From the NCBI GenBank assembly GCA_041687695.1, contig JAWLBL010000005.1, positions 68,382 to 132,381 of the forward strand: a stretch of 64,000 nucleotides of DNA, read 5' to 3'. Shown here one piece after another: positions 1 through 64,000 of this stretch; positions within the stretch are counted from its first letter, which is position 1; each line of letters opens with the position of its first letter. The stretch comes from Myxococcota bacterium (GTDB taxonomy: Bacteria > Myxococcota_A > UBA9042 > PHBI01 > JAWLBL01). The notes below the pieces were generated by a model, which had not been told where the DNA came from, ran no database searches, and saw only the letters and a list, made by a program, of their open reading frames with translations. The translations under genes were made by a program, and so were the position numbers.

Positions 1-999
1 CGACGAACGCTCGAAAAGCGCTACCCGCCCGAGCGGGCGCAGGCGATGGTCGAGGACATGCTGGTCGCGGGGATGCGGCACTTCGGCGATCAATACGTCG
101 CGGTCAACGCCGACCGGCTCGATCGGGTGCTCGCGCTGCGCGCGGCGCTCGAGGATCAGTACCACATCGTGCTGAAGTCCGGGCGAGGCAAGGGACGGAC
201 CATCGGTGTGACGGCGGCTCAGCGCAAGGCGAACCTGATGGACATCGAGCGCTTGTACGCCGAGCTCGATGAGACGTTCGACGCCCTGGGGCGGCCGACC
301 GAGGGACTGGACCTGGCGACCTCCAAGGGCGACCTGGCGAGACGCTTCAAGGCGAGCATCGAGCGGCACCTGCCGGGCCAGCGTCCGCACAGGACTCGCA
401 GCGTCCGACGCGACATGCGGGTCGAAGCTGGCCAGAAGGTTTCGCGCTTCAAGCGGCACGGCTTCAAGCGGGTCGAGCCCGGCGTCTACGCGCTGACGTT
501 CAAAGACGGCACGTCCGTGCGTTACGAGGTCGTCGAGGGCCGCTATCGGCTGCAGACCTTCGACCCAAACGGGCAGCTCGTCCTCGAGTTCGGAGAATAT
601 GACACGCTCGTGTCGCCGTACCGCAACCGCCCCAAGACCTCCAGCATCATGAACGCCCATCACGGCCTGCAGAACGACTTGATGAAGCTCGCCTTCGAGG
701 ACTACGGGTATGACGGCGGCGCGGTGCCCACGATGTGGCTTCGGGATGGCCGGGCGGGGTCGCCGCACGGCATGATCACCGCCATGCAGAACAGCACCCA
801 TGCGGCGCGGACCAAGCTGAAGACTCCGACCTACTCCCAGATTCGCGACTGGGGCATTCAGGACATGCGCACCGCGGGGGTGCCGACCGCAGCCATCCAC
901 GAGTACCTGGCGCACATGGACGCCTATTTCCGGCGCGCCGTAGTGCCCAACCTCGAGCGCTCGGGCGAGCTGCGGCGCCTGGGCACCTGGGAGCCATGA
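1..999 (+). CDS. C-terminal part of a polymorphic toxin with an HNH/EndoVII (Tox-SHH-like) nuclease domain; 5'-truncated by the window edge
   Basis: Frame is open from base 1. The C-terminal ~130 aa read G-E-Y...NAHHGLQ...Y...VPTMWL...SPHGMITAMQ, matching the [SA]HHxxQ...P.i.L...PH pattern of Tox-SHH-type nucleases. The stop overlaps the start of a SUKH immunity gene (ATGA, 996-999). Confidence 0.72.
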   Translation, partial: RRTLEKRYPPERAQAMVEDMLVAGMRHFGDQYVAVNADRLDRVLALRAALEDQYHIVLKSGRGKGRTIGVTAAQRKANLMDIERLYAELDETFDALGRPTEGLDLATSKGDLARRFKASIERHLPGQRPHRTRSVRRDMRVEAGQKVSRFKRHGFKRVEPGVYALTFKDGTSVRYEVVEGRYRLQTFDPNGQLVLEFGEYDTLVSPYRNRPKTSSIMNAHHGLQNDLMKLAFEDYGYDGGAVPTMWLRDGRAGSPHGMITAMQNSTHAARTKLKTPTYSQIRDWGIQDMRTAGVPTAAIHEYLAHMDAYFRRAVVPNLERSGELRRLGTWEP

Positions 1000-1898
1000 T
1001 GTCATTCGACCGCCTCGACAAGCTCCTCGACGCGCTCGACGTCGACGCCGAGCCGGCGCCCAGGCCCAGCGACGACGAGATCGCCCGCGCCCGATCGGCC
1101 GGTCCGGTCCCGATGCCGCCCGAGCTCGAGCACGTCTATCGCCGCGCCTACGAGGTCTATCTGCCCCAGGGCGCGTCCATCTTCGGGCTGTTGGACTATG
1201 TCGACGTCAACCGGCAGCAGCACCTGTTCGAACGGCTGCCCGGGGTCGCGTTCTTCGGGTCGGACGGCAGCGACGGCTTCTTTTTCATCGACGTCGGCGG
1301 CGCGCTCGGCCACAGCCCGGGCGCCGTGTTCTGGGTGTCGCGTGGGAACCTCCAGCCCGACGCCTGTGTGCCGTGCGGGTGGCACCTTGTGGACTTTCTG
1401 GCCAAGGTGGTCGCCGGCGAGGTGCCGTGGGACGGGCCCTCGCTGATGAAGACGTCCGTCCAGCGTATGACGGCAGCGCTCGACGCGCGTCCAGACGGGT
1501 GGGACGCGATGCCCCCGGTGGCGCCCGAGAAGATCGACCAGCACGCATGGGCGACGATGACGCCGATTACGCCGGTGACGGAGAAGCTCTTGTTGCGCGG
1601 CGAGCGGATCCGCTTCGTGGCGAGCGGGGTCGTGATCGGCGGGCTGGAGGCCATCACCCCCGTCGCAGGGACCGCGGACGCAGACGGCATTCCGAGCGCG
1701 GTGTGGGTGGGCTCCGGCCCCGACGGGACGCGCTATGCGGTGACCGCGGGCGGCTGGCGAGACCTGCCGCGCGACCGGCTGATCGCGGTGCCGCCGGGTG
1801 GCACGGCCGAGACCGGGCGCGTCATGGGCCTGTTCTCGGACGTCGTGACGGCCTGGGTCGAGGGGCGCACGCCGCCGGGAGGGACGAGCCGTGGGTGA
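996..1898 (+). CDS. SMI1/KNR4 (SUKH) family immunity protein, two tandem domains (300 aa)
   Basis: ATG at 996 overlaps the toxin stop. N-domain: PSDDEIARA...PMPPELEHVYR...FFGSDGSDGFFFID...VFWV...LVDFL, the typical SUKH pattern. The second half repeats the layout in degenerate form. Confidence 0.75.
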   Translation: MMSFDRLDKLLDALDVDAEPAPRPSDDEIARARSAGPVPMPPELEHVYRRAYEVYLPQGASIFGLLDYVDVNRQQHLFERLPGVAFFGSDGSDGFFFIDVGGALGHSPGAVFWVSRGNLQPDACVPCGWHLVDFLAKVVAGEVPWDGPSLMKTSVQRMTAALDARPDGWDAMPPVAPEKIDQHAWATMTPITPVTEKLLLRGERIRFVASGVVIGGLEAITPVAGTADADGIPSAVWVGSGPDGTRYAVTAGGWRDLPRDRLIAVPPGGTAETGRVMGLFSDVVTAWVEGRTPPGGTSRG

Positions 1899-2433
1899 AA
1901 AGTTCGGTCATCGCCACAGCTATGTGCGTTACGCGAGCACCGAGGGTGGGCTCGACCTGACGGTCCCGTCGGCCGTCCTGTCGGACGGCGGGCTGCTGTT
2001 CATCCCGCTGTACGCGGTCAGCGCGATGACGCTCGGCGAGAGCTACAGCGTCCCGCCCCTCAGGGGCTCGGGCGAGAGCCTGGCCAACGTCAGCGAGGAC
2101 ACTGTCACGCTCAGCGCCCTGCTGGTCGGCGCCGAGCGCTTCGCGTGGAAGTTGGCCCTCGAGATGGCCGCCGAGTCGGCCGTGCGCGGCAGCGCCGTCG
2201 CGAGCTACAGCGGCGGCAAGATCACGGGGCTGTTCCTGGTGACGTCCATGACCATCCGGAGCGACATGTTCATCCGCTCGCTCACCTTCTCGGTGAACAA
2301 CCAGAGGCGCCAGGCGATCGAGGTCTCGATGACCCTCGTCCACCAGCCCAGACCCGGCGCGCTCGCCCCCCTGCTCGATCTCGCCAGCGTCGCCCTGTCG
2401 ACCCTGGCCAGCGGCATCGCCTACGGCGCTTGA
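1891..2433 (+). CDS. Putative tail-tube initiator / Dit-like baseplate protein
   Basis: DTVTLSALL...LFLVTSMTIRSDMFIRSLTFS...AIEVSMTLVH resembles Dit-like phage tail proteins. Located upstream of the hub/spike and baseplate genes. Confidence 0.5.
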   Translation: MGEKFGHRHSYVRYASTEGGLDLTVPSAVLSDGGLLFIPLYAVSAMTLGESYSVPPLRGSGESLANVSEDTVTLSALLVGAERFAWKLALEMAAESAVRGSAVASYSGGKITGLFLVTSMTIRSDMFIRSLTFSVNNQRRQAIEVSMTLVHQPRPGALAPLLDLASVALSTLASGIAYGA

Positions 2434-2441
2434 GGCTCGAT

Positions 2442-3041
2442 TTGGCACCCACTCCCTTCTCCCAGGTCGACCTCTTGGTGGCCCCCTCGCCGATGGCCGC
2501 CGCGCTCGCGGCCACGGGACCGAGCGAGCTCGCCCGCCTACGGCACTCGATCGCGCGCGGCCTGCCCAGCGTCATCCCCCTCGACAACGAGCTGCAGCTC
2601 GTCTTGACGCTGCCCACGGGGCAGGTGCGGCCTTGGCTGGCGCTGAGCGTCGACCAGGTGGTGAGCCGCTCGGCCGAGGAGAGTGCGCCCCACCCCGCGA
2701 GTGCGGCGTCGCCCCCCCAGGAGGTCGTCGCGCGACCGCCGCTGTCGTTGGTCCTGGTTCGGCGCAACCGGCCGGTCGCGGCCGCGCCGCTGGTCCTCGG
2801 TAGCCGACGCCTGCTGCCGAACTCGGGCGGCGCGCCGGCCGTCATCGAGCTGCTGGTGCTGGGGTGGGAGGTGCGCGCTGGCAGCCTGCGAGGGCCCGGG
2901 GACGTCGGGTCATGGATCGAGCTGGCCTGGCGCCGCGTCGATCGGGGGACGTCGACCTTCGCTCCGCCGCCGATCCCCGTTGGGGTCGCCCAGCGCGTGG
3001 CCGCCGCCCTGGCCGCGGAAGGCGCAGGGGACAGCCCGTGA
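2442..3041 (+). CDS. Hypothetical protein in tail operon (baseplate-plug position)
   Basis: TTG start after GAGG at 2432-2435. Its stop overlaps the next GTG (GTGA, 3038-3041). No family recognised; the call is positional only. Confidence 0.45.
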   Translation: MAPTPFSQVDLLVAPSPMAAALAATGPSELARLRHSIARGLPSVIPLDNELQLVLTLPTGQVRPWLALSVDQVVSRSAEESAPHPASAASPPQEVVARPPLSLVLVRRNRPVAAAPLVLGSRRLLPNSGGAPAVIELLVLGWEVRAGSLRGPGDVGSWIELAWRRVDRGTSTFAPPPIPVGVAQRVAAALAAEGAGDSP

Positions 3042-5017
3042 CCGGTGCGCCCGAGACCCGCTACGGCAACGATCCGGGCTGGCACCTTGCGCTGAGCAGG
3101 GGAAGCCAGGATGTCCTCGCGATCGGCTGCGAGCAGTACCACGCCACCATCGAGGCCAGCCTGCCGCACGGGCTCGCCGGCGGCAGCTACGTGTTCACCA
3201 TCGAGGGACTCACGAACGAGGACTACCAGCTCCTCGCCGGCGCCTTCGAGCCGACCGAAGTGCTCGAGGCCCGCCTGTACCTGTACTGGCGCGACGTGAA
3301 CTCGGGCGTCTTGGGTTACCTGGCCAACATCGGCGGCTTTTCGGGTGCGAGCCCTTCCCTGACCGGCGAGGCGGCCGACGACCACCTGGTGGCGGTGCTG
3401 GCGGTGACCGAGGTGACGCGGGTCGCCAAGCCGCTGCGCTACGACGCCGTCGTGCGGGCGAGAGAGCTCGTCTACCATCGGCTGGCGACCCACCGGACGG
3501 CCGAGGGGATCGCCGCCGACTCGCCCCTGGAGGCCGCCAAGGAGCTGGCGATCGCGGCCGGGCTCTCCATCGACCAGGTCGAGGTTTTTCCACCCGAGGG
3601 CGGGGACCCCGACGCGGGCCAGACCCACGGGGAGCGGGAGCAGTTGCCGGTCAGACAGTCCACCGTGCAGGTGCTCCATCGCCTCGGAGAGCGCATGGCG
3701 GCCCAATATGCCCGCTGGGGCCGGGGGATGTACCGGATTCGGCGCGGCATTTTGGAGATGGGGCCGAGGCGACCCATCCCGACGATGGACTTCGAGGTCA
3801 CGGACCTGTCGGCGACCGACGGCGTGCTGAACGTGGCGGCGCGAGGGTGGGTCGCGCGGGACCCGTCCCGCACCGACGCGGTCGAGGCCGGGCAGGAGGG
3901 CGCGGCGCGGCGCAGGTGGGAGCTGACGCTGCGTGGCCACCCGGGGTTGGGGCCGGGAGACGTGGTCTCGTTCGTCCCGCCGCTGGGCGAGCAGCCGCCT
4001 GGCTCGCCGCCCTGGTACGCGCCCGGCGTGCTGGGGTTGCTGGCCCCGGGCCAGAGCGCCGAGCAGCCGGCAGCCATCCTGGGGTACGTCGAGGGCGTGA
4101 CCCACAGCGTCGGGCGCGGGCGCCCGTTCGTGACGCGGCTCGCTTGCGTCGAGGTCACACGCGACGACGTGTGGGACGAGCGCGGCCAGGCGCACGCGGA
4201 CGACCCGGAGCAGGAAGACGCCGTCGAAGGCAGCCCCACGGTCGTCGGCGAGCTGGCGCGCGCGGTGCGGCGCTCGGGCGCGGAGACCTTCGCCAGCCGC
4301 CATCAGGCCGAGATTGGCGAGGTGCGCGCGACCCACGGCGCCGGTGGCGAGGGGGTGCCAGGCCAGACGTCCGACTATCTGCGTGGCGTGCAAACCGACG
4401 GGGGACCCAGGCAGGCGCGGCGGGCGAAGGTCGAGCGCGTGGTGCCCGACCGACAGGACCGGGTCCCGTACGTGACCCCGTTCGCGCTGGGCCCCTTCGG
4501 GCTGGTCCTACCCCGATACCCGGGCACGCGCACGCTGCTCGTGCACCGGCAGGGGCTCGCCGAGGATCCGATCGACATCGGCGCGCTGTGGCCCACCGAG
4601 GGCAGCGACCAAGCCGGGCCCAATACGGCCAAGCCGGGGGATTGGTGGCTATCGCTGCCGGCCAAACCCGAGCCCGTCGCGGAGCTCGAGCCGCGAGACG
4701 ACGCCGACGCGGTGCAGCTCGAGTTCGAGTTCGCCAGCAACGACCTCATCGACGCGCAGGGCCGGCGATACATCGATACGGCCGAGCTGGTCATTCGCGT
4801 TGGGACCGAGAACCTCGCTCGGCCCGGCGAGCGTCCGACCGCTGAACCCGGCGTCGCGGTGCTGATCGAGCACATCGACAAGAGCTCCCGAATCGAGATG
4901 AGGACCGATGGCACCATCGCCATAGAGGCGGCGAGCGACCTCATCCTTCAGGCCGGAGGCCACGTGAAGGTCAAGGTGGGCAAGGGCAAGACGTTCGACG
5001 TGGAGGAGAGCGCGTGA
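3038..5017 (+). CDS. VgrG-like fused baseplate hub (gpD/gp27-like) and spike (gp5/gpV OB-fold + beta-repeat) protein
   Basis: Hub-like WELTLRGHPGLGPGDVV...YVEGVTHS; OB-fold-like VPYVTPFALGPFGLVLPRYPGTRTLL...IGALW; C-terminal beta-repeat SRIEMRTDGTIAIEAASDLILQAGGHVKV. Confidence 0.7.
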   Translation: MTGAPETRYGNDPGWHLALSRGSQDVLAIGCEQYHATIEASLPHGLAGGSYVFTIEGLTNEDYQLLAGAFEPTEVLEARLYLYWRDVNSGVLGYLANIGGFSGASPSLTGEAADDHLVAVLAVTEVTRVAKPLRYDAVVRARELVYHRLATHRTAEGIAADSPLEAAKELAIAAGLSIDQVEVFPPEGGDPDAGQTHGEREQLPVRQSTVQVLHRLGERMAAQYARWGRGMYRIRRGILEMGPRRPIPTMDFEVTDLSATDGVLNVAARGWVARDPSRTDAVEAGQEGAARRRWELTLRGHPGLGPGDVVSFVPPLGEQPPGSPPWYAPGVLGLLAPGQSAEQPAAILGYVEGVTHSVGRGRPFVTRLACVEVTRDDVWDERGQAHADDPEQEDAVEGSPTVVGELARAVRRSGAETFASRHQAEIGEVRATHGAGGEGVPGQTSDYLRGVQTDGGPRQARRAKVERVVPDRQDRVPYVTPFALGPFGLVLPRYPGTRTLLVHRQGLAEDPIDIGALWPTEGSDQAGPNTAKPGDWWLSLPAKPEPVAELEPRDDADAVQLEFEFASNDLIDAQGRRYIDTAELVIRVGTENLARPGERPTAEPGVAVLIEHIDKSSRIEMRTDGTIAIEAASDLILQAGGHVKVKVGKGKTFDVEESA

Positions 5018-5466
5018 TGACCAACGACGACACCGATCGCAGGCGGCGCTTGCTCGGCTGGGGCGTGGCCTCGGCCGAGATCGCGCCCGGCGCGGCCCTG
5101 GCCCGGGACGTCGTCCTGGTCGCCGGGCCCGGCGGTCTGGACTTCGCCCGGGTCGAGGGGCTCGACGCGCTGGCCCAGGACCTGACGGTGGCGATGACGA
5201 CGGCGCGCGGGTCGGACCCGTTCAACACGACCTTCGGCTTCGACGGGCTGAACGCGCTGACGGACGACACGCCGCCGGGCCTGGTGGGCGAGCGCCTCCG
5301 CTTGGCCGTCATGGCGTTGCTGCAGCGCGACGCGCGCGTGCGGCGCATCCTGGACGTGACGGTGGGCCGCTCGCGAGGGCGGACGCTCGACGTCACGGTC
5401 CGCTTCGAGGCGCTCGGTGGAGATCAGGTCGAGATCGGCCTGGGGACGGTGGGGATCGATGGCTGA
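5014..5466 (+). CDS. gp25/GPW-like baseplate wedge (sheath initiator) protein
   Basis: VEGLDALAQDLTVAMTTARGSDPFNTTFGFD...LLQRDARVRRILDV is the gp25/DUF2634 pattern. 150 aa, between the spike and J genes. Confidence 0.8.
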   Translation: MMTNDDTDRRRRLLGWGVASAEIAPGAALARDVVLVAGPGGLDFARVEGLDALAQDLTVAMTTARGSDPFNTTFGFDGLNALTDDTPPGLVGERLRLAVMALLQRDARVRRILDVTVGRSRGRTLDVTVRFEALGGDQVEIGLGTVGIDG

Positions 5467-6916
5467 CACGACGACGACGATCGATCTGGCGGAGATTCTG
5501 GCGGTCGACCGCGAGCAGGCCCGCAAGACGGGCGCGGACCGCTTCGGGGTGACCGAGGGTGGCTTCGCCGCCAAGCCCTTCGGGCAGCTGCTGGCCGAGA
5601 AGGTCGCGCTGGCCCAGGAGGTCTTCGGGGCCGACCTGGACCTGACGGCGGGCTCGGTCATCCGAAAGATCCTCGAGTTGACGGCCCTCGAGGACGCGCG
5701 CACCTGGGCCGCCCTGTCGAGCATGTATGACAGCCAGTTCGTCGCGACGGCCACGGGCGACGCGCTGAGCCGGCTGGGCGAGGAGCTGGGCTTTTCGCGG
5801 CCGTTTCAGCGGGCGGGCGGGCGGATCGAGCTGACCCTGGTCGGGCCCCTGGCGGACCCGCAAGGATCGGTGCGCATCCCGCGCGGCGCAAGGCTGCTCA
5901 CGGCGGGCGGGCACCACGTCGCGACCGAAGAGAGCGTGGTACTGTCGGCGGCGCGCAAGCAGGCCCGCGTCGGGGTGAAGGCCTTCTACCCGGGGCCCGA
6001 ACACAACCTGGACCCCAGCCAGCCGGGCCAGGCCATCGTACGCTGGAACGAACTCGACCAAGCGCTGTCGGGGCTGCTCGCCGCCAGGGACGCCGCCTCC
6101 GCGGCCTCGGGCCAGGCGATGGAGCTCGAGCAGGTGGTCAGCGTCAAGCACACGACGGCCCTGACCGGCGGCGAGCAGCTGTGGCCCGACGTGCGCTACC
6201 GCGAGCTGCTGTTGCGGGCGCCGCGGTCGGTGTGGACGGTCGAGGCCATCGAGATCGCGCTGTCGCGGGTGCCCGGCGTGCGGCAGGTGCAGGTGCGCGA
6301 TGCCTGGGGTGGGCTCGACCTGTACCAGTCGCTGTTCGGCAACTTCAACTTCATCGAGCGGCTGTTCGGGGCCGAGCGCGACGTCGGCTCGCCCTACTAC
6401 TTCACAGTGCTGATCGCGCCGACGCCCGAGGCGATCTGGGGCGGGCCGGACGGGCTGCGGGCGGCGGTCGAGGCCGCCATGGAGGACCTGCGACCCGTCG
6501 GCATCTTCCCCCAGGTGGTGCAGGCCGAGGAGGTCGGCATCGGCGTGGCGGCCGAGCTGGTGGTCAGGGGGCTGCCGCTGCCGTCGGGCAGCCGCGCCGT
6601 GGTCAACGGGTCGCAGGCGGCGGGGGCGCTGAAGGCGCGCCTGCTCGAGCGGGTGCGGCGCTACGTGGACGGGCTGCGTTTCGGCGAGCCGGTGCGGGCC
6701 TCGGAGGTGACCTGGGCGCTGATGAACGAGCCGGGCATCGCGGACGCCACGGGCCTCGAGCTGGTGCGCTACCCGCCCGCTTTCGACGCGCTGGATTTGG
6801 GGGCGGCGGTGCCGTCCGGGCAGCTCGAGCGTCTGGGATGCGGCAAGAACGCAAACCTGCAGGGCAATCAGATCGCCGTGCTGATCGACGACCCCGAGCT
6901 GCTGGTGATCACGTGA
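5459..6916 (+). CDS. Baseplate J/gp47-like protein
   Basis: FGVTEGGFAAK...DLTAGSVI...SQFVATATGDALSRLGEELGFSR...IPRG...TGGE...YRELLL...TVEAIEIALSRVPGVRQVQV...YVDGLRFGEPV; ATG at 5459. Confidence 0.85.
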   Translation: MADTTTTIDLAEILAVDREQARKTGADRFGVTEGGFAAKPFGQLLAEKVALAQEVFGADLDLTAGSVIRKILELTALEDARTWAALSSMYDSQFVATATGDALSRLGEELGFSRPFQRAGGRIELTLVGPLADPQGSVRIPRGARLLTAGGHHVATEESVVLSAARKQARVGVKAFYPGPEHNLDPSQPGQAIVRWNELDQALSGLLAARDAASAASGQAMELEQVVSVKHTTALTGGEQLWPDVRYRELLLRAPRSVWTVEAIEIALSRVPGVRQVQVRDAWGGLDLYQSLFGNFNFIERLFGAERDVGSPYYFTVLIAPTPEAIWGGPDGLRAAVEAAMEDLRPVGIFPQVVQAEEVGIGVAAELVVRGLPLPSGSRAVVNGSQAAGALKARLLERVRRYVDGLRFGEPVRASEVTWALMNEPGIADATGLELVRYPPAFDALDLGAAVPSGQLERLGCGKNANLQGNQIAVLIDDPELLVIT

Positions 6917-9237
6917 GCGACGCGACCGGAGCGCTGGACGCCGACGGGCTGCGGGCGGCCTCACACCTGAACATGCGACGGCACCTGGCCACGCCGCTGG
7001 CCGCTGGCGCCGTGGACGAGGAGGTGGCGGTGGACGCCGCCGGCCGGGCGCGTGTCACCTGGAGTCCGCGCGAGCCGCTGCTCCTGCTCGGCCTGCGCCT
7101 GGATCTGGGGGACGAGACGCTGCGGGTCGAGGCGACGCTCGATCCGGACGGCGACCCGCGACCGCTGACGCCGCTTCGCTTCGACGCCTACTCGGAGCGC
7201 GGCTCGTTTCTGCCGCTGCACACCCCCGAGGTCGACGGCGGCACGGGGCGAGCGGCGCCGTTCGAGGTGACGCTGACCGTCCACGGGCCGGATGGCGTGG
7301 CCCTGAGCGCGGCCGAGGTGGCCGAGACCGTCGAGGTGCGCCTGGTCGAAGGACAGATGGGGCGGCTGCTGTACGTCCTGGGGGCCGAGAAGCAGCGCAT
7401 CCGGCGGGTCGCGCGCGAGATCGCCGCCATGCGCCGCGTCGAGACGGCGCGCGACGAGGCGCTCGATCGGATTGGGCGCGAGCTGGGCGTCGGCCGCTTC
7501 GCCGAGCGGCTGACGTGGCGGCCCGCGGGCGAGGGCGTCAGCGGCGAGCTGGTCACCGAGACGGCCCGCGAGGACGACGCCGCGTATCGGCGACGGCTGG
7601 CGCTCTACAGGCCGCTGCTGATGCCGACCCGAGCCAACGCGCTGAGGCTGCTCAACGGCGACGGCGCGGCGCCGGGGCCGCTGCAGCGCATGGGGCTGGC
7701 GCACGCGGTGGGGCTGGCCGAGGCGGACCACCCCTTCGCGCTGGCCGTGCACCTGGTGGGGGCGGCGCCGGGCGGAGCGGCGGCCAAGGCGTTCCGCACG
7801 CGGTTCCTTGCCCACCTGCGGGACACGCGGCTGGTCGATCCGACGGTGGCCGTCCCCGAGCACCGGCGGCTGCCATCGACGCAGCGGGCACGCGAGGATG
7901 CCCTGCGCGAGCGGCTCCGGGCCGGGCTGACCTTCGAGAGCGCCAGCCGGGCCATGGCCCCGGCGTTGGCGGCCGCGCTGGACCGCGTCGTCGCCTGTCG
8001 CGCCGCCCTCGGCCTGGCCGACCCGCTGCAGGTCCGGCGCGCCCAGCGCGACGACGGCGGCAGCCGCTACCAGCTGGGGCTGGGGGTCGACCTGAGGCGA
8101 CCGCAGCCTGCGAAGCTCGCGGCGATGGCGCAGCGCGCGCTCGCCGGGCAGCTGGAGGCGGCGACCCCGCCCGAGGTGCGCGCGCTCGTCGCGTCGATGA
8201 AGCCCGCGCCGGCCGACGAGGACCCGGTGGGGCGCTGGCTACTCGAGCCCTGCGGGCTGCGCACGGTGCACCGGCTGGACGGCGCCTGGACCTATGCCTC
8301 GCACCTGTACTCGGCCGGGCTGCGCATCTCCGGACCCGACGCGGCCAAGCCGGACGAGCCGCTGGAGCTGCACGCGCACTGGGCCGCCGACGGGGACTCC
8401 GAGCACAACGTGGTCCTGGCCAGCGCCCTGGCGGGCGCGGTCGACGGTTGGACGGACGAGCCCTGGACCGTGCTGGTCGGCGCCGCCGAGCGGGCCGCCT
8501 GGTCGGCGACGATCGCGGCCGACGCGCCGACGACGACCGCCTTCCGCGCCGCCGGGCTGCCGGTGGTCTCCGACGTGCCGCGCCTGCGCGCCGCCTTGGA
8601 GCGCTTCCCGGGCGAGCTGGTCGCGACGATTCAGCTCGGGCCCGCCCTGGCGAGCGCGCTCCACGCGGGAGCGCTCGACGCGGCCGAGACCTTGGAAGGG
8701 TTGGCGGCGCGCCTGACGGCCGGCGGGGTCGCCTCGCTGGTGCCCCTGACCACCGCCGACGGGCGCGCCCTGGTCGTGCTCGGGGCCGTGGCGCTCCCGC
8801 AGGTCGGGACCAACCGGGCCAGCCGGCGCGCCGCGGGGTTCCGCTGGTATCAGGTGCCGCTGCACGGCCCGGGCGGCCAGGTCCGCGAGGTCGGCAGCCG
8901 CACGGTCTTCACCGCGGCGGGCCCCGGTCTGACCGCCCTGGTGGCGGTGGGCTACGCGCGGGTGGGCGGCACCGATCCCTACGAGATCCGCCCCGAGCTG
9001 CCCCCCGGGGCCACCCTGGATCTGGCGCAGTACGAGTACCTGATGAACGCGCTCGATCACCTGCACCCGATGGGGGTCGAGGTGAACACCTGGACGCTGC
9101 GGCAGGCGCACGTCGACCTCACCGGCGACGGGGTGGCGACGCCGCTGCCGCCCGACGTGGCTCGCACCTATCGCCCGTTTCGACGGCCTCGCCACGTCGG
9201 CGACCCGTCGGTCCCGCTCGAGCCCGACCCCAGCTGA
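6913..9237 (+). CDS. Large baseplate wedge/tail protein I-like protein (774 aa)
   Basis: VETARDEALDRIGRELGVGR...EDDAAYRRRL and C-terminal LDHLHPMGVEV are gpI/DUF2612-like motifs. GTGA-coupled to the J gene. Confidence 0.6.
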   Translation: MSDATGALDADGLRAASHLNMRRHLATPLAAGAVDEEVAVDAAGRARVTWSPREPLLLLGLRLDLGDETLRVEATLDPDGDPRPLTPLRFDAYSERGSFLPLHTPEVDGGTGRAAPFEVTLTVHGPDGVALSAAEVAETVEVRLVEGQMGRLLYVLGAEKQRIRRVAREIAAMRRVETARDEALDRIGRELGVGRFAERLTWRPAGEGVSGELVTETAREDDAAYRRRLALYRPLLMPTRANALRLLNGDGAAPGPLQRMGLAHAVGLAEADHPFALAVHLVGAAPGGAAAKAFRTRFLAHLRDTRLVDPTVAVPEHRRLPSTQRAREDALRERLRAGLTFESASRAMAPALAAALDRVVACRAALGLADPLQVRRAQRDDGGSRYQLGLGVDLRRPQPAKLAAMAQRALAGQLEAATPPEVRALVASMKPAPADEDPVGRWLLEPCGLRTVHRLDGAWTYASHLYSAGLRISGPDAAKPDEPLELHAHWAADGDSEHNVVLASALAGAVDGWTDEPWTVLVGAAERAAWSATIAADAPTTTAFRAAGLPVVSDVPRLRAALERFPGELVATIQLGPALASALHAGALDAAETLEGLAARLTAGGVASLVPLTTADGRALVVLGAVALPQVGTNRASRRAAGFRWYQVPLHGPGGQVREVGSRTVFTAAGPGLTALVAVGYARVGGTDPYEIRPELPPGATLDLAQYEYLMNALDHLHPMGVEVNTWTLRQAHVDLTGDGVATPLPPDVARTYRPFRRPRHVGDPSVPLEPDPS

Positions 9238-9248
9238 GAGAGGCCCCG

Positions 9249-10628
9249 ATGCCCACCGAAGATTTCCTGTCGAGCCTGCTCGATGAAGAGCTGACCAAGT
9301 CGATCCAGGTCATCGACAAGCTCGAGGTGACCCAGACGGCCAAGCAGCAGCTCCTGGGGCTCCTCATCCTGGACAAGCTGGGGCAGACCAAGCGGGTGTT
9401 CGCCTATGGCGAGCCGTTCGCCGCGGCCGAGCCGGCCTGCGCGCCCGAGTTCCAGCGCAGCTTCGAGCACGTCGACTGGGTCGACGGCGAGAGCGTGGTG
9501 CAGGCGGAGCAGACGCCCGGCGAGCTGGGCTTCAACCAGCGCTTCCACCGCATCGAGGACGACCTGGACGGCCTCGGCAAGGACGTGGCCAAGGCCTTCG
9601 CGTGCCTGGCCAGCCTGCGGCAGGAGGTGGCTGCGCGGCTCGAGGACCTCAGCCGAGCGCTGAACCTGGTCCACGGCGACATCCACCAGTGTTGCCACGC
9701 GAGCGCGCAGCCCGCGAGCGGCGGCACGGCCCAGGTCCTGCCGGCGCAGGGGTGGGGAGCGCTGAACCCGGCGCTCATCGCGGCGGCCGCAGGGTGGCAG
9801 ACCGGCGCGCCCGCCGGGCCGGCGCCCGCGCCCATCTTCCTGATGCCCGGCCAGCTCGCCTACGCGGGCGGCCAGCCCTGGATGTGGATGACCGGCCCCG
9901 GCGCCGGACCGCCCACTACCAGCGACCCGGCGCCCGTCGATCCGACGAAGCTGGCCCCGGGGGCCCGCGCGGCGGTCGGCGGGTTCGAGGCCACCTACGT
10001 GGGCGTCGAGGCGATGGCCGGCCGCTGGATGCACGTCTTCGCGAGCGACTTCGGGTTGCTGCTCAAGGCGGTCGAGGGCGAGGCGCCCACGGGCGAGGTC
10101 CGCTATCGGGACGCCGCGCTCGAGGACGTGGCGGCGGTGGCGAGGTGGGCCGCGAGCAACGAGCGTTTGGTCGCGCGCGCCTTCCCGGACGGCGGGGTGA
10201 CGGCCGAGGGCCTGCTCGCGCGCTTCGGCGACGCCGACGTGGGCGGCGGCCGCACCCTGGCCGAGGCCATGGCGGGCGTCCCGGCGGCGACGCGCTTCGA
10301 GGACGCCGGGGCCATCGGCGCGGAGGTCGCCGCCATCAAGGGCCAGGCGTTGCGCGCGAGCGGGCGCCGGTCGGCGGCGTTGGTCGGCGCGCTGGGGATG
10401 GAGGCGGCCGGAGCGCGTGCCGGGGCGTTGCCGCTGGGCCGCTTCGCGTGGATGCCCGACGAGGCGCGGCAGGTGCTGACGAAGGCCGGGCTGGGGACGA
10501 TCGCTGCGCTGGCGTCGGCGCCGACCAAGCAGCTGCTGGCGACGCTGAAGGCGGCCGGGGTCACGGCGGCCGCGGACGAGGTCGAGGCCTGGAAGGCGGT
10601 CGCGGGCGCGATCGGACAGGGCCAGTGA
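9249..10628 (+). CDS. Hypothetical tail-associated protein (fibre position): coiled-coil N-terminus, Pro/Ala linker, C-terminal HhH/DUF4332-like segment
   Basis: ATG at 9249 after GAGAGAGG. DWVDGESVVQAE...GFNQRFHRIEDDL is followed by heptads. The C-terminus reads VLTKAGLGTIAALASA...EVEAWKAVA. Confidence 0.5.
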   Translation: MPTEDFLSSLLDEELTKSIQVIDKLEVTQTAKQQLLGLLILDKLGQTKRVFAYGEPFAAAEPACAPEFQRSFEHVDWVDGESVVQAEQTPGELGFNQRFHRIEDDLDGLGKDVAKAFACLASLRQEVAARLEDLSRALNLVHGDIHQCCHASAQPASGGTAQVLPAQGWGALNPALIAAAAGWQTGAPAGPAPAPIFLMPGQLAYAGGQPWMWMTGPGAGPPTTSDPAPVDPTKLAPGARAAVGGFEATYVGVEAMAGRWMHVFASDFGLLLKAVEGEAPTGEVRYRDAALEDVAAVARWAASNERLVARAFPDGGVTAEGLLARFGDADVGGGRTLAEAMAGVPAATRFEDAGAIGAEVAAIKGQALRASGRRSAALVGALGMEAAGARAGALPLGRFAWMPDEARQVLTKAGLGTIAALASAPTKQLLATLKAAGVTAAADEVEAWKAVAGAIGQGQ

Positions 10629-10629
10629 C

Positions 10630-10983
10630 GTGGCGCCGCGGGCGGTAGCCTGTGAGGGGGACGTCGCCGCGGTGGTCGGGGCGACGCCGCTGACGCCGGC
10701 CAAGTCGGGGACGTGGACGGCCGACCCGGTGCGCCACGGCCGCTACGAGCACGTGCGGGTCGGCGGGACGCCCGTCGTGGTCGAGGCGCGCTGCGTCTTC
10801 CGCTTCTCGGGGGCGGACGCGGACGGCAAGGCGGTCGTCGGCGATGAAGAGGTCGTGCTGACGGCCGGGGCGACCGTGTGGATGGGTAGTGCCGAGGGCG
10901 TGCTGGCGCACGGGGACGCCGCGGCGAGCCCGCACGGCAACCGGCTGGAGGTGGTGAGCGCGCGGCCGGCGCGGACGGGCTGA
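10630..10983 (+). CDS. PAAR-like spike-tip protein (117 aa)
   Basis: Small beta-rich protein with AVACEGD...VRVGGTPVV...C.F...VLAHGD...HGN, the repeated V.vgG.PV/.GD pattern of PAAR-like folds. Last gene of the tail operon. Confidence 0.55.
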   Translation: MAPRAVACEGDVAAVVGATPLTPAKSGTWTADPVRHGRYEHVRVGGTPVVVEARCVFRFSGADADGKAVVGDEEVVLTAGATVWMGSAEGVLAHGDAAASPHGNRLEVVSARPARTG

Positions 10984-10999
10984 GCGGGAAGCCGGCGGG

Positions 11000-13084
11000 T
11001 CACAAGCCGAGGGTGAGGCCGGCCCAGGAGGCGTCGGGGTCGGGGGCGCCGTGGGCGAAGGTGGCGAAGGGGCTGAGGAACAGGCCCAGGCGCGCGGACA
11101 GGAGGAGGTCGAGGCGCAGGGTGGCGTCGGCCTGCAGGTGGGGGCCGGGCGGACGCCAGGTGGGCAGCAGGGTGGCGTCCAGGCGCAGGCGGTGGGCGCC
11201 GGTGAGCGGCAGGACCAGCTCGAGGCGGGGGCCGAGCGCGGCGTGGAGCCAGTCGTCCGGGCCGAGGTAGGAGGCGAGGCGCAGCTCGAGGCCGGCGGCG
11301 AGGAGGCCGCGGAAGTCGTCGCGCTCGGCCAGGGTCAGGTGGGCGCGGGCGCGGAGGTCGAGGCCGAAGAGGAGGCCGGCGGCCGGGAGGGTGGCGCCGC
11401 CGAGGGAGAAGCCGAGGCCGAGGTGGCGGGCGAGCCAGGCGTCGGTGGGGCGGCCCTGCAGGCCGAAGCGGTCGTGGGCGAGGAAGACGAAGCGGGAGCC
11501 CTCGAAGACGGGGCGGTCGCCGTCCCAGCGGACGCGGGTCTCGCTGACCAGGCCCTGGTGGCGGGCGTGGGCGCCGAGGCCGGCGGCGCGGCGCTCGGTG
11601 GTGTCCTCGTCGAGGACGGCGTGGCGCAGGGCCAGGCGCGGGTGGCCGGCCGGGGTGACGCCGGCGCGGACGGCGGCGCGGCGGGAGCCGCTGGGGAGCA
11701 GCTCGGGCTCGGGGAGCGGGGCGACGCGGGCGGTGGGGCGGATGGGGAGGGTCGCGCGGAGGTCGAGGGCGGCGTCCATGGCGACGGTGGAGGTGGCCTC
11801 GTCGAGGTCGGGGCCGGCGCGGAGGGCCTCGTTCTCTGCGTCGATGACGGCGTCGGCGTACTCGGCGAGGGCGGCGCGGGTCGGCGGGGGCAGGGAGGCC
11901 GAGGCGAGGGCGTCGCGGAGGGCGCCGAGGGCGGCGGCGCGGGCGGGCTCGGGGGCGGCGCGGCTGCCGTGGGCGGCGGCGAAGCCGGGGACGGCGGCGA
12001 GGCGGGGGGCGAGGCGGTCGCGGGTGCGTTCGGCCTGCCGGGACAGGGTGCGGCGCGAGGGGACCATGCCGCGCAGGCGCAGGCGGACGTGCTCGAGGAG
12101 ATCGCTGACCACCTCGTGCGGGTGGACGAGGAAGCGGGCCTGGCGGGGCAGCTCGGGGGCGACGGCGCGGACGGCGTCCCAGGTGAGGCGGGCGCAGTTG
12201 ACCGACAGGAAGCGGTAGGGGACCGACATGCCGCCGTGGCGCTGGGCGAAGAGCTGGGCCAGGAAGTCGCGGCGCTCGGCGGGGGTGAGGACGAGGTCGT
12301 AGACGATGAGGTCGCGCTGCTCGCCGATGGCGTAGCGCAGGACCATCTCGTGGTGCTGGCTCTCGATGACGGTGGCGTCGACCTGGCCGGTCAGGCCGCG
12401 CCAGACGGCGTCCTCGGCGGCGCCGGGGCGGTCGAGGTCGACGGCGTAGGAGTAGACGGGCTCGAAGGACTGGCCGGTGACGAAGGCGTCGCCCTTGTGG
12501 CGGATGCGCAGGAAGAGGTGGCCGAAGGAGGAGGCCGGGTGGGCCCAGGAGGGGGTGGCGAAGAGGAGCTCGACGCCGTCGACGCGGTCGAGCTGGGCCC
12601 AGGCGTCGAAGGCCGGGCAGCCGCCGGTGTCGAGGGCGAGGGGGCCGGGGACGAGGTCGCGGGCGGCGAGGAAGCGGGCGCGGAGCGGGAAGCGGCAGGA
12701 GAAGTCGGGTTCGGTGAAGGCGCGGGCGAGGGAGGCGCGGAGGTCGGCGGCGGGGTCGGCGCGGCCGGCGCGGGTGGGGTAGCGGCCGGGGGCGGCGTCG
12801 AGGGCGGGGGCGGCCGGGAGGGGGGAGTCGGTGGGGGGTTCCCAGCCCATGATGGCGAGCCAGGCGGGGTCGCGGCTGAGGTGGTGGCGGGCGTCGAGGC
12901 GGGCGGCGAGGGCGAGGAGGAGGGCGAGCTCGCGGGTGCGCGGGGGGCCGTCGGGGAGGGGCGGGAGGGGGTGGGCGACGGCGCGGAGGGGGGCGGGGAG
13001 GCGGCGCGGGGGGGCGGCGGCGGCCGGGGCGGCGGCGAGGAGGGCGAGCAGGGCCGCGAGGGCGGCGAGGAGGACGGGGGGCAT
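11000..13084 (-). CDS. DUF4105 (Lnb N-terminal-like) domain protein with signal peptide and probable C-terminal beta-barrel
   Basis: PASSFGHLFLRI and YRFLSVNCA are the His/Cys motifs of DUF4105; CRFPLRARFL upstream. Alternating beta-strands at the C-terminus. Confidence 0.75.
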   Translation of the reverse strand: MPPVLLAALAALLALLAAAPAAAAPPRRLPAPLRAVAHPLPPLPDGPPRTRELALLLALAARLDARHHLSRDPAWLAIMGWEPPTDSPLPAAPALDAAPGRYPTRAGRADPAADLRASLARAFTEPDFSCRFPLRARFLAARDLVPGPLALDTGGCPAFDAWAQLDRVDGVELLFATPSWAHPASSFGHLFLRIRHKGDAFVTGQSFEPVYSYAVDLDRPGAAEDAVWRGLTGQVDATVIESQHHEMVLRYAIGEQRDLIVYDLVLTPAERRDFLAQLFAQRHGGMSVPYRFLSVNCARLTWDAVRAVAPELPRQARFLVHPHEVVSDLLEHVRLRLRGMVPSRRTLSRQAERTRDRLAPRLAAVPGFAAAHGSRAAPEPARAAALGALRDALASASLPPPTRAALAEYADAVIDAENEALRAGPDLDEATSTVAMDAALDLRATLPIRPTARVAPLPEPELLPSGSRRAAVRAGVTPAGHPRLALRHAVLDEDTTERRAAGLGAHARHQGLVSETRVRWDGDRPVFEGSRFVFLAHDRFGLQGRPTDAWLARHLGLGFSLGGATLPAAGLLFGLDLRARAHLTLAERDDFRGLLAAGLELRLASYLGPDDWLHAALGPRLELVLPLTGAHRLRLDATLLPTWRPPGPHLQADATLRLDLLLSARLGLFLSPFATFAHGAPDPDASWAGLTLGL

Positions 13085-13087
13085 GGG

Positions 13088-13810
13088 TCAGAGGGCGGCG
13101 GAGGGGGCCGCGGGGACGAGCGGGGCGAGCTCGGGGTCGGCGCGGACGGCGGCGAGGAGGGCGGCGCCGAAGGCGCGGGTGTCGTCGAGGGTGACGTCGG
13201 CGCCGGACAGGGGCAGGAGGAGGGCCTCGCGGTGGGCGCGGAGGGCGCGGGCGACGGCCGGGAGGCGGGCTTCGGGCAGGCGCAGGGTCATGGCGACGTC
13301 GGAGACGAGCGGGCCGTCGCCGCGGCTGAGGTCGATGCGCAGGGCGCGGCGGTGGGCGGCGAGGTAGCGGCGGGCGCGCTCGATCTCGGCGCCGACCGGG
13401 GCGCCGACCTCGTCGCGGCGGGCGGTCAGGACGACGGCAGCGACGCCGAGGGCGGTGAGGCCGGTCAGGGTCGTGGACAGGACCAGGTTGGTGCCGTCCT
13501 CGCCGCTGGTGCCCTTGGAGCTCTCCTCGGAGGAGCCGGCGGTCGACTCGCGGCTGGAGTCCTTGGAGGAGTCGTCCGAGCGGGACGAGTCGCCGGAGCC
13601 CTTGGACGAGTCGGCCGAGCCCTTGGAGGAGTCACCGGAGCCCTTGGAGCTGTCGCCCGAGCCTTTGGAGCTGTCGCCCGAGCCCTTGGACGAGTCGCCG
13701 GAGCCCTTGGACGAGTCGCCCGACTGGCTCTGGGCGCCGCCGCAGGCCGGGGTCGCGGCGAGGAGCGCGCCGAGGGCGCAGATGGCGAGGCCGCGGGAGG
13801 GGAGTCGCAT
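13088..13810 (-). CDS. Ser/Gly-repeat lipoprotein with DUF3015-like C-terminal domain
   Basis: ATG at 13810 with GAGGAG upstream; signal ending ...ATPAC; SGDSSKG repeats. LRIDLSRGDGPLVSDVA resembles the DUF3015 motif. Confidence 0.6.
   Translation of the reverse strand: MRLPSRGLAICALGALLAATPACGGAQSQSGDSSKGSGDSSKGSGDSSKGSGDSSKGSGDSSKGSADSSKGSGDSSRSDDSSKDSSRESTAGSSEESSKGTSGEDGTNLVLSTTLTGLTALGVAAVVLTARRDEVGAPVGAEIERARRYLAAHRRALRIDLSRGDGPLVSDVAMTLRLPEARLPAVARALRAHREALLLPLSGADVTLDDTRAFGAALLAAVRADPELAPLVPAAPSAAL
13577..13723 (-). repeat. Intragenic 21-bp tandem repeat, 7 units encoding SGDSSKG-like heptapeptides
   Basis: GCCCTTGGACGAGTCGCC(C/G)GA-type units with synonymous variation. Confidence 0.9.
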
Positions 13811-13968
13811 GCCGTAGTACCTCCTCGGTGTGTGAATACACCCTATCCCGGCGATGGGCTGGGCGGAAGGCGGCGCTGGGTGAAATGTCACTGTCATGCG
13901 GCCGGTTGAGTTGCGGCCGCCGAGGGGCTAAACAGGGCCGCTCGACTCCTCATGGGTAGCCGCCGGAC

Positions 13969-14598
13969 TTGAAGCACGACGCCCCCCTCCCCTGCCCTCC
14001 CCCCGAACCGCTCGCCGTGACGGGCCGCGCCGGCCGCTGGCTGTGGGCGGCCTATGGGCTGCTGATGGCGCTGGGGCTGGCTGCATACGCGGCGGCGCCG
14101 CGGGTGACCGAGACGCCCGCGCGCGTCGGGACCCGGGCGGCGCCGGAGGCGGCGAACCTGGCGCACGTGGCGCAGGGGGCGCGCGTGGTGGCCAGCAGCT
14201 TCATGATGAACGCGCACCACCACCCGCTGTACCTCATCGACGGCGAGGCGCGGCCGTCGCCCATGGAGAAGTGGGTGGCGGCGGCGGACGACGCGGCGCC
14301 GTGGATCGAGGTGCGGCTGGCGCGGCGGGCGCGGCTCGAGGCGCTGGTGCTGGAGCTGGCGGGGGCCCACGGCGAGCCGGTGACGACGAACATGGCGAAC
14401 TACGAGGTCGCCTGCGTGGACGAGGGGCGGGTCGTGGCGAGCTTCGACGTAGTGGGCAACCTGGACGACCGGCCGCGGACCGCGCTGGGCGGCTGCGAGG
14501 CGGACGCGGTGCGCGTGCGGTTCTCGGTGGGGCCGGAGCGCACCCCGCAGGCGCTGGTGCGGGTGTTCGAAGCGCGCGTGCTGGGGGCGTGGCTGTGA
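13969..14598 (+). CDS. Membrane-anchored discoidin/F5-8 type C-like domain protein
   Basis: N-terminal TM segment; NLA...GARVVASS...LIDG...KW...PWIEVRL...VRVFEARVLG. Confidence 0.6.
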   Translation: MKHDAPLPCPPPEPLAVTGRAGRWLWAAYGLLMALGLAAYAAAPRVTETPARVGTRAAPEAANLAHVAQGARVVASSFMMNAHHHPLYLIDGEARPSPMEKWVAAADDAAPWIEVRLARRARLEALVLELAGAHGEPVTTNMANYEVACVDEGRVVASFDVVGNLDDRPRTALGGCEADAVRVRFSVGPERTPQALVRVFEARVLGAWL

Positions 14599-16076
14599 GC
14601 GTGGCGCCGACGACGCCGGTCGAGCCGCAGACGGGCGCGACGCCCACGCCGACGCCCGCGAAGGCGTCGCTGGGCCTGTGGCTGCTGGGGCTGATGGCCG
14701 CCGGGTTGGTGGTGCGCGCCTGGTACACGTCGCTTCAGGGCGGGCTGCACTACCCCGACGCCATCTTCCAGTACCTCGAGCCGCCCTGGGCGATGATGCA
14801 CGGCGACGGCTGGATGCCCTGGGAGTTCGTGCGCGGGGCGCGCAACTGGCTCATCCCGTGGCACTACGGGGCGCTGATGGGCCTTGGGGACCTCTTCGGG
14901 CTGCGCGGGTTGGACCTGTACCACCTCTTGTGGGCCCACAACGTCCTGCTGTCGCTGGCCATCATCCCGGCCGGCTACCGGCTGGGGCGCGCGATGGGGC
15001 GCGGGGACGGGCGGCTGGGCCTGCTGGTCGCCGGGGCCTTCGCGCTGTTCCCGACCTTCGGCGTGTTCGCGCCGCACACGCTCAGCGAGGGCCACGCCCT
15101 GGTCTTCACGACCTGGGCCTACGCGCTGTGGATGGAGCAGGTCGTCTGGCCCGGGGCGGCCGGCGGGCGGCGCCGCGCCTTCGCCATCGGTGTGTTGCTG
15201 GGCGGGGTGTTCATCGCGCGGGTGTCGCTGGCCGTGTTCCTGCCGCTGGTCTTGCTGGACTACCTGGGGCGGCGGCGCTGGGCGCACCTCGCGGCAGGCT
15301 CGGCCGGGTTCCTGGCGGCCATGGCGGTGCTGGGGCTGTCGGATTGGGTGGCGTGGGGGACGCCGTTCCAGTCCATCATCGAGTACGTGAAGTTCAACTG
15401 GGTCGAGGGCGGCGCGGCGCGGCTCGAGGTCAAGCCGCGGGGCTGGTACTGGGAGACGCTGTTCCTCGAGCGGCTGGGGGCGGCGACCTGGCTGGTGGTG
15501 GCGGCCAACGCGGCGGCGCTGTGGCGGCACTGGCGCATGGTGCTGGCGTGGGTGCTGCCGCTGGTGGCGCTGAGCGCGCTGGGCATCAAGCAGGAGCGCT
15601 TCCTGCTGACCATCTGGCCCTTCGTGCTGGCCGGGATGGTCGGCGGGCTGTGGGAGCTGTCGCGGTGGGTGCCGCGGGCGCGGTGGGCGCCGGCCGCGGT
15701 GGCCGTGGCGCTGGTCTGCGCGTTCAACGTGGCAGGGCTGCGGTCGATGGAGCAGCTGCGCTGGAAGGCTGGCGTGTTCGCGGCGCAGGACTGGATCGGC
15801 CGGCAGGGCACGGCGACCGGCGTCCTGCACGAGGCCGAGACCCACATCCACGGGGGCAAGACCCTGCTGGGCGAGGCCGTGCCGATGGTGCGCTACAGGT
15901 CGGCGCTGCGCGGTCACCGGCTGTTCAACTTCGTCATCGCCGAGTCCGAGCGGCTGACGAAGGGGCTCGGACGCGACCGCCACTGGCGACAGGCCGCGAC
16001 CTTCGAGCAGGGGGTCGTCGTCTTCGAGCGGGTCGACGGCTGGACGGCCAGAGCGCCGGACGCGCCGACGCCCTGA
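14595..16076 (+). CDS. GT-C fold glycosyltransferase (Alg9/PIG-B, GT22-like mannosyltransferase)
   Basis: GTGA-coupled start. HYPDAIFQYLEP...PWEF..GAR, HTLSE, KQERFL; many TM helices. Confidence 0.75.
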   Translation: MSVAPTTPVEPQTGATPTPTPAKASLGLWLLGLMAAGLVVRAWYTSLQGGLHYPDAIFQYLEPPWAMMHGDGWMPWEFVRGARNWLIPWHYGALMGLGDLFGLRGLDLYHLLWAHNVLLSLAIIPAGYRLGRAMGRGDGRLGLLVAGAFALFPTFGVFAPHTLSEGHALVFTTWAYALWMEQVVWPGAAGGRRRAFAIGVLLGGVFIARVSLAVFLPLVLLDYLGRRRWAHLAAGSAGFLAAMAVLGLSDWVAWGTPFQSIIEYVKFNWVEGGAARLEVKPRGWYWETLFLERLGAATWLVVAANAAALWRHWRMVLAWVLPLVALSALGIKQERFLLTIWPFVLAGMVGGLWELSRWVPRARWAPAAVAVALVCAFNVAGLRSMEQLRWKAGVFAAQDWIGRQGTATGVLHEAETHIHGGKTLLGEAVPMVRYRSALRGHRLFNFVIAESERLTKGLGRDRHWRQAATFEQGVVVFERVDGWTARAPDAPTP

Positions 16077-16089
16077 CCCGCCCCGCGCG

Positions 16090-16440
16090 TCAGCGCTCGC
16101 TGTCTCGGCCGGAGCGCCAGGCGCGCGGCATCTGCTGTCCCTCGGCGCCCTCGAGGCTGATGTTGCCGTCGGCCTCCGGGCCGTGGGCGTCGACCATGTC
16201 CATCTCCCAGATGCGCTCGGGCACCTCGGGATCCGGCGAGTCGGGCCCCTCGACCTCCTCGTCGTCCTGCGGCTGGAGGATGCGCTCCATGGCCTTGACG
16301 TAGGTGCTCTCGGCGTGGCCGTCCGCCTCCTCGAAGCGCAGCGGCTCCTCCTCGTCCGGCGACAGCTCGGGGCTCACCTCGCCCGGCTCGCGGATCTCGT
16401 CCTCGCCGCGCTGATGTCGGTCTCGCGTGGACTTCGCCAT
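16090..16440 (-). CDS. Small acidic hypothetical protein (116 aa)
   Basis: ATG at 16440 preceded by GGGAGGAG; Glu/Asp-rich; GC3-biased codons. Confidence 0.55.
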   Translation of the reverse strand: MAKSTRDRHQRGEDEIREPGEVSPELSPDEEEPLRFEEADGHAESTYVKAMERILQPQDDEEVEGPDSPDPEVPERIWEMDMVDAHGPEADGNISLEGAEGQQMPRAWRSGRDSER

Positions 16441-16553
16441 GGGGTGCTCCTCCCGTCGGGACGCCCTCGATGCTCGCGGGCGCGGCCGTCCCGCGCCGTC
16501 GCCCACGAGACAACGGTAAGGACCCGACGGGTGGGTTCCACGCAGCGGACCGG

Positions 16554-17789
16554 TCAGCGCTCGTTGGCGACGACGCGCACTCGAGCCGCCGCGGCCGTCG
16601 CCCGCTCGCGCGCCTCGCTGGGCGACTCGCCGTGGGTCACCACCACGCCCATGCGGCGACCTGGGCGGGTCGTCGGCTTGCCGAACAGGCGCACCTTGTT
16701 GCGCGGGTCCGTCAACGCCGCCTCGACGCCCTCGAAGGTCGGCGCCGCTCCCGCCCGGTCGGCCCGGATGACCGCCGACGCCCCCGGCCCGCGCAGGATG
16801 ACCCGCCCGATGGGCAGCCCCAGGATGGCCCGGACGTGCAGTTCGAACTCGCTCATGTCCTGCGTCGCCATCGTCACCATGCCGGTGTCGTGCGGGCGCG
16901 GGCTGACCTCGCTGAAGACGACGTCCTCGTGGCCCTCGGCGTCGCGCGTGATGAACAGCTCGACCCCGAACAGCCCCTCGCCGCCCAGCGCCCCGGTGAT
17001 GGCCTCGGCGATGGCCTCGGCGCGCGCCAGGGTCGCGCCCGACAGGATCTCGGGCTGCCAGGACTCGACGTAGTCGCCCTTTTCCTGGCGGTGGCCGATG
17101 GGCGGGCAGAACAGCGTGCCCTCGGCGCGGGTGCGCACGGTCAGCAGGGTGATCTCGGTCTCGAAGCGGACGAAGCCCTCGACGATGACGCGGCTCGCGC
17201 GGCCGCGCTTGCCGGACTGGGCGTACTCCCAGGCGCGCTGGACGTCCTCGGGGCCGTCGGCGGTCGACTGGCCCTTGCCCGAGCTGCTCATGACCGGCTT
17301 GACGATGCACGGAAAGCCCACCTCGGCGGCGGCCGTCCGGACGCCCTCGAGGCTGTCGGCGAAGCGGTAGGGGCTGGTCGGCAGGCCCAGCTCCTCGGCG
17401 GCGAGGCGGCGGATGCCCTCGCGGTCCATGGTGAGGCGCGCGGCGCGGGCGGTCGGGACCACCTTCCAGCCCTGGGCCTCGAGGGCGACCAGCTCGTCGG
17501 TGGCGATGGCCTCGATCTCGGGGACCACGAAGTGGGGGCGCTCGGCCTCGACGGCGGCGCGCAGGGCGGCGGGGTCCTGCATGTCGAAGACGCGGGCGCG
17601 GTGGGCGACCTGCATGGCCGGCGCGTGCTCGTAGCTGTCGCAGGCGATGACCTCGACGCCCAGGCGCATCGCCTCGAGGGCGACCTCGCGGCCCAGCTCG
17701 CCCGAGCCGAGCAGCATCAGGCGCGTGGCGTTGGGGGTGAGGGGCGTGCCGAAGGTGGACGGCGGCGGCGGCGGCGTGGGCTGGGCCAT
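16554..17789 (-). CDS. purT: Formate-dependent phosphoribosylglycinamide formyltransferase
   Basis: [56 protein letters not shown]. Confidence 0.97.
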
Positions 17790-17844
17790 CGGGGTGCTCG
17801 GGGGTGCTGGAGGTTGGGAGGGGTGGGTCGAGGAGGCCGGAGGG

Positions 17845-20871
<3,027 letters not shown>

Positions 20872-20996
20872 GCCCGGCTCGAGTCCCTCCCCTGAAAGAC
20901 CTGGTTCCTACCCGAAGCGCCGAAATTTTGCAATTCGGCACACTTGGACGCGAACGCGCGCGCCGCCGCCCGCGCGCCGTCGTTCCCGCGAGGCGC

Positions 20997-22316
20997 TCAG
21001 CGCACCAGGCGGAAGGTCGCGAACACGTACGGGTACTGATCGCGGTACCAGTTCCGGAAGCTGGGCCGCAGCAGCCGCGTCGCCGTGGGCCAGGCCGCGC
21101 CGAAGACGACCATGTGGCGCCCGTCGAAGAAGTCCGCCGAGTACCCCGGGTAGGTGCGCGCCCAGGGGCGAAAGCCCGGCAGGGGACCAAAGGGGGTCGC
21201 GGTGTGCTCCCAGCCGTTGCCGACCAGCTCGTGGACGCCGAAGGCGCTGGCGCCGTCGGGCCGCGCGCCGACCGGGACCGGGGCCATGGCGTGGAAGTCG
21301 AACGCGCCGTGCCGCGCGGCCGGCGGGTCGTCGCCCCACGGGAAGGGGCGCTCGCCGCCGCCGGGCTCGCCGTAGGCGGCGCGGTGCAGCTCGGCCTCGG
21401 TGGGCAGCCGCCCGCCGGCCCAGCGCGCGTAGGCGGTCGCCTCGGCATAGGACACGTAGACGGGCCAGCCGTAGGCGTCGGTGAGCGGGACGTCCTCGAA
21501 CAGCGAGCGGACGCGCCAGCCTTCCGGCGCCGGCGTCCATCCCTGCGGGTGCTGGCGGCCCGTGGCGCGCAGCCAGGCGCGGTCGGCGGGCGACCACCAG
21601 GCCGGGTCGCGGTAGCCGCCGGCGTCGACGAAGGCCAGGAACTCGCCGACCGTGACCGGGACCGAGTCGAGCCGGAAACCGGGGACGTGGACCTGGAGGC
21701 GGTCGAGCTCATTGTCCCAGGCGAAGGGGACCTCGGACAGACGGGTGCCCAGGGTCGCGCGGCCCGGAGGGACCTCGACCGACTCACGGGCGCGCGGCGG
21801 CCCCAGCTCGAGGGGCAGGGCCTCGGCGGGGCGGCGCAGGAGCGCCGGATCGAGCGCCTGCATCATGTAGAGCAGCGTCTCGTGGTGCATCAGCTCGTGC
21901 TCGAGCACGAGGTGCAGCACCCGCGCCCCCGCCGCCAACGCGTCGCGGGGGGCGCGATCGGCCAGGGCGTCGGCCAGCGCGGGCAGCTGGGCCCGGACGG
22001 CGTCTCGGTAGGCCAGGACGGCGGAGATTTCAGGCCATTGCTCGGCGTCGGACGCCGGGGCGGCCGCCTCGTCGGGCGGATCGATGCCGCGCTCGAACAG
22101 CAGGTCGAAGCGCGCCTCGAGCGGCGGGCGGCCCAGCACGCCGCGCGCGACCTGGTTCCAGGCGAAGGCAGGCAGGTGGCCCAGGTAGAAGACGAACGGG
22201 TGCCGCAGCGGGATGGGGCGCGACGGCAGGGCCTCGGGGCGCAGCCACGCGAACAGGGCGTCCGAGCGCGCCCAGGCGGCCCGCAGCTCGTCCAGGACGG
22301 CCGCGGCGTCGGTCAT
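20997..22316 (-). CDS. egtB: Ergothioneine sulfoxide synthase (DinB-like + FGE-sulfatase domains)
   Basis: LRHPFVFYLGH, EHELMHHETLLY iron-binding motif, AWDNE, RLPTEAE, GNGWE, FRNWY; coupled to egtD. Confidence 0.85.
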   Translation of the reverse strand: MTDAAAVLDELRAAWARSDALFAWLRPEALPSRPIPLRHPFVFYLGHLPAFAWNQVARGVLGRPPLEARFDLLFERGIDPPDEAAAPASDAEQWPEISAVLAYRDAVRAQLPALADALADRAPRDALAAGARVLHLVLEHELMHHETLLYMMQALDPALLRRPAEALPLELGPPRARESVEVPPGRATLGTRLSEVPFAWDNELDRLQVHVPGFRLDSVPVTVGEFLAFVDAGGYRDPAWWSPADRAWLRATGRQHPQGWTPAPEGWRVRSLFEDVPLTDAYGWPVYVSYAEATAYARWAGGRLPTEAELHRAAYGEPGGGERPFPWGDDPPAARHGAFDFHAMAPVPVGARPDGASAFGVHELVGNGWEHTATPFGPLPGFRPWARTYPGYSADFFDGRHMVVFGAAWPTATRLLRPSFRNWYRDQYPYVFATFRLVR

Positions 22317-23275
22317 GGGGCGACCTCGCCCGCCGCGGGCCGGACGAGGGCGAGGCCGAAGAGGCGCTGGTCGTCGGTGATGAAGCGATCGACGGCGAGG
22401 CCGGTGCCGTCGAGCCGTCGGGCCAGGCTGTCGCGCGTGTACTTGGTCGACACCTCGGTGCGGATGCTGTCGCCCGCGGCGAGGCGCAGGGTGACGTCGG
22501 CGGCCGGGATGCGCACGGTGACCGGGCGGCGCGCGACGAGGCGGAGGTCGATCCAGGCCTGCTCGGGGTCCCAGACGGCGCTGTGCTCGAAGTCCGCGCG
22601 GCGGAAGTCGGCGCCGAAGCGGGCGTTGACCACGTCCAGGATGTTCAGGTTGAAGGCGGCCGTGACGCCCTGGGCGTCGTTGTAGGCGGCCTCGAGGCGG
22701 GCGGGGTCCTTGACGAGGTCGACGCCGAGCAGCAGGGCGTCGTCGGGCGCGAGGCGGCCGGCCAGGGCCGTGAAGAAGGCGTTGGCGCGCAGGGGCGGCA
22801 GGTTGCCGACGGTGCCGGCGAGGAACAGGACGAGGCGGCGCCCGCCGGGGCCGAGGGCGGCGAGGTTGCGCTCGAAGTCGCCGACCACGGGGCGCACCGA
22901 CAGGCCGGGGTAGTCGGCCTCGAGGCGTCGGGCCGAGGCCTCGAGGAAGGCCTGGTTGATGTCGAGCAGGGTCAGGCGCTCCAAGCAGCCGGCGGCGCGG
23001 CCGGCCTCGATGAGGCGGCGGACCTTGTCGCTGGCGCCGCAGCCCAGCTCGGCCAGCTCGCGCGGCCGCACCGCGTCCACGATCGCGTGGGCCTGGGCCG
23101 TCAACAGGGCCGTCTCGGTGCGCGTCTGGTAGTACTCGGGCAGGCGCGTGATGGCCTCGAACAGGGCGCTGCCGCGGTCGTCGTAGAGGTAGCGGGTCGG
23201 CAGCTCGGGCAACGGTCGGAGCAGGGCCTCGCGCAGCTCGGCGAGGCTCTGGGCGTCCGGCGGGGGACCTTGCAT
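22313..23275 (-). CDS. egtD: L-histidine N-alpha-methyltransferase
   Basis: YLYDDRGSALFEAITRLPEYYQTRTE, ELGCG, GVDLVKD, AYNDAQGVTAAFNLN, IRTEVSTKY. Confidence 0.93.
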   Translation of the reverse strand: MQGPPPDAQSLAELREALLRPLPELPTRYLYDDRGSALFEAITRLPEYYQTRTETALLTAQAHAIVDAVRPRELAELGCGASDKVRRLIEAGRAAGCLERLTLLDINQAFLEASARRLEADYPGLSVRPVVGDFERNLAALGPGGRRLVLFLAGTVGNLPPLRANAFFTALAGRLAPDDALLLGVDLVKDPARLEAAYNDAQGVTAAFNLNILDVVNARFGADFRRADFEHSAVWDPEQAWIDLRLVARRPVTVRIPAADVTLRLAAGDSIRTEVSTKYTRDSLARRLDGTGLAVDRFITDDQRLFGLALVRPAAGEVAP

Positions 23276-23493
23276 CGGTGCTCCGTGAGGCGCGATGGGA
23301 GTTGGGGTGGCCGCAGTCTGGCGCGCGAACGCGTGGCGGGCAACCGCCCGGTCGCCTCGCCGTAGGCCCCCACGGTCCGCGTGACTACCTGTGTCGTCAG
23401 CCCGCGGCGACTCGACGGCCGCCCTCGCGGCGAGGGCCGGACGCCGTCCCGGCGCACAGGCGGGCGCCTCTGACACCCTTGCCGGAGATCGAC

Positions 23494-25436
<1,943 letters not shown>

Positions 25437-25440
<4 letters not shown>

Positions 25441-27545
25441 GCGATGAACGCGCGCACGGCGCCGAGCGACGCGACCCGGCCGAGATCTCCATCGACGGCA
25501 TCGTCAACCGCATGCGCTGGGACCCCAACCAGCAGGCCGATCTGGACCTCCTGCTCGACCGCGAGTGGCTGCTGACCAACGGCCTGGGCGGCTACGCGTC
25601 GGGCTCGGTCTCCGGCGCCTCCACCCGCCGCTATCACGGGCTGCTGGTGGCCGCCCTGCCCGCCCCCTACGGCCGCATGGTGATGCTGAACCACCTGTCC
25701 GAGGAGGTGCGGCTGACCGACGGCAGCTACGTCCCGCTGGGCGGCTGGGAGGTGGCGCGCGGCACGCTGGAGCTGCACGGCGCTGGTGCGCTGCGGGAGT
25801 TCCGCCTCGAGGCCGGCCTGCCGGTCTGGCGCTACGAGACCGACGCCTTCGTGCTGGAAAAGCGTCTGGTCATGCCGCACCTGCAAAACACCATGCACAT
25901 CAGCTACAGGCTGGCGCGGGGGGATGGGCCGCTTCGGCTGAACCTGCGGCCGTCGCTGCACTTTCGGCCCCACGAGGCGCGCGTCGACACGCCCCTGCAC
26001 GACCCCTACTGCATCAGCGCGATGGGCCGCCGCATCGAGGTGCACCCGCACGACCCCGAGCTGATGCCCCTGCGCATGATGCTGCTGGGCGGCCGGGGGC
26101 ACCGCGCGGGCGCGATGGTGCTCGACGGGGGCCGCTTCCGCGAGCTGTTCTATCGGGTCGAGCACAGCCGCGGCTACGAGGCCATCGGCACCCTGTGGTC
26201 GCCGGGCTACTTCCGGGCCGAGCTGACCTGTGGCGAGGAGGCCACGCTGGTCGCCTCGACCGACGAGTGGTCGGCCGTCACGGCCATGACGCCGGACGCC
26301 GCGTTGGCCTCGGAGCGCGAGCGACGTCGGCGGCTGGTCTGCGCCGCGCATCCCGCAGCGCAGCATGGCGCGGCGGCCGAGCTGGTCCTGGCCGCCGACC
26401 AGTTCATCATCCAGCCGTCCACGCGCCTGGGCGACGCCGCCCGCGCCCACGCGGCCGGCGACGACGTGCGGACCATCATCGCCGGGTATCACTGGTTCAC
26501 CGACTGGGGCCGCGACACGATGATCAGCCTCGAGGGGCTGACGCTGTGCACGGGCCGGCAGCTCGAGGCGGGCTACATCCTGCGGACGTTCTCGCACTAC
26601 ATCCGCGACGGCCTCATCCCGAACATGTTCCCCGAGGGCGAGTCCGAGGGCCTGTACCACACCGCCGACGCGACGCTGTGGTTCTTCCACGCCGTCCACC
26701 GCTACGTCGGCGCGACGGACGACCGCGAGACGCTGCGGGCGCTCATCCCCAAGCTGATAGAGATCGTCGAGCACCACCTGAAGGGGACGCGCTTCGGCAT
26801 CGGCGTCGACCCCGAGGACGGGCTGCTGCGACAGGGGCAGGCCGGCTATCAGCTGACCTGGATGGACGCCAAGGTGGACGACTGGGTCGTCACGCCCCGG
26901 CGCGGCAAGGCCGTCGAGCTCAACGCGCTGTGGTACAACGCGCTCAAGCTGCTCGAGGGCTGGGTGCGCGACGAGCGGGGCGACGCGGCCGCCCGCTGGC
27001 TGGCCGACCAGGCCGAGCGGACCCGGGCCTCGTTCAACCGTCGCTTCTGGTTCGAGCAGGGCCAGTACCTGCTGGACCTGGTCGACGGCGAGGACGGCGA
27101 CGACCCGGCGATCCGCCCCAACCAGGTGTTCGCCGTCGCGCTCGAGCACCCCGTGCTGGACCCCAGCCGGTGGGAGGCGGTGGTGAATTGTGCGCTGCAG
27201 CATCTGGTGACCCCGGTGGGGCTGCGGTCGCTGGCGCGCGGGCACCGGGACTACAAGCCGCGCTACTTCGGCGACCTGCGCTCGCGGGACGCGGCCTACC
27301 ACCAGGGCACCGTCTGGGGGTGGCTGGTGGGGCCGATGGTCGACGCGTGGCTGCGGGTGTGGCCCGAGGACAAGGCGGGCGCGCGCGCGTTCGTCGAGGG
27401 CTTCCTGCCGCACCTGGGCGAGGCGTGCATCGGGTCGCTGAGCGAGATCTTCGACGCCGAGCCGCCGTTCTCGCCGCGCGGGTGCGTGGCGCAGGCCTGG
27501 AGCGTGGCCGAGGCGCTGCGCTGCTGGATCAAGACACAGAGCTGA
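25437..27545 (+). CDS. Glycogen debranching enzyme (amylo-alpha-1,6-glucosidase family)
   Basis: EWLLTNGLGGYASG...TRRYHGLL, IAGYHWFTDWGRDTMISLEGL, LTWMDAK, KAVELNALWYNAL, AYHQGTVW, QAWSVAE. Confidence 0.93.
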
Positions 27546-27593
27546 GGCCGACACCGAGCCGCGACCGACGCCGACAGGCAAGGAGACCCGGTC

Positions 27594-29159
27594 ATGACGA
27601 GCCCACGGACCCCGAGCGGAACCCGCAGCATCTGGTGGGCGCGCGCGCCCGAGGCGCCCACGTATCCGCCGCTGGAGGGCGAGGCCACCTACGACGTCGC
27701 GGTGGTCGGCGCGGGCATCACCGGGCTGACCACGGCGCTGCTGCTGGCCCGGGAGGGCAAGCGGGTCGTGGTGCTCGAGGCCGACCGGGTGGGCAGCGGC
27801 GTGACCGGCGCGACCTCGGCGCACCTGACGACGCTGCCCGACGCGGGGCTGGCGGTGCTGGCGCGGCGCTTCGGGCTCGAGGGGGCGCGCCTCGCGCACC
27901 TGGGGATGGTCGCGGCCATCGACCGCATCGAGACCCTGAGCCGCCGGTACGCGGTGGCCGGCGACTTCCGGCGCGTGCCGGGCCTCGTCTACGCCGAGGA
28001 CGGGCCGCAGGTGCCGCGGCTGGAGGAGGAGATCGAGATCGCGCGGCGGCTGGATCTCGACGCGGCGGTGGTCGAGCGATCCGAGCTGCCGTTCCCCATC
28101 ACGCGCGGGCTGCGGGTGCACGGGATGGCGCAGATCGAGCCGCTGGCCTACGTGCGCGGGCTGGCGCGCGAGCTGGTCGCGCAGCCGTGCTGCCATGTGC
28201 ACGAGCAGACGCGGGTGGTGTCGGTCGGCGAGGGCGAGCCTTGCGAGCTGGAAGCGATGACCCCGCGCGGCGAGGGGCTGGTGCGGGCGGCCGAGGTCGT
28301 GCTGGCGACCCACACGCCCATCGGCGTGAACCTGCTGCAGACCCTGGTCGCGCCGTATCGGTCGTACTGCCTGGCGGCGCGCCTCGAGGGCGACGGCGCG
28401 GCGACGCCGCAGGGCCTGTTCTGGGACATGGCCGAGCCCTACAACTACACGCGCGACCTGCGCACCCCCGAGGGGACCTTCGTCGTCGTCGGCGGGCGAG
28501 ACCACAAGAGCGGCGATCGCGAGGACACGCCGCGACGCATGCGCGAGCTGGAGAGCTACGCGCGGGCGCGATGGCCCGTCGCCGAGGTCGTGGCGCAGTG
28601 GTCGGCGCAGCACTACGTCCCGGCGGACGGGCTGCCCTTCGTCGGGCGCAGCCCGCGGGCGACGCACCTGTGGGTCGCGACCGGCTTCGCGGGCGACGGC
28701 CTGACGTTCGGGACGACGGCGGCGCTGGCGTTGGTCGACGTGATGGGGGGCCGGGCCAACCCGTGGGCGGACCTGTTCTCGACCAGGCGCTTCAAGCCGG
28801 GCGCGCAGGCCAAGAACTTCCTGCACGAAAACCTGGCCTCGGGGTGGCACATGGTGGCCGACCGGATGGGGCTGCTGCGGCGCGATCTCGAGGACGCGAC
28901 GAAGCTGCGGCCCTGCGAGGGGATGACCGTGCGCCACGGCGGCGAGCCGGTGGCGGTGTACAAGGACGCGGCGGGGCAGCTGTTCGCCATGAGCGCGGTC
29001 TGCCGCCACATGAAGTGCATCGTCCAGTTCAACAAGGCCGAGCAGAGCTGGGACTGCCCCTGCCACGGGGGCCGCTACGACGCGCTGGGCAAGCGCCTGT
29101 CGGGGCCGCCGACGCGCGACCTCGAGCCGCGCGGCGTCATCGACGACGACGAGACCTGA
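27594..29159 (+). CDS. FAD-dependent oxidoreductase with C-terminal Rieske [2Fe-2S] domain (YhfW-like)
   Basis: VVGAGITGL dinucleotide-binding motif; CRH...WDCPCHG Rieske motifs. Confidence 0.9.
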   Translation: MTSPRTPSGTRSIWWARAPEAPTYPPLEGEATYDVAVVGAGITGLTTALLLAREGKRVVVLEADRVGSGVTGATSAHLTTLPDAGLAVLARRFGLEGARLAHLGMVAAIDRIETLSRRYAVAGDFRRVPGLVYAEDGPQVPRLEEEIEIARRLDLDAAVVERSELPFPITRGLRVHGMAQIEPLAYVRGLARELVAQPCCHVHEQTRVVSVGEGEPCELEAMTPRGEGLVRAAEVVLATHTPIGVNLLQTLVAPYRSYCLAARLEGDGAATPQGLFWDMAEPYNYTRDLRTPEGTFVVVGGRDHKSGDREDTPRRMRELESYARARWPVAEVVAQWSAQHYVPADGLPFVGRSPRATHLWVATGFAGDGLTFGTTAALALVDVMGGRANPWADLFSTRRFKPGAQAKNFLHENLASGWHMVADRMGLLRRDLEDATKLRPCEGMTVRHGGEPVAVYKDAAGQLFAMSAVCRHMKCIVQFNKAEQSWDCPCHGGRYDALGKRLSGPPTRDLEPRGVIDDDET

Positions 29160-29170
29160 GGAGGAGCGAC

Positions 29171-29524
29171 ATGCAGTGCGAGAGCTTGCACGAGCACGGC
29201 CACGGTCACGGCCCCGAGTGCGGGCACACGGCCATCGAGCACGAGGGGCACATCGACTACCTGTGCGGCGGTCACCTGCACCACCTGCACGGCGACCACT
29301 GCGACGAGCACCGTCTGGCGGTGACCGCGGCCAACCCCGACGCCTGCACGCCGGACCACTGGTGCAGCGGGCACGAGGTGGGCCACGAGCACGACGCCGA
29401 GTGCGGCCACGAGCAGGTGCCGCACGGGGACCACTGGGACTACCTGGTCGGCGGGCACCTGCACCATCCGCATGGGGACCACTGCGACGACCACGGGAAG
29501 GTGCGGGTGGAGATGCGGGGGTGA
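29171..29524 (+). CDS. His/Cys-rich putative metal-binding protein (117 aa, two internal repeats)
   Basis: ATG after GAGGAG; 26 His and 8 Cys. The motif CGH....H..H.DYL.GGHLHH.HGDHCD.H occurs twice. Confidence 0.85.
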   Translation: MQCESLHEHGHGHGPECGHTAIEHEGHIDYLCGGHLHHLHGDHCDEHRLAVTAANPDACTPDHWCSGHEVGHEHDAECGHEQVPHGDHWDYLVGGHLHHPHGDHCDDHGKVRVEMRG

Positions 29525-29691
29525 GGCCGCAGGGCCCTTCGGCCCACATCCTCGTCAAAAGCGACCCCGGTCCACGGCGCCGGCCGGGCCGGCGCGCGCG
29601 ACCCGCCATGGTCGGGATACGAGGTGCCGTTGCGCCGCCGCGGGCGGCCGTGGAGCGCGCACGCTACGCGCGTTGCGTAGAGGGGGAACCC

Positions 29692-30071
29692 CTACCGCCA
29701 AGTAGGCGCGCCTACCTGCGCAGTGGGCGATCGGCTACCGGCGAGTCGACGCGCCTACCTGCGCAGTGGGCGATCGGCTACCGGCGAGTCGACGCGCCTA
29801 CCTGCGCAGTGGGCGATCGGCTACCGGCGAGTCGACGCGCCTACCTGCGCAGTGGGCGATCGGCTACCGAGGAGTAGGCACGCCCACCTGCGCAGTGGGC
29901 GATCGGCTACCGACGAGTAGGCGCGCCTACCTGCGCAGTGGGCGATCGGCTATCGACGAGTCGACGCGCCCACCTGCGCAGTGGGCGATCGGCTACAGAC
30001 GAGTCGACGCGCCCACCTGCGCAGTGGGCGATCGGCTACCGACGAGTAGGCGCGCCCACATGCGCATGGGC
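29692..30071. repeat. Intergenic tandem array of 43-bp palindrome-rich units (8 full + 1 partial), REP/BIME-like
   Basis: Unit CTACCG(G/A)CGAGT(CGA/AGG)CGCGCC(T/C)ACCTGCGCAGTGGGCGATCGG starts at 29692, 29735, 29778, 29821, 29864, 29907, 29950, 29993 and 30036. Confidence 0.92.
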
Positions 30072-30319
30072 AATGGGACCGCCGGCTTCCAGAGGGTGCC
30101 GTATCGATGCCGGCTGAGGCGGCCATGGAGTGCTCCGGCTTGCCGGAGCCCCGGCCCCGGCGGCTTGCCGCCGGGATCTGGCCGCCAAACCCGGCGCAGC
30201 AAGCTGCGCCGGATGGGGGCTCCACCAAGGTGGAGCACTCCGGTTGGGCGTCTGCGACACCCTCTCCCAGCCGGCCGAATCGCCGCGCTTCGAGGCGCCG
30301 CGAGCGGCGCGACCCGGGG

Positions 30320-30886
30320 TCAGGCGACGATGTCGCGGCGGACCTCGGCGGCCTTGTCGGGGCCGTACAGGGCCTCGATGCAGGCGAGGGCGAAGGCGAC
30401 GGCGGTGCCGGGGCCACGGGAGGTGATGACCTGGCCGTGGCGCGCGACCGGGTCCTCGCAGTAGTTGGCGAAGGTGCCCAGGACGTCGCGGGCCCCCGGG
30501 TGCGAGGTGATGGCGGCGGCGCGGTCGAGCCCGGCCCGGGCGAGGACGGTCGGGGCGGCGCAGATGGCGGCGGTGAGAGCGCCGGCGGCGAGGCGTCGCC
30601 GCAGGAGCGCGAGGAGGGGCTCGCAGGCCGCCAGGTGCTCGGTCCCCTTGGCGCCGCCGGGCAGAAGGACGAGGTCCCAGTCGTCGCCCCACTCCTCCAA
30701 GGCCTCGGAGAGGTCTATGTCGGCCATCACGCGCAGGTTGTTGCGGCCCACGATGGGGTTGGGTGCGCCGACGCTGGCGGTGACGACGTGGGCGCCGGCG
30801 CGGCGCAGCAGATCGACGGGGGCGACGGCCTCGAGCTCTTCGAAGCCCGGGGCGAGCGGGACCAGGACGCGCTTGCGGTCGGCCAT
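30320..30886 (-). CDS. DJ-1/PfpI (YajL/ThiJ-like) family protein
   Basis: VLVPLAPGFEELEAVAPVDLLRRAG, LPGG, AAICAAP, ITSRGPGT. Confidence 0.92.
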   Translation of the reverse strand: MADRKRVLVPLAPGFEELEAVAPVDLLRRAGAHVVTASVGAPNPIVGRNNLRVMADIDLSEALEEWGDDWDLVLLPGGAKGTEHLAACEPLLALLRRRLAAGALTAAICAAPTVLARAGLDRAAAITSHPGARDVLGTFANYCEDPVARHGQVITSRGPGTAVAFALACIEALYGPDKAAEVRRDIVA

Positions 30887-30977
30887 GGGCGGCTCTCCTT
30901 GGTGACGGTTCGGGGTGGGCCGGAAGGAAAGCACAGCCGCGGTGGGGACGCGAGCGAAGGGCGCGGCCGAGCCGGGA

Positions 30978-31817
30978 TCAGGCCAGGATGGGCGCGGGCT
31001 TGTCGATGACGGCGTCGCGGCTCAGGCGCAGGGGGTGGGGCAGCTCGACGCCCTCGGCGACGAGGCGCTCGCGCATGCGCTCGCCGAGCTGGTTGCGGAC
31101 GGTGATGAAGTTGCCGCGCTCGGTCCAGACGGCGAAGCGCAGGTGGATGAGGTCCTCGCGGAAGCCCTCGAAGAAGAGCTCGGGCTTGGGCTCCTCGAAG
31201 ACCAGCTCGTGGTCGGCGGCCAGATCGGTCAGGATCTTGCGGACGCGGCCGATGTCCTCGCTCTGCTGGATGGCCAGCGGCAGGTCGACGCGGCGGATGG
31301 GGAAGCGGCTGCGGTTGATGACCTGGGCCTTGAGGACGGCCTCGTTGGGCACGCGGACGAAGAGGTTGTCGAAGGTGCGGATCTTGACGGAGAGGAGGTC
31401 GACCGAGAGGACCTCGCCGGTGGTCTCGCCGATGGTGATGACGTCGCCCGGGACGAAGCTCTGCTCGGCCAGCAGGAACAGGCCGCTGACCAGGTTCGAG
31501 GCCGAGGTCTGCGAGGCGAAGCCGAAGGCGACCGTCAGGATGCCGGCGGCGCCGAGGAGCACGGTGAGATCGAAGCCGAGCTCTCTGAGGAACCACAGGA
31601 AGATGAGGACGACGAGCGTGTAGTGGACGCCGCGGCGGAGCAGCATCACCTGGTGGCGCGGGAGGGCGCGGCCGGCGAGTCGGCCGACGAGGCGCGCGGT
31701 CAGGCGCGACAGGACGAAGCCGATGACGAGGACCGCGAAGGCGCGGGCGACGTTGGCGAAGTCGCCGGTCAGCAGCTGCTGGACGAAGGCCCAGCTGCGA
31801 TCGAGGAGGCCTTCCAA
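30978..31817 (-). CDS. MscS family mechanosensitive channel
   Basis: LLGAAGILTVAFGFASQTSASNLVSGLFL...F.PGD.I...GEV...KIRTFDN...PN. Confidence 0.9.
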   Translation of the reverse strand: MEGLLDRSWAFVQQLLTGDFANVARAFAVLVIGFVLSRLTARLVGRLAGRALPRHQVMLLRRGVHYTLVVLIFLWFLRELGFDLTVLLGAAGILTVAFGFASQTSASNLVSGLFLLAEQSFVPGDVITIGETTGEVLSVDLLSVKIRTFDNLFVRVPNEAVLKAQVINRSRFPIRRVDLPLAIQQSEDIGRVRKILTDLAADHELVFEEPKPELFFEGFREDLIHLRFAVWTERGNFITVRNQLGERMRERLVAEGVELPHPLRLSRDAVIDKPAPILA

Positions 31818-31821
31818 GGGC

Positions 31822-32685
31822 TCACCTGCCGAAGATGGAGGAGAAGACGCGGGCGCCGAAGTAGCCGGGCGAGGGGACGCGGGGCTCGGCGACCCGGTGG
31901 ACCTGCCCGGGGTCGCCCGCGGCCTCGGGGGCGCCGCTGCCCAGCTGGACGCGGCCGACCGACGTGCCGGCCTCGCGGGTGACGGTGACCTCTTGGGTCC
32001 AGTGGTGGCCGTCGGCGCCGAAGTAGAGGCTCAAGTGGACGACCGGCAGGCTGAAGCGGTCGATGGCCAGCGGCTCGCGGGTCGCGTTGACCACGTGGAC
32101 CGGCGTGATGGCGCGGTGGGGGAACATCGGCAGCTCGGACAGGTGCCGGTAGCCGTGGGTGCGGCTGGCGTAGCAGATCTCACCGTCGATGGGGCTGCCG
32201 AACCAGGTGTCGGTGGGGCGCACGGTCGGGACCTCGACCAGCTTGCGCGCGGGGGCGCCGACGGACAGCTCGAGGAACAGGGGCGAGCTGACGAAGAGGG
32301 TGACCCGCTCGCCTTCCGGCAGGGTCAGCGGCGTCAGCGGCCGGATGACCATGGGCCGGTCGGGCAGGCGCGGGGCGACGGTCAGCGGCCCCTCGGCACT
32401 GGCGACGCCGAAGCGGGCGGCCTGCAGACCCTCGCGCTCGTCGTCGGGGAAGCCGTCGGGCGCCGGTTGCGCGTCGACCAGCTCGGGCGGGGCCGAGTCG
32501 TCGCGCAACCAGGCCAGGCGCCACTCGAGGTCGCCGCGCAGGACCCACAGGTGCAGCGGTCCGATGCGCCAGAAGTGCGCCTCGTCGGGCGGCAGCGCGC
32601 GCTCGCCCCACCACACGCGCTGGTCGGCGTCCAGGGGCGCGGGGGGCGGCGTCGGCTGGCGCGAGGAGAGGCTGAGGCGGGACAT
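31822..32685 (-). CDS. DUF432-like hypothetical protein
   Basis: RLPDRPMVIRP...LFVSSPL...PTDTWFGSPIDGEICYASRT...AITPVHVVN; adjacent to mscS. Confidence 0.6.
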   Translation of the reverse strand: MSRLSLSSRQPTPPPAPLDADQRVWWGERALPPDEAHFWRIGPLHLWVLRGDLEWRLAWLRDDSAPPELVDAQPAPDGFPDDEREGLQAARFGVASAEGPLTVAPRLPDRPMVIRPLTPLTLPEGERVTLFVSSPLFLELSVGAPARKLVEVPTVRPTDTWFGSPIDGEICYASRTHGYRHLSELPMFPHRAITPVHVVNATREPLAIDRFSLPVVHLSLYFGADGHHWTQEVTVTREAGTSVGRVQLGSGAPEAAGDPGQVHRVAEPRVPSPGYFGARVFSSIFGR

Positions 32686-32693
32686 CCGGGGGG

Positions 32694-34082
32694 TCAGTCT
32701 CGCTCGGCGAGCGAGGACTTGCGGCCGCTGACGCCCGGGATGGGGACCGGGTAGCGGCCGGTGAAGCAAGCGTCGCAGAAGCGGCGCTCGCCCCCGTCGA
32801 CGGAGCGCCGCAGGCCCTCGATGGACAGGTAGGCCAGCGAGTCGGCCGTGAGGTAGCGGGCGATCTCGTCGGTGGTGTGGCTCGAGGCGATGAGCTCGCC
32901 CTTGTTGGGCGTGTCGATGCCGTAGTAGCAGGGGTTGGTGGTCGGCGGGCACGCGATGCGCATGTGCACCTCGCGGGCGCCGGCCTCCTTGAGCATGCGG
33001 ACGATCTTGCGGCTGGTGGTTCCGCGGACGATGGAGTCGTCGACGACGACCACGACCTTGTCGCGGATGACCGCCTCGACCGGGCTGAGCTTGAGCTTGA
33101 CGCCGAAGTTGCGGATGGAGCTGGCCGGCTCGATGAAGGTGCGGCCCGCGTAGTGGCTGCGGATGAGGCCCAGCTCGTAGGGCAGCCCCGAGGCCTGCGC
33201 GTAGCCCAGCGCGGCCGCGACACCGCTGTCGGGCACCGGGATGACCACGTCGGCGTTCTCGACCGGGAACTCCTGGGCGAGGCGGCGGCCGATGGCCTTG
33301 CGGACGTCGTAGACCCCCTGGCCGAACAGCTCGCTGTCGGGGCGGGCGAAGTAGATGTGCTCGAAGACGCACTGGCGCGGCTCGACCGCGGCGTCCTGGT
33401 CCAGGCGATGGCTCTGCAGGCCGTCGGCGTCGGCGACCAGCAGCTCGCCGGGCTCGACCTCTCGGACCAGCGAGGCCTCGACCAGGCGCAGGGCGCAGGA
33501 CTCGCTGGACAAGACGTGCGCGTTCTTCAGCCGGCCGAGCACCAGCGGGCGGAAGCCGTGCGGGTCGCGGGCGGCGATGAGCTGGTGCGGCGTCATGATG
33601 AGCAGCGAGTAGGAGCCCTCGAGCCGGCGCAGCACCTTGCGGACCCGCTCGAGCATCGACGCGCCCGGCGTGCGGGCGAGCAGGTGCACGATGAGCTCGG
33701 TGTCGATGGTCGAGTGGAAGATGGCCCCGGCCGCCTCGAGCTCGGCGCGCAGGGCGTCGGTGTTGGTGAGGTTGCCGTTGTGGGCGATGGCGACCGACGC
33801 GCCGGCCAGCTCGACCGCGAAGGGCTGCGCGTTCTTGAGCACGCTGCCGCCGGTGGTCGAGTAGCGCACGTGCCCGATGGCCGAGGCGCCCGGCAGGCGG
33901 TCGAGATCCTTGGCCGCGAAGACGTCCGCGACCCGGCCCATGCGCCGGTGGCTGTACAGGGTCTCGCCATCGGTCGCGACGATGCCCGCGCTCTCCTGCC
34001 CGCGGTGCTGCAGCGCGTGCAGCCCCAGGTAGGTCAGGTGGCTCGCTTCCTCGTTACCCCAGACGCCGAAGACCCCACACAT
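32694..34082 (-). CDS. purF: Amidophosphoribosyltransferase
   Basis: [51 protein letters not shown]. Confidence 0.98.
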
Positions 34083-34109
34083 GCCGTCCCCCCGGTGGCC
34101 CGAGCGCCC

Positions 34110-36403
<2,294 letters not shown>

Positions 36404-36404
<1 letters not shown>

Positions 36405-37123
36405 CAGGCGCGGCCCTCCACCCAGCGGACGAGTGAGTCGAACAGCAGGCGGCCGTCGGTGTTCTGGCCCTCGTAGGCGGGGCCGCCGACGATCGCCTCG
36501 GCGCAGCGCTCGGGGTGCGGCATCATGCCGAAGACGTTGCCGCCGGCGTTGCGGATGCCCGCGATGGACTTGACCGAGCCGTTGAGGGCGGCCTCGTCGC
36601 GGACGCGGCCGTCCTCGTCGACGTAGCGGAACAGGACGTGCCCCTCGCCCTCGAGGCGGGCGAGGCCGTCGGGGTCGATGAAGTAGCAGCCCTCGCCGTG
36701 GGAGACCGGGATGGTCAGGCGCGCGCCCGGCGTGATGGCGTTGGTCAGGGCCGACTCGGTGTGCTCGACCTGCAGGAGCACGTCGCGGCAGACGAAGCGC
36801 AGGGCGCGGTTGCGCAGGAGCGCCCCCGGCAGCAGGCCGGCCTCGGTCAGGATCTGAAAGCCGTTGCAGATGCCGAAGACGAAGCCGCCGCGCGCCGCGT
36901 GGGCCTGCACCGCCTCCATGATGGGGGAAAAGCGCGCGATGGCGCCGCAGCGCAGGTAGTCGCCGTAGCTGAAGCCGCCCGGCAGGACGACCAGATCGCA
37001 GTCGGGCAGCTGCCGGTCCTTGTGCCAGACGAAGGTCGTCGGCAGCCCCATGACGTGCTTCAAGACGTGGTAGACGTCGTGGTCGCAGTTCGACCCCGGG
37101 AAGACGACGACGGCGCACTTCAT
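36404..37123 (-). CDS. purQ: Phosphoribosylformylglycinamidine synthase subunit PurQ
   Basis: [36 protein letters not shown]. Confidence 0.98.
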
Positions 37124-37125
37124 CG

Positions 37126-37386
37126 TCAGCCCTCGGTGTCCGGGACCAGCTCGAACACGTAGTCCTCGGTCACGGGGTTGGCGATGAGCTTGTCGCACAT
37201 CGCCTCGACGCGCGCCTGGGCGGCGGCGACGTCGTCGGTGTCCAGACGCAGCTCGACGTAGCGCCCGAGGCGCACGTCCGAGGCCTCGGCGAAGCCGAGG
37301 GCGTGCAGGGCGGCGTTGACCGCCGACCCCTGGGGATCGAGCACGTCCTTGCGCGGGGTCACGTGGATCCGGGCCTTGAGCGCCAT
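37126..37386 (-). CDS. purS: Phosphoribosylformylglycinamidine synthase subunit PurS
   Basis: VLDPQG.AV..AL..LGF...VRLGR...[14 protein letters not shown]. Confidence 0.96.
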
Positions 37387-37438
37387 GGGCTCTCCTCGCG
37401 GGCGGGGGAAGGAGGGGCAAGGGTCGTCGGACGGCGCC

Positions 37439-37447
37439 CGTATAACA
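37439..37447 (-). promoter_or_regulatory. Possible extended -10 promoter element for the purSQLF operon
   Basis: Minus-strand TGTTATACG about 50 nt upstream of purS, an AT-rich island in GC-rich DNA. Confidence 0.3.
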
Positions 37448-37519
37448 GAGGCGCTCGGCGCGCTCCAGGGTCGTTTCGCTAAAGCGCTCGGCGGGCGCGG
37501 CGGCGGCGCCCGGGGCGGT

Positions 37520-38476
37520 TCAGCGGGGGGCCTCGGCGACCTCGCGCGGGGGAACCCGGCGGTGGCGCTCGTCCTTCCCCTTGGGCGCGCGATCGCGGGG
37601 GCCGTCGCGGCGGGGGCCCTGCGGGGGCTGGACGATGCGCAGCGAGAACGCGATGGCCGAGGTGCCGGGGAGCGCGCGGCCCGTGTCGTCGGCGACCGGC
37701 AGCGCGCCGTCACGGCCGGCGGGGCTCAGGCGGGCGACGCGGTCGAGGCGGCGGGCGTCCTCGTCGGTGGGCGGCGCGTCGGCGGCGGGCTCGGCCTCGA
37801 CCAGGACCAGCCAGTGGTGATCGCCGTCTTCGGGGGCTTGGGCGGGGTCGATGCGCACCGGCAGCTGGACGGCCAGCTCGAGGGCGCCGTGGGCGGACCG
37901 GGTGTGGGCGGCGGCGGCCGACAGGGCCTGCGGGGCGGCGCGGAGATCGGGCGCCTCGGCGAGGGCGGCGCCGCCGCGGGCGATGGGCGCCGGGTCGGGG
38001 GCGTCGAGGGTGGAGACCAGGACCTCGAGGGCGGCGACGTCGCGGGCGGCGATGGGGCCGATGCGTCGCTCGCCGAGCGGGACGTGGAAGCGGGCGTCGG
38101 GGCCGCCGCGGCCGAGCGCCATGGCCTGGCCGAGGGCGCCGTCGGGCGAGGTCAGGGTCCAGGTGGTCACCGAGGCGTCGGGGTGGCGGACGCGCAGGAC
38201 GACCTGGACGCGCGTGCCCTCGGCGAAGGGGGCGTAGGCGCCGCCCGTGGACAGGCGGCCGGTGAACCACAGGGGCTGCAGCAGCAGCTGGCCGCGGGGC
38301 GACACGCGCAGGGTGTCGACGGTGGTCAGGGCCCCGGTGTCGCCGGCGGCCGGCTGGGCCAGGAAGGCCTGGGTCGGGCCCAGGGTGTGCGCCGCTGTGG
38401 CGCCGCAGCCGGTCGAGCCGGCGGCGAGACCGAGGAGGGCGGCGGCGGAGACGACGGCAAGGAGCGGGCAGCGCAT
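37520..38476 (-). CDS. Hypothetical lipoprotein
   Basis: Signal peptide ending ...GSTGC; no recognised domain. Confidence 0.55.
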   Translation of the reverse strand: MRCPLLAVVSAAALLGLAAGSTGCGATAAHTLGPTQAFLAQPAAGDTGALTTVDTLRVSPRGQLLLQPLWFTGRLSTGGAYAPFAEGTRVQVVLRVRHPDASVTTWTLTSPDGALGQAMALGRGGPDARFHVPLGERRIGPIAARDVAALEVLVSTLDAPDPAPIARGGAALAEAPDLRAAPQALSAAAAHTRSAHGALELAVQLPVRIDPAQAPEDGDHHWLVLVEAEPAADAPPTDEDARRLDRVARLSPAGRDGALPVADDTGRALPGTSAIAFSLRIVQPPQGPRRDGPRDRAPKGKDERHRRVPPREVAEAPR

Positions 38477-38627
38477 GACCCGCCGATGATGCCCGAGCGG
38501 CGGCGTCGGGTCCACGGCAGCCCGGCCGACGTGCAAGGTGGCGTTGTTGCCGCGGCGCGGGCGGTCGCGGTAGTCTCTCGCAGCCGGAGCCGTCGGGGCG
38601 GACGGGACGGCGGGAGCGGCCACCCCC

Positions 38628-40445
<1,818 letters not shown>

Positions 40446-40454
40446 GGCGCGGCG

Positions 40455-41861
40455 TCAGCCGGAGGCGTGGACGCCGGTGGTGGCCCAGTCGTCGCCGCGG
40501 TAGATGGCCCAGGTCAGCGCCGTCTTGACGATGAAGCCCAGCGGGAAGCTGAGCCAGACGCCCAGGGCGCCCAGCTCGAGGCCGAAGGCCAGCAGCAGCC
40601 CCAGCGGGATCTGGACGGCGACGGTGCCGACCAGGTTGATGCGCAGGCTGGCGCGGGTGGCGCCGGCGCCTTGCAGCAGGCCGACCAGGGCGATGTGGAC
40701 GCCGAAGAGCGGCATGCTGATGCCCAGGATGCGCACCCAAAGGACCGACAGGTCGTGGACGGCGGGGCCGGCCTCGGCGGCGAAGAAGGCGACGATGGGG
40801 TCGGCGAAGGCCACGAAGAGCAGGCCGAGGCTGCTCATGACGCCGAGGCACAGGCGGAGGGCCGAGCGCGTGACCTCGCGGGCGTCGGCGACGCGGCCGG
40901 CGCCGAGGGCCTGGCCGACCAGGGCGGCGGTGGCCATGGAGACGCTGAGGCCCGGGACGAAGGCGAGGGACTGCACGCGCAGGCCGATGCCGTGGGCCGC
41001 GACGGCGAGCTCGTCGATGCGGCCGAGCATGGCGATGACGGCGAGGAAGGAGACGTTGAGGATGACCGAGTCGGCGGCGGCCGGGGCGCCGACGCGGGCG
41101 AGGGCGGCGGCGAGCGGGCGGTCGAGGGGGCGGGGGCGCAGGGGGAGCTCGACACCGGGGACGGCGCCGCGGCGCAGGAGGGCGACGATGGCGACGACGC
41201 TGACCGCGTAGGAGATGGCGGTGCCGAGGGCGGCGCCCTGGACGCCCAGGGCGGGCAGGCCGAGGTTGCCCAGGATGAGGCCGTAGTTGAGGAGGGCGTT
41301 GAGGACGTTGACGCCGAGGGCGACGATGAAGGGCAGGCGGGTGTTGCCGACGCCGCGGAGGACGGCCGCGTAGAGCAGGCCGAGGAAGTAGAAGGGCAGC
41401 GAGACCAGGATGGGGCCGAGGTAGGCCATGCTGGCGTCGAGGACCGGCCCGGAGGCGCCGAGCAGGCGCAGGAGCGGCGGGGAGAGGGCGACGCCGAGGG
41501 CGGCGACGACGACGGCCAGCACCACGGTGAGCTGGCTGGACTGCACCAGCAGGTGGTTGACGCGGCCGTGCTCGCCGGCGCCGTACGCGCGGGCGACCAG
41601 GGCGACCGTGCCGACCGTGAGGCCGATCATGGCGATCATCAGGACGAAGATGATCTGGGTGGCGAAGCCGAGCGCGGTGAGGGCGACGTTGGCGTCGGGG
41701 AGGCGGGCGCACATGAACGTGTCGACCGCGAGGGCGAGCACGTTCAGCACGTTGAGGCCGATGACCGGGAGCGACAGATCGAGCAGCCGCCGGGCGAGGG
41801 AGCGCGGCGGCGGCTCGTCGGGCGCTCCCGCGGCTGGGGCGTCGTCAGGCGGCGCGTTCAT
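40455..41861 (-). CDS. MATE family efflux transporter
   Basis: About 12 TM helices; LRGVGNTRLP, LNYGLILG.LGLPALGVQGAALGT, VGQALGAG. Confidence 0.92.
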   Translation of the reverse strand: MNAPPDDAPAAGAPDEPPPRSLARRLLDLSLPVIGLNVLNVLALAVDTFMCARLPDANVALTALGFATQIIFVLMIAMIGLTVGTVALVARAYGAGEHGRVNHLLVQSSQLTVVLAVVVAALGVALSPPLLRLLGASGPVLDASMAYLGPILVSLPFYFLGLLYAAVLRGVGNTRLPFIVALGVNVLNALLNYGLILGNLGLPALGVQGAALGTAISYAVSVVAIVALLRRGAVPGVELPLRPRPLDRPLAAALARVGAPAAADSVILNVSFLAVIAMLGRIDELAVAAHGIGLRVQSLAFVPGLSVSMATAALVGQALGAGRVADAREVTRSALRLCLGVMSSLGLLFVAFADPIVAFFAAEAGPAVHDLSVLWVRILGISMPLFGVHIALVGLLQGAGATRASLRINLVGTVAVQIPLGLLLAFGLELGALGVWLSFPLGFIVKTALTWAIYRGDDWATTGVHASG

Positions 41862-42744
41862 CCGGGCGCTGGAGCAGGGCCGTGGGATCGATGGGGGCGC
41901 GGCCGGGGCCGTCGCCGGGGCGGGCGGCGTCGGGCAGCGCGGCGACGAAGTCGATGAACCCCTTGATCCAGATGAGGTTGATGGCGTCGCACGCCTCTGG
42001 CGGGTTGCTGGTCGTGGTCTCGAGGGTGGCGACGTAGCGCACGCCGCGGCGCCAGTAGTAGTCGGTGACGCTGCCGTCGTTGGCGATGACCATGCCGAAG
42101 GGGCCGGTCGTGTGCGCCTCGTCGGCCTTGTAGTCGCGGGCGATGGAGGCGTGGGCCTCGCTGGCCGCCATCAGCGGGCGGTACGGGGCGCGGTCGCCCA
42201 TGACGTAGGCGTACACGTGCGGCTCGGGCAGGTAGCGGTCCTGGTGGATGTCCAGGGCCGCGTAGGGCAGCGGCGCGTTGCGGTCCAGCTCGTCACGGAT
42301 GGCCCGCGTCTCCTTGGGCCCGCCATGGTACAGGGCGCAGCGGTCGAAGGCCTCGCCGGGCAGCAGCTCGCCCTTCCAGGCGCCGGGGCCGACCTCGTAG
42401 CGCAGAAAGTCGTTGTTGGGCTTCTCGCCGCTGGTGTTGTACCGCGAGCCGACCTCGAACCCGGACGGGTTGATGCAGGGGTAGACCCACAGCGCGACGT
42501 CGCGCTCGGCGGCGTAGGCGACGATCTCGGGGGCGTGCTCGAGCAGCGTCAGCGGGCCGGCGGGCTCCTCGCCGTGGAAGCCGGCGGTCACTACGAGCGG
42601 CCGGCTCCCCGGCGTCGTCAGGCGCAGCAGCGGGTAGTCGCGGTCGTTCTCGCGGACCTGGGCGTGGACCCGCACGTCCGCGATGTCACCGAAGCGCATG
42701 AACCGCTCTACGTACTCGAACCAATCGTAGCGTCGCTCTGACAA
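41845..42744 (-). CDS. M14 family metallopeptidase / succinylglutamate desuccinylase-like protein
   Basis: TAGFHGEEPAGP, PCINPSGF...RYN, LDIHQD, TLET; TTG start after GGGAGG. Confidence 0.8.
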   Translation of the reverse strand: MSERRYDWFEYVERFMRFGDIADVRVHAQVRENDRDYPLLRLTTPGSRPLVVTAGFHGEEPAGPLTLLEHAPEIVAYAAERDVALWVYPCINPSGFEVGSRYNTSGEKPNNDFLRYEVGPGAWKGELLPGEAFDRCALYHGGPKETRAIRDELDRNAPLPYAALDIHQDRYLPEPHVYAYVMGDRAPYRPLMAASEAHASIARDYKADEAHTTGPFGMVIANDGSVTDYYWRRGVRYVATLETTTSNPPEACDAINLIWIKGFIDFVAALPDAARPGDGPGRAPIDPTALLQRPDERAA

Positions 42745-42770
42745 GGGCTCCCTCCCGGGCTGACCGGGCC

Positions 42771-43271
42771 TCAGAAGTCGCCCGGCGCGTCCGGCTCGAA
42801 GGCGACCGGCAGGACGCGCTCCAAGGGGCGGACGCTCTCGAAGATGGCCTCGGCCTCGGCGAAGGCCGGGGCGTCGGTGTGGGGGTCGAAGGCCGTGCAC
42901 AGCACGACGTCCGCGTCCCACGCGGTCACGACGACGAGCCAGGCGCCGCCGTCCCCCTCGAACATCGCGCGGGCCCTGTGAATGCCCCCGGCGTCGAGAT
43001 CGGCCGTGCCGTACAGATCCACCGCGAGGCCGCCGGCGGCGCCGCGGGCGCGGGCGAAGCGCTCGATGAGCGGGGCGAGGCCGTCACCCGGGCGGCCGCC
43101 GCCGGGCTGGCGCTCGAGCAGGGTCACGTGGCCGATGAGGTCGCCGTCGAAGGGGCGCAGCTCGGCGGCCTCGTCGAGCAGGACGACGCCCCAGCGCGAG
43201 GGGATGTCGATGGTGAAGCGCTGGGCCCACGACCAGGTCTCGGTCGCGGGCAGCGAGGCGGTGGTGTTCAT
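42771..43271 (-). CDS. Hypothetical protein
   Basis: Fills the gap in a co-oriented gene run; GC3-biased codons. Confidence 0.55.
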   Translation of the reverse strand: MNTTASLPATETWSWAQRFTIDIPSRWGVVLLDEAAELRPFDGDLIGHVTLLERQPGGGRPGDGLAPLIERFARARGAAGGLAVDLYGTADLDAGGIHRARAMFEGDGGAWLVVVTAWDADVVLCTAFDPHTDAPAFAEAEAIFESVRPLERVLPVAFEPDAPGDF

Positions 43272-43294
43272 GGCGGAGCTCGGGTCGGGGAAAG

Positions 43295-45574
43295 CTATGG
43301 ACAACCGGGCAGGGCGGCGATCCATTCTCGGACGAGGGCGAGGCCCTGGGGGTCGGGGAGGAGGACGCCGACGGGCGGCATCCGGAAGGCGGGGTCGGTC
43401 GAGGCGATGCGCAGGGCGAGCAGGCTCGCGTCGGGGGCGCCGGGCGAGAGCAGACGCGCGCCCGGGACGCCCAGGTCGCCGCCCGAGGGGGCGACGTCGC
43501 ACAGGCCGGCGTCGGCGAGCGGGGTCGCGGCGCGCAGATCGAAGGTCGCGTTGGCCAGGCCGCCGGGGCGGTGGCAGTGGGCGCAGTTGGCGTCGAGCCA
43601 GGCGCGGGCGCGGTCGGCGAGCGGGGCGGAGGCGTCGTCGGGGGCGGGCCAGCGCGGGGCGGCGTCGAGGTCGTCGGGCGCTCCGGTCAGGTACCCGAGG
43701 CGCTGCAGGGAGGCAAGCTGCGGGACGTCGACGCCGAGGCCGAAGACGTCGTGGGCGCGGTGGAGCTGGGCGGCGGTGAGGCCGAGGGCGCGGCTGCCGT
43801 CGCCGGCGGCGCCGGGGTCGGTGTGGGCGGTGTGGCAGGTCAGGCACTCGCCGCGGCTGGGGAAGGTCCACTTCGTGGGACCGCCGTGGACGTCGGTGGT
43901 GGCGCCGGTGGTCATCAGCTCGGCGTCGGTGCCCTGCGCGTTCCAGCGGTAGGTGGCGCCGCGCCAGGCGTCGCCCGCGCGGACCAGGAAGCGGGTCTCG
44001 AGGGGGTGGCCGTCGCGGACGAAGCTCTTGATGAGGATGGTGCCGTCGGGGAGCCCCAGCGGGCCCGCGTCGGCCCAGGCGAGGGTGCCGTCCTGGGGCA
44101 GGACCAGGCCGCGCTCCTTGGCGGCGTCGTCGGACCACAGCGGGACGTTGACGTCGTAGGCCAGGATGCCGTCCGCCAGCCGGCGGGTGGGCAGGTCGTC
44201 GAAGCAGCCGGTGTCGGACAGGCGCGCGGGCCAGCCGGCGGGGGCGGGGGCGTCGGGGTCGGCCGGGACAAGGCGGTGGAAGCGGCCGAGGGTCCAGTCC
44301 AGGACGATGAGCTCGCCCGCGGCGTCGGCGCCGATGTGGCTGATCTGGGCCGAGGTCTGGGCCAGGGTCGTGCGGGTGAAGGCGCCGTCGGCGCCCGGGG
44401 TCAGGCCCCAGACGGAGCCGAAGACGAAGTCGGCGAAGACGTAGGTGCCGTACAGCGAGGGGATGGCGCTGCCGCGGTAGACGCGCCCGCCGGTCACCGA
44501 CTTGCCCTCGGCGTGCTCGTACTCGGCGACGGGCAGGGTCAGCCCGGACTTGTCGCAGGCGTCGCCCGTCGGGTAGCAGCGGGTGCCCTCCATCGTGTTC
44601 CAGCCGTAGTTGCGGCCGCGCTCGATGAGGTTCACCTCCTCGACCTTGCTCTGGCCGACGTCGGCGCTCCAGAGGGCGCCGTCGACCGGGTCGAAGGCGA
44701 AGCCCCAGGGGTTGCGCAGCCCCCAGGCCCAGATCTCGGGGCGGGCGCCCGGCTGGTCGACGAACGGGTTGTCGGGCGGCACGGCGTAGCCGACGTCGTC
44801 GCCGGGCGCGTCGACGTCCAGGCGCAGGAAGGCGCCCAGCAGCGTGCCCAGGTTCTGGCCGTGGCCCAGCGGGTCGCCGCCGGAGCCGCCGTCACCCATG
44901 CCGACGTACAGGTAGCCGTCGGGGCCGAAGGCCAGGCCGCCGCCGTTGTGGTTGCCGTAGGGCTGGTCGACGGTGATGACGACGGCCTCGCTGGCCGGGT
45001 CGGGCGCGCCGAAGGGCGGGTCGGGCACGGTGAAGCGGCTGACGACGGTCTGGAGCTGGCCCTCGACGGAGCGGGTGTAGTTGACGAAGAGCCGGCCGTT
45101 GGTCGCGAACTGAGGGTGGAAGGCCAGCGACAACAGGCCCGCTTCGTTGGGGCCGGCCTCGATCCGCTGCGACAGGTCCAGCCAGAGCGTCGCGCCGCCG
45201 TCCTCGGTGACCGCGTCGGCGACCAGGACCCGGCCGCCCTGCCCCACCAGCGCCACGCGCTCGCCGGCGCCCGGGACGGGGGTCAGCTGCACCGGCTTGG
45301 CCAGGGTGACGCCCGAGAGCACGCGCTGCAGCGCCAGCGGCGGCGGCGGCGGCGACTCGCCGGCGAGGCGGCAGGTCGTGTTGTAGGTGCGCTCGAGGCC
45401 GGCCAGCGGGTCGGCGTCGGATCCGACCGCGTCACTGGCGCCGCCAGCCTCCAGCTTGGCGTCCGCCTGCGGCGTGACGTCCAGAGGGACCGCCCCGTCG
45501 CCGCCGGGCGAAGAGCAGGCGGCCAGCAGGCCGAGGGCGACGGCGGTGAGCGCGCCGAGCGCGGGGCCGCGCAT
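43295..45574 (-). CDS. Lipoprotein: PQQ-dependent glucose/sorbosone dehydrogenase domain plus c-type cytochrome region
   Basis: Lipobox LAAC; GLLSLAFHP, NHNGG.LAFGPDGYLY, GLRNPW; two CxxCH motifs (CLTCH, CAHCH). Confidence 0.87.
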   Translation of the reverse strand: MRGPALGALTAVALGLLAACSSPGGDGAVPLDVTPQADAKLEAGGASDAVGSDADPLAGLERTYNTTCRLAGESPPPPPLALQRVLSGVTLAKPVQLTPVPGAGERVALVGQGGRVLVADAVTEDGGATLWLDLSQRIEAGPNEAGLLSLAFHPQFATNGRLFVNYTRSVEGQLQTVVSRFTVPDPPFGAPDPASEAVVITVDQPYGNHNGGGLAFGPDGYLYVGMGDGGSGGDPLGHGQNLGTLLGAFLRLDVDAPGDDVGYAVPPDNPFVDQPGARPEIWAWGLRNPWGFAFDPVDGALWSADVGQSKVEEVNLIERGRNYGWNTMEGTRCYPTGDACDKSGLTLPVAEYEHAEGKSVTGGRVYRGSAIPSLYGTYVFADFVFGSVWGLTPGADGAFTRTTLAQTSAQISHIGADAAGELIVLDWTLGRFHRLVPADPDAPAPAGWPARLSDTGCFDDLPTRRLADGILAYDVNVPLWSDDAAKERGLVLPQDGTLAWADAGPLGLPDGTILIKSFVRDGHPLETRFLVRAGDAWRGATYRWNAQGTDAELMTTGATTDVHGGPTKWTFPSRGECLTCHTAHTDPGAAGDGSRALGLTAAQLHRAHDVFGLGVDVPQLASLQRLGYLTGAPDDLDAAPRWPAPDDASAPLADRARAWLDANCAHCHRPGGLANATFDLRAATPLADAGLCDVAPSGGDLGVPGARLLSPGAPDASLLALRIASTDPAFRMPPVGVLLPDPQGLALVREWIAALPGCP

Positions 45575-45583
45575 GGACGCCTC

Positions 45584-47635
45584 CTAGAGGGTGAAGGGCT
45601 CGCTGGTGAGGGTATAGGCCTCGGGGCGCTGGCCCTCGACGACGAAGCGGAAGGTGCCGGTCGGCTGCCCGCCCAGCGGCGGCACCGAGAACAGGGCCGG
45701 CAGGCGCGCCGTGTAGGTGAAGGTGCGCGGCTCGGCCTTGAACCCGCCGTACTTCGGGTCGACCGACAGGGTGACGTCGATCTCGGGGCCGTCGCTGGTC
45801 AGGCGCGCCCCGTTGTCGCGCAGGACGGGCTGCCAGTCGCCGTCAACCTCTTGCTCGAGGGCGACGACCGCAGGGTCGACCGCCGGATCGCCGCCGACCC
45901 AGCGCACGACCCGCAGCCCGCCGTCCGAGGTCGGCTGCTCGGTGATGGCCGGCTCGCCCAGCGCCTGCTCGGTCACCCAGTCGGTGTGCTTGGCGGGGCC
46001 GGTCCAGTGGCTCTCGAGGACCGGGAAGTCGTAGGTGGCCGAGGGGTCGAGGACGCGCTCGGCCACCGCCACGCCGCGCGCGACGAGGTAGTCCATGAAG
46101 CCGGGGCCGAAGATCATCGAGGCCGCCTCGTAGCCGCCGAACCAGAAGTCGTCCGGGTGGACGATGTAGGCCAGGTAGCCCTGCGCGTAGCCCAGGATGA
46201 AGACGTCGTCGAAGCCGGTGGCGGCCTGGACGGCGTCGCGCAGGCCGGTGCCGACCTGGGTCGTGGGCTCGCCGGGGATGGTGACCAGCATCAGGTCGCC
46301 GATGCGCGCGGCGCTGACGAGGGCGCGGTCGACGGCGCCGTCCTCGGGCAGGCCCAGGCAGTTGATGCTGGTGAAGGGCTCGGCGTCGGGGCCGCAGCGG
46401 CCGTCGCTGGAGACGCAGTAGATGCCGCCGTAGGGGTACTCGTCGAAGACGCCGTCGGGGTTGGCCAGGGTGCCCGACAGCTCGGCGTGGACGGTGACGA
46501 CGCCGAGGTCCGGCTGGTCGCTCATCGGGAAGTCGTCCAGCGCGGGCGCGACGGCGTCGCCTGCGGCGGCGGCCAGCGCGTCGAGGCGGATGTAGTCGCC
46601 CTCGGGCTCGGTGCCCTGCTCGGTCGCGTAGGTCTCGCGCGTGTCGCTCGGGGACATGTCGCCGGCCCAGCTCTGGAAGTACATGACCGGCACGCCGGCG
46701 GGCAGGCGGGCCTCGATGCCGGTCTCGACGGCGCCCGGGGCGTCCGAGCTGAGCGTGTAGGCGCTGGCGCCGACGATGGTGCCGTGCATCGCGTAGTTCA
46801 CGACCAGGGCCAGCAGGTCGCCGTCGACCGACTCGACCTTGATGAGCCCCATGGTGTCGTCCTGGATGGGGCCGTTCTCGCAGCGGCGGTCGCTGTGCAG
46901 CGTGGCGACCTGGATCGCCTTGTGACCGACGCGGGCGGGGACGCTGTTGGCGTCGGCTTCGACGACCGCCTCGACCACGGCGTCGCTGATGCGCTTGAAC
47001 ATCTCGGGCGAGAACGTGTCGGCGGCGATGTTGCCAATGAAGTGATCGATGAAGCGGCCCGGGCCCGAGTGGGTGTGGGTGGCCGAGAGGACGACGCCCT
47101 CGGCCAGATCGGGGCGGCCCAGGGCGACGAGCCGCGCGCGGACGTCTTCGACCGTGTTCATCCAGATGCCGACGAGATCGAGGCGCGCGAGGACGACCGC
47201 CTTGCCGGCCCGGCGCAGGACCAGCGCCTTGACGGTGAGATCGGTGTGCTTGCGGTTGGTCGCCGGGAAGGCGTCGGCGAAGCGGCTGGACGGGGCGTTC
47301 GCGCCGAAGCTGGGGCCGAAGCCGGCCGTGGGCGCGCCGATCGGGGCGCGCAGCGAGCGGACGGCGGCGCCCGCGAAGAGCGTGTCGGTCACCGGCGGGA
47401 TGTCCCCGGTGGCGACGTCGGCGGCGTCGGGCGCGGCGTCGGGCGCCGGGCCCTCGTCGGGGGTCGCGTCGGGCTCGGCGTCGGACTCTTTGACGTCGGT
47501 CGCGGCGTCGCTGGTCGCGTCGGCGGTGGACTCGGGATCGTCGCCGCACGCGCCGAGGGCCGCGGCGAGGAGGAGCGCGCCAGCGGCGGCCGAGAGGAGG
47601 AGCGAGGGGGGGAGGCGGCGGTGTGCGGTCTTCAT
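45584..47635 (-). CDS. Neutral/alkaline non-lysosomal ceramidase family lipoprotein
   Basis: Lipobox LGAC; SATHTHSGPG, NYAMHGT, GDMSP, TIPGEPT, GYAQGYLAYI, GGYEA. Confidence 0.82.
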   Translation of the reverse strand: MKTAHRRLPPSLLLSAAAGALLLAAALGACGDDPESTADATSDAATDVKESDAEPDATPDEGPAPDAAPDAADVATGDIPPVTDTLFAGAAVRSLRAPIGAPTAGFGPSFGANAPSSRFADAFPATNRKHTDLTVKALVLRRAGKAVVLARLDLVGIWMNTVEDVRARLVALGRPDLAEGVVLSATHTHSGPGRFIDHFIGNIAADTFSPEMFKRISDAVVEAVVEADANSVPARVGHKAIQVATLHSDRRCENGPIQDDTMGLIKVESVDGDLLALVVNYAMHGTIVGASAYTLSSDAPGAVETGIEARLPAGVPVMYFQSWAGDMSPSDTRETYATEQGTEPEGDYIRLDALAAAAGDAVAPALDDFPMSDQPDLGVVTVHAELSGTLANPDGVFDEYPYGGIYCVSSDGRCGPDAEPFTSINCLGLPEDGAVDRALVSAARIGDLMLVTIPGEPTTQVGTGLRDAVQAATGFDDVFILGYAQGYLAYIVHPDDFWFGGYEAASMIFGPGFMDYLVARGVAVAERVLDPSATYDFPVLESHWTGPAKHTDWVTEQALGEPAITEQPTSDGGLRVVRWVGGDPAVDPAVVALEQEVDGDWQPVLRDNGARLTSDGPEIDVTLSVDPKYGGFKAEPRTFTYTARLPALFSVPPLGGQPTGTFRFVVEGQRPEAYTLTSEPFTL

Positions 47636-47841
47636 GGCGCGGAACTTTGGCCCGCGGAGCCCCGCCGACGCAAGGACGACCCGCGCGTGGCGGGCGCTTC
47701 GGCGGCTCGACGAGGCTCCCGCGGCGCGGCACGCGAGGGCCGGTGAGCCGATGTTCACCCGCCGAGGCGTTGACCTGGGGACCTCCTGCGGCTTGAATGG
47801 GCGCCCCTCAGACCCCCTAGAGACCGACCGAGGAGCCCCGA

Positions 47842-50340
47842 ATGGCCCATCTCGTCGTCGCCCGCGAGGCGCTCGACCGGTTCGTCGCCGAGCTGCCCGC
47901 CGCGGGCGTGCTGGCCGACCGCCTCCGCCGCATCGCCGAGACCACCCGCGCCCTCATCGAGCAGGCCCTGGCCTCGCCCGATCACCAGGCCGCGTGGATA
48001 GACCACAACCTGGCGACGTTGATCGCCGGCGGCATGGACGAGGACGCGACGCGTCCGGCGGCGGCGACGCTGTTCCTGGGCGTCCGGCGGCGGCTCAGCG
48101 CCGCGCTCGAGGCCGATCCCGACGACCTGGCGACGGCGCTGGCGCTGGCGTTGGGCGCGCGAGAAGGCCTGGACGACCCGCGCATCGCCGAGGACGTGGC
48201 GATGGTGGCCAGGGCGCTGGGGCGTCCGCAGGCGGGGCCGCGCCTGGTGGCGGCCGCGGTGGGGCTGGTGGTCGCGGCCGGCGAGGCCAGCGACAAGGCC
48301 GTGGCGCAGGCGGCGGCCGGCGTGCTGGGCGTCGTGCAGAGCGCGGCGCAGGCGACGGCGCGGCGGCTGCCGGACCACCCGGACGCGGCGCTCGAGGTGG
48401 TCAAGCTCGAGCTGATGAGCGCGCGGGCGGCCGAGGGCAGCGAGCGGGCGCGGGCGCTGGACCGGGTGCACGGCCTGCTGGGCGACCACGAGCGGCGGTT
48501 CGGGCCGACGGCCGCGGCGCGCAAGCTGCTGGCCGAGGTGCTGGCGCTGCGGGCGCGGGCGTCGGCGGCCGGCGACGACATCCGGCGCGAGGCGGTGCAG
48601 CTCATCGAGGCGGGCGCGCGCGACCGGAGCCTGGCGCCGCAGCAGGCGCGCAAGCTGGTGCGGGCCATCGAGCGGGCCGGGGCGCTCGACCGCGACACGG
48701 CGGCGCACCTGACGCAGGTGGTCGAGACGCACGCGGGCGAGGACCTGGGCGCCTGGCGCGAGGTGCTGGCCGTCCTGCTCGAGAGCTCGGGCGAGGAGGG
48801 GGCGCTGCTGAACCTGTGGGAGCGGACGCTGCAGGACGACCCGAAGAGCGCCGACGCGGCGCGCGGGCTGTTCCAGCGGCTGGTGCGCAACCTGCGGGCG
48901 GGGCTGGCGACGCCGTACGAGAGCGGGGTGCTCGACCGCGTGCTCGAGGCGGTCCCGTACGGGGCGATGGCCAAGCTCGGGGCGCAGGACGTCGATCTGC
49001 TGATCGGGCGGCTGCGCGAGACGTTCGGGACGGCGCGGGCGGCGGCGTTCGTGCGCGACCGCCTGCTGGCCACGCGGGACCTGCGGGGGCGCGAGCCGCT
49101 GTGGGGGCGCGCGCTGGATCTGTTCGAGGAGCTGGGCGACGAGGGCGAGCTGCTGGAGGCGGCGCGGCTGGCGACGAAGCACGCCGACAGCGCGCGCGGC
49201 CGGCTGACGGTGGCCCGCAAGCTGCTGGACCGGGGCGAGGGGCTGGACGAGGCGGCCGAGGCGCTGCGGCCGCTGCTGAGCGCCAAGGGTCAGGCGGCCT
49301 CCGAGGCGCACGCCCTGAGCCAGCGCATCGGGCAGCACCCGGCGCTGCGGGACGCGCGCAAGGGCGCGCTGCTGAGCTTCGAGGACCGGCTGGGGATCGG
49401 GACGGCCAAGAAGTTCAAGCTGCGCATCGTGTTCACCAGCCGCGGGTGGGTGCTGGCCGAGGTCGTGGACCAGCCGGCGCCGGACTTCTACGAGCACAAG
49501 CACCTGCGGGTCATGGTGCGCGCCGAGGACCTGCCGCAGGGGGTGTCGCCGACGGATCTGCGCAAGGGCGACCACCTGATGGCGCCGGTGCGCGGGACGG
49601 ACGCCGACCCCAGCAAGGACAAGGAGGGGCTGCGTGTGTACTGGGTCGCCGACGCCAGCGCCGTGTCGCTGGAGATCGACCCGAAGAACCTGGCCAAGCG
49701 CTGGGACAAGGAGGAGGCGGCGTTCGGCATCGGGCAGGACAAGCTGGTCCCGCTGAAGGTGTGGTGGGACACGCGGCGCAAGCGGCTGGCGGCGCGGCTG
49801 CTGAGCGAGGGCGGCGGGCGCGAGTTCCAGGAGCGGCCCGAGGTGGCGCCCGAGCAGCTGCCCGAGGGGGTGGACGCCGAGCGGCTGGGCAAGGGGCGGC
49901 GGTTCTGGGGGCGGGTCGAGCGCACCGGCGAAGACGCCGAGGGGCGGCGCGGCTATCGGGTCGCGGGCAAGCTCGAGACGTCGGCGCCGGCGGCCGAGGC
50001 TGCGCCGGAGCATCCGACGCCGACGGAGATCGCCGAGGACGAGAGCGGCGCGCCGCTGCCGGACCAGCCGACGCCGGTGCCCGGCCCGCAGGCGGGCGAC
50101 GCGCGGCGCCCGGACGAGGCGCAGGACGAGAGCGGCGCGACGCTGGAGCGCGAGGAGCCGGCGGCGAAGGCGGGGGGCGGGGCGCCCGAGCATCCGCTGC
50201 CGACGGAGATCGCCGAGGACGAGAGCGGGGCGCCGCTGCCGGGGGAGCCGACGCCGGTGCCCGGGCCGCAGGCGGGTGACGCCAAGCTGCCGGACGTGCC
50301 GCAGGACGAGAGCGGGGCCCCGCTCGAGGAGACCCGGTGA
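47842..50340 (+). CDS. Hypothetical protein: long alpha-helical/TPR-like region, two putative S1/OB-like domains, acidic repeat tail
   Basis: ATG after GAGGAG; helical Ala/Leu-rich N-terminal two-thirds; two beta-rich segments with similar ...LP.GV...LxKG... motifs. Confidence 0.65.
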   Translation: MAHLVVAREALDRFVAELPAAGVLADRLRRIAETTRALIEQALASPDHQAAWIDHNLATLIAGGMDEDATRPAAATLFLGVRRRLSAALEADPDDLATALALALGAREGLDDPRIAEDVAMVARALGRPQAGPRLVAAAVGLVVAAGEASDKAVAQAAAGVLGVVQSAAQATARRLPDHPDAALEVVKLELMSARAAEGSERARALDRVHGLLGDHERRFGPTAAARKLLAEVLALRARASAAGDDIRREAVQLIEAGARDRSLAPQQARKLVRAIERAGALDRDTAAHLTQVVETHAGEDLGAWREVLAVLLESSGEEGALLNLWERTLQDDPKSADAARGLFQRLVRNLRAGLATPYESGVLDRVLEAVPYGAMAKLGAQDVDLLIGRLRETFGTARAAAFVRDRLLATRDLRGREPLWGRALDLFEELGDEGELLEAARLATKHADSARGRLTVARKLLDRGEGLDEAAEALRPLLSAKGQAASEAHALSQRIGQHPALRDARKGALLSFEDRLGIGTAKKFKLRIVFTSRGWVLAEVVDQPAPDFYEHKHLRVMVRAEDLPQGVSPTDLRKGDHLMAPVRGTDADPSKDKEGLRVYWVADASAVSLEIDPKNLAKRWDKEEAAFGIGQDKLVPLKVWWDTRRKRLAARLLSEGGGREFQERPEVAPEQLPEGVDAERLGKGRRFWGRVERTGEDAEGRRGYRVAGKLETSAPAAEAAPEHPTPTEIAEDESGAPLPDQPTPVPGPQAGDARRPDEAQDESGATLEREEPAAKAGGGAPEHPLPTEIAEDESGAPLPGEPTPVPGPQAGDAKLPDVPQDESGAPLEETR
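50002..50328 (+). repeat. Intragenic direct duplication with 180-nt period
   Basis: APEHPxPTEIAEDESGAPLPxxPTPVPGPQAGDAxxPDxxQDESGAxLE encoded at about 50002-50148 and 50182-50328. Confidence 0.9.
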
Positions 50341-50870
50341 TGGTAGCGGCGGGCGGGTTCGAGCGGCTGATCGTAGAGACGACCGGGCCGGCCGCGGGGG
50401 CGCTGACCCCGGGGGCGGTGCTCTTGGCGTTGGCCACGGGGGCTGGGGTCAAGGCCGAGGAGGTCGGCGCGCTCGAGCCGGTGGGGCGCGGGCGGGCGCT
50501 GGTCGAGGTGGCGCAGGCGCGGGCGGCGCGGGTCGGGACGCCGCGGCTGCTGCCGGTCGCGGCGGCGGGCGGGACGGCGGTGCTGGCGCTGCGGCGACCG
50601 GACGATCCGCCGGCCGAGGAGCCGCTCGAGGTGACGCTGCGGTGGGAGGACGGGGGGCCGGCGCCGGCGCCCGGGGCCCTGGCCGCGGCGATCGCCCAGG
50701 CGACGCAGGGCCGGGTGGACGCCGAGCTGATGGGCTGGGCGCTGCCGGCGAGCGGGTGGATGCGGCTGTCTCTGCCCGAGCGGGCGCTGTTGGGCGAGGG
50801 GCTGCCGGAGCGGCTCGAGGTGGCCGGTCGCACGCTCCTGGTCGAGCACGACGGAAAAAAAAAGCCCTGA
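50340..50870 (+). CDS. Small protein with two DbpA RNA-binding-domain-like repeats
   Basis: TPGAVLLALATGAGVKAEEVGAL...ALVEVA and APGALAAAIAQATQGRVDAELMGW...RLSLP resemble the PGdivgai....Gi....IG.I....vEvp pattern of the DbpA RBD. Confidence 0.5.
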   Translation: MVAAGGFERLIVETTGPAAGALTPGAVLLALATGAGVKAEEVGALEPVGRGRALVEVAQARAARVGTPRLLPVAAAGGTAVLALRRPDDPPAEEPLEVTLRWEDGGPAPAPGALAAAIAQATQGRVDAELMGWALPASGWMRLSLPERALLGEGLPERLEVAGRTLLVEHDGKKKP

Positions 50871-52876
50871 GATCGCCGGCCGAGGCCCTGGAGTTGGCCG
50901 CCGAGCGGCTGCGGGGCCAGCTGGACGCCGGGACGGTGGACCGGCAGGCGGGCGCGCGCGGGCTGGCGCGGCTGGGGCGGGCGCTGCTGCGGCGCAGCCC
51001 GGGTGACGCGGAGCTGGTGCGGGCGTTCCAGGTGCTGCGGGGGCGGGCGTTCGACCCGCCGCGGCCGCTGGCGCTGCCGTCGGGGTCGTGGCGCGCCGTG
51101 TGGGACGCGTTGGCGGCGCTGGAGGCCGACGAGCGGGCGACCCTGGCGGGGACGCTGATGACCCTGCCCGACCCGGCGGGCGACCCGGCGGGCGCGCTGG
51201 CCGTGATGGAGCTGCTGGCGACGGTGCCCGAGCAGCACGACCGCGCCCGGGCGCTGCTCGATCGGCTGGAGGGCCACGTCCCCGAGGCGCGGCTCCGGCT
51301 CTGGTCCTTCCGCCTGGCGCTGCCTCAGACCCATGGCGCCGAGGCGCTCGACGCCGCGCTGGCGCCCGTCCTGGCGGCCGCCGACAGCGACCCCACGGCG
51401 GCGGCGACGGCGCTGCGCCTGGCCGCGTCCGCGTGGCTGGACGACCACCTCGACGAGCACCACGGCTGGCTGGTCCCCGTGTTGGGCGGGCGCCACGTGC
51501 CAAACGCGGCGCTCGCGGCCCGGCGCCGCCCGGCCCTGCGTGACCGCCTGGCCCCGGCCTACCGCTGGCTCGGCCAGGCCGAGACCCTCGAGCCGGCCGC
51601 CGACGAGGCCACCCTCGACGGGCTGCTGCTCGCGGCGGCCTCGCACGACCGCGCCGGCCGCGTCGCCGACGCCACGGCCGCCCTCGAGCAGGCCCTGACG
51701 CGGTCCGGCGACCGCCCCGACCTCGCCGAAGCCCTGGTCGCCCGCGGCCAGCTGCTGCTGTCGGCCGACCTCGTCGAGCGCGCCGCCGCCCGGGCCGCGC
51801 TGCCGGTCGATCCCGCGATGCGCGCCGACCTCATCGCGACCGCGCGCCGTCCGGTCGACCCGCCGCCCCGCGACCCCATCGAGCCGCCGCGCGTCGGCTG
51901 GTCCCACCGCGTGGCGGAGCTGGGCGGCGACGGCGGCGCCCGCGACGAGAGCGATCTGGCCTTCCTCGAGGCCGCCGGCTCACGCGCCCGCGCCGCCGCC
52001 GGCTGGCTCCGACGCGACGACGATCTGGCCCTGCTGCACGCCTTCCGCCTGCGCGACGCCCTCGACGAGGACGGCCTGGGGAGCCTCATCGGCAAGCTGC
52101 GCGCCCGCGTGCCCGACGACGAGGACGTCCTGTCCGACGACGCGACGACCCGCGAGCTGGCCGCCGCGCTGCTGGCCCTGACGCCCGACGGCCTGTCGCG
52201 CGCCCTCCAGTCGGTCCGCCTGCGCGCGGCCGGCGGGGCCCCGGTCCCCCCGCGCCCCCCCTCCGAACCCGAGGGCGCCCCCGAGGACCCGCACAGCCCC
52301 GAGAGCCGCCTCGCCGCCGCGACCGACCTGACCCTGGCCGGCCGCCACGACGCCGCCGCGGCCATCCTGACCGCGCTGCTGAAGCGCACCCCCGAGGCCG
52401 GCGCCCACGTCGAGGGCCCCTTCCTGGCCCGCCTCTTGGACGCGACGGCCACCCTGCTCGCCGAGGAGCGCCCCCCCGAGGCCCTGGTCGCCGTCACCGG
52501 CAAGGCCCTGGCCAGCGATCTCCCCTGGCGTGACCGCCTCCTGGATCTGTTGGCCGCCCGCCCGCTGGCGGCCTACGCCGTGCACGAGCCGCTCGCGCGC
52601 CTGGGCCTGGACACCCACCAGCCCGACCCGCAGCGCGTGCGCGGCCTGGCCGCCTGGCTGGCCATCTGGCGCGCCAGCGACACGCCGCCCGACCCGGTCA
52701 CGCTGCGCGACTTCATGCGCGCCGACGCGACCCTGGTCGCCCTCGCCGCGCGCCGCCTCGCGACCGCCCCCGACCCGGTGGGCGACGCCGCGCGCCTCGT
52801 CGCCCAGCACCCGCCGCTCGAGGCCTCGGCCGCCGACTGGGCCCAGGTCATCGCCGCCGCCAGCCGCCCAGGCTGA
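50867..52876 (+). CDS. Hypothetical alpha-helical/TPR-like protein; start uncertain (CTG 50867, TTG 50894, or frameshift fusion with the upstream gene)
   Basis: Coding-like composition begins right after the A9 tract; the first ATG lies far downstream. Confidence 0.6.
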   Translation: MRSPAEALELAAERLRGQLDAGTVDRQAGARGLARLGRALLRRSPGDAELVRAFQVLRGRAFDPPRPLALPSGSWRAVWDALAALEADERATLAGTLMTLPDPAGDPAGALAVMELLATVPEQHDRARALLDRLEGHVPEARLRLWSFRLALPQTHGAEALDAALAPVLAAADSDPTAAATALRLAASAWLDDHLDEHHGWLVPVLGGRHVPNAALAARRRPALRDRLAPAYRWLGQAETLEPAADEATLDGLLLAAASHDRAGRVADATAALEQALTRSGDRPDLAEALVARGQLLLSADLVERAAARAALPVDPAMRADLIATARRPVDPPPRDPIEPPRVGWSHRVAELGGDGGARDESDLAFLEAAGSRARAAAGWLRRDDDLALLHAFRLRDALDEDGLGSLIGKLRARVPDDEDVLSDDATTRELAAALLALTPDGLSRALQSVRLRAAGGAPVPPRPPSEPEGAPEDPHSPESRLAAATDLTLAGRHDAAAAILTALLKRTPEAGAHVEGPFLARLLDATATLLAEERPPEALVAVTGKALASDLPWRDRLLDLLAARPLAAYAVHEPLARLGLDTHQPDPQRVRGLAAWLAIWRASDTPPDPVTLRDFMRADATLVALAARRLATAPDPVGDAARLVAQHPPLEASAADWAQVIAAASRPG

Positions 52877-52908
52877 CCCCCGGCGGCCGCGCCGCCGCCG
52901 CTCCGATT

Positions 52909-52937
52909 TCGACTCGGGCCCGGACCGGTGCTATAAG
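52909..52937 (+). promoter_or_regulatory. Putative sigma70-type promoter of the APC transporter gene
   Basis: TCGACT-17 nt-TATAAG with TG extension (TGCTATAAG, 52929-52937). Confidence 0.4.
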
Positions 52938-53015
52938 CGCGCCCGCTCGGGGACGAATTCGGCCGCACCGTCCGTTCCCCCCCGGGCCCCGCGCTCCACC
53001 CGGAGGGACACCCCC

Positions 53016-55655
53016 ATCGCCACCCACGCGGAAAGCTCCTCGCCTGCGCCCCAGCCGGGCGGCCCCAACGGCTCGCGCCGCGTCATCGACGGCCTCGGCG
53101 GCTTCTCCATCGTCGCCGGCTCGATGCTGGGCATCGGCATCTTCCTGTCGCCCAGCGTCGTCGCGGGTCACCTCAGCTCACCGCTGCTCTTCCTGGGCAT
53201 CTGGGCCCTGGCGGGGCTGTTCGCCTACGCCGGCGCCGTCGCCTGCGCCGAGCTCGGCGCCATGATGCCGCGCGCCGGCGGCGACTACGTCTTCCAGCGC
53301 GCCGCCTTCGGCCCCTCGGTGGCCTTCGCCAGCGGCTGGGTGCTCTTCGCCGCCATCATGTCGGGCTCCATCGCGGCCATGAGCGTCGGCCTGTGCCAGT
53401 ACCAGCTCCCCACGCTGCTCGGCGTCGACCTGTCCCAGGCCGTCCTCGGCCCCGTCACGGGCGTGCAGCTGTCCGCCATCGCCCTCATCCTGGGCTTCAC
53501 GGCCATCAACGCCGCCGGCACGCGCCTGTCCGCCACCGCCCAGAACCTGATGACGCTGATCCCCATTGGCATCCTCGGCCTGGTCGCCCTCTACGCCATC
53601 CTCGCCGGCCCCAGCCCGGGCCACGTCATCGCCGCCGCCCCCGCCGCCGACGCGCCCGTCAGCGCCGAGGCCCTGGTCATGGCGTACATGGCGGTCTACT
53701 TCGCCTACTCGGGCTGGAACTCCGTCATCTACGTCGCCGGCGAGGTCCGCGACCCGGGCCGCAACATCCCCCGCGCCCTCACCAGCGGCACCCTCGCCGT
53801 CACCGTCCTGTACCTCCTGCTCTGCCTCGCCTTCCTCAGCGTCCTCGGCCTCGACGGTCTCGCCTCGCTCCAGACCGACGCCGGCACCGCCACCGCCACC
53901 GCCCTCGGCGGCGACGTCGGCCGCCTCGCCATCACCGTCCTCATCGCCTGCGCCCTCGCCGCCTCCCTCAACGGCACCGTCCTCGGCGGCGCCCGCGTCG
54001 CCTTCGCCATGGGCCAGGACGGCGCCTTCTGGTCCGGCGCCGCCCGCCTCCACCCCAAGACCGGCGTCCCCACCCGCGCCCTGTGGCTGCAGGCGCTGTG
54101 GTCCTGCGGCCTCGTCCTCAGCAACCAGTTCGAACAGATCCTGAACCTCGTGAGTCTCGCCATGGTGATCACCGGCTCCCTGACCGTCGCGTCCCTGTTC
54201 GTCCTCCGCCGCCGCATGCCCGGCGCGCAGCGGCCCTACCGCGCCACCGGCTACCCCTGGCTGCCGGCGCTCTATCTGGCCTCCAGCGCCGTCGTGCTGC
54301 TGGTCATGGCCGGCCGCGCCGTCGCCCCGGCCGAGGGCACGACGGGCGCCTGGTACCCGCTCATCGGCCTGGGCATCCTCGCCCTCGCCTTCGCCACCCA
54401 CCGCCTGTGGCTCCGCGGCCGCCAGCGCGGGGTCCTCGCCGCCCTGGTCGCCGCCGCCGTCGGCGCCGGCCTGTTCCTCGCCGCCCCGGCCGCCCGCGCC
54501 TCCGAGCCCGCGCCCGCCCCGGCCGGCGCCACCATGGACGTCGCCCCGCTGCAGGCCGCCGCCGCCGCCGCGCGCGACACGCGCAGCTCCAAGGCCGTGC
54601 GCGACCTGTACGCCGTCCTGACCTGCGCCGGCGACACGCCCTACGAGGTCGCCAACTACGACCGCTACTGCAAGCGCTACCGCAAGTACCAGGCGACCTA
54701 CCGCGAGCGCTTCAAGACGGTCGCCGGCCCCTGGATCGCCGACAAGCGCCCGGGCGGCCTGCCGAACGTGGTCCTGTACCCGTTCAGCGGCGCCGACCTC
54801 ATCAGCAGCGTCCTCGCCTACCCCGACGCCCTGCTGCACATCCACATGTCGCTCGAGCACGGCGGCCCGGCCTACGCCCTGGAAGACCTGACCGCCAACA
54901 AGCGCGGCCGCGCCCTGTGGCGCCTGCTCGACAGCGCCAAGGGCCTGCTCAACCTGGGCGACAGCAAGACCAAGGACCTCCGCCTCGCCCACCTCGACGA
55001 TCTGCCCGGCAAGCTGCCGATTACGCTGGTCGGCCTCGCCGCCCACGACGCCGAGGTCGTCTCCATCCGCTACTTCAAGGTCGGCGACGACGGCCGCCTC
55101 GAGTACTTCGACGCCGACGAGAAGGTCGGCGCGCGCCCCAAGACCGGCCACCGCGCCGAGTTCGACGCCCGCTACTCGAACTTCGAACTGGCCTTCAAGC
55201 TGCCCGGCTCGGACCAGCTGCGCCTGCTCCAGCACGTCGCGACCGATCTGCACGACTCCAAGCTGGGCGCCGACAAGGGCAAGGGCGTTCGCGCCTGGCT
55301 GCAGGGCCTGGGCCGCGTGTCGTTCATGACCAAGGCCGCCACCTACCTCCTTTGGAGCGACGGTTTCTCGACCATCCGCAACATCGCCATCGACCAGTCC
55401 GAGTGGATGATCTCCGACGCCAGCGGCGTGCCCCGGCGCCACCTGCCGGCCTCCGACTGGGACGTCACCGCCTACGGCAAGTACAGCTGCCCGCTGCTGG
55501 ACTGGGCCAAGAAGGACGCCCGCGCCATGGCCATCAGCGACGAGCTGGCCGAGTGGTTCAAGACCTCGTCGGCCGAGCCCGGCCTGGCCTTCCGCTTCGG
55601 CTACATCGACTGCCGCGGCCAGAACAGCGTCGTCATCGCCAAGCGCCGCCGCTAA
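53016..55655 (+). CDS. APC-family amino acid permease fused to a C-terminal extracytoplasmic domain of unknown function
   Basis: GSMLGIGIFLSP, AELGAMMPRAGGDY, FAYSGWN...AGEVRDP, GARVAFAMGQDG, RPYRATGYPWLP; then a ~385 aa soluble domain. Start probably ATC at 53016. Confidence 0.85.
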   Translation: MATHAESSSPAPQPGGPNGSRRVIDGLGGFSIVAGSMLGIGIFLSPSVVAGHLSSPLLFLGIWALAGLFAYAGAVACAELGAMMPRAGGDYVFQRAAFGPSVAFASGWVLFAAIMSGSIAAMSVGLCQYQLPTLLGVDLSQAVLGPVTGVQLSAIALILGFTAINAAGTRLSATAQNLMTLIPIGILGLVALYAILAGPSPGHVIAAAPAADAPVSAEALVMAYMAVYFAYSGWNSVIYVAGEVRDPGRNIPRALTSGTLAVTVLYLLLCLAFLSVLGLDGLASLQTDAGTATATALGGDVGRLAITVLIACALAASLNGTVLGGARVAFAMGQDGAFWSGAARLHPKTGVPTRALWLQALWSCGLVLSNQFEQILNLVSLAMVITGSLTVASLFVLRRRMPGAQRPYRATGYPWLPALYLASSAVVLLVMAGRAVAPAEGTTGAWYPLIGLGILALAFATHRLWLRGRQRGVLAALVAAAVGAGLFLAAPAARASEPAPAPAGATMDVAPLQAAAAAARDTRSSKAVRDLYAVLTCAGDTPYEVANYDRYCKRYRKYQATYRERFKTVAGPWIADKRPGGLPNVVLYPFSGADLISSVLAYPDALLHIHMSLEHGGPAYALEDLTANKRGRALWRLLDSAKGLLNLGDSKTKDLRLAHLDDLPGKLPITLVGLAAHDAEVVSIRYFKVGDDGRLEYFDADEKVGARPKTGHRAEFDARYSNFELAFKLPGSDQLRLLQHVATDLHDSKLGADKGKGVRAWLQGLGRVSFMTKAATYLLWSDGFSTIRNIAIDQSEWMISDASGVPRRHLPASDWDVTAYGKYSCPLLDWAKKDARAMAISDELAEWFKTSSAEPGLAFRFGYIDCRGQNSVVIAKRRR

Positions 55656-55666
55656 GGAAACGTCTC

Positions 55667-56746
55667 GTGTCGCGCCCCACCCCGCCCCAGCCCCAGGACC
55701 AGGCGTCCCCCGAGCCGCTCGCCCGCCTGAGCCGGCGCGCCGCCCTCGGCCGCCTCGGCTGGGGCGCGGCGGGGCTGCTCGGGGCCGCCCTGGTGCCTGG
55801 CAGCGCCCAGGCCGCCCCGGCCAAGGCCAGCAAGATCCGCGACATCGAGAAGTCGTCGCTGGGCACGACCATTTACATGCAGCTCGAGTCGGCCCCCTTC
55901 CCCGCCCCGGGCGCCCGCTACACCGACGACACCGTCATCGTGTTCGTCCCCAAGCACTTCCGCGTCCACAAGCAGGACAACTACCGCATCGACACCCTGA
56001 TGCACTTCCACGGCCACCGCGACACGGCCGACCAGGCGATGAAACGCCACCAGCTGCGCGAGCAGCTCGCCGCCAGCAAGCAGAACGCCATCCTGGTCCT
56101 GCCGCAGGGGCCGGTGAAGGCCGAGGACTCGCGCGGCGGCAAGCTCGACCAGCCCAAGGGCCTGCTCAACCTCCTGACCGAGATCCGCAAGACCCTGCAG
56201 ACCTCGCGCCTGCAGCTCGCGCTCAAGGAGTGCGGCGTCCCCAACGCCGCCCGCATCGGCAAGCTCATCCTCAGCGCCCACTCCGGCGGCTACAAGGTCG
56301 CCGCCCACTGCGTCGCCCGGGGCGGCTACAACGTCAACGAGGTCTGGCTGTTCGACGCCCTGTACGCCCGCGTCGACGAGTTCCGCGACTGGCTCGCGGC
56401 CGCCGCCCACCACGACGACATGGACAACCGCCGCAAGCTCATCAGCTACTACAGCGGCGAGCAGCCCACGCGCGCCAACAACCAGCTGATGCGCGACTTG
56501 AAGCGTCTGGGCATCAAGTACCTGCACGAGACCCGCGAGGGCGAGCTGTCGCGCAAGGACTTCGTCAAGGCCCGCGCCATCTTCATCGTCACCCAGACGT
56601 CGCACCAGGGCACCGTCTACAAGTACAACAACCTGCGCGACTGCCTGTACGCCTCCTGCTTCAAGCGCTACCTGAAGTCCGACTGGTTCGACGAGATCGA
56701 GGGCCCGCGCCCGCTCGACGCGCGCGACCGCCGCGCGCAGCGCTGA
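55667..56746 (+). CDS. Tat-exported alpha/beta-hydrolase-like protein
   Basis: SRRAAL twin-arginine signal with AQA cleavage site; HFHG; LSAHSGGY nucleophile elbow; LFDALY. Confidence 0.75.
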   Translation: MSRPTPPQPQDQASPEPLARLSRRAALGRLGWGAAGLLGAALVPGSAQAAPAKASKIRDIEKSSLGTTIYMQLESAPFPAPGARYTDDTVIVFVPKHFRVHKQDNYRIDTLMHFHGHRDTADQAMKRHQLREQLAASKQNAILVLPQGPVKAEDSRGGKLDQPKGLLNLLTEIRKTLQTSRLQLALKECGVPNAARIGKLILSAHSGGYKVAAHCVARGGYNVNEVWLFDALYARVDEFRDWLAAAAHHDDMDNRRKLISYYSGEQPTRANNQLMRDLKRLGIKYLHETREGELSRKDFVKARAIFIVTQTSHQGTVYKYNNLRDCLYASCFKRYLKSDWFDEIEGPRPLDARDRRAQR

Positions 56747-56914
56747 GCCACGCGCCCGAGCCGCTTGGGCCGGCCGGGAATTCCGGTCAAGGGGTTGAGC
56801 GCGCGCCGACGGGGCCCATGGTTGGGGCCGTCGCAGCCCCGCCGCCGCGCGAGGCCGACGACCCGACCTTGAGGCCGCCCGGCGCGATCGGGCTCGACCA
56901 GGAGGACCGGCCGC

Positions 56915-57613
56915 GTGTGGCGCTCCCATCTCCAGACCGCGTATCTGCTGACCCCGACCGACTCACCGCCCGAGGGCCACAGACACGTGTTCTGCGGATC
57001 CCACGCGACGCCCGGCGCGCGCTGTCCCAACTGTGACAAGCCCCTGCTCCGCCTCGCCCAGCTCGACCCGGGCGACGCGCGCCTCGGCCGCCTCCACACC
57101 CAGGCGCCGTCGCTGTCGCTGTACTTCTGCTGGACGTGCAACATCGCCCAGAAGCCCTTCAGCTACCGGCTGGAGCAGGACGGCCGCGTGCGCCTGCTCT
57201 CCTACGGCCGCGGCGGCGTCACGCGCCACTTCCCCTACGACGACTACCCGCTCAGCTTCCCCGAGCGCGGCCTGACCCTGGACCCGCTCCCGCCCGAGGT
57301 GCAGGACCAGCTGCGCTACGTCAACGCCGGCGAGCACCTCGACGACCTGCTCGGCTGCGAGAGCCACCCCGCCCTGTGCGGCCCCCACCACCAGCTCGGC
57401 GGCGTCCCCTTCCTCGAGCAGCGCGTCTCGAAGCTGCCGGCCTGCCCCGGCTGCCGGGCGCCGATGCCCTTCCTGGCGTCCATCGCCGACGACAACGCCG
57501 ACTACCGCGGCTTCACCGACAACCCCTACGTCCAGATCCTCTACTTCCTGTGCGGCCCCTGCGCCACCGTGACCTGCTGGCAGCAGTGCGGCCTCGAGGC
57601 GCCCCTCGACTGA
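56915..57613 (+). CDS. DUF1963/YwqG-like Cys-rich protein
   Basis: CPNC.KPL..LAQLD, LYFCWTC, HQLGGVPF.EQ...CPGC...MPFLASI, YFLCGPC...QQC; GGAGG upstream. Confidence 0.65.
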   Translation: MWRSHLQTAYLLTPTDSPPEGHRHVFCGSHATPGARCPNCDKPLLRLAQLDPGDARLGRLHTQAPSLSLYFCWTCNIAQKPFSYRLEQDGRVRLLSYGRGGVTRHFPYDDYPLSFPERGLTLDPLPPEVQDQLRYVNAGEHLDDLLGCESHPALCGPHHQLGGVPFLEQRVSKLPACPGCRAPMPFLASIADDNADYRGFTDNPYVQILYFLCGPCATVTCWQQCGLEAPLD

Positions 57614-57621
57614 CGCCGCGC

Positions 57622-58422
57622 TCAGCGCCGCCGCCGCGCCACCACCACCATCCGCTCGCTGTCCTCGCCGAACGGCTCGCGGTCGAAGTCACCCCACAGG
57701 TTGACGACCTGCAGCCCGGCCTCGGCCAGCAGCGGCCGCAGCCGCGACGGCCGCACGAAGCAGTGCCGCACCGTCTGGTGGACCACCCGCTCGGCGCCGC
57801 CCCGCGGCCGCAGGCGATAGCGGTACTCCATGTCGATGCGGCCCGGCTCGCCGCGCACCAGCTCGCGCTCCTCGACGTCGACCCGCACGCCGTCGGCGCG
57901 GAACGAGGTCAGGTACTCGAAGGGGTCGTCGCCCTCGCCCATGACGTCCAGATCGACGTCGTCCTCGACCGCGTACACGTCGAAGACCAGCCGCCCCTGC
58001 GGGGCCAGGTGCCGCGCCGCCGCGCGCAGGCAGGCCAGCTGGTCGGCCTCGGACTCCAGCACGAACAGGCCGTTGAACGGCACGGTGACCCGGTCGAATT
58101 CGCGCCCGAGGTCGAAGTCGCGCATGTCGCCGTGGACCAGCGTCACCCGCTGGCGGACCGCGCCCGGGACGGCGGCGGCGCAGGCCTCGAGCATCCCGGC
58201 GTCCAGCTCCAGCCCGACCACCTCGGCGCCGGCCTCGGCCACGGGCACCAGCACCCGCCCGGCGCCACAGCCCAGCTCGAGCACGCTGCCCGCCCCGCGG
58301 CAGGCCTCGACGTAGAACGCGACGTCGCCCGGGTTGCCGGTGTGCAGGTGCCGGTACAGCCAGGCGGCCTCGCGCTCGGCTTCGGTCGGCTGCGGCAGCC
58401 TCCAGTCGGTGGCCTGGCTCAA
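57622..58422 (-). CDS. Class I SAM-dependent methyltransferase
   Basis: DVAFY...VLELGCGAGR, GDMRDFDL, HLAPQGRLVFDV; TTGA coupling with the upstream gene. Confidence 0.88.
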   Translation of the reverse strand: MSQATDWRLPQPTEAEREAAWLYRHLHTGNPGDVAFYVEACRGAGSVLELGCGAGRVLVPVAEAGAEVVGLELDAGMLEACAAAVPGAVRQRVTLVHGDMRDFDLGREFDRVTVPFNGLFVLESEADQLACLRAAARHLAPQGRLVFDVYAVEDDVDLDVMGEGDDPFEYLTSFRADGVRVDVEERELVRGEPGRIDMEYRYRLRPRGGAERVVHQTVRHCFVRPSRLRPLLAEAGLQVVNLWGDFDREPFGEDSERMVVVARRRR

Positions 58423-59282
58423 CGGGAGGCCGGCTTCGCCGCGGGCGCCAGGGTCGCCGCCGGGTCGGGCGACAGCCGGTCCCAGGCCTCGGGCTGGAAC
58501 AGCTCGGTGAAGAAGGTCTGCATGTGCGCCCACGAGCGGCGCGCCGCCTTCTCCTGATAGGCCGACCCGCTGGCCGCGTCGCGCCCGGCCGCCGGGTTGG
58601 TGAAGGTGTGCACCGCGCCCGCGTAGGCGATCAGCTGCCAGTCCGCGCCCGCGGCGTCCAGGCCCTGCTCCCAGGCCTTCACCGCGTCGGGCGGCACGTG
58701 CGGGTCCTCGGCGCCGTGCAGCGCCAGGATGCTGGCGCGGATGTTGCGGTCGCCCTTGCCCGGCGGCGTCAAGCCGCCGTGGAACGACACGACCCCGTCG
58801 ACGTCGGCCCCGCCGTAGGCCAGCTCCAGCACGGCCGTGCCGCCGAAGCAGAACCCGATGGCCGCGGTCCGCGCCGCGTCGACGCCGGGCTGCTTCTTCA
58901 TCGCCTCGAAGGCCGCGGTGACGCGCTCGCGCAGCTTGGGCGTGCCGCGCACCTGGCCGGCCCACGCCCCGGCCTCCTTGGGGTCGCTGGTCGTCTTGCC
59001 GCCGCCGTACATGTCGGCCGCGAAGGCGACGTAGCCCATGGCGGCCAGCTGCCGCGCCCGCACCTTGGCGTAGTCGTTCAGGCCCCACCACTCGTGGACG
59101 ACCAGCACGGCCGGCCGCGCCCCGCGCGCCGCGTCGTCCCAGGCCAGGTAACCCTCGAAGGCCTCGCCGCCGACGGTGTAGCGCACCGTCTTGGTCTGCA
59201 CCGCCGCCGTCGCCACGCCCGCCGCCCCTACCATGCAGACCGCCACCAGGGCGGCCATGACTCCGCTCGAGCTACGCATCAC
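58419..59282 (-). CDS. Dienelactone hydrolase family protein with signal peptide
   Basis: VVHEWWGLN, AIGFCFGG, VSFHGGL, HGAEDP, AVHTFTNP. Confidence 0.92.
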   Translation of the reverse strand: MMRSSSGVMAALVAVCMVGAAGVATAAVQTKTVRYTVGGEAFEGYLAWDDAARGARPAVLVVHEWWGLNDYAKVRARQLAAMGYVAFAADMYGGGKTTSDPKEAGAWAGQVRGTPKLRERVTAAFEAMKKQPGVDAARTAAIGFCFGGTAVLELAYGGADVDGVVSFHGGLTPPGKGDRNIRASILALHGAEDPHVPPDAVKAWEQGLDAAGADWQLIAYAGAVHTFTNPAAGRDAASGSAYQEKAARRSWAHMQTFFTELFQPEAWDRLSPDPAATLAPAAKPASR

Positions 59283-59365
59283 TCACCTCCGTCCGAGGCG
59301 TCGGATGCTGGCACGACCCCGCCCGAGCGCAAAGCGCCGTGTCGCGCTGGGCTGCGGAGGCCGGC

Positions 59366-60538
59366 TCAGAAGCCCTTGTTGCACTGGATGGGGGCGCCGC
59401 TCAGGCTGTCGCGGGGGTAGGCCGCCGCGAAGGTGATGCACATCTCGTCGGTCGCGTTCTTGCCCGGGAACACCAGCGGGCTGCCGGGCGGCAGATACCA
59501 GGTGCAGGTCCACTCGAGCCCCTCGCCCGCCTCGAGCGTCAGCGGCGGATCGTAGGTCTGGAACTTGGGGTGCGCCCAGTCGTCGTCCTCGTAGACCGAG
59601 GTCGCCCCGCCCGGGGTCCACTTGGCGATCTCGAAGTGGGTGCCGCGCTCGTGGAAGTGCGACATCAGGCCGAAGACCTCGACGGCGTAGGGCACCTCGC
59701 AGTGCGTCGTCTTCACGGTCTCCTGCCCCGGCATCAACATGAAGTTCCACGTCGCGAACCAGATGATGTCGGCGTGGTGGGCGATGGCCTCGGGCTCGGC
59801 GGCCATCACCAGCTCGACGGTCGCCCCGCCCTGCGCCGGCTCGAGCGTGTAGTTCAGGACGTGCTGCTCGAGGATGAGCCGCTGCCCGGGCTCGAGGTGG
59901 AAGGCCACGCCCTCGGGGGTGTCCATGACCCGCACCGGCGTCGCCGACCCGAAGATGTACGCCGCGTCGCCCGACAGCTGCTCATCGGCGGGCTGGCAGT
60001 CGTGCAGGGTCCCCTCCTGGGCCGAGGCGGGCGTCAGGGCCTTGTCGTCGATGACCTTGTAGACGTTGAGGTGGTGCGACGTGCCCGCCATGGTCGACCG
60101 GAACCGCACCACGTCGTACGGCCCGCCGGCCGGCAGGTTCACCGTCTTGCACACCTGCCGCTCGGTGCCCGGCGCGACGGTGAACGGCTCGAGTTCGAAG
60201 GTCAGCGTCTCGCCCAGCGCGTTCTTCGGCGGCTCGACCGCGTCGGGCGGCGCCGTCGCGTCCACGGTGGCGGCGTCGGAAGTTGCGTCGGGGACCGCAT
60301 CGGAGGCCGCGTCCAGGGTCGCGTCGTCGGTCAGGACATCCTCGACCGTGACCTCGGCCATGTTCACGTCGGGGCCCGCGGTCTCTGGCCCCTCGACGTC
60401 ACCGGTCGCCGTCTCCGGCGCCTCCGCGTCGGGCTGCACGTCCGCGGTCATGGCCACGTCGGGCCCGGCCTCGCGCGCCTCGTCCCCACACGCGCCCCAC
60501 CCCAACGCCGCCACCAACCCCACCACGCGCCAGCGCAT
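59366..60538 (-). CDS. Lipoprotein, copper type II ascorbate-dependent monooxygenase (PHM/DBH)-like
   Basis: Lipobox WGAC; SHH and EQH (CuH site), SHFH and DEMC (CuM site). Confidence 0.75.
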   Translation of the reverse strand: MRWRVVGLVAALGWGACGDEAREAGPDVAMTADVQPDAEAPETATGDVEGPETAGPDVNMAEVTVEDVLTDDATLDAASDAVPDATSDAATVDATAPPDAVEPPKNALGETLTFELEPFTVAPGTERQVCKTVNLPAGGPYDVVRFRSTMAGTSHHLNVYKVIDDKALTPASAQEGTLHDCQPADEQLSGDAAYIFGSATPVRVMDTPEGVAFHLEPGQRLILEQHVLNYTLEPAQGGATVELVMAAEPEAIAHHADIIWFATWNFMLMPGQETVKTTHCEVPYAVEVFGLMSHFHERGTHFEIAKWTPGGATSVYEDDDWAHPKFQTYDPPLTLEAGEGLEWTCTWYLPPGSPLVFPGKNATDEMCITFAAAYPRDSLSGAPIQCNKGF

Positions 60539-60748
60539 CGCCGCCCCCTCCCGAAAGGTTCGCGGCAGTATACGTGAGGCCGCACGATGCACCACGCCGG
60601 GCAGCCGCCAAACGCGGACGTCGACGCGAACGACTCCATCCTTCCAGGCGCCTCGCCCACCGATCTACCCTGACCTCAGCTCCCACCCATCCGCTCGACG
60701 GCGGCCGCCCCATCCGCGCCGCCCGGCCCCCCGATGCGGGAGATCCCG

Positions 60749-62803
60749 ATGCCCCTCCGCGCCCCCGCCCGGGCCGCCCTCGCCGTCCTCGTGGCCTGCG
60801 CGCTCGCCGCCGCGCCGAGCTGCCGCCGCGAGGGCCCGACGCCCCCGCCCCAGCCCGACGCCCTGCCCACGCCGTCGACCGGCCTGGACACCCCCGAGCC
60901 CGCCCCGCCGTCCGCCGCCCCCGCCCCGCCCCGCGCCCTGTTCCCGGCCTCCCGGCCCGCCCTCGCGGACGCCGAGGCCCTCGCCTACCTGCCGGCCGAC
61001 ACGCCCTTCGTCGTCGTCACCGGCAACATCCAGGCGCTGGCCAACCGCCTCGGCCGCCGCGAGCTCGAGGCCCGCGGCGAGGGCCTGTACGCGCGCCTGT
61101 CCGCCACCATCACCCGCCGCTTCCAGCGCAACCTCCTCGACCCGGCCGAGCTCGCCGCCATCGGCCTGAGCCCCAGCAGCCCGGCTGGCTTCGCCTGGCT
61201 CGATCTCCGCACCTCGACCGGCGTCGTGTTCGCCACCGTCGACGACCGCGACCGCTTCCGCGCCGCCCTCTCCGAGCTGGCCCAGCGCGCCGGCGTCGGC
61301 CTGGTCGCCACCACGACCGGCGACGTCACCGTCCTTCGCCCCCGCGACGGCGGCGGCGTCGCGGCCGTCCTGCGCGGCGGCAAGCTCCTGCTCGTCGGCA
61401 CCGAGGGCGCCGAGGAGCTGGCCAGCACCTGGGCCGACCGCCTGTCCGAGCTGCCTCCGAGCGCCTCGCTCGCCCAGACGCCGCGCTTTCGCGAGGCCGT
61501 GGCCGCCCTGGACTTCGGCGCCGACGCGGCCGGCTATCTCGACGCCGAGGCCTGGACGGCCTACCTGCTGGACGCGCTCGAGGGGCCCGAGGGCGACTGG
61601 GGCGGGACGCCGACCCAGCGCGCCGCCGAGCGGGCCCTGTACGAGGGCCTGTGGGGCTCGCTGCGGTCGGTCGCCTTCGGGCTCGAGCTGGGCCGCGACG
61701 CGCTGCGCTTCAAGATCGAGGCCCCGCTCGCCCCGGGCTCGCTGCTGGACCGGCTGCTGCGCGCCACCCGCGGCGTCCCGGCGCTGCTCGAGGCGCTGAC
61801 GCTGCGGCCGTCGCTGCTGGTCCACCTCGCCTTCGCGCCGTCCGCCGCCGCCGAGGTGGTCCGCCTGCTCGCCGAGCTCGAAGGGCTGACCCCCGACGTG
61901 CTCTGGCGCGACCTCGAGGCGGCCTCCCTGGTCGATCTCCAGCGCGAGGTGGTGCCGCTGCTCGCGGGTGAGGTCGGGCTCGCCCTGGCCATCGATCTCA
62001 AGGGGCTGTGGCAGGCCCAGATCCACCCGATGCACGCGCTCAACGCGACCCTGACGACGCGCCTGTCCGACCCGGCGCGTGCCCGAGCCCTGCTCGACCG
62101 CCTGATGAGCGACCCGGCGCTGGTGCGCCAGACCCGCCACGCCCGCGACGGCGGCTGGGTCGTCGAGATCCCCGGCTGGAAGACCGTGCACATCGCCGTC
62201 GACGCCGGCCACCTCACGATCTCGACCGATCCCGAGCTCCCCGGTCGCCTCGGCCAGGCCGACCTCGCCGCCTCCTTCGTCCCACGCCTCGACCGGCGGG
62301 ATCTCGTCACCCTGCTCACCGCGCCCGACCCGACGCTCCTGTGGATGACCGATCAGGGCGTCATCGGCGCCATCCTTGCGCTGCAGACCGCCGAGGCGGA
62401 GCGCTTCGGCCCGGCCGACCGCCCCGACGTGCCGCACGGCAGCGCGACCGCTCGGCTGGAGGCCCAGCTGAGGAGCGTCCGCGCCGAGCGCGAGGCCCTC
62501 GAGCGTCGGGTCGTGTCCGAGGATCTCCAGGAGCTGCACCACCTGTTCAAGCGCGTCGGCACGACGGCCCTGCACCTGCGCCGCACGCCGGGAGCCCTGA
62601 CCCTGTGGGGCGGACAGTTCGTCGCCGCCGACACGCTCGGCGAGCTGGTCGAGGACCTCCTCGAGGGCGCCGCGGTGCCGCCCAGCCTCGACGCGGCCAC
62701 CCGCGGTCAGCTCGAGGCCCTCGAGCAGCGCGAGGACGCCCTGCGGCGCGAGCTGGAGCTGCTGCGCGACCGCGAGATCCAGTCCTGGGACGCCGAGCAC
62801 TGA
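60749..62803 (+). CDS. Hypothetical lipoprotein (DUF3352-like)
   Basis: Signal ending APSC; ALAYLPADTPFVV; SLAQTPRFREA; repeated alpha/beta modules. Confidence 0.6.
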   Translation: MPLRAPARAALAVLVACALAAAPSCRREGPTPPPQPDALPTPSTGLDTPEPAPPSAAPAPPRALFPASRPALADAEALAYLPADTPFVVVTGNIQALANRLGRRELEARGEGLYARLSATITRRFQRNLLDPAELAAIGLSPSSPAGFAWLDLRTSTGVVFATVDDRDRFRAALSELAQRAGVGLVATTTGDVTVLRPRDGGGVAAVLRGGKLLLVGTEGAEELASTWADRLSELPPSASLAQTPRFREAVAALDFGADAAGYLDAEAWTAYLLDALEGPEGDWGGTPTQRAAERALYEGLWGSLRSVAFGLELGRDALRFKIEAPLAPGSLLDRLLRATRGVPALLEALTLRPSLLVHLAFAPSAAAEVVRLLAELEGLTPDVLWRDLEAASLVDLQREVVPLLAGEVGLALAIDLKGLWQAQIHPMHALNATLTTRLSDPARARALLDRLMSDPALVRQTRHARDGGWVVEIPGWKTVHIAVDAGHLTISTDPELPGRLGQADLAASFVPRLDRRDLVTLLTAPDPTLLWMTDQGVIGAILALQTAEAERFGPADRPDVPHGSATARLEAQLRSVRAEREALERRVVSEDLQELHHLFKRVGTTALHLRRTPGALTLWGGQFVAADTLGELVEDLLEGAAVPPSLDAATRGQLEALEQREDALRRELELLRDREIQSWDAEH

Positions 62804-62893
62804 CGTCGGCGGCGGGGGTGCCCTTGTCACTGGGCGCCGGGACGTGCCAGCCTGCGGGCATCCAAGCACGCCCTAGCCGCGAGGTTGCCCCCG

Positions 62894-63778
62894 ATGATCG
62901 CCCCGCCGGCGCCGACGCGCCCGATGCGCGCCGCCCTGACCGTCCTCGCCTCGCTGGCCGCCCTGGTCCTGCCGCCGTCCGCCGCCGCGCAGACGGGCCT
63001 GCGCAGCACGACCACCCTCGCCTTCCGCGCGACCCCGCTGGGCATCAACGCCATCTCGGACGTGGGCTACCGGGTCGCCCTCTTCGACGGCGCCAGCCCG
63101 CTGCTCGAGAACACCTACGTCGAGGCCGGCGCCTCCTTCGGCTTCAGCCCGGCCTACCTGTGGGCGGGCGGCTACGTCGAGGCGGTCCCGTTGGCCATCC
63201 TGCCGCTGCGCTTTTCGGCCCAGTACGCCAACTACTTCGGCACCCTGGGCCACCTGTGGCTGCCCCGGGACGATCAGCCCGACTGGAGCTACAGCGCCAT
63301 CGACGCCCTGCGCGACACCAACGACGGCGTCGCCAGCTCGGGCCTGATGCTCCAGGCGGTCGCCAACCCGCGCGTGCTGCTGCCCTCGGGCGTCGCCGTC
63401 TCGCTCGAGACCACCTGGAACCACTTCCGCATGGACGTGGACGACCGCTGGTACGAGCCCTTCTTCGACGTCCTGCTCGAGCCGACCGACAGCTTCTGGA
63501 CCTTCCGTCCGACCGCCGGCTACATGTTCCGCGGCGACGACGGGGCCAACCGCGTGCTGTTGGCCGCCCGCTGGGAGCACCGCACCACCGTCCGCAGCGA
63601 CGTCTCGTACGACCTGCTCGGCCTGGTCGGCGTGTGGTTCCTGCCCGACGACCTCATCGGCTTCGGCGAGAGCCGCTGGAGCGCCCTCGCCGGCACCTAC
63701 CTCTACCACCCCAGCCGCGGCACCGTGCCCTGGTTCGGCACGGCCTTCACGATGAGCTTCGGCCCGCGCGCCCGCTGA
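62894..63778 (+). CDS. Exported beta-rich protein, probable outer-membrane beta-barrel
   Basis: Signal peptide ending AAAQ; aromatic-rich alternating strands; ends ...FTMSF. Confidence 0.6.
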   Translation: MIAPPAPTRPMRAALTVLASLAALVLPPSAAAQTGLRSTTTLAFRATPLGINAISDVGYRVALFDGASPLLENTYVEAGASFGFSPAYLWAGGYVEAVPLAILPLRFSAQYANYFGTLGHLWLPRDDQPDWSYSAIDALRDTNDGVASSGLMLQAVANPRVLLPSGVAVSLETTWNHFRMDVDDRWYEPFFDVLLEPTDSFWTFRPTAGYMFRGDDGANRVLLAARWEHRTTVRSDVSYDLLGLVGVWFLPDDLIGFGESRWSALAGTYLYHPSRGTVPWFGTAFTMSFGPRAR

Positions 63779-63833
63779 GCCACGGAGCCGGCCGCGGACT
63801 CGGCGACGGCCACGGAGCCGGCCGCGGACTCGG
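63779..63833. repeat. Short intergenic direct repeat (2 x 25 bp, 30-bp period)
   Basis: GCCACGGAGCCGGCCGCGGACTCGG occurs twice. Confidence 0.85.
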
Positions 63834-63930
63834 ACCCGGCCTCGGCGTCGGCCACCTGTCTCGGAGACCGCCGGTGCCGACGGTTGGGGCCATACAGCGG
63901 TGGCCGCTGTATGGGGACGAGGAGGACGCC

Positions 63931-64000
63931 ATGGAGCACGAGCTCACCGAGCGGTTCATCGCCGCCCTCGAGCGGGCCGAACGCACCGGAGTCATCGACG
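63931..64000 (+). CDS. 5' end of a gene running off the window (possibly NTF2/SnoaL-like)
   Basis: GAGGAGG then ATG; MEHELTERFIAALERAERTG... Too short for a firm call. Confidence 0.45.
   Translation, partial: MEHELTERFIAALERAERTGVID

Follow-up and report, generated by a model that had tools for sequence, protein, structure and literature searches.

What kind of machine is encoded by the ten co-oriented genes that open the window (the whole 64,000-nucleotide stretch of a Myxococcota contig that was analysed), and is the nuclease toxin at their head a weapon complete in itself? The original prediction took them for a domesticated contractile-tail cassette, and proposed that the upstream contig be inspected for sheath and tube genes versus capsid and terminase genes. 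The domesticated cassette was borne out: sheath and tube genes lie upstream, capsid, terminase and lysis genes are absent, and phage homologs are lacking. The operon begins 6.1 kb before the window, and genes F to O are the last ten of its 15 genes, which make up a cassette of 17.1 kb (Table 1). The layout is otherwise as described, with ATGA/GTGA overlaps at 996, 3038, 5014 and 6913, gaps of 11 nt between M and N and 1 nt between N and O, and a convergent gene ending 16 nt past O; H and I overlap as well (TTGA at 2430). The composition is host-like, as had been claimed (GC3 0.88–0.96 and GC 0.67–0.77, in a 73% GC genome). Sheath, tube, hub-spike, gp25 and J thus stand in one operon free of head genes, which makes it a contractile injection system (CIS) in the broad sense.

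Table 1. Genes of the cassette. Plain numbers are window positions; C5 denotes contig coordinates upstream of the window.
Gene	Position	Strand	Assignment and remarks
A	C5:62238-63179		
B	C5:63222-64391		Sheath
C	C5:64416-64835		Tube
D	C5:64843-65136		Tape-measure-like mini-protein
E	C5:65158-68295		Carrier, 1,045 aa
F	..999	+	3′ part; full length 361 aa, start 86 nt before the window (C5:68295)
G	996-1898	+	SUKH-like candidate immunity protein
H	1891-2433	+	Dit-like tube initiator
I	2430-3041	+	Conserved, fold unassigned; between Dit and hub
J	3038-5017	+	Fused hub-spike (VgrG/Afp8-like)
K	5014-5466	+	gp25-like wedge / sheath initiator
L	5459-6916	+	Baseplate J
M	6913-9237	+	Large wedge protein, gpI/Afp12 position
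N	9249-10628	+	Fibre position; conserved N-terminal motif, coiled coil, C-terminal helix-hairpin-helix region
O	10630-10983	+	Probable PAAR-like spike tip

Among the upstream genes, the sheath was assigned through phrog_23 (PHROG profiles, E 1.1e-6), and its homologs bear PF04984/PF10758 or the name "phage tail sheath gpL-like"; its profile matched no solved sheath, and recovered only 193 cluster representatives out of 1.84 billion entries. The tube was identified by its position and by weak matches to Hcp (E 0.095). Profile searches of solved structures with the sheath, the tube, H, A and E gave nothing useful. Gene A has a confident model (pLDDT 91) which matched nothing in Foldseek searches of PDB and BFVD, and VIA-align superposes 104 of its 313 residues on NucS (Z 8.6, rmsd 3.1), which points to a core like that of restriction endonucleases but is to be taken as a lead only, because VIA-align rates that level as common. 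These fold searches returned no terminator and no counterpart among known tail proteins; A could take the role of the DUF4255/Pvc16 terminator. A weak link of D to tape measures shows in 6 of 47 members (best E 0.0018); its similarity to the N-terminal domain of E, hereafter E_N, is weak too (P 4e-4, probability 35%), and tblastn with D against phages found no match.

The labels given beforehand to F (toxin), J (VgrG-like), K (gp25-like) and L (baseplate J) held, while G stayed below the cut-off and the matches behind M, N and O are weak. H falls in the Dit_like PF21821 cluster (Atlas score 0.95, 204 of 256 features), and family searches with I found no match. The model of J (pLDDT 78.9) matched 7aef in Foldseek (E 2.5e-20), and also 7b5h, 9qgm, 9gtr and T6SS VgrG; as modelled, J is a hub and a spike fused in one chain, folding like the VgrG of eCIS and T6SS with eCIS spikes nearest, and the separate hub and spike of a myophage-like particle have to be given up. 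K matched phrog_120 (E 4.7e-8) and phrog_43 (E 1.9e-5), and L matched PF04865 (E 1e-6) and phrog_6 (E 2.7e-36). M has weak matches to PHROG baseplate proteins (E 0.037 and 0.073) and is present in 30 of 30 genomes searched, with N directly after it in 30 of 30 regions. A homolog of N carries HHH_5 (E 8.2e-5), and a weak profile match to the phiTE short tail fibre (E 0.0064) makes N at most a candidate fibre. O matched no Pfam family; its hhalign comparison with a Cys-rich tip family (P 6.4e-5, probability 64%), whose gene sits between J and K in other loci and never alongside O, suggests that O is probably a PAAR-like tip, an alternative to the Cys-rich one.

The toxin F consists of a helical N-terminus of ~140 aa (F_N) and a Tox-SHH nuclease tip (E 1.1e-6 / 1.3e-6, above cut-off) in which the AHHG and GSPH histidines are invariant across five homologs. 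G matched SMI1_KNR4 at E 0.045, below the Pfam cut-off, and a homolog (L030) at E 5.9e-5 also falls just below it; G probably comprises two SUKH-like halves, the second judged by eye. A SUKH-like gene of this type directly follows the SHH toxin in all five complete SHH loci (four besides this one), a co-occurrence that is not independent because those loci mostly share one sheath clade. Constant N-terminus, variable tip and adjacent immunity gene, the marks of polymorphic toxin-immunity systems, are found together at this locus. Across the family, the tube–Dit slot carries varying cargo, with Tox-SHH, Ntox4, WHH, Endonuclea_NS_2 and REase-like tips, the last known by an E..GTD..DxK motif that we take to be REase-like. 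F_N was recovered in 27 of 29 leave-one-out tests (two Ntox4 loci failed), with iE 6.9e-27 for the F described here. Sister sheaths come with different tips (L088 vs L053/L058; L067 vs L019) in a quick tree from which L080 and 31 redundant loci were omitted; the expected swapping of tips between loci was thus found, as different tips on a shared N-terminus. In 80 loci F is retained in 5 and G in 4, and a candidate immunity gene occupies the slot in 10–11 of 72 loci, ~60 of 72 being without one although many tips are nuclease-like. The predicted toxin-immunity pairing is real here, as an SHH/SUKH pair, and atypical in the family; because cognate immunity is exceptional, antibacterial delivery is a fair inference for this copy and less certain family-wide.

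F is not the self-contained unit it had seemed: it makes up one half, the second, of a carrier-plus-toxin module, and the carrier, E, lies outside the window. When F_N and the C-terminus of E were predicted as a complex, on alignments built in this analysis, the score was 0.62 as compared with 0.00 for the best of three controls; 116 of 157 solved complexes, and 2 of 215 mismatched pairs, attain the mark set for this score. At least 70% of the contacts were shared across runs, with a partner pLDDT of 71–74, and the model supports binding of the F N-terminus to the C-terminus of E. E and F may once have been a single protein, E_N and F_N being in one chain at L022, and the complex prediction is less telling because the halves of such a protein tend to pass it. 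The docking region of E was not detected at E<1e-4 in the 14 loci without a separate F gene. The slot proteins of 1,300–1,590 aa were considered as simple E+F fusions and rejected, since they share E_N, and sometimes the tip, and not F_N or the docking region. A 1,313-aa AHH protein that closes a sister cassette likewise starts with E_N (iE 4.5e-9). Neither E_N nor F_N matched a Pfam family, nor was there a Pfam match in E or in 30 slot proteins; solved structures offered a natural relative of neither E nor F_N, the latter matching designed helical bundles and unrelated proteins only. An Atlas search with E returned unnamed clusters only, and no orphan E_N or F_N genes were found in the source genome.

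The same gene order, which was to be sought in other genomes, recurs with near-identical core at 153 GTDB loci that have sheath relatives, in at least nine phyla, including cultured, non-pathogenic strains of Micromonospora, Myxococcus, Nostoc, Paraburkholderia sacchari and Sinorhizobium; Myxococcus sp. RHSTA-1-4 is without E and F. Among 80 loci examined, B and C are kept in 80, A in 75, H, I and J each in 72, K in 67 and L in 65. No conserved extra gene was found up- or downstream of the cassette. Searches for terminase, portal, capsid and integrase found none in 150 flanking proteins (E<=1e-15), nor in the 20 kb upstream at this locus; two endolysin-like genes among the 150 are not conserved. 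Nothing in the cassette could be clearly assigned as a receptor-binding fibre, a terminator or an exit route.

How does it compare with known systems? As had been proposed, it is not a T6SS, there being no VipB match in the source genome (99.27% complete) and no TssJLM/ClpV in the operon; membership among prophages was rejected likewise, with neither phage-head genes nor phage relatives. With canonical eCIS (Afp, PVC, AlgoCIS, tCIS, CIS-Sc) it shares sheath and tube, the fused VgrG/Afp8 spike, gp25, the Afp11/J protein, a PAAR-like tip and headlessness, but it differs in its single tube gene with a Dit-like initiator and in a cargo split into carrier and docked toxin. The distinction from Afp/PVC-type eCIS stood: the cassette's 15 genes gave no ATPase family match, AAA or other, DUF4255/Pvc16_N had no match at the locus, and none of the 18 DUF4157 matches in the source genome falls within the cassette. 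R-type tailocins (R pyocin, diffocin) have a compact ~390-aa sheath, a ~140-aa tube, no ATPase and a myophage-like gene order. The cassette resembles them in sheath and tube size, order and the missing ATPase, but has a fused VgrG-like spike and polymorphic nuclease cargo, with no lysis cassette, long tape measure or classical fibre detected. The Tme-type CIS of Streptomyces davawensis (PMC11126660) likewise spreads across phyla, carries a related Cys-rich tip (iE 7e-10), and places its largest gene, which encodes transmembrane helices and a nuclease, immediately upstream of those for the baseplate. In PMC11126660 it is DUF4157 that defines a Tme-like gene, and the member from Mycobacterium JS623 combines DUF4255 and DUF4157 with an ATP-binding protein and a hub separate from gpV; Tme-type membership was rejected, with no DUF4157 in E or the slot proteins and the JS623 sheath, the one Tme-group sheath compared, unmatched by our sheath profile (the other ten family profiles matched nothing in that cluster, best iE 0.003). 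The Sle1/Sle2 effectors of the actinobacterial SLP-type CIS (PMC13277306), likened here by description only, also form a two-protein module, with a helical protein that is related to tape measures and bears a hydrophobic hairpin, with C-termini that vary and with immunity in some cases only; there, however, the tip sits on Sle1, with Sle2 as a DUF4157 adaptor, whereas the cassette has a large carrier and a small toxin docked to it. Polymorphic toxin systems (PMC3482391) share the constant N-terminus with variable nuclease tips, but E_N and F_N lie outside Pfam families; in the table of that paper Tox-SHH is listed with Imm-SUKH, and with T2SS, T5SS, T6SS and T7SS, not PVC.

The cassette is thus, on balance, probably a minimal CIS of a separate, apparently undescribed lineage with two-part carrier-plus-toxin loading, in which carrier E docks F, aimed at competing bacteria and with G protecting the producer. 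We infer the particle, its target and its exit route. D would be the shortened remainder of a tape-measure C-terminus, starting tube growth from the hub, and E would enter the particle via E_N, which starts with a D-like motif and is kept on cargo genes moved out of the slot. F, unfused to E, would dock on E residues ~908–1012 through its helical N-terminus. Upon contraction, the hydrophobic hairpin of E (851–885) would insert in the target membrane, the SHH nuclease would reach the DNA of the competing bacterium, and G would shield the producer; the system would fire once only, and would do without an ATPase or lysis genes of its own. More tentatively, with the doubts slightly outweighing the confidence, this may be a separate CIS branch in at least nine phyla, invisible to Pfam-based surveys and lacking ATPase, Pvc16 terminator, full tape measure and lysis genes, with a two-step nuclease loading code: tape-measure-end mimicry by E_N, then a plug-and-socket of E C-terminus and F_N, the toxins being swapped as free-standing genes.

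The same machine might instead be cytoplasmic and self-directed, discharged in or from inside the producer cell and serving cell death, DNA release or development, with immunity here only tempering it. This is unlikely, though it has precedent in what is reported of Streptomyces CIS, with a Tme endonuclease linked to eDNA release (PMC11126660), and of an intracellular SLP system (PMC13277306), and it would suit the missing lysis genes, the want of a clear fibre and the nuclease-like tips mostly without adjacent immunity. The translationally coupled SUKH-like gene after every complete SHH toxin speaks against it, however, the many unrelated tips suit an arms race, and PMC8213781, which describes toxin-immunity pairs for some eCIS loci, also reports antibacterial eCIS toxins without immunity genes. 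More doubtful still is a cell-anchored, contact-dependent device like a T6SS, with A, M or N standing in for the membrane complex and without a genuine tape measure: a long ruler is not obligatory, given L029 (D present, E and F absent) and L121 (E_N gene after the cassette), terminator and lysis genes went undetected, and A is without a tail-protein counterpart, but no transmembrane or lipoprotein anchor was identified (A, M and N not covered systematically), a ClpV-like ATPase is absent, and monoderm and diderm hosts have the same gene set. That the cassette is an auxiliary module of a canonical eCIS or T6SS elsewhere is very improbable; the source genome does hold a canonical-looking eCIS on another contig (C17), besides its DUF4157 matches, but Pvc16_N occurs in only 7 of 31 carrier genomes (many of them MAGs, completeness unstated), VipB is missing, and the cassette brings its own sheath, tube and baseplate. 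A prophage tail remnant or ordinary R-tailocin with a passenger toxin-immunity pair is the least credible of all, since the myophage-like order and the PHROG matches of sheath and wedge are set against sheath searches that yielded no relative in IMG/VR (0 of 99 candidates) or among 50,697 phage records, flanks without head or integrase genes, sharp conserved borders at A and N and the fused spike.

For a minimal CIS with docked cargo, the lineage bears on two open questions, namely how a CIS selects and loads its cargo and how diverse these systems are beyond the Afp/PVC-defined set. Its ~13 core genes come with two new marker domains, E_N and F_N, that point to unannotated toxin tips, and it opens three questions to direct test: whether an ATPase and a ruler are needed by a CIS, whether a toxin that is docked instead of fused gets delivered, and why many CIS nucleases lack an immunity gene next to them. 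A toxin docked on a carrier would be a new loading mode for such syringes.

The upstream contig, where the original prediction had proposed looking for sheath and tube versus head genes, was found to hold a sheath gene (B) and a gene in tube position (C), and head genes were not found among the ORFs called in 20 kb upstream of the window. Read in order from A to F, the genes there code for proteins of 313 (A), 389 (B), 139 (C), 97 (D), 1,045 (E) and 361 aa (F, the toxin gene, which begins upstream of the window). The whole cassette, A to O, spans 17.1 kb in a genome of 7.97 Mb (GC 73%, completeness rating 99.27%). Inspection of the ten ORFs inside the window (F to O) bore out their described overlaps and the 16-nt spacing to the convergent gene, which appears to be a host gene. 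The Ig-repeat gene lies on the same strand as gene A and ends 125 nt before it, and is not kept beside other loci; the repeated HIT-like ORFs lie 20-27 kb upstream of the cassette.

Coordinates of the features discussed (G000, the genome carrying the window; C with a number, its contigs; L with a number, individual loci or stretches)
Feature	Coordinates	Strand	Observation
Window	G000:C5:68382-132381
Gene A	G000:C5:62238-63179 (L002:2239-3180)		upstream of window; most constant non-classical gene, 79/80 loci
Convergent neighbour	window 11000-13084	-	Lnb_N domain (E 4.6e-20)
Ig-repeat gene	G000:C5:58436-62113 (L001:10055-13729)		1,225-aa protein, Ig-like repeats, signal-like N-terminus
HIT-like ORFs	G000:C5:35806-43717	-	four near-identical short ORFs (HIT-like by eye) within 8 kb, amid defence-like genes
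Repeat in E	L002:6280-6385		9-nt unit in perfect tandem repeat, encoding (GEG)n; within the acidic linker that joins variable and conserved parts
Further CIS	G000:C17:91000-111000 (L125)		canonical-looking eCIS
Tail region	G000:C9:160000-176000 (L126)		prophage-like
Baseplate fragment	G000:C1:1-4500 (L127)		at contig end
Sister cassette	L121:18452-35798		on a linear plasmid of Streptomyces canus; core unchanged, sheath longer, M with LamG

Protein B was identified as a tail sheath through phrog_23 (E 1.1e-6), its profile finding no match to a solved sheath, and the Hcp similarity of C is weak (E 0.095). The gene originally called VgrG-like (J) was modelled (pLDDT 78.9) as a fused hub and spike, and its best fold matches were the spikes of AlgoCIS, tCIS, PVC and CIS-Sc together with T6SS VgrG (E 2.5e-20 to 1e-15), in agreement with the earlier label. 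The Dit-like (H), gp25-like (K) and J-like (L) assignments also held, K and L being wedge proteins, whereas for M, labelled gpI-like, only weak baseplate matches were recovered, and for N, placed in the fibre slot, only a weak match to a short tail fibre (E 0.0064). In N, a conserved motif at the N-terminus is accompanied by a coiled coil and, at the C-terminus, by a helix-hairpin-helix region; M is ~300 aa longer in four loci (L112, L113, L114, L116), with the insert near residue 480. A family match was not found for O. A Cys-rich gene of ~110 aa separates J from K in 57 of 67 loci, and a Tme-type cluster has a tip gene that matches it (iE 7e-10). Of the ten loci without it, eight were inspected, seven having an O homolog and one none; since the two families are also weakly related, O is probably an alternative spike tip. 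The model of A is confident, with a long beta-hairpin, and hints at a possible restriction-endonuclease-like core; a tail-terminator match was not found.

Among 8,000 scored candidates, 651 sheath relatives were obtained; the best 120 (the query itself aside) showed 57-73% identity, and those bearing a name were nearly all "hypothetical protein". The sheath profile had only 193 matches in 1.84 billion cluster representatives. Of 200 candidate stretches from a GTDB scan, 153 were confirmed and 80 loci retained; Micromonospora accounts for 28 of the 80, and the record titles place the set in at least nine phyla. In the 80 loci, B and C were present in 80 each, A in 75, H, I and J in 72 each, E in 68, K in 67, L in 65 and D in 64, the core-gene misses coming mostly from short contigs and the 10-kb flank limit, while F was present in 5 and G in 4. 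M turned up in all 30 of the genomes searched, with N after it each time, and in L034 gene I has been relocated behind K. Only A was conserved among 654 upstream ORFs, the next cross-taxon cluster being a response regulator (11 loci). Response regulators, sigma-54 activators and BTAD proteins recur beside the cassette (flanks of L012, L015, L021, L022, L026, L032, L047, L056, L099 and L101), and none of these types adjoins the window's copy. L102, L107 and L119, three loci with a short N, have HAD-like and ATP-grasp genes in common downstream of it, and two of the three also a PhyH-like gene. A close copy occurs in 1 of 60 relatives of G000, so the distribution is patchy.

An ordinary prophage is contradicted by the lack of head genes upstream and by the searches for phage relatives: none of 99 IMG/VR candidates was confirmed as a sheath relative, none was found in 50,697 phage records, and terminase, portal, capsid and integrase families had no match at E<=1e-15 in 150 proteins encoded beside the cassette, 106 of them on the upstream side (38 loci) and 44 on the downstream side (22 regions); among these were two endolysin-like proteins, one transposase and one ATPase on the opposite strand. 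VipB had no match in G000, as expected of a system distinct from T6SS. The genes very probably form a conserved contractile injection cassette that does not belong to a phage or to any of the tested families. Pvc16_N was detected in 7 of 31 carrier genomes (completeness known for one), so in most carriers there is no sign of a canonical eCIS whose parts the cassette could use. The nearest described systems, the Tme-type CIS (PMC11126660) and Sle1/Sle2 (PMC13277306), both depend on DUF4157; the 18 DUF4157 matches in G000 are scattered, several of them within very long ORFs, and none falls in the cassette. The Tme-group member on the Mycobacterium JS623 plasmid differs in carrying DUF4255, DUF4157 and an ATP-binding protein and in keeping hub and spike as separate proteins, and in this one member the tip profile was the sole match among the cassette family profiles. 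For inclusion in eCIStem, at least 10 core genes had to be recognised through Pfam or Afp profiles (PMC8213781), a test that the cassette genes, judged by their family matches, would mostly fail. A description of the cassette was not found in the literature searched, which held few subscription papers; the eCIStem and dbeCIS locus lists or bioRxiv supplements could include some of these loci.

Genes in the cargo slot, which runs from tube to Dit, were called with a custom script in 72 loci: D comes first, a large protein follows in nearly every case, and after it often one of 330-630 aa. The likeness of D to the tape-measure C-terminus is weak (6 of 47 members, best E 0.0018). The large proteins have an N-terminal domain of ~135 aa (E_N) in common and nearly all a hydrophobic stretch (residues 851-885 of E); none of 30 matched a Pfam family. 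In 29 of 43 non-redundant loci (window counted) an E-type protein is followed by an F-type gene, whose products share a helical N-terminus of ~140 aa (F_N). Leave-one-out tests that also excluded near relatives recovered F_N in 27 of 29 cases, with the alignment columns taken from the full alignment; the two Ntox4 loci failed. Tox-SHH tips occur in the window, L030, L066, L068 and L080; the others are Ntox4 (L018, L020), Endonuclea_NS_2 (L042), WHH (L088) and a weak Tox-REase-2 (L048). A group of 31 carries an E..GTD..DxK motif, typical of restriction-endonuclease folds, and most of the 51 slot proteins scanned had no family match. The swapping of toxin tips between loci, raised by the original prediction, was seen in a quick sheath tree, where sister sheaths bear different tips and the SHH tip falls in two clades; the same tips also occur on single-chain proteins of 1,140-1,590 aa without F_N. 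In the sister cassette of L121, D has 62 aa and the cargo lies at the 3' end, after the structural genes, including a 1,313-aa AHH-domain protein headed by E_N, and L029 has D without E and F. From these arrangements, E behaves as cargo rather than as a ruler that every copy requires.

When E(421-1045) was paired with F(1-150), the complex predicted from our own alignments scored 0.62 (best of three controls 0.00); 116 of 157 solved complexes reach the mark for this score, as do 2 of 215 mismatched pairs. Contact agreement between runs was at least 70% and partner pLDDT 71-74, and the predicted interface joins E ~908-1012 to F 5-145. The model supports binding of F_N to the C-terminal region of E, with the reservation that E and F may descend from one fused gene (L022). 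The docking-region profile built from the 29 split loci had no match at E<1e-4 in the other 14 (best 7e-4).

The proposed nuclease toxin-immunity pair was confirmed, though as an arrangement atypical of the family: G directly follows the SHH toxin in five of five complete SHH loci (four in one sheath clade), but its score falls under the Pfam cut-off. Tox-SHH is described as paired with Imm-SUKH in PMC3482391. A candidate immunity gene is present in the slot of only 10-11 of 72 loci, which speaks against the family being antibacterial throughout, although PMC8213781 reports eCIS toxins that have no immunity genes. Self-directed action of the machine is considered unlikely, and an envelope-anchored device is given little credence. 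The reading that we lean towards, with some reserve, is that the cassette would deliver a docked nuclease to competing bacteria.
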